Shown here one piece after another: positions 1-17,845 of a stretch of DNA of 17,845 nt. This stretch comes from Octopus sinensis. Taxonomy: Eukaryota. How positions within the stretch are numbered: position 1 is the first letter of the stretch; every line of letters begins with the position of its first letter. The stretch lies in contig NW_021824719.1 in the NCBI RefSeq assembly GCF_006345805.1, positions 1 to 17,845 of the forward strand, read 5' to 3'. The position numbers were made by a program, and so were the translations under genes. A model generated the notes under the pieces. It did no database searches and was not told the origin of the DNA. It saw only the letters and a list, made by a program, of their open reading frames with translations.

Positions 1-365
1 GGACCCCAGTAGACGAGGTGATAGGAACGTCGTCAACATAAGTATGCTTGTGGATTGCGTAAGCGAGATGTACGAGGGGGTATGCAGAAGGAGCCATTTC
101 GTGGCAGCACTCCAGTAAGTGATTTCGTCTGATGGAGTTAAAAGCATTAGATAAACTCCTCAGAAGATTTTAACAGCTCACGAATGGAATGGGCCGCGGC
201 CTCGCAACCATTAAAAACGCTGACACCAAGGTGAGCGGGCAGAAAGTTGGAGACAACAAGGGACAATGGCATGACAGAGAAGCTTAGTGGAGACCCTCCG
301 GAAAACATTTCCCACAGAGATGGGTCTTACTTCGTTGTCCTTCTTCCTTAAGCAGTAAGGTTTGC
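1..365 (-). pseudogene. Degenerate CRE-clade retrotransposon RT fragment (runs off the window start)
   Basis: Minus strand reads ANLTA/LRKKDNEVRPISVGNVFRRVSTKLLCHAIVP..LGVSVFNGCEAAAHSIRELL../SNAFNSIRRNHLLECC..AYPLVHLAY..DDVPITSSTGV with frameshifts and a deletion. Colinear with 2700-3085 of the intact element. Confidence 0.88.
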
Positions 366-368
366 TTA

Positions 369-431
369 CTGTATGATCGAGTTGAGTTTACTGTGACTGG
401 GGGCACGACCGGCACTCCGCCGCCGGAAAGC
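369..431 (-). mobile_element. ~60-bp piece of the CRE endonuclease region (RRSAGRAPxH-S-LNS)
   Basis: ctgtatgatcgagttgagtttactgtgactgggggcacgaccggcactccg is near-identical to 1580-1640 of the intact element. Confidence 0.8.
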
Positions 432-1058
432 AACATTTTCTTTTAGCGTAGTCCCGTTAATTCGTGGTCTTACTCGGAAGGTCGTTCCCGGATGAGGAGC
501 GTAGTGGTGTTCCATTGCGAGATTTGCGGGAGTTTTCCTGTCCATTTTTATGATGTGACCGAATAAGCCTTATCTATACTCTTCTTATTTCTTCGTCCGA
601 GGATGTACATTGTAATTGGAGTAGAGAGATGTTTGTTGATATGGGCTTTGGCCAAAAGATTTATAGAATGTATTTCAGCTGCATCTATGGAAGAAATTCA
701 GATTTTCCATTCGTGCACTGTGAGTGCCCAAGAGGAGGAATTGTACAATAAGATGGTTTTATAACGACATATTGTATAGTTTGATTTTTAAGACGCAGAA
801 ATTTGTTTACCTCTCAACCATAACGATGTTTAATCTTTTAAGCGCAAAGTTTTCTAGTGATTTTCTTCGTATCATGTCTTCTGTATCTCCTAAGAGAGTT
901 TCTTTGTATGTTTTCCATTTTTCCTCGTGTCGTTGTTCACATCGCCTCATCAATAGTGTATTCTGTTATCTCAGTGTTTAATTTTTAGAATGATTTTTCA
1001 AAATGTTGGCCAAATGTAATTGACAAATTTGTACCAAAATTTAAATAATATGTGAAAA
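432..1058 (-). pseudogene. Degenerate RTE-like LINE, C-terminal part of RT ORF
   Basis: Across frameshifts and stops the minus strand gives TEYTI..EEKWKTYKETLLGDTEDMIRRKSL..LKIKLYN..ILLYNSSSWAL..FWPKPISNKHL..RLFGHIIKMDRKTPANLAMEHHY..FRVRPR, the typical RTE post-RT region. The 960-1058 boundary is weaker. Confidence 0.75.
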
Positions 1059-1077
1059 TTTTTTTTTTTTTTTTTTT
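1059..1077 (-). repeat. Poly(A) tail of the CRE element (T19 on + strand)
   Basis: Uninterrupted 19-nt T run 43 nt beyond the ORF stop. Confidence 0.9.
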
Positions 1078-1120
1078 GAGTTCATAATTAAAAACAAGAC
1101 AAAAATTACAGATAGCTAAG

Positions 1121-4105
1121 TTAGTTAAAGGCCTCACGAGACACCCGACCAGCCGCGCGAATGGCGAAGACGTTCCCTCGGATCACAGCAATCGACAGAC
1201 GTTCCAGGAGCCAAGAAAACTCTCTTGGATCGTGACTAGTCCTTGAAATCCGTCGACCGAGCGAGCGAAGGAAGCGGAGTGTCTTGGGACCGAAGATCCC
1301 GGAGGACTCCAAGGCAATTGGAGTAAAGAGCAGCGAGTTGGACAGGTGGCCGTACTTGAGAATCTTTCGCTCCTCGGCCTGCCTGGAAGCGTGCCCAGGA
1401 TTGGCGGCGGACAGCGCGAGATTTCCCAGCGAGAACGTGTCCGAGCAGGTAGAATCCCAAATAAGGGATTTCCCCTGCTCGTAGGGGAAGGTGGACATGC
1501 CGTCAGGGCGTTTGCCATCCCCTCTATCCAATCCAACAGGTTCAAGGATAGACGGGATGCCTGCTGAGGCGAGGGCTCTCTGTACGACTGAGTTGAGTTC
1601 ACTGTGACGGGGGGCACGACCGGCACTCCGCCGGCAAGCGAGGGGATGCAAACCGTACTCGTCAACAGTTCCCCCACAACGGCATTTGTGCGACTGGCAG
1701 ATTTTCAGCCCGACACGGAGGGAGATTGCAATTCTTAGGCATTCCTTGTCCAACAGGTTCCCGATGGAAGGGAGAGGGAGAGCCTTTAACCAGACACCGC
1801 TGCTTTCACAGCGACCTGCACGGAGGCAAGCGACACGGTGTTGATTGGAGACAGGAAGCAGGCCTTCGAAGATTGCCTGACAAGAGATTTCGTCCCATTG
1901 GCGCTGTACAGATTGAGAGTTGGGCAGCTTCGAACCAAACCGAGCCTCCCACCGACCACGGGCTGCAGAGTAAACTTCAGACAATTTCCGTTCGGGGAGG
2001 TTTCTAAGAACGATGTCTGAGAGAGTACGAGAAGCGTGATGAGCGGATAGGAATGCCGGGAGGGCAAGATCGGAATAGGATCTCAAGCCAAGGCCACCCC
2101 AGCGCACAGGCAGGGATGCCTGAGTCCAGCCTGGATCGTCGAAAGCCAGATTGCAAAGAGAGCTCGTACCGAGCCTGAGGATATTGTCAAGGTCGGAAAG
2201 AAGGTCGCCTCTTTGAAAGCAGGGTGCACATCTTAGGGTGTAAAGGATCTTAGGGACGGAGAAGTGGTTTCGGAGGAGGAAAAAAGCCACATGAGGCTCG
2301 ATGACTTTAAGCTTGTCGATCATTTTGGATAAGTGGGAAATTTTTCCAGCGAGTGAGCATTCGAGGGCAGAAGGCCCCATGGGGGCACCGAGAATCGTAA
2401 GATTTGATTTGTCCGTAATCCGGACGTCTGAGAGAATGCCTCGGCACGTGGAAATTGAAGCAGTGAAGTCACTCGGATTTAAGGCAATGTTCACGATTTC
2501 GGATTTATTGGCGTTTATAGATAGGCCGATGTCCGAGAGGGAAGGGAGGATAGAACGAAGGTCGTCGAAAACAGCGTCGGGGGGACCGCAAATGGTTGCG
2601 TCATCCAGATACCATATGTTAACTGGGGATCGAACAGAGTGAGCGATACTGTTAACGCCCAAGGCAAAAAGGACAGGACCCAGGGGATCTCCCTGTTGGA
2701 CCCCGGTGGCCGAAGAGATGGGAACATCGTCAAACATGAGGATACTCGGAGAAGCGTATGAGAGATGTACAAGGGGATAAGCGAACGGAACCAGTTCGCG
2801 ACAGCACTCCAGCAGGTGGTCACGTCTGATGGAGTTGAAAGCGTTTGAGACGTCTAGTTTGACCATGATAGCCGACTGGGAAGATTCGATGAGTTCACGG
2901 AGAGAATGAACGGCCGCTTCGCAGCCGTTTGGGACACCGACCCCGAGTTGGGCGGGGAGAAACACTTGAGACAAAAAGGGGACAATTGCGTGGCACAGAA
3001 GTTTGGCAGAGAGCCTCCGAAAGATATTCCCAACGGCAATGGGTCTCACGCCGTTGTCCTTTTTCCCAAGGGCAGTAAGGTTGGCGGAAAAGAAAATATC
3101 ACGAGCAAAATCGGGGAGGGAACCGGAGATGAAGCGGTTGCACAGGTTGGTAATTGAGCGTAGGAGTTTTCGACCAGCTTCGGCGGTAGTGGGAGACGTC
3201 AGGTCTTTCAGATGACCTGGTCTCAGACCATCTACACCACCACTGCTTCCAGGTGAAAAGTCCCTCAGGGCTTTCAGTACAAGAGTTTCCGAGACAGCAA
3301 AAGGATTGAGAGCGAGGGTGTCAGGGGACGGCTGAGGCCTGAAGTCGTTTGGCTGAGGGGGATGTTTTTCCCTGAGGGAATTCAAAACAGCAGGGGTCGT
3401 GGGCAAAAGGGGACTTGTCGAGGCAACCAGCCTAACTGCACCACGAACGTCGCCGTCCAAGAGTTTACTATTAATCTTTCTGTTGAGGTAGTCGACGTCA
3501 TTCGCGTGAGAGGACACATTATGGGATGGTGAACCAGAGGGAAATTCGGAGCTAGCGAGGTGGTCCCGCAGCCAGCGGATGGAAAAAGAGTTCTTATCGT
3601 ACAAGGCCAATTCTTGTTTGACGGTTGTAGCCAGCGAAATGGAGGAGGTTTTCACACGGGCTCTTAATGGGGCAAAACCGAGACCAAAAGAGGCGAAGCA
3701 AAACAGCTTAAGCCAATCGGAATGGCCATCAGATGCCAAAGCCTTATCGATTGCGGCGGACAGGGAGGAGGCTGCAAAGATACGCGCAGCTTTTGGGATT
3801 CTGGATGGGATTTTCCGGAGACGACGGAAGAGCTTGATAGATTTGAGAACTTCCTCGGCAGACGGGGATGTTGCGAATGGCGGTTTTTCGGGGAGTTCTT
3901 GCGGGCTGGAACACTGAACCGGCTGGCAAGAGCGGCAGGAAGGACAGTCCCAAATTAAGAGAGAGGCAGAAACGCGCCTGGAAAGACGCACGCAAGAAAG
4001 GTGGAAGAATCTGTCGCAACTAGAACAGACTCTCCCTTTCTTGCGGTTGTTACTAACTTCGCAAGTAGAGCATAGAACAGAAGTGGGTTGGAAACAGAAA
4101 GACAT
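1121..4105 (-). CDS. CRE-type polyprotein, 994 aa: PHD finger + reverse transcriptase + CCHC zinc finger + restriction-like endonuclease
   Basis: First ATG at 4105 (the ORF-track start at 4264 is a TTG in low-complexity leader). PHD CSTC..CSSC..HLSC..WDCPSC (3935-4072); RT motifs GVRPIAVG, KLDVSNAFNS, GVQQGDPLGP, WYLDD; CRCG..HPLAC, RH, KRPDG..WD. No stops or frameshifts. Confidence 0.93.
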   Translation of the reverse strand: MSFCFQPTSVLCSTCEVSNNRKKGRVCSSCDRFFHLSCVRLSRRVSASLLIWDCPSCRSCQPVQCSSPQELPEKPPFATSPSAEEVLKSIKLFRRLRKIPSRIPKAARIFAASSLSAAIDKALASDGHSDWLKLFCFASFGLGFAPLRARVKTSSISLATTVKQELALYDKNSFSIRWLRDHLASSEFPSGSPSHNVSSHANDVDYLNRKINSKLLDGDVRGAVRLVASTSPLLPTTPAVLNSLREKHPPQPNDFRPQPSPDTLALNPFAVSETLVLKALRDFSPGSSGGVDGLRPGHLKDLTSPTTAEAGRKLLRSITNLCNRFISGSLPDFARDIFFSANLTALGKKDNGVRPIAVGNIFRRLSAKLLCHAIVPFLSQVFLPAQLGVGVPNGCEAAVHSLRELIESSQSAIMVKLDVSNAFNSIRRDHLLECCRELVPFAYPLVHLSYASPSILMFDDVPISSATGVQQGDPLGPVLFALGVNSIAHSVRSPVNIWYLDDATICGPPDAVFDDLRSILPSLSDIGLSINANKSEIVNIALNPSDFTASISTCRGILSDVRITDKSNLTILGAPMGPSALECSLAGKISHLSKMIDKLKVIEPHVAFFLLRNHFSVPKILYTLRCAPCFQRGDLLSDLDNILRLGTSSLCNLAFDDPGWTQASLPVRWGGLGLRSYSDLALPAFLSAHHASRTLSDIVLRNLPERKLSEVYSAARGRWEARFGSKLPNSQSVQRQWDEISCQAIFEGLLPVSNQHRVACLRAGRCESSGVWLKALPLPSIGNLLDKECLRIAISLRVGLKICQSHKCRCGGTVDEYGLHPLACRRSAGRAPRHSELNSVVQRALASAGIPSILEPVGLDRGDGKRPDGMSTFPYEQGKSLIWDSTCSDTFSLGNLALSAANPGHASRQAEERKILKYGHLSNSLLFTPIALESSGIFGPKTLRFLRSLGRRISRTSHDPREFSWLLERLSIAVIRGNVFAIRAAGRVSREAFN

Positions 4106-4268
4106 AGAAAGAGAGCAAGATAGAAACAATGAAAAAATGGATAACAAAGTGGAAAGAGAGAGATTATTAGATAGATGACAATTACAAAAATGGATTATAG
4201 AATAAGAAATGAACAAATGAAAAGAAAGAAATGAACAACAACAACAACGTGCAACAACGTGCAATTGA

Positions 4269-4335
4269 TGAAAAATTAATCTACGTCTCGATCTGCGAGC
4301 GCGACGGGGCAGGGATTTCCTATGTAATTTATTAG
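4269..4335 (-). pseudogene. Possible RTE RT remnant with degenerate (Y)ADDVDF motif, upstream half of the LINE interrupted by the CRE
   Basis: Minus strand tcc ctg ccc cgt..gcg ctc gca gat cga gac gta gat taa ttt reads SLP..ALAD(R)DVD*F. Spacing to the LKIN-KTEYT-like motif at ~990-960 matches an RTE RT once the CRE is removed. Confidence 0.4.
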
Positions 4336-4746
4336 TTAGTTCCCCGAACTATATTGGCATAGACCCTTCAACTCTCAATTTGTTTATTAGTATTTAAAAA
4401 AATTTTAACTTTGAGCATTCACAAAGCATAAATTTTCTTGTCTTCAGTCAAATTTCTAGCTTTAAAAGTTTTGATGTACGTACATGCGCGCAATAAATTT
4501 CCTTCCACCTACCTTTTAAATTTATCCTTTAAATATAAATGATCCAAGTGAATTAAGAACGACCAACTTCACTGATTAAAGTGAATTGGAGTTTGTTGTC
4601 ATGTTTTGAACTCGGTCAGCTAAACCATGTGAATGACTTCAATGCGGATGACATCACAATTAAAAACTACAAGATTATCTTGAGGAACAATGCCATCATT
4701 AATTTAAGTCCCCAACCATTTACTTTTTGTTAGTTAGTTATAGGAC

Positions 4747-5838
4747 CTGGTCGAGGATGACGGAGAGTCTGGCCGACTTGTGCTGTTCCGGGCGAGGACC
4801 AGAAAAATAGACGATTGTGCTGTCGGAAAATCCATTCAATCGGTCTGTCATTAAGTAGAAGGTGTACCCAGTGCATATTCGAGGTCTCTTCGATAAACAA
4901 ACCCCGCCAACACTTTGTAGTGCCTGAACACGACCACTGGAAATCCGTTGTAGTTCGTTTCCTCGAGAATTTGTTCTGAAATGGAGAGAAATGAATACTG
5001 ATTTCGAAAATGGTCATTTTGTTCTGCTCGATGACAGTCAGTTCGGCCGAGTTGTCCCTGAGAGTGAATGCCCAACAAAACATTGCGTGGAGAACGTCAT
5101 TGGCCGTGCCACTCTCGGAAATCTCGTCCTTTCCGTCGAGGAAGGGGAAGCCGTTCAGGTGGATGTGTCGGTCGTATCTATGGAATAAAAGCAGTGCCTA
5201 CATCCCCTCCTTCCCTAACCAGTCAGTAATCCACTTGCTGGTCATGGTGGCCATTATTATGGGGATTATGTAGGAAATCCCGCCAGTCATCTCGTACATA
5301 ATCACCACCAGGGACACTACTATAAATACTCAATAACACCAGTCATTCGGGTGACCCCCCAAGTGTGGCGGCAGCTCACACAAGCGCGTACACTCCGGGG
5401 TTGATCACAGCCACCAGAGAAGTCGAGTTGATGTAGAACGTCCTACAATGACCACAGTCTCCAACCGGGCAATCTGCTGCACTCCTATGCCTACGATTCG
5501 CCCCATTATTGCCCCCGCACAAATCGTGGGAATGAATAATCCAGCAAGCACCTTCGAATAAGCCCACACAACACCTTCAGTCCAAACGTGGTCACCGTGA
5601 ACACAAATTTGAGGACAAGGATGATGACCAACTGCCACATGGAGGTATATATTCTAGCCCCAAAGAGAAGGGTTCCCCTGACGGTCCTGCCCGACCGAGT
5701 AGTCCCATTGGTAGTCACTAAGACTGGAAAAGTCCACTACCAGAGCGGATTGGAATTTCCGACGTGGCAGGCAGCAAAGAGTTGTCGGATGAAGGAATTG
5801 GAGTCCTGACGAGTGAAGGAGAAGGGGTATTGCATGTT
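4747..5838 (-). pseudogene. CLC-3/4/5-type H+/Cl- exchanger fragment (late TM helices + CBS1), 8 tiny introns
   Basis: Spliced: [123 protein letters not shown]. Introns 5718-5740, 5552-5574, 5443-5465, 5317-5339, 5178-5201, 5058-5081, 4976-4998, 4845-4867. TGA at 5376-5378, frameshift in G run 5355-5360. N-terminal half and CBS2 absent. Paralog not resolvable. Confidence 0.9.
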
Positions 5839-5839
5839 G

Positions 5840-6335
5840 AATCCAGCGGCGTTAAGCGCGCGCTTCACAACGTCATTCAATGAGGCGTGCCTGGGGATCC
5901 TGCCGGCACTGAGGCGACAAGAGAGAGGGTGTAAACCTCTCCTGTCAATGAGTTGTTCACATCTGCAATGGTGCGGCTGGCAATCTCTATGCCAAGCCGT
6001 AAACAGATTCCGATGCGGACCGATTCGTCGTCCAGGAACATGCTCGCTGACGAGATCGGTAACGCATTCAACTAATCTCCGAATGCGGTTGACAAGCACA
6101 ATTAATGCTTGCCAACTAAACTAATCGGCGTGTGACCGGATATCTTCAATTATGTGAGAACAATAAATGTTGTCCCAGTTCTTTTGAGCCGACGGAATGT
6201 CCGGGACTTTAAGCCCCCGAGAAACCCACACGTTGACACCAGCCGCATATTCCAACAACTCGCACTGTTCAGAAGAGGGAAAAAGAACAGAGTTGACGAA
6301 ATTAGTGGAAGCGGACAATGAAAACCGTAACGGGC
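5840..6335 (-). pseudogene. Degenerate fragment of a second, divergent CRE family (post-RT linker, CCHC finger, start of RLE)
   Basis: SAQKNWDNI..LNALPISSASMFLDDESVRIGICLRLG/..CRCEQLIDRRGLHPLSCRLSAGRIPRHASLNDVVKRALNAAGF, homologous to the C-terminal third of the intact ORF. Frameshifted, truncated at both ends before KRPDG. Confidence 0.85.
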
Positions 6336-7599
6336 TTACCATTGAAATAGTCTATAGAATCTTTTCTTTGAAATAACATTTGTTTGCTATATAATATTAC
6401 AAATGTTTTAATTTATTTTAAAATTTAAGTAAATTTAGAGTAATAAAATTCCGGAAATTTGAACAAACAAGTCTTTACGTAGTGCATTATATTTTGCCGT
6501 CAATTTTATAAAGTATGTTAATTTAAAACAATTTTTAATATAGAATAAACTCTAAATGTCAGAAAACCTTCTTTTTTCAATGTGTAATAAAATGGTGGAC
6601 AATTATGTGCGAAATAAATACAATAACCGCCTTGATTACACTTTGATAGAAACAATTTGAGAATGATTATGTCTCATTATTCGAGACAGCTTGTGCATTA
6701 GAGTTTGTTCTAATGTACATAAAACGGTGTTTCAATAAAGGGGACGACGGGTATAAGGTTGTGCTTGAGAACTTCTTACTGGACTTGATCATAGCCGGGA
6801 GAAAGCCAGAATGGCCTGGAGCAGATTTAATGTTGAGTATTCTCCTCAAATTACTTGTAAAATATTAAATTTGATTTTTATGTCAAACAATTCTCCAATA
6901 AGTCTTTGGAAGTTGTTTTCCGACTGCAAGCACTGGATTATATGATCATGGCAATCCCCCGCATACACGAGGACATGGAGGTATTCAAGGTCCGTCAAGT
7001 CTTCCTCACAAAGTTTCTCTAAAAAATATTTGGGGACACTTCTGAGGAGGGACACTTCTCGATTCTAAAGGCCCGATCAGAATTTATTACGTAATCTTTG
7101 ATTTCCTTGCCTTGAGGGGAAATGTGGGAATAGTTAGTATTGAGATCTACCCTTGTAGACTGCCAGGTCATTTTTGATTGGGAAATTAGTTCATTATTTG
7201 TCGGAGAAGGAAAATAAAGCCAAAATTAATGATTTGAGGAAATATCTTTCTCGCTCAGTCGATGAAATAGAACAGTCCTATAAAAACTGGAATTATCTTT
7301 GGATCATGAGAAGGTGAGTTCTTGCCTAGCCTTCATTCAATACCGGGGCCCATTTGTCCCCAATTTCGATAGTTTTCTCAAATTTGTCATCGTCCGAGTA
7401 ATACTACTTAAAAGAACTAGTAGATATTACAATGTTTAAGTGAGCCAATTGCCAATCTGAGAACTAAGGCAGAAAAATTTTTGAATTTTGTTGTGGATAT
7501 TTTTATATTTTCTATATAATAAAATCATTCAAAAATCACAATTTATTAATTAATATTATATATTATTGTATTTTATTTTTAAATTTTGCACGTTATCGA

Positions 7600-8039
7600 A
7601 TGTTTCTAATTACACTATCACAAGAGGATTTATTGAAAATAAAAACTTTTAAACAATTTTGAACATTTGATGACGGAATCAGTAGAAGAGAACGTTTTAG
7701 ATTACGTAGGATTGCTAACCGAATACTTATTGAGGAAAATATAGCCTACATATACCAAAGGAATAAAAAAGTCAGATTATTCTGCATAGAAGAACAAGAG
7801 TTAAAGCTGAAATATATAGAAGTATCAATTTATTTAATTATGATTAGTGTGAGCACAATTATGTACATTTTGGAAGAGATAAAATGTTTTCTATGCTTAA
7901 GGGAAAGATATATGGTGCAACTCGGGAAGAGATTAGCAAAATAATTGAAAAATGTGCTTATTGTCAGGTATTTAGTTAAATTATTCGATTTCAGTCTAAA
8001 AAATTACATTTTAGTCGGCTAAGGAAATTAAAAAAATAA
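7600..8039 (+). pseudogene. Ginger/GIN-like (Gypsy-integrase-related) transposase remnant: N-terminus + HHCC zinc domain, two tiny introns
   Basis: MFLITL..*TFDDGISRRERFRLRRIANRILIEENIAY..KYIE|CEHNYVHFGRDKMFSMLKGKIYGATREEISKIIEKCAYCQ|SKK..*. H-x3-H..C-x2-C integrase zinc motif. Introns 7822-7847 (26 nt) and 7968-7994 (27 nt), TGA at 7660. No DDE core. Confidence 0.7.
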
Positions 8040-8069
8040 TTTTTAATATTTTAAAATTGTTTCTAAATT

Positions 8070-8115
8070 AAAAAAATTCAAGTTAATCGACTAAAAAAAT
8101 TTAAGTTAATCGATA
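8070..8115. repeat. 23-bp tandem duplication downstream of the integrase remnant
   Basis: aaaaaaattcaagttaatcgact followed by aaaaaaatttaagttaatcgata. Confidence 0.7.
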
Positions 8116-8452
8116 AAACGTTATGTCGGGTCAAAAATGCGTTATGTTTGTTTTTTGTGGGGGAATAATATGAACTTTTATCCAAAAAAAACATAAAAAA
8201 CACTAATATGGTATACTTGGAGTAAGGTATATTTATTTTTTATTTATTTTTATAAATTTTTAAAACTGACTCACGTCTCGACTGTGACACATTTCTTAGA
8301 AGTGTATACTTTAATTGTTACTCGCAGGTATTCAAAGAATCTGGGGAGAACAGTGGCAATGTCTTGAAGGCAGCATTGCAGATTGTTGATTGTATAATAA
8401 CTAATGTAATAGCACTGGACGAGTCTATTGCCAGTTGTATGTTTTATACAAT

Positions 8453-9114
8453 AGAGTCAGGGAACGTAAGCTTGGCGCTCGTCCCGTAGCCACTACCAAC
8501 CAAACCGTTGACAGGTTGGTTGGCAAGGGGGAAAAATTGGTTCTGTTTGTTGCTGATGTGAAATCAGCATCCAATCGTCTCCACGAGAAGGTGAACCACA
8601 TGACGATCAATTTCTTGACAAATGCCGAACCCTAAATCACCCTGGCTACTTCCTCTGGCACTCCACTAACAACAGGAGAATAGTTCCGACCCTCGCGGAC
8701 AAAGTCCGCAAGCTTATACATCCCCTCCGGACATTAACCAGAAGGGGATTCACGACCTGGTGGCTACGAGGGCAATCAGATGTCTTGGAATAAACAAGCT
8801 TCTGGGACGCCTTCCGCCGCCAATTAATAAGATCGAATCCTCCCTCTCAAGAGAAGCCCGAGTGAACTTGGCTCGTCTCCGCTGTGGCCACCATACTGGC
8901 CTACACGATTATCGCATAAAAATCGGTCTTGGTGAAATAACCCCTTCCTATTCCCTCAACGACCTTTTCTCCTGTCCAGGCCCGCCTTCTACTTCCTCGG
9001 AACACCGGATCACGATCGGGGATCTTTGGAGGCGTCCGACATTGGCCCTAACGTTCTTGTTAGCCACCGGCTTTCTTCAATTGAAGGGGCCGGGGGTAAA
9101 TAAATAAAAAATAA
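8453..9114 (+). mobile_element. 5'-truncated LINE (I/Jockey-group-like C-terminus) with 14-bp TSD
   Basis: TSD atgttttatacaat at 8439-8452 and 9115-9128; 3' (TAAA)n/A-rich tail. KGIHDLVATRAI..NKLLGRLPPPINKIESSLSREARVNLARLRCG..LFSCP..LWRRP..FL resembles the C-terminus of I-group ORF2. Confidence 0.85.
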
Positions 9115-10163
9115 ATGTTTTATACAATTTAAGGACACTCTTGTTCGGAGGGGTATCATCCAAACAGATTGGTGTTATGTTATGAGACACTTGAGATATT
9201 TTCCCGCGTTCATCCAACGTTATTGACGTCACATTTGATGAAACTTCTGCCTTATTTGAGCAGTGCTGGATCGGTTACTCAGTTGTTGATTATTGTTCAG
9301 GCAGATAGTGGGATATAGAGAGCACATTAGAAATAGTACAGAACACGATAGGCCTTATTGACCACCCAGGTGATGCAATGATAGCACATTTGGAAGAACA
9401 GATCATACGAATACTACTACTCCAAGGAATCAACGTATTCTTGTAGTTCACATCTTAGGTCATTAGCAGTTCAGTCAAATGTCTAAGTATAATTGTCCGC
9501 ATTTCTAATAATAAAAAACTTGTTCAAGATTTCTTCAATCGATTTTTCAGTATTTTTATTAGCACTAATTAAGATATTCTTCGAATTAAGAAGGAAGAGA
9601 TCGAACGGAGTAGAACTATTGAGTCTAGTATAAAGTCTCACGTCAAGAGATCCCTTTATATCGTCGCCCTTCTCTGTCGGTTTTTTGACATTGAGAACGA
9701 GATTTTCAATTTTCAGAATGTTTGGATGTTTTTTGACATTCATAGGAACAGATTATACCCAAAATATTTGAAATGTGTTACTACTTTTGTGTATTTGAAG
9801 ACTCAGATCTGCGGTTTGAATCTTTAATGGCTCTTGGTTAGTCACTGTGTTGTATCGATAGGTAATTTGTTGGTACGTGGTCATCAATTTATGATTCAAG
9901 ATGAAATAAAAGTCCTTTATTTTGGAATATTGGAAGAGTGTGCCAACAATGTGCAGCTATGCATACAAGTTTTAACTAATCTGGAAATATTTATTGTCCA
10001 TCATTCCAAAACTGAGAACACAAACCGTTTGTGACTTCTCTGATATTATAGCACAAAGTTGCTATGCTTTTGTACAAGACATTCGAGAACATTCCGCCAA
10101 TACAACAACAGGGTTGCCATTTTCAATGAATTTTAGACTGGACAGTGCAATAACCCAAATATT

Positions 10164-10216
10164 TATGAGTCATAAATTATGACTCATATCCTGTCTTGTT
10201 CATAAATTATGACTCA
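10164..10216. repeat. 17-bp direct repeat overlapping a 25-bp palindrome
   Basis: tcataaattatgactca at 10170-10186 and 10200-10216; tatgagtcat-aaatt-atgactcata at 10164-10188. Confidence 0.85.
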
Positions 10217-10410
10217 GGACATTAGCATAAGGAATTGCTCTGTTAATCTCCTGAGCTAAATTACCCACTCTGGGTTAGTCCAACCTGTTGTTGTGATCTC
10301 ACACCTCATTGCACTCGCCTCTGACAGTGTTCTTGATATTAAATGTAAGGCAGTTGCCTTGCTTTCACATATCGAACGGAAAGAACCGGGATTTGTCCAC
10401 GTTGTATTCA

Positions 10411-12953
10411 ATCAACGAATTGTACCAGAATTCGATCAATATCGTCAAGCGACTTATCACAAACAGTCACAATTATTTGTCTAAATGGAAAAAATATCGG
10501 CCGATCTGGAAAGTGGACAAAGTAAAGCCTTTCAGCCCACCTAGGCAACAATCATTGAAAAATGGTTCAGCAAAGGCCCGTCCATCGTCGCTTTCGACGA
10601 CCAATTTCAGCTCTACATTAAAATCATCAAAGAAATAGAGAAAGCTAACGACATCCAAGACATTGAGTGTCTCCGAATAAACATGCAGCCTTTGGTTGGC
10701 TCTCTCAAAGAGCATGCAAACAAATGGACTGAATGTCTGGGAAATCATTTGCACGATTCGGTGAGAGACTCGTTATTCCACGTCCGAGATTATGTCAATG
10801 TTCACCTAACTGGATAATCAATAGAACAAATACAAACAACTGGCGGTTGAGCCCGAAACGTTGGAAGAGCTAAAATTTGTCTTGAAAGCAATTTCTGACA
10901 TCAAAAAAGATAGACTGGAGATTGAAGTAAAAATATACCAACTCCTCGAAGGCTATCGCTAAAAATCACAAAGTCAAATTAGACATTTGTCGATGTACGA
11001 ACTCCCCTATTCAGACGAGGAACGGGAGTTGGTGGAGACTATTAACGAGAAATGGCAGTCACTCGTGTACCAATCCAAAGTCAAAGACGTGGGCCTTACA
11101 CTTGTCGAGAGACGTTTTATTGAAGTATTCGCTCGCCATTAAAATTAGCTGACCAAAAATTCGATCATCGAGTTTTCCACCAAAGTAAAAGAATTCTCCG
11201 ATCGATACTTTGAATCCGGTCCCGGGCTGTGTGGAACTGTTTCCTGATTTTTGTCAATTTAGGGAAAGTTTGTTGGTCGATTTCAGTGGAGAACTCGAAA
11301 AACTGTTCACTGAACGCCAGGAAATTTTGAATGTTGAACACCTCTTTGATTTGGAAATTAGCAATCACCCCGAACTAAACAGAATTGAGAAAGACGTGGA
11401 AGGACTGAGGAAAATCTTTGCAATATATTTGGAACAGGGAATTTTCAGAACCTTTGACCTTTCACGTAGAAAGCGCGGGAAACCTGGGCAGAGATATTGT
11501 GGTCCAATTTAAATGTGCAGACTTTGAGCGAAAAAATCGACGAATTTTTGAAAGCGCTGAGAAAGCTAGCAAAAGAAATAAGAGGCTTCAAACTTTGGGG
11601 AATCGTCAAAAACAAAATAAAGCAATTCAAGGAATCGCTGCCCCTTTTTATTGATTTGAAGAACGAGGCCCTGAGAGAAAGGTACTCAGCCCCATAAACC
11701 CGCCAGGCACTGGAACAACTTGATGGAAAAGACTGGAAAGAGATTCGACATCAACCCAGACACGTTCACCCTCTCCAGCGTCTTTGAAATGAATTTGCAC
11801 GATTTCCAAGATGAAATCTCGAATATCGTGACATGTGCTATCAAGGAAATGGCGATCCTTTTCTTATTTCAGGGAATCAAAGAGATAGAGGACACGTGGA
11901 CGAACATGCGCTTCAGCATTTCAATGTACACCAAGGGCACTACCAATCGAGGGTAAATAATTGGGAGTGTCGAGGACATTCTGCAAATCATCGACGACAA
12001 CTCCCTCAATTTGCAGAGCATGGCTGCTTCTCGATTCGCAGCTCCCTTTGTCAACAGTGTGCGGCACTGGGAAAAGTCCTTGTCTCCGATCTCCGAAGTG
12101 ATCGACGTATTAGTCCCCAGTCAATTGAAGGTGTGGGTCAACGTCCAGCGCAAATGGATGTACTTGGAAGGAATTTTATTGCGGCGACATTCGAATGCAA
12201 CTTCCAGATGAAGCCAAAGTCTTTGACAGCCTTGAAAGACCTTCAAGTGGGTTGTTCCCGTCCTCCCACGGTAGATCATGCGGGAAACAGCCAAAAATAC
12301 GCGAATCAAATTTGCATGTCACGTCAAAGGTCGATTGAACGAAATGAACAGTCTGGCCGCAAGACTCGAAAAATGCCAGAAATTCCTGAATGACTACCTC
12401 GAGTCAAAACGAAACGTTTTCCTACGGTTTTTCTTTATTTCCGACGACGAACTGTTGAGCATTTTGGGAAGCAGTGATCCCGAATGTGTCCAGGAACACA
12501 TCATCAAAGTATGTGCTGTACACGACTCTAGATGTTCGATAACGTCAAGTCGTTAAAGTTCGACAAAGGAGGGAGTGGAGAGTTGTTGGTTTCCGCCATG
12601 ATTTCTGCGGAAAAGGAAATCATGGACTACAAGCAACCAATTTTGGCTGACGGGAAAGTGGAAGACTGGACGACGGACGTTCATAAGGAAATGCGGTCTT
12701 CCAACCGGCAGATCACAAAGGAGGCCATCTTCTATTATCGTTTCGAAGGGAAACCCAGGTTTGTCCAGTCCGGTGACGCCGCAGAATTTTGTGGATTAAA
12801 GACTACCAGGGCATGGTCTCTCTTGCCGCAATCCAGATTTGGTGGACCTGGGAAGTCGAAGATGTGTTTGAGAAAATCAGGAAAGGGAAGAAGACTCCGC
12901 TTAAGAAGTACCTGCAACTGCTTCATCATCAAATCAGCGACTTGGTGGTGCAG
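10411..12953 (+). pseudogene. DNAH10: Axonemal dynein heavy chain 10 fragment (tail/DHC_N2 linker region; no AAA ring)
   Basis: Spliced: YLSKWKKYRPIWKVDK..PETLEELKFVLKAI..LWSNLNVQ..LPLFIDLKNEALRERHW..VQRKWMYLEGIF..GDIRMQLPDEAK..LEKCQKFLNDYLESKRN..RFFFISDDELLSILGSSDPECVQEH..AMISAEKE..ITKEAIF..YQGMVSLAAIQIWWTWEVEDVF, close to recalled DNAH10. Nine canonical 23-26 nt introns. Lesions: TAA 11954-11956, CT donor 10959, lost donor near 11858, frameshifts near 11235, 12175-12183 and 12240. Confidence 0.92.
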
Positions 12954-12958
12954 GTATG

Positions 12959-13106
12959 ACACGTGAAGATCTGAGTATGGATCTTTACAATTACACAAAT
13001 CTTGTAGAAAATTTTATGACGCAAGCTTAGAGAGGGTAAGAAGGTTTAAGTCGACCTCAAACAAGATTTGTGTAATTGTAAAGATCCATACAAGATCTTC
13101 ACGTGT
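12959..13106. mobile_element. MITE-like element, 148 bp, ~46-bp terminal inverted repeats
   Basis: 12959-13005 acacgtgaagatctgagtatggatctttacaattacacaaatcttgt matches the reverse complement of 13061-13106 except for one small indel/mismatch. No clear TSD. Confidence 0.85.
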
Positions 13107-13321
13107 GTAATATCAATCGAGCTGAAAAACAAACTAAATTATTAATAGATTTATAAAAAAATAATAAAAGGTAACTTATATTATTTTTGGACGCTGAATT
13201 CAAAAATGTTATCAGATATGAGATCAGACCTTCAAACTTCGAGATCTAGAAATTGGTCCCTTATCTTTACGTAGAAATGTCTAACATAAAAATGAACTTG
13301 TTTTTTGAGTTCGCGAGAAAA

Positions 13322-13850
13322 TTTTAGCTAATACCAATGCATATTTCATCATTTCTCTTAATGCCTGCTTTGGCATTCCAGTCTCCTGTCAGAAATAAGA
13401 CTGTTGTCTTGTTTAATACGTTGCATAATTCTGAGAGGCTTGCGTAAAACTTGTCCAACTCATCAGAAGCAACCAACAGTCTCCCCGTATGGGGTGCGTA
13501 CACGTTGATGATGGATAAAGTATTACTTCCTTTCGATTTCAATTTGATTTGAAGAATCGCGATGCGGTCATTAACACTCCAGACTTTGAGTTCACTCTTT
13601 TCCAGCGAGGCTCGAACAGTGAATCCCAATCCGTAGTGTCGGCACTCAGAGGGGAGAAATATAAGGCGGTATTTTCCATAAGCTTCATCTGCCCTTCCGC
13701 GACCTTCGTCTCTTGAAGACAGCACACATCAACCCCGTAACGGTCTAGGTCGTCGCATAAGGTATTCCGTTTTGACTTCGCTGACAGTCCTCTAACATTA
13801 AAAGAAACAATAGTAAAAGGCCTCGATCGAATAGAACATGTTTGAGACAT
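13322..13850 (-). pseudogene. RTE-like LINE 5' fragment: AP-endonuclease domain
   Basis: FTIVSFNVRGL..DLDRYGVDVCCLQETK/..HYGLGF..VNDRIAILQI..IINVYAPH..FYASL..LTGDWNAKAG..CIG. One frameshift near 13690; truncated after the GDWNA motif. Confidence 0.88.
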
Positions 13851-14123
13851 ATCAAAGAGAGGTACGTCACCACCTCAACCAATCTTAATGGCCGCATGGC
13901 CATATGGATAGTAATCCATAAACTGAAAGTTCAAATCACAGCAAAAGGCGTATAAATGCGAATCTTGAATACTATCTAGTAAAAAGATTATATTTTGAGA
14001 ACCAAGTCTAATTATGTTGAATTTAACTTTATTTATTTAGTTACAAAAAATTATTTTGATTTATTTTAAAAAGCATGTCATCTAATTCGTCGTCACGTAG
14101 GTTTAAGCGCAAAATTTACATAC

Positions 14124-14781
14124 ATGGGTGTGAATTTTCTGGTTAGTTTTAAGCAAATCACATCTGCAGGAAAATATTTGTTTATTAACTGTTTTTTCAA
14201 TAATAGAAACAGGAAATTGACTTCAGCCATAGTATGTAATAATGAAAATAATGTGGTAGAACAAAGATTGTTCTTGACGGTAAAGGGGGAAGATGTTGAA
14301 ATTAATTTTTTTGAATGTCCTAAATTGGTAATTTTTTTTAATATTTTGTAATATACAAGAGTGAAATTACAGGTACCTACTATAATATGAGATATAGCCT
14401 AACTGCCTTAGGATATATTATTTTATATAACGTGAATAATGAAAAGAGGTGAGATCAATGTTTTACCTTAAGTTTTTTGTCAGCCAAGCTAACTTTGGGT
14501 TATATTAAAAAATTTCCCCAATGTTTCATCCTTCGTCTAATTGGACTTGCCGTTATCCGGTAGTTCTCGCAGGCACTTATTTCGATCCAAATAAATCCAA
14601 TGAACTGATAGAACGTGCTGATAAGTTTGCAAATTATATGAATATTCCTCATATTCTTACATCTTCTGAAAATAACTTTGTTTATTTTATTTATTTATAT
14701 TTGTAGAACGTCGATTTGGCTTTCAGGACATTATTCTATGAAATAGAAAGTTATTATGGCTTATATGCTCCTGAATTCTAA
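14124..14781 (+). CDS. Highly divergent Ras-superfamily small GTPase-like gene (candidate pseudo-GTPase or pseudogene)
   Basis: Exons 14124-14327, 14360-14448, 14473-~14522, ~14545-14679, 14707-14781. Motif order SAGKYLFINCF, LTVKGEDVEINFFECP, LGYIILYNVNNEKSF, YPVVLAGTYFD, ADKFANYMNIPHILTSS, NVDLAFRTLFYEI follows the small-GTPase fold. One frame switch at ~14520-14563 is unresolved. Confidence 0.55.
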
Positions 14782-14976
14782 ATTACAAAAATTATATTTT
14801 TAAATTAATTAGAAAGGTGTCGATTAAAGGAACACAGATTGATGATAATTCAAGACAAAACCCTAGAAAAAATTTAATAATTTTAGCTAATATAGTTATA
14901 TTTTATTACAACTTAATTGGTAATATTTAAATTTAATTTGACTGATGTAACATGTTTCTAGTGCGAACATGTAATA

Positions 14977-16514
14977 CAGTGATTCTTAACGGGGGCGCTG
15001 GCGCCCCCCTGGGGGCGCTGGAACATATTAGGGGGGCGCTGGAATTTTAATTTTTTTTAATTATTAAAATATTTATTAGTTTTTGTAAATCATATCACGT
15101 GCTTTTCTATTAATTCTAAATTCAAATTGTCTTGTGGTACGTAAAAAAATTATTCACTGATAATATTTATAAATATTGTGTAATTGTATTTAATATTTTA
15201 GAACTTTTTAATAAATATTTTAATTTATTTTATAGATGTCTGATAAAAAAGTAAAACGACGTATATATTCGGATGAATACCTAAAGTTTGGAGTGATACC
15301 CTACGACCATAACATTCACTTCCAATGTGTCTTATGTGTAAAAAGGTCTTTACAAATGAAGGAATGAAGCCTTCAAGAATGCTAAATCATCTTAGATTTG
15401 TCATCCTGAAAACTTGATGCGGATATCAATTATTTTCTAATTGAAATATAATTATGAAAATCGTCTTATGATTAATCAACTATTTACAAAAAATTCGAAG
15501 ATGCTTGAAAAGGCCTATTAGCATCATCAATCTTAGAATTTTGTCAGTTACATGAGCAGAGAATTTTTAGGAATTATTCCTTAATCATTTTGTAGTTGAT
15601 TTTTTGAAAGCTGATATAGCTTATCTAGCTGATATTTTTTATAAAATCAACCAAGTAAATATAGCTTGCAAGGAACAATATCAATTTAATAAATGTAAAA
15701 GAAAGGAATTATTATGCCTTTTATTGAAAAATACAACTTTATGAAAACAATATTAAGAAAAAGATTTATTAATTTTCCAAATCTACAAAATTTGGGGTTA
15801 TTTTTTGTAATAATATTTATTAGGTCGAAAAATTAACGGATTCTGACTGTGAATGCTTTTGCTTGCATCTAAAAATGTTAAAAGATGACATGAAAATCCG
15901 CTTTGAAGATTTAGAAAATTTAAAATTTTTTGATTGGTATATAAATCCATTTGAAACTGAAAACGTTAATTTATCTCAAGAAATAACAGAAAATTTATTA
16001 AATCTGAAATATGACTTTGAAGCTAAAGTCATTTTCAACAAATATGGATATCAACAATTCTGGGTTACTCATAGAAAAAATATCCTTTATTGTGGAATGA
16101 AATTGAAACACTTATAATAGCATTTCCTTCAACATATCTAGTTGAAAGAGGATTAGTGCAGTCTCTAATATTTTGACCAAAAAAAGAATAAATTACAAAT
16201 TGTGAATAGAGGAGATTTGAGACTAAGTCTGTCGACTATTGAAGCTGACATAAAACGATTGACAAATTCCCATCAAGCACAAGGCAGTCACTAAAATTTT
16301 TTTATATAAAAAAGTTTGGTTTGTGAATACCCCTTTTAATTCTAAAAAAATAATAAGTAATATTCGAAAATATTAAAATGAAACAATTGGCGAAAAAATT
16401 GCCAAATAAATCTATAATGAAAAAAATAATTAAATAATAGGGGGGCGCTGAAATTTTGAAGCTTCGAAATTGTGTCAAAGGGGGCGCTGACTTAAAAAAG
16501 GTTAAGAACCACTG
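14977..16514 (+). mobile_element. Non-autonomous hAT DNA transposon (Buster/Charlie type), 1538 bp
   Basis: TIRs cagtgattcttaac (14977) and gttaagaaccactg (ends 16514); exact 8-bp TSD atgtaata at 14969-14976 and 16515-16522; subterminal GGGGGCGCTG motifs at both ends. Confidence 0.95.
15236..16294 (+). pseudogene. Internally deleted ZBED5/Buster-like hAT transposase
   Basis: BED finger RRIYSDEYLKFG..PMCLMCKKVFTNEGMKPSRMLNHL; later IAYLADIF, RFEDL..WYINPF, AFPSTYLVERG, GDLRL..HQAQGSH*. The catalytic core appears deleted at ~15535; many stops and frameshifts. Confidence 0.85.
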
Positions 16515-17000
16515 ATGTAATAAAACATATTAATTCTAAACAAATCAAAAATACATAGTTAGCAATTAAAAAATATATATAAATGTTAATCTGACGCTCT
16601 AAATCATTTCTGTATTCAGAAATCTCATCAGATCTTCCTAGAGAGAGTTATGAATTCTGTCCCAGATTTCTTTAGGAAGGTCTGAGGAGAAAACCGAGGT
16701 GATTTCCGAGCTCAGGAGCAAATTTTAGTTAATTAGTTATAAATTATTATGTTTTAAAGCGATTAAATTTGGTGGGTGTTTATTTTTCTAGTGGGGCACC
16801 ACGTGCGATGGCAATCAGGGTCAACTTCGGATCTATTGAGTCCCTAATGTAATATATCAAACCGCAAGTATCTTACTCAATTTGATCAAATACGTCAACA
16901 AAATTTTTCTAGTGGCAAGAAACATAATGAATCACTTCTAAAATAATAGCGTTCTTATTTAAATCTAAAAGTGCGTTTTTATTTTCACCAAATATAAACT

Positions 17001-17845
17001 CGAGATCTCCACTTGTGTGCAACCAATCGACCTGATTTTTTCCAGGACAACTGCCTCCCTTGATGGTATACTATATTCACTTGTTCAACCTCCTCTAAAC
17101 CTTTTTACTATCTCATACTAAGGAACTATGTACGATCTAACTTAAGATGTCAGACTTACAATGTAAATAAGAAAATAAATAAATTAATAAATTAAAAATA
17201 TTGTTATATATCAATTTTGATGTTTTATTAACGTTTTTGCATGCTAAACTGGAGTCAGACGTTCCTAGACCTTAGTTTCTTTATAGGCCACTACAATGTA
17301 TGCTAATGGCCTATCCATAAGGACCCTTCTAGAAGAGGCCTGGAATTATGCAGTTTATTGATAAAATCTCTAGAATACATTAACAAATGCCCTAAAATAT
17401 TAAAAATCAGTCAATTAACAAATTTGAAAAGCTGAACTGTCTGAACTTTAGATATTTCTAACTAAAAATGAGTCTTTATTTCCCGACAAAACACCCCCCG
17501 AGATCTCCACTTGTGTGCAACCAATCGACTTGATTTTTCCAGGACAACTGCCTCCATTGATCGTCTATTATATTAATATGTTCAACCTCCTCTAAACCTT
17601 TTTACTATTTCATACTAAGGAACTATGTACGATCTAACTTAAGATGTCAGACTTACAATGAAATAAGAAAATAAATAAATAATAAATTAAAAATATTTTA
17701 TATATCAATTTTAATGTTTTATTAACGTTTTTGCATGCAAAACGGAGTCAGACGTTCCTAGACCTTAGTTTCTTTATAGGCTACTACAATGAATGATAAT
17801 GGCCTATACATAAAAACCCTTCTAAAAGAGGCCTGGAATTATGCA
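17001..17845. repeat. 498-bp tandem duplication (second copy runs off the window end)
   Basis: cgagatctccacttgtgtgcaaccaatcgac.. starts at 17001 and 17499; the copies align with scattered substitutions and small indels to the end of the window. Confidence 0.95.

Follow-up and report, generated by a model that had tools for sequence, protein, structure and literature searches.

Positions 4747-12953 of the window (the whole stretch of DNA that was analysed, 17,845 nt) contain a real but fairly ordinary patchwork of pseudogenes, in which broken fragments of three genes, a CLC-type exchanger gene, NIPBL and DNAH10, lie within ~8 kb amid transposon debris. All three gene copies are dead. As had been claimed in the initial annotation, tiny introns are kept in all three fragments and the copies were thus made from DNA templates and are not retrocopies; at least 27 introns of 20 to 34 nt with GT..AG borders were counted, and their excision restores colinear alignment with the orthologues. 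Our tentative leading explanation is that unprocessed pseudogene fragments, with separate source loci favoured, came together through non-homologous breakage and rejoining without a transposon carrier. The features of the locus are as follows.

1121-4348 (ORF 1121-4264), minus strand: apparently full-length ORF of a non-LTR retrotransposon, 1047 aa
4747-5838, minus strand: CLC-3/4/5-type H+/Cl- exchanger fragment, corresponding to about residues 443-770 of human CLC-3
5740-5718, 5574-5552, 5465-5443, 5339-5320, 5201-5178, 5081-5058, 4998-4976 and 4867-4845, minus strand: CLC introns
5839-6351, minus strand: frameshifted internal piece of a non-LTR retrotransposon, lacking both ends
6352-6649: AT-rich spacer upstream of the first NIPBL exon, next to the retrotransposon fragment, homology not detected
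6650-10403, plus strand: NIPBL fragment overall, in two colinear blocks
6650-7505, plus strand: NIPBL block a, corresponding to about 369-640 of 6wg3_E
6857-6881 (GT..AT, acceptor lost), 7091-7116 and 7398-7423, plus strand: block a introns
7506-8261: AT-rich filler inside NIPBL, replacing ~130 conserved residues (6wg3_E ~641-777)
8262-10403, plus strand: NIPBL block b, corresponding to about 778-1203 of 6wg3_E, split by the LINE at 8453-9114
8434-8452 plus 9129-9133 (24 nt without the LINE), 9435-9458, 9550-9573, 9720-9745 and 9837-9861, plus strand: block b introns
8453-9114, plus strand: 5'-truncated LINE with A-rich tail, 662 bp, in a 24-nt NIPBL intron
10404-10437, plus strand: NIPBL-DNAH10 junction interval, a unique-to-unique join within 34 nt
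10438-12958, plus strand: DNAH10 fragment, end of the tail and whole linker, corresponding to about residues 1097-1842 of human DNAH10
12959-13106: palindromic MITE- or foldback-like element, 148 bp
13327-13874, minus strand: APE-type LINE, N-terminal endonuclease fragment (Exo_endo_phos, E 1.9e-7)

Gene models were spliced by hand before protein and domain searching. The identification of the three fragments as internal parts of a CLC exchanger, NIPBL and DNAH10, first proposed in the initial annotation, is borne out by comparison with PDB sequences (E values of 7.7e-64, 2.4e-71 and 4e-230, respectively) and by the missing flanking exons: the reference proteins extend beyond the fragment ends, and both the 5' and the 3' gene ends are absent from each. 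The searchable collections contained no protein with over 50% identity to any of the three. The CLC fragment matches residues 443-719 of the 818 of human CLC-3, and weak colinear similarity extends to about residue 770, reaching window position 4750. Its nine exon pieces, separated by eight GT-AG introns of 20 to 24 nt each, encode the last transmembrane helices and CBS1 and lack the first ~440 residues and CBS2; no CBS2 exon was found anywhere in the 17.8-kb window, where low-stringency tblastn returned noise only. The best CLC relative lies on a contig with long exons from an unrelated sample.

The NIPBL model matches human NIPBL (7w1m_E; 6wg3_E) over positions 369-493, 562-640 and 778-1203 of the 1652 of 6wg3_E; a word-indexed protein search with the same model gave zero matches at E <= 1e-8. 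It contains at least eight introns of 24 to 26 nt, and its homology stops at '...ERKEPGFVHV' (10403), with the final ~450 residues missing. The spliced DNAH10 model (747 codons; 12 exon pieces and 11 introns of 23 to 34 nt) gave its best value against residues 1034-1779 of the 4526 of 9fqr_K2, followed by residues 1097-1842 of the 4589 of human 8j07_k8 (E 1.3e-226). It scores 769 bits with DNAH10 versus 343 bits with DNAH2 (3e-101) and at most 312 bits with other dyneins, and its closest database relatives, mollusc DNAH10 among them, are 43 to 45% identical. The predicted source gene is accordingly a DNAH10 orthologue (the inner-arm dynein f/I1 heavy chain), of which the copy lacks ~1090 residues at the N terminus and the motor of ~2750 residues; neither AAA1 motor exons nor DHC_N1 tail exons occur anywhere in the 17.8-kb window.

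Disabling lesions occur in all three fragments and had not been reported in the initial annotation. Four nonsense substitutions fall at conserved residues, each one substitution away: an in-frame TGA in 'GVYALV*AAATLGG' of CLC (Gly in CLC-3), TAA at 7020-7022 in NIPBL block a (Lys in human), TAA at 10257-10259 in block b (Leu in human), and TAA at 11954-11956 in DNAH10 (Tyr in orthologues). Stop-codon reassignment was rejected because the four stops stand for four different amino acids. Three splice sites are substituted, namely, the DNAH10 donors at 10959 (CT) and 11438 (GG) and the AT acceptor of the first block a intron. Several frameshifts are also present. CLC has a compensating pair, one inside exon 5717-5575 and the other at a G6 run near 5352, and DNAH10 has a +1/-1 pair within exon 12131-12250. 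Frame changes in NIPBL, located approximately, lie near 7100-7180 and 7290 in block a and near 9300 in block b, where homology is lost across 10020-10230. The base-placed frameshifts of CLC and DNAH10 are all at short homopolymers and could be long-read consensus errors. Three further candidates were discarded: the apparent stops in 'AMFCWAFT' of CLC and at 9567 in NIPBL each lie within a canonical in-frame 24-nt intron, and the supposed damaged splice site at 'KTFK|IM' in DNAH10 proved, in the PDB alignment, to be a canonical 24-nt intron (12251-12274) with Trp for Arg.

With 4 nonsense codons per ~1,690 codons and 3 changes per ~108 splice-site bases, we estimate neutral decay at ~2 to 3% at unconstrained sites. 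Because their starts and ends are missing, the gene copies would never have been functional. The LINE in NIPBL is flanked by a perfect 14-nt target-site duplication, ATGTTTTATACAAT, at 8439-8452 and 9115-9128; where introns are this small, a functional gene would be unlikely to tolerate a 662-bp insertion in one of 24 nt. Family homology, retained introns without poly(A), and disabling lesions together mark the three as unprocessed pseudogene fragments, and a processed pseudogene or LINE retrocopy is contradicted by the introns present throughout; no gene-fragment end bears an A-tail, and no target duplication surrounds the gene fragments. The notion that all fragment 3' ends are intron donors was dropped as unprovable, the following GT being equally readable as a Val codon. 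No tRNA or Rfam matches were found.

The initial annotation had described the fragments as joined by transposable element pieces or directly, and both kinds of junction are present. At 5838 +/- 8, the 5839-6351 retrotransposon piece is fused directly to CLC, mid-exon in the latter and inside the coding region of the former, so that the join is internal to both partners. In a three-frame comparison this piece corresponds to the Cys/His region ('CRC...HPL.C...RH') at the C terminus of the 1047-aa ORF, which also encodes a reverse transcriptase (Pfam RVT_1), and it has no nucleotide similarity to the full-length copy. NIPBL and DNAH10 meet in their 34-nt interval, of which 10404-10428 forms a GT..AG 25-mer whose excision would fuse the two frames in phase; it may be a hybrid intron or may have arisen by chance. 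The filler inside NIPBL includes a 23-nt tandem duplication (8069-8118) and, at 7848-7976 on the plus strand, a fragment of an LTR-retrotransposon integrase zinc finger (Integrase_H2C2, E 2e-4, under the Pfam cut-off). The AT-rich spacers are unrelated to one another. Since the APE-type LINE fragment is truncated 3', retrotransposition alone cannot explain its origin; transposable element pieces truncated on this 'wrong' (3') side point to breakage and rejoining as general in the region.

The host is an animal with a tiny-intron genome and is plausibly a dicyemid. Myxozoans lack cilia, and the ciliary dynein thus speaks against a myxozoan host; the dicyemid genome is said to hold only ~5,000 genes. 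Introns of 20 to 34 nt have been reported solely in D. japonicum and myxobolids (PMC13644364), and the D. japonicum genome comprises 67.5 Mb with 49% repeats (PMC6736024).

Under the explanation we favour, genomic pieces of CLC-3-type, NIPBL and DNAH10 genes and pieces of retrotransposons would have come together in an AT-rich, transposon-rich stretch as DNA breaks were repaired by end joining or template switching, with no transposon moving the pieces; a LINE insertion and one deletion-plus-filler event in the NIPBL piece would have followed. The joining mechanism, the separate sources, the age and the presence of intact parent genes at other loci are our inferences. Set against only ~2 to 3% point decay, the at least six kilobase-scale junctions would be better explained by one or a few complex events than by many later deletions. 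Composition offers a weak hint in the same direction. With frames set by locating conserved peptides, GC3 is 0.67 in CLC, 0.56 in DNAH10 and 0.40 in NIPBL, and intron GC is 0.41, 0.45 and 0.28, respectively, while the surrounding AT-rich matrix and a neighbouring GTPase gene have a GC3 of 0.27; the contrast between abutting fragments may reflect different, GC-richer source loci. Gene-specific codon use, rather than location, could also give GC3 differences.

The anatomy of the locus is consistent with repeated repair by template switching or end joining, but within the window deletional erosion of a block of neighbouring genes would look the same, and we regard such erosion as nearly as likely as joining from separate sources. 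CLC (minus strand), NIPBL and DNAH10 (both plus strand) would once have been neighbours, whether at their original locus or within a segmentally duplicated copy, and after redundancy or silencing, transposable element insertions and kilobase-scale deletions would have removed the gene ends and intergenic DNA. No special mechanism is required. Lesion density is alike in the three fragments, consistent with one age; the 3'-truncated retrotransposon pieces suggest that deletions are common locally, and the fusion of retrotransposon to CLC is what a deletion running out of an inserted element into a gene would leave. The colinear NIPBL blocks around a replaced 130-residue segment record just such an in situ deletion with filler, which counts against the favoured explanation, being the same process that erosion needs. 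However, at least five to six independent kilobase-scale deletions in 8 kb would have to fit within the ~2 to 3% point divergence, and the fragments differ among themselves in GC3 and intron GC, with CLC and DNAH10 unlike their AT-rich context. If the block were the original locus, recent loss of the cohesin loader NIPBL would be implied, which is unlikely; NIPBL/Scc2 is essential.

It is improbable that the adjacency is an artefact of merged assemblies or chimeric reads. The published D. japonicum assembly, relevant should that species be the host, was made by merging separate assemblies from Illumina (Platanus) and PacBio RS II (Falcon) and then passing them through HaploMerger (PMC6736024), and rearranged and circular DNA has been reported in dicyemid DNA preparations (PMC6543705). 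The homopolymer context of the base-placed CLC and DNAH10 frameshifts is also compatible with artefact. However, misjoins arise at shared repeats, and neither the NIPBL-DNAH10 join nor the retrotransposon-CLC join shares sequence between its partners. Each fragment bears its own nonsense and splice-site substitutions, so that working genes were not simply stitched together, and the perfect target duplication of the LINE shows base-level accuracy of the local assembly.

Still less probable is transposon-carried capture of the Pack-MULE or Helitron type, with ends decayed or outside the pieces examined, which the initial annotation had suggested and which the sequence does not support. Mosaics of intron-containing internal gene fragments are a hallmark of such elements and are carried by rice Pack-MULEs and maize Helitrons, and the 148-bp palindrome, whose inner (31-nt) and outer (14-nt) arms are both perfect, begins exactly at the DNAH10 end, 2 to 5 nt past the last codon. 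That palindrome is, however, self-contained and is the sole inverted repeat longer than 31 nt, with no pairing across any fragment; in self-BLAST and repeat searches, neither the mosaic as a whole nor any single fragment was flanked by terminal inverted repeats, in agreement with the earlier observation that carrier ends are not visible. No Pack-MULE-type 9- to 10-bp target duplication was found, the LINE 14-mer being the only convincing duplication. A crude pattern scan for Helitron 3' ends (hairpin plus CTRR) found none at fragment boundaries; its two weak 6-bp-stem matches, at 1236 and 6121, are both off them. No MULE or Helitron protein was found among the long open frames that were read or Pfam-searched (not a complete six-frame set), and one junction partner is the interior of a retrotransposon ORF.

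We consider it very unlikely that the locus belongs to a recurrent, perhaps germline- or soma-specific, class formed when excised or circular gene and transposable element DNA is religated and reinserted during dicyemid development. A plausible dicyemid host and the literature favour this route: chromatin elimination and extrachromosomal circles are described in Dicyema (Noto et al. 2003, as cited in PMC6543705). The window contains no route-specific sequence feature and no recurring junction motif, the NIPBL blocks are colinear rather than permuted as at a circle junction, and the dicyemid host is itself unproven. Least likely of all, and for the minus-strand part only, the enzyme of the full-length element would have switched, while copying that element, to an unspliced CLC transcript and from there to the RNA of another element, as R2-type enzymes jump templates; the retrotransposon fragment, CLC and the full-length element are co-oriented and ordered as 5' jumps would give, but retention of 8/8 CLC introns requires a wholly unspliced transcript, the ORF of this GC-rich element is separated from the CLC fragment by ~400 nt of dissimilar, AT-rich DNA, and the plus-strand NIPBL-DNAH10 pair is left unexplained.

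Gene-prediction programs could report partial or chimeric models of 'NIPBL', 'DNAH10' and 'CLC' at this locus, inflating or confusing gene counts. The three unique-to-unique junctions are amplifiable, and at ~2 to 3% decay the copies are young enough for simple BLASTN to find their parents. If the host is a dicyemid, the locus is a small, defined test case for DNA breakage and joining in a genome for which elimination and circle formation have been reported; if developmental rearrangement were true, such loci would be a record, in an animal, of cut-and-paste activity that is programmed or induced during development.

Among known systems, processed pseudogenes and LINE-mediated chimeric retrocopies likewise place dead copies of cellular genes beside LINE sequence, but here all introns are kept and the gene fragments have neither poly(A) nor target duplications. 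Pack-MULEs and gene-capturing Helitrons share the chimeric array of internal, intron-containing fragments from different genes, whereas this locus lacks terminal inverted repeats, 9- to 10-bp duplications, and 5'-TC and 3'-hairpin-CTRR ends and includes a piece of a retrotransposon ORF. Filler DNA and templated insertions, as well as FoSTeS/MMBIR, resemble it in combining short pieces of unlinked loci, including transposable elements, by direct joins in arbitrary register without carrier ends, although typical filler pieces measure tens to hundreds of base pairs; microhomology at junctions is the defining signature of such systems. In the mosaic duplication zones of primate pericentromeric and subtelomeric regions and Drosophila heterochromatin, pieces are tens of kilobases long, in contrast to 1 to 4 kb here, and the host genome here would be very small if it is that of D. 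japonicum; those zones and this locus have in common intron-containing partial copies of unrelated genes, a repeat-rich setting, non-homologous junctions, and truncated copies in decay.

The mosaic, a run of partial CLC, NIPBL, and DNAH10 gene copies with transposon debris at approximately 4747 to 12958, has the anatomy of unprocessed pseudogene fragments brought together, in a region rich in transposons and without a carrier, through non-homologous breakage and rejoining. Its three gene fragments are as follows.

5838 to 4747, minus strand: CLC-3-type fragment of ~300 residues (human CLC-3 residues 443-719; E, 7.7e-64)
6650-7505 and 8262-10403, plus strand: NIPBL fragment (human NIPBL; E, 2.4e-71; chain 6wg3_E positions 369-493, 562-640, and 778-1203)
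10438 to 12958, plus strand: DNAH10 fragment of 747 codons (E, 4e-230)

The closest database relatives of the CLC fragment are CLC-3/4/5-type proteins (50% identical), and weak colinear similarity extends to about residue 770, at window position 4750; a reference overrunning the fragment end detected no CBS2 exon in the whole 17.8 kb. The DNAH10 fragment aligns with 9fqr_K2 residues 1034-1779 and human 8j07_k8 residues 1097-1842, matches DNAH10 much more strongly than DNAH2 or other dynein classes, and has closest relatives, a mollusc DNAH10 among them, that are 43 to 45% identical. With references overrunning its ends, neither AAA1 motor exons nor upstream tail exons of DNAH10 were found anywhere in the 17.8 kb. 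On human NIPBL, the match begins ~370 residues into the structured portion and leaves the last ~450 residues uncovered. These results bear out the initial annotation, in which all three fragments were internal, with coordinates now slightly refined. The searched protein collections contained no protein more than 50% identical to any fragment.

Eight introns of 20 to 24 nt are retained in CLC, at least eight of 24 to 26 nt in NIPBL, and 11 of 23 to 34 nt in DNAH10; the copies were therefore made from DNA, as had been proposed. The source of the window is a eukaryote with extremely short introns. Among animals, introns of this length have been reported solely from myxobolid myxozoans and Dicyema japonicum and carry a reduced 'GTa...AG' signal (PMC13644364). 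In gene models spliced by hand and then checked by script, nearly all introns of the three fragments are GT..AG and located exactly at breaks in the reading frame or alignment. Because a ciliary dynein is present and myxozoans are not known to have cilia, a dicyemid is preferred over a myxozoan as the candidate host.

All three copies are dead. Each of the four in-frame stops is one substitution from a residue conserved in orthologues: TGA replaces Gly in 'ALV*AAATLGG' of CLC, and TAA replaces Lys (7020-7022) and Leu (10257-10259) in NIPBL and Tyr (11954-11956) in DNAH10. Three splice sites are changed, namely, the NIPBL acceptor at 6880-6881 (to AT) and the DNAH10 donors at 10959 (to CT) and 11438 (to GG). 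These counts, 4 nonsense codons in ~1,690 codons and 3 hits in ~108 splice-site bases, suggest by our estimate ~2 to 3% decay after loss of constraint, so that the parents (the presumed intact source genes), if they exist, should be easy to find. Frame changes in NIPBL are several, at approximate positions only, while CLC and DNAH10 contain one compensating pair of frameshifts each, and all of these base-placed frameshifts lie at short homopolymers. The spliced CLC (909 nt) and DNAH10 (2241 nt) models are multiples of three as a result of these pairs. The homopolymer frameshifts could be long-read consensus errors, and their pairing could reflect coincidence, slippage mutations, or such errors; the nonsense and splice-site substitutions cannot be explained as consensus errors.

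Within the NIPBL copy, ~130 highly conserved residues are gone; the 756 nt in their place are AT-rich and include a piece of an integrase. A former 24-nt NIPBL intron holds a 662-bp 5'-truncated LINE (8453-9114, plus strand) with a perfect 14-nt target-site duplication. The A-rich tail of this LINE (9098-9116) has an exact 19-nt reverse complement at 8231-8249, just upstream of the second NIPBL block; this could be a second, extremely shortened insertion or, the DNA being AT-rich, a chance match. The 17-nt near-palindrome TCATAAATTATGACTCA is present twice, 30 nt apart, at 10166-10216, within the sole stretch of the second block without homology (10020-10230), and could be either a very small MITE or the footprint of a transposon.

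At 5838 +/- 8, in the middle of an exon, the CLC copy is fused to part of the interior of a non-LTR retrotransposon; this piece is frameshifted, and its kinship with the full-length element (1121-4348) shows only in protein sequence. NIPBL homology stops at 10403 and DNAH10 homology starts by 10438; the interval 10404-10437 includes a GT..AG 25-mer, possibly a hybrid intron and possibly a chance occurrence, whose splicing would join the two frames in phase. A 148-bp palindromic element begins 2 to 5 nt after the DNAH10 end, followed by AT-rich DNA and then a 3'-truncated LINE endonuclease fragment. None of the AT-rich spacers is related to another. The mosaic is flanked by the following features.

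1121-4264, minus strand: retrotransposon ORF of 1047 aa with a reverse-transcriptase domain (Pfam), a PHD-like finger, weak, at the N terminus, and 'CRC...HPL.C...RH...KRPD' in the C-terminal region
14075-14781, plus strand: candidate small-GTPase gene with a Met start, P-loop-like 'GCEFSGK', 'VVLAGTYFD', 'TSSENNFNVDLAF', and short introns
15824-16114, plus strand: open frame of 97 aa ('...FFDWYINPFETENVNLSQEITENLLNLKYDFEAKVIFNKYGYQQFW...') with no Pfam match
16956-17352 and 17453-17845: direct repeat of ~400 nt (90% identity; period, ~497 nt) overrunning the window's right end

Pfam detected no APE endonuclease in the 1047-aa ORF, which we take to resemble the restriction-like-endonuclease (R2/CRE/NeSL) group. 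Pieces of further copies of this family lie at 1-545 (minus strand) and correspond to non-adjacent parts of the full element (1-365 with 69% and 369-422 with 91% nucleotide identity). The candidate GTPase has only weak PDB matches, to Rab proteins (E, about 0.004). Its GC3 of 0.27 fits the AT-rich surroundings and sets it apart from the three fragments; it lies 1.1 kb from the mosaic, possibly as an intact resident gene. The 97-aa frame is reminiscent of C-terminal parts of transposases, either hAT-type or domesticated, and the direct repeat either is of satellite type or consists of a short element present twice.

As to origin, we marginally favor a patchwork, a mechanism inferred from one locus, in which pieces from separate loci would have been put together by end-joining or template-switch repair. 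This preference is based on compositional differences among CLC, NIPBL, and DNAH10 (GC3 of 0.67, 0.40, and 0.56 and intron GC of 0.41, 0.28, and 0.45, respectively) and on the many kilobase-scale junctions set against little point decay. Nearly as likely is the erosion of a block of three neighboring genes, with which the in situ deletion with filler seen in the NIPBL copy is consistent. An assembly chimera is disfavored, since the junctions are unique-to-unique, every piece carries substitutions not shared with the others, and the target duplication of the LINE is perfect; the construction of the D. japonicum assembly (PMC6736024) still leaves it some probability. Capture by a transposon, for which the initial annotation had offered a Pack-MULE or Helitron style, has little or no specific support: the window contains no inverted repeats pairing across the mosaic or any fragment, no Helitron-type ends at fragment boundaries, and no detected target duplication besides that of the LINE. 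The same lack of specific support applies to reverse-transcriptase template jumping and to dicyemid developmental rearrangement (PMC6543705). The mosaic is real and neatly illustrates a familiar type of locus; its interest is modest unless similar mosaics turn out to be numerous or this one is shown to differ between germline and soma.

Follow-up and report, generated by a model that had tools for sequence, protein, structure and literature searches.

An intron-like junction between NIPBL-like and DNAH10-type pseudogene fragments is probably a dead join that mimics a mini-intron

The window, i.e. the whole 17,845-nt stretch of DNA that was analyzed, contains a NIPBL-like fragment and a DNAH10-type dynein heavy-chain fragment that meet at a segment of 25 or 28 nt with GT and AG ends. 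Judged from the sequence, this junction is best explained, with a probability of roughly 55%, as a non-functional join at the DNA level, in which the breakpoint would be located in or just after a NIPBL mini-intron and the AG would be fortuitous within dynein coding sequence. The proposal of an earlier note that exon shuffling had generated a NIPBL HEAT-dynein chimera was not supported, as both pieces are truncated pseudogene fragments interrupted by transposable elements (TEs) and the ORF at the junction has no start codon. The idea that a functional NIPBL-dynein fusion ever existed is not supported, since nothing indicates it.

The DNA of the window is rich in transposons and belongs to an animal genome of dicyemid type, most likely that of a Dicyema, in which introns are ultra-short. 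Among animals, introns of 23-32 nt that rely on GTa…AG signals alone are known solely from Dicyema japonicum and myxobolids, the median intron lengths being 22-27 nt in the latter and similarly short in the former (PMC13644364). The D. japonicum genome consists of 49% repeats and is LINE-rich (PMC6736024).

The NIPBL-like fragment comprises two parts, which lead into the junction unit as follows.
6650..6980, + strand: NIPBL-like part 1 (HEAT region), matching NIPBL residues 367-460 of PDB 7w1m_E (E=4e-19)
6857-6881, + strand: mini-intron-like segment of part 1, 25 nt, GT..AT; its excision gives a continuous alignment
9160..10400, + strand: NIPBL-like part 2, extending into the Nipped-B_C domain and matching PDB NIPBL residues 839-998 and 1147-1192
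9435-9458, + strand: mini-intron of part 2, 24 nt, gtattc...ag; its excision gives a continuous alignment with orthologues
10401..10428, + strand: junction unit, GTTGTATTCAATCAACGAATTGTACCAG, 28 nt, or 25 nt if counted from the GT at 10404

Together, the two parts span PDB-chain residues 367-1192, the gap in between being filled with TE sequence. The acceptor of segment 6857-6881 has probably been mutated from AG to AT. Part 2, which was matched by tblastn with vertebrate NIPBL queries at 9891-10403, is interrupted in frame by TAA codons at 9570, 9825, and 10257. It also shows a minimum of two frame changes (at about 9300 and at 10034-10260) as well as a small duplication within it, at about 10169-10215.

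At its 3' end, the NIPBL side was translated in frame 3 as ...SHIERKEPGFVHV, the last base being 10403; the human counterpart is ...EIDKKYAGFIHM, and the same frame also matches Pfam Nipped-B_C. The score of the latter profile climbs up to position 10400 and then stops, since addition of PGFVH increased it from 25.9 to 30.1 bits, versus 25.4-26.8 bits for shuffled versions of these residues, whereas past 10400 unspliced, spliced, and shuffled extensions were indistinguishable (33.0 bits for the spliced version versus 29.0-32.5 bits for shuffled ones). Continuation of NIPBL in frame through the 25 nt, as suggested by a Pfam alignment apparently reaching 10448, was rejected because the 2.5-bit gain equaled that of the version spliced to dynein and that of one shuffled control. 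Searches of the window with vertebrate NIPBL (tblastn) and with the Nipped-B_C profile found no NIPBL homology anywhere downstream of 10403. From ORF fragments of vertebrate genomes, which run GFIH|V-S... on the upstream side and ...fq|MKAVAG on the downstream side, a phase-0 intron could be positioned after GFIH, a location established from vertebrates only. With this intron separating GFIH exactly from M in vertebrate NIPBL genes, the native 5' splice site inherited from NIPBL is most likely the GT at 10401 or 10404. The frame can indeed be read to 10403, where the earlier note had placed the end of NIPBL, but the exon more likely ended at 10400 (...KEPGFVH).

The dynein side begins in frame 1 at 10429, as had been claimed, with the translation NSINIVKRLITNSHNYLSKWKKYRPIWKVDK.
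10429..12956, + strand: DNAH10-type dynein heavy-chain fragment (PDB DNAH10 chains 9fqr_K2 and 8j07_k8, E=1e-44 to 1e-49)
10522..10544, + strand: dynein mini-intron i1, 23 nt
10800-10824, + strand: dynein mini-intron, 25 nt
10959-10982, + strand: dynein mini-intron, 24 nt, dead, with CT as donor
11125-11148, + strand: dynein mini-intron, 24 nt, gtattc
11438-11469, + strand: dynein mini-intron, 32 nt, with GG as donor
11682-11706, + strand: dynein mini-intron, 25 nt
11954..11956, + strand: TAA replacing the conserved Tyr/Phe of RG[YF]ILGS
12107-12130, + strand: dynein mini-intron, 24 nt
12247-12274, + strand: dynein mini-intron, 28 nt
12509-12531, + strand: dynein mini-intron, 23 nt
12759-12784, + strand: dynein mini-intron, 26 nt

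Excision of the ten mini-introns gave a continuous alignment with DNAH10 orthologues. The fragment encodes the end of the tail, the coiled coil, and the linker (Pfam domains DYH2-5-8_CC and DHC_N2), corresponding to about residues 1090-1860 of about 4,500. Clear dynein homology starts at 10438-10444 in the PDB alignments and stops at 12956 in tblastn searches with orthologues. Short homopolymer runs are the sites of all the frameshifts detected, which lie at about 11226-11232, at about 12175-12185, and at about 12243; an in-frame oddity is present at 11858-11875. The homopolymer location of every dynein frameshift implies that part of the apparent decay could be long-read assembly error. By its sequence, the fragment is an unprocessed pseudogene piece. 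The best relatives of the stitched dynein model in protein databases were 42-44% identical, with nothing above 44%, and no relatives of the window loci were found on metagenome contigs.

The intron-like character of the junction is real as far as size, ends, and phase are concerned. The segment 10404-10428 (gtattcaatcaacgaattgtaccag, 25 nt) has GTATTC…CCAG ends and the 28-nt version (10401-10428) has GTTGTA…CCAG ends, i.e. the GT and AG ends of a dicyemid- or myxobolid-type mini-intron, and both lengths fall within the 23-32 nt range of the 12 mini-introns defined by homology in the window. The resemblance in size and gtattc start to other local introns, which had been remarked upon previously, was borne out by the mini-introns at 9435-9458 (NIPBL) and 11125-11148 (dynein). 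Once 25 nt are removed, or 28 nt if counting starts with the GT at 10401, the NIPBL and dynein frames are joined in phase 0, again as anticipated, to give …GFVH(V)NSINIVKRL…; the chance expectation for such phase compatibility is 1/3. Splicing at 10401/10404-10428 would not produce a one-gene protein colinear with orthologues, the upstream flank being NIPBL and the downstream flank DNAH10. Four in-phase GT..AG pairs are present, three of them starting at 10395, 10401, and 10404 and ending at 10428, and the fourth spanning 10422-10449; the AG at 10427-10428 is the only one at a suitable distance from the donor. Around random boundaries, an in-phase GT..AG pair of 20-32 nt was found nearby at 12% of positions, or 2.5% if GTA was required, and with a fixed donor an in-phase AG occurred by chance 20-32 nt downstream at 23% of positions. 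The fit observed at the junction is unusual, but not compelling.

The body of the junction unit and its AG may derive from a dynein exon, the option that we favor, from the remainder of the NIPBL intron, or from filler. With a DNAH10-family profile (n=53 sequences), reading 10405-10428 as coding (YSINELYQ) gained 2.1 bits in an ungapped alignment, a gain that 1% of shuffles and 0.5% of random 8-mers equaled. The profile scored the 25 nt better as dynein coding sequence (p about 0.01), in agreement with the alternative offered in the earlier note (SINELYQ), which outscored 99% of shuffles. Half of the total dynein profile gain, about 2 bits, comes from 10384-10393, which is clearly NIPBL exon; either chance gains of such size occur here or there is microhomology. 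The DNAH10 gene of the schistosome Heterobilharzia has a single exon across the position equivalent to the junction, whereas two of its introns coincide with dynein i1 and i2. Of the first four dynein mini-introns, the schistosome has only these two, so the junction could still hold a dynein intron specific to this lineage. The start of P0199 at the residue equivalent to 10429 was discarded as an exon boundary, this start being just an in-frame Met of the ORF call. As to the claim of a splice-able GT-AG segment, the donor thus lies at a conserved NIPBL intron position, but the acceptor finds no support in the schistosome DNAH10 gene, which lacks an intron there.

In the reading that we prefer, the NIPBL piece would end exactly at an exon end (…GFVH, 10400) that is an ancient intron position, which is why the 5' splice site of NIPBL, the GT at 10401 or 10404, would still be present. 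DNA breakage and rejoining, by end joining, template switching, or deletion between neighboring fragments, would have placed a mid-exon piece of DNAH10 at most 45 nt downstream, most likely a few bases from the donor. Positions 10405-10428 would then be dynein coding sequence, in which TAC-CAG supplies a chance AG, and the outcome would be the mimic of a 25- or 28-nt mini-intron, in phase by a 1-in-3 chance, between two dead fragments. Whereas the identities of the two fragments, their lesions and retained introns, the conserved intron position of NIPBL, and the lack of any NIPBL continuation were shown directly, we infer the exact breakpoint, the joining mechanism, and the presence of intact parents elsewhere in the genome; from the window sequence, the breakpoint is placed no finer than 10401-10444.

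Several other origins of the junction were weighed against this reading. The entire 28-nt (or 25-nt) unit might be a native NIPBL mini-intron, with a breakpoint just past the acceptor (10429-10443) and a product that is dead as well; the two splice sites would then be genuine and come from a single parent, and the frame match with dynein would again be due to chance. The donor at the conserved intron position, a length typical of the local mini-introns combined with the sole suitable AG, and the weakness of dynein homology before 10438 are all consistent with this possibility, which we consider unlikely since the dynein profile favors 10405-10428 as coding, the interval 10429-10443 is a priori a smaller target than the intron body, and NIPBL-like residues are absent after 10428. 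An improbable alternative is that the GT…AG is wholly fortuitous, the breakpoint lying at about 10390-10400 in a microhomology and the dynein exon starting at about 10390 (RDLSTLYSINELYQ…). The DNAH10 profile can be aligned without gaps back to R31/D32 (10387-10390), including a conserved D and a hydrophobic column, for a total gain of 4.3 bits that only 0.5% of random 21-mers reached, but PGFVH adds 4.2 bits to the NIPBL match (-0.5 to +0.9 for shuffled residues), and the coincidence of a homology that stops at the vertebrate intron codon with a GT coming next has a joint chance expectation of about 6% x 1/8. It also appears quite improbable that unrelated loci were put next to each other by an artefact of a draft assembly of long and short reads, either a chimeric join or a collapsed repeat, with some frameshifts as consensus errors. 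All three or four dynein frameshifts coincide with homopolymer runs of short length, and for D. japonicum the published assembly was obtained by merging Illumina and PacBio assemblies (PMC6736024), but substitution lesions (four TAA codons, donors changed from GT to CT or GG, and an acceptor changed from AG to AT) are untypical of assembly errors, and the 17.8-kb window as a whole is made up of TEs and truncated fragments in a mosaic rather than of two clean genes.

The remaining two explanations attribute a past or native intron to the dynein side, and we regard each of them as very unlikely. Recombination in a mini-intron might have fused NIPBL HEAT to the dynein tail/linker by exon shuffling, generating a hybrid mini-intron (NIPBL 5' splice site and DNAH10 3' part) that was once expressed and spliced before decaying. 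The phase-0 fit, the native-looking donor, and the scarcity of GTA…AG units near random boundaries (2.5%) would be accounted for. Against such an event, there is no trace of a dynein intron at the junction position, where the dynein-coding reading is favored; the partners are internal fragments cut at both outer ends, NIPBL being broken by TE debris; the halves, similarly or more heavily decayed, retain no intact ORF or start codon; and a gapped DNA pattern fitting both the spliced and unspliced junction had no match in the one contig collection searched. Alternatively, 10404-10428 could be a lineage-specific native DNAH10 mini-intron, the dynein fragment starting from the first base of the intron and abutting the NIPBL exon. 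That two of the four neighboring dynein mini-introns are also missing in the schistosome gene, and that the gtattc donor is used by the dynein intron at 11125-11148, would fit such an origin, but it needs breakpoints at the exact exon/intron boundaries of both genes, and the segment, devoid of an intron in the schistosome, scores as coding.

Decay is extensive on both sides of the junction: four TAA codons interrupt the reading frames, frameshifts number four or more, and two donors are dead. The stops in both halves and the present death of any chimera, which the earlier note had called probable, are corroborated. No ATG is present between the last upstream stop (TAA at 10257) and the junction, which is followed downstream by a dead donor and a TAA at 10959-10962, then by frameshifts and the TAA at 11954; no intact ORF with a start codon crosses the junction. 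Both pieces display the features of unprocessed pseudogenes, namely kept parental introns, disabling lesions, and truncation. They are regarded as unprocessed because mini-introns are retained, of which the dynein piece has ten and the NIPBL piece two, and a processed or chimeric retrocopy arising by LINE template switching was rejected on the same grounds. The idea of TAA as a sense codon, prompted by the exclusive use of TAA among the four in-frame stops, was rejected as unsupported (p = 0.03 under one-step mutation); the aligned residues differ, and the intact LINE ORF terminates in TAA.

The surroundings consist of LINE RT/APE, integrase, and CLC fragments. The CLC channel copy is on the minus strand and the NIPBL and DNAH10 copies are on the plus strand, all three being truncated, decaying, and intron-retaining. 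An inverted repeat is located directly after the end of dynein homology.
12975..13091, no strand assigned: inverted repeat, perfect over 31 nt (12975-13005 / 13061-13091) with a 55-nt spacer, imperfect over about 47 nt

The outer part of this repeat resembles repeats at 17001 and 17499. Neither a poly(A) tract nor a flanking direct repeat is present at the junction, the repeat search revealed no terminal inverted repeat or direct-repeat pair bracketing 6650-12956, the only structure being the local foldback at 12975-13091, and Rfam and tRNA scans found nothing.

The LINE of the window is 85% identical in amino acids and 86% identical in nucleotides to an entry labeled 'Octopus sinensis'. Host-to-parasite transfer of the LINE was set aside, since the octopus-labeled contig itself has a 32-nt intron, within a Peptidase_M3 gene. 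This contig is probably dicyemid DNA inside the Octopus sinensis assembly. A by-product of the analysis, maybe of more practical use, is therefore a GenBank Octopus sinensis contig with dicyemid-type genes, 32-nt introns, and the LINE family of the window. A search for contigs that encode the LINE ORF of the window found none on record.

If the hybrid mini-intron were true, which we doubt strongly, the locus would have captured either exon shuffling or the de novo birth of a functional intron of about 25 nt at a breakpoint, in a genome whose introns are near the physical minimum. Splicing of the junction at any time would mean that rearrangement can turn half of an old intron and some exon sequence into a functional intron of about 25 nt, and that exon shuffling is feasible even with tiny intron targets. 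For now, the locus serves mainly as a clean example of intron mimicry by a dead junction: the GTa…AG signals of ultra-short-intron genomes are so information-poor that dead junctions easily mimic introns. A unit of this kind should therefore be accepted as an intron only after orthologue homology and the intron positions of orthologues have been considered.

The ultra-short introns of D. japonicum and myxobolid myxozoans are 22-32 nt long, have GTa…AG signals, and often share their positions with other animals (PMC13644364; PMC6736024). The junction unit matches them in size and ends, with a donor at a conserved NIPBL intron position, but its flanks come from two genes, its 3' side is not a known intron position, and its splicing is putative. 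Unprocessed or mosaic pseudogenes resemble the two fragments in keeping introns, in having truncated ends and nonsense, frameshift, and splice lesions, and in adjoining TEs and pieces of unrelated genes. The difference lies in a breakpoint at or in a mini-intron, which leads to a formally splice-able in-frame join, and in a duplication that is inferred here. Exon shuffling by intronic recombination likewise brings the exon end of one gene to another gene at a phase-0 junction with an intron-like unit in between, whereas the profile evidence favors an exonic second breakpoint here, no ORF is intact, and the local introns offer targets of only about 25 nt. Capture by Helitrons, Pack-MULEs, or Pack-CACTA elements and the formation of chimeric retrocopies also place unrelated gene fragments beside each other and beside TEs, as is the case here for two fragments in the same orientation. 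In contrast to TE capture, a general search for repeats revealed neither terminal repeats nor target-site duplications around the NIPBL-dynein block, and no Helitron ends were identified; unlike chimeric LINE retrocopies, which are excluded by this feature, the fragments of the window retain their introns.

The NIPBL-like reading runs in plus-strand frame 3 (…ITHSGLVQPVVVISHLIALASDSVLDIKCKAVALLSHIERKEPGFVHV) to its last base at 10403 and is followed by gtattcaatcaacgaattgtaccag (10404-10428), after which the dynein-like reading is in frame 1 from 10429 (NSINIVKRLITNSHNYLSKWKKYRPIWKVDK). The upstream stretch matches human NIPBL (…EIDKKYAGFIHM) and the Pfam family Nipped-B_C. The downstream stretch aligns with axonemal dynein heavy chain 10 of cryo-EM structures at E values between about 1e-47 and 1e-49, with a DHC_N2 linker match farther 3'. 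In-silico excision of the 25 nt of 10404-10428, or of 28 nt beginning with the GT of 10401, joined the two frames in phase 0. These translations, matches and excisions agree with the layout and the phase-0 joining described in the earlier note, which had proposed that 10404-10428 is a GT-AG mini-intron splicing NIPBL to DNAH10.

The apparent frameshifts of the dynein region are mostly GT…AG segments of 23-32 nt, and their excision produced a colinear alignment with DNAH10 orthologues. Similar segments were detected in the NIPBL fragment.

Mini-introns and mini-intron-like segments (excision of each dynein mini-intron restores DNAH10 colinearity)
10522-10544, plus strand, dynein mini-intron
10800-10824, plus strand, dynein mini-intron
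11125-11148, plus strand, dynein mini-intron
11682-11706, plus strand, dynein mini-intron
12107-12130, plus strand, dynein mini-intron
12247-12274, plus strand, dynein mini-intron
12509-12531, plus strand, dynein mini-intron
12759-12784, plus strand, dynein mini-intron
9435-9458, plus strand, NIPBL mini-intron (gtattc…ag), of the same kind as the dynein ones
6857-6881, plus strand, NIPBL mini-intron-like segment with GT…AT ends, defined by homology
11438-11469, plus strand, dynein mini-intron-like segment with GG…AG ends, defined by homology

The non-canonical ends at 11438-11469 and 6857-6881 are either splice-site point lesions or non-canonical introns tolerated in this lineage. The gtattc start of the junction segment does recur at 9435-9458, as had been claimed, but is not specific for donors since GTATTC is also present within a NIPBL exon at 6837.

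The Nipped-B_C score climbed residue by residue to 10400, from 25.9 bits at …KE to 30.1 bits at …PGFVH, versus 25.4-26.8 bits for shuffled versions of the same six residues. There was no gain past 10403, the unspliced frame-3 (32.9 bits), spliced-to-dynein (33.0 bits) and shuffled (29.0-32.5 bits) extensions being equivalent, and the homology search detected no further NIPBL homology downstream of 10403 anywhere in the window. For intron positions, a human NIPBL segment served solely as a search seed, and real database entries matched it at 97-100% identity. Vertebrate genomic contigs yielded many ORFs of exon size: upstream-exon ORFs have …KKY[ST]GFIH and then V-S… (translated GTx AGx), and downstream-exon ORFs have …fq/MKAVAGMK. 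Vertebrate NIPBL thus contains a phase-0 intron precisely at the GFIH/M boundary. The NIPBL homology of the window stops at the same codon, and GT comes next (gtt gta ttc). This is most simply explained by an exon end at 10400, with the native NIPBL 5' splice site retained as the GT of 10401 or 10404. These observations favor the donor half of the proposed junction, at an intron position seen in vertebrates, and move the likely exon end to 10400, one codon before 10403. NIPBL intron positions are not universally conserved, since a neighboring vertebrate intron (HPVQ/C) is missing from the window.

On the dynein side, pairwise and PDB alignments begin at 10438-10462. A DNAH10-family profile (199 positions, from 53 sequences covering the region) was used to score the frame-1 translation of the window with and without upstream residues. 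Translation from 10429 scored 108.2 bits. Addition of the eight codons YSINELYQ from the proposed intron led to 110.3 bits (a level attained by 1% of shuffled and 0.5% of random 8-mers), and ungapped extension to 10387 led to 112.5 bits (attained by 0.5% of random 21-mers). Conservation within the family is low at the dynein start, and roughly half of the gain comes from 10384-10393, clearly part of the NIPBL exon, indicating that chance gains occur or that the join used microhomology. The profile (+2.1 bits) weakly favors reading the segment as dynein coding sequence (SINELYQ), the alternative that the earlier note had offered. In the DNAH10 locus of the schistosome Heterobilharzia, introns are found at the positions of those at 10522 and 10800, and the junction position lies inside a single exon (residues 358-451), a comparison that is only suggestive because the following two introns of the window are also unshared.

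Of a 4,500-residue protein, the dynein piece represents only residues ~1090-1860, with homology ending at 12956. NIPBL is represented by PDB-chain residues 367-460 (6650-6980) and 839-1192 (9160-10400), separated by transposable element-derived sequence.

Lesions in the two pieces
11954, plus strand, dynein, TAA replacing the conserved Tyr of RGYILGS
~11228 (~11226-11232), ~12178 (~12175-12185) and ~12243, plus strand, dynein, frameshifts
10959-10962, plus strand, dynein, donor changed to CT, followed by an in-frame TAA
11438, plus strand, dynein, GG donor
9570, 9825 and 10257, plus strand, NIPBL, in-frame TAA stops

The NIPBL piece also harbors frame changes and an AT acceptor. A direct duplication of tcataaattatgactca, present twice about 30 nt apart (10169-10215) where NIPBL homology breaks, has the look of a lesion from a small insertion or duplication. 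All four in-frame stops in the NIPBL and dynein homology frames (9570, 9825, 10257, 11954) are TAA, for an expected share of 42% among one-step nonsense changes (p = 0.03). An altered genetic code with TAA as sense is not indicated; the LINE ORF likewise ends in TAA. Judged from sequence, both pieces are dead, unprocessed fragments. No ATG is present downstream of the last stop (10257) and before the junction. As anticipated, no chimeric protein is possible today.

The junction most likely results from a DNA-level join, in junk DNA, of two decaying, intron-bearing gene fragments, with a breakpoint inside the mini-intron downstream of the NIPBL GFVH exon or immediately 3' of it. The NIPBL donor would be real and orphaned by the join. 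The rest of the 'intron' would most likely be the start of dynein-derived exon sequence, the remainder of the NIPBL intron being less likely. The phase-0 fit would be due to chance: an in-phase GT…AG of 20-32 nt is found near a random boundary at 12% of positions (2.5% if GTA is required), and, with a donor inherited from NIPBL, chance need only supply a suitably spaced in-phase AG, found at 23% of positions (61% for AG in any phase). That exon shuffling once generated a functional NIPBL-dynein chimera is very improbable and has no positive support: the acceptor coincides with no demonstrated intron position, an ORF is absent, and each partner is an internal fragment. An assembly chimera is a minor possibility. 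The dynein frameshifts, at ~11226-11232, ~12175-12185 and ~12243, all coincide with short homopolymers (ccc/ggg, tttt, tt), which is compatible with real decay and also with uncorrected long-read consensus errors, but the substitution-type lesions speak against a misassembly.

The window also contains an intact LINE-like ORF, further LINE and integrase remnants, and a CLC-channel fragment.
1121-4264, minus strand, LINE-like ORF with PHD and RT domain matches
At 4733-5653 on the minus strand, several frames together encode a CLC chloride channel/transporter C-terminal half, with Voltage_CLC helices and a CBS-like 'YNGFPVV' region. A LINE C-terminal fragment (5740-6120) truncates it upstream, and it adds a third gene fragment to the junkyard that contains NIPBL and dynein. 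An Integrase_H2C2 (retroelement integrase zinc-finger) remnant (7848-7976, plus strand) lies within the gap splitting the NIPBL fragment. A LINE apurinic-endonuclease remnant devoid of the RT part (13327-13874, minus strand) is 3'-truncated, an uncommon state for a LINE that implies a subsequent deletion or rearrangement. Directly 3' of the last dynein-homologous codon (12956) is a perfect 31-nt inverted repeat (12975-13005 and 13061-13091, 55-nt spacer; imperfect over 12957-13108), whose outer part resembles 17001-17040 and 17499-17538. A small foldback or MITE-like element is one candidate identity, and a scar of fold-back rearrangement at the dynein 3' breakpoint is the other. The latter two segments belong to two tandem-like copies (87-93% identical) of a ~495-bp repeat at the AT-rich right end (17037-17845), which could represent a satellite or the margin of a more extensive repeat array.

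In animals, introns as short as the mini-introns of the window, with GTa…AG as their only signals, have been reported solely from Dicyema japonicum and myxobolid myxozoans (PMC13644364). The window LINE (1110-3351) is 85% identical in protein, and 85.9% in DNA over 2,243 nt, to a copy at 8745-10986 of a locus on contig VCDQ01003444.1, which belongs to the GenBank assembly GCA_006345805.1 of Octopus sinensis, the host of D. japonicum. The ciliary dynein gene piece would favor a ciliated dicyemid over a myxozoan. Adjoining the LINE copy of contig VCDQ01003444.1 is a Peptidase_M3 gene (12061-12945 of that locus) with a 32-nt GT-AG intron, whose spliced peptide scored 81.1 bits versus 42.9 and 21.7 bits for the halves. 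Contig VCDQ01003444.1 is thus most likely dicyemid DNA, and horizontal transfer is not needed to account for the LINE likeness; host-parasite transfer of the element is a less likely alternative. The octopus assembly probably holds Dicyema contigs annotated as octopus genes. The 32-nt intron of the Peptidase_M3 gene is a dicyemid-type gene structure, and the LINE, integrase and CLC fragments of the window fit the LINE-rich D. japonicum genome, 49% of which consists of repeats (PMC6736024).
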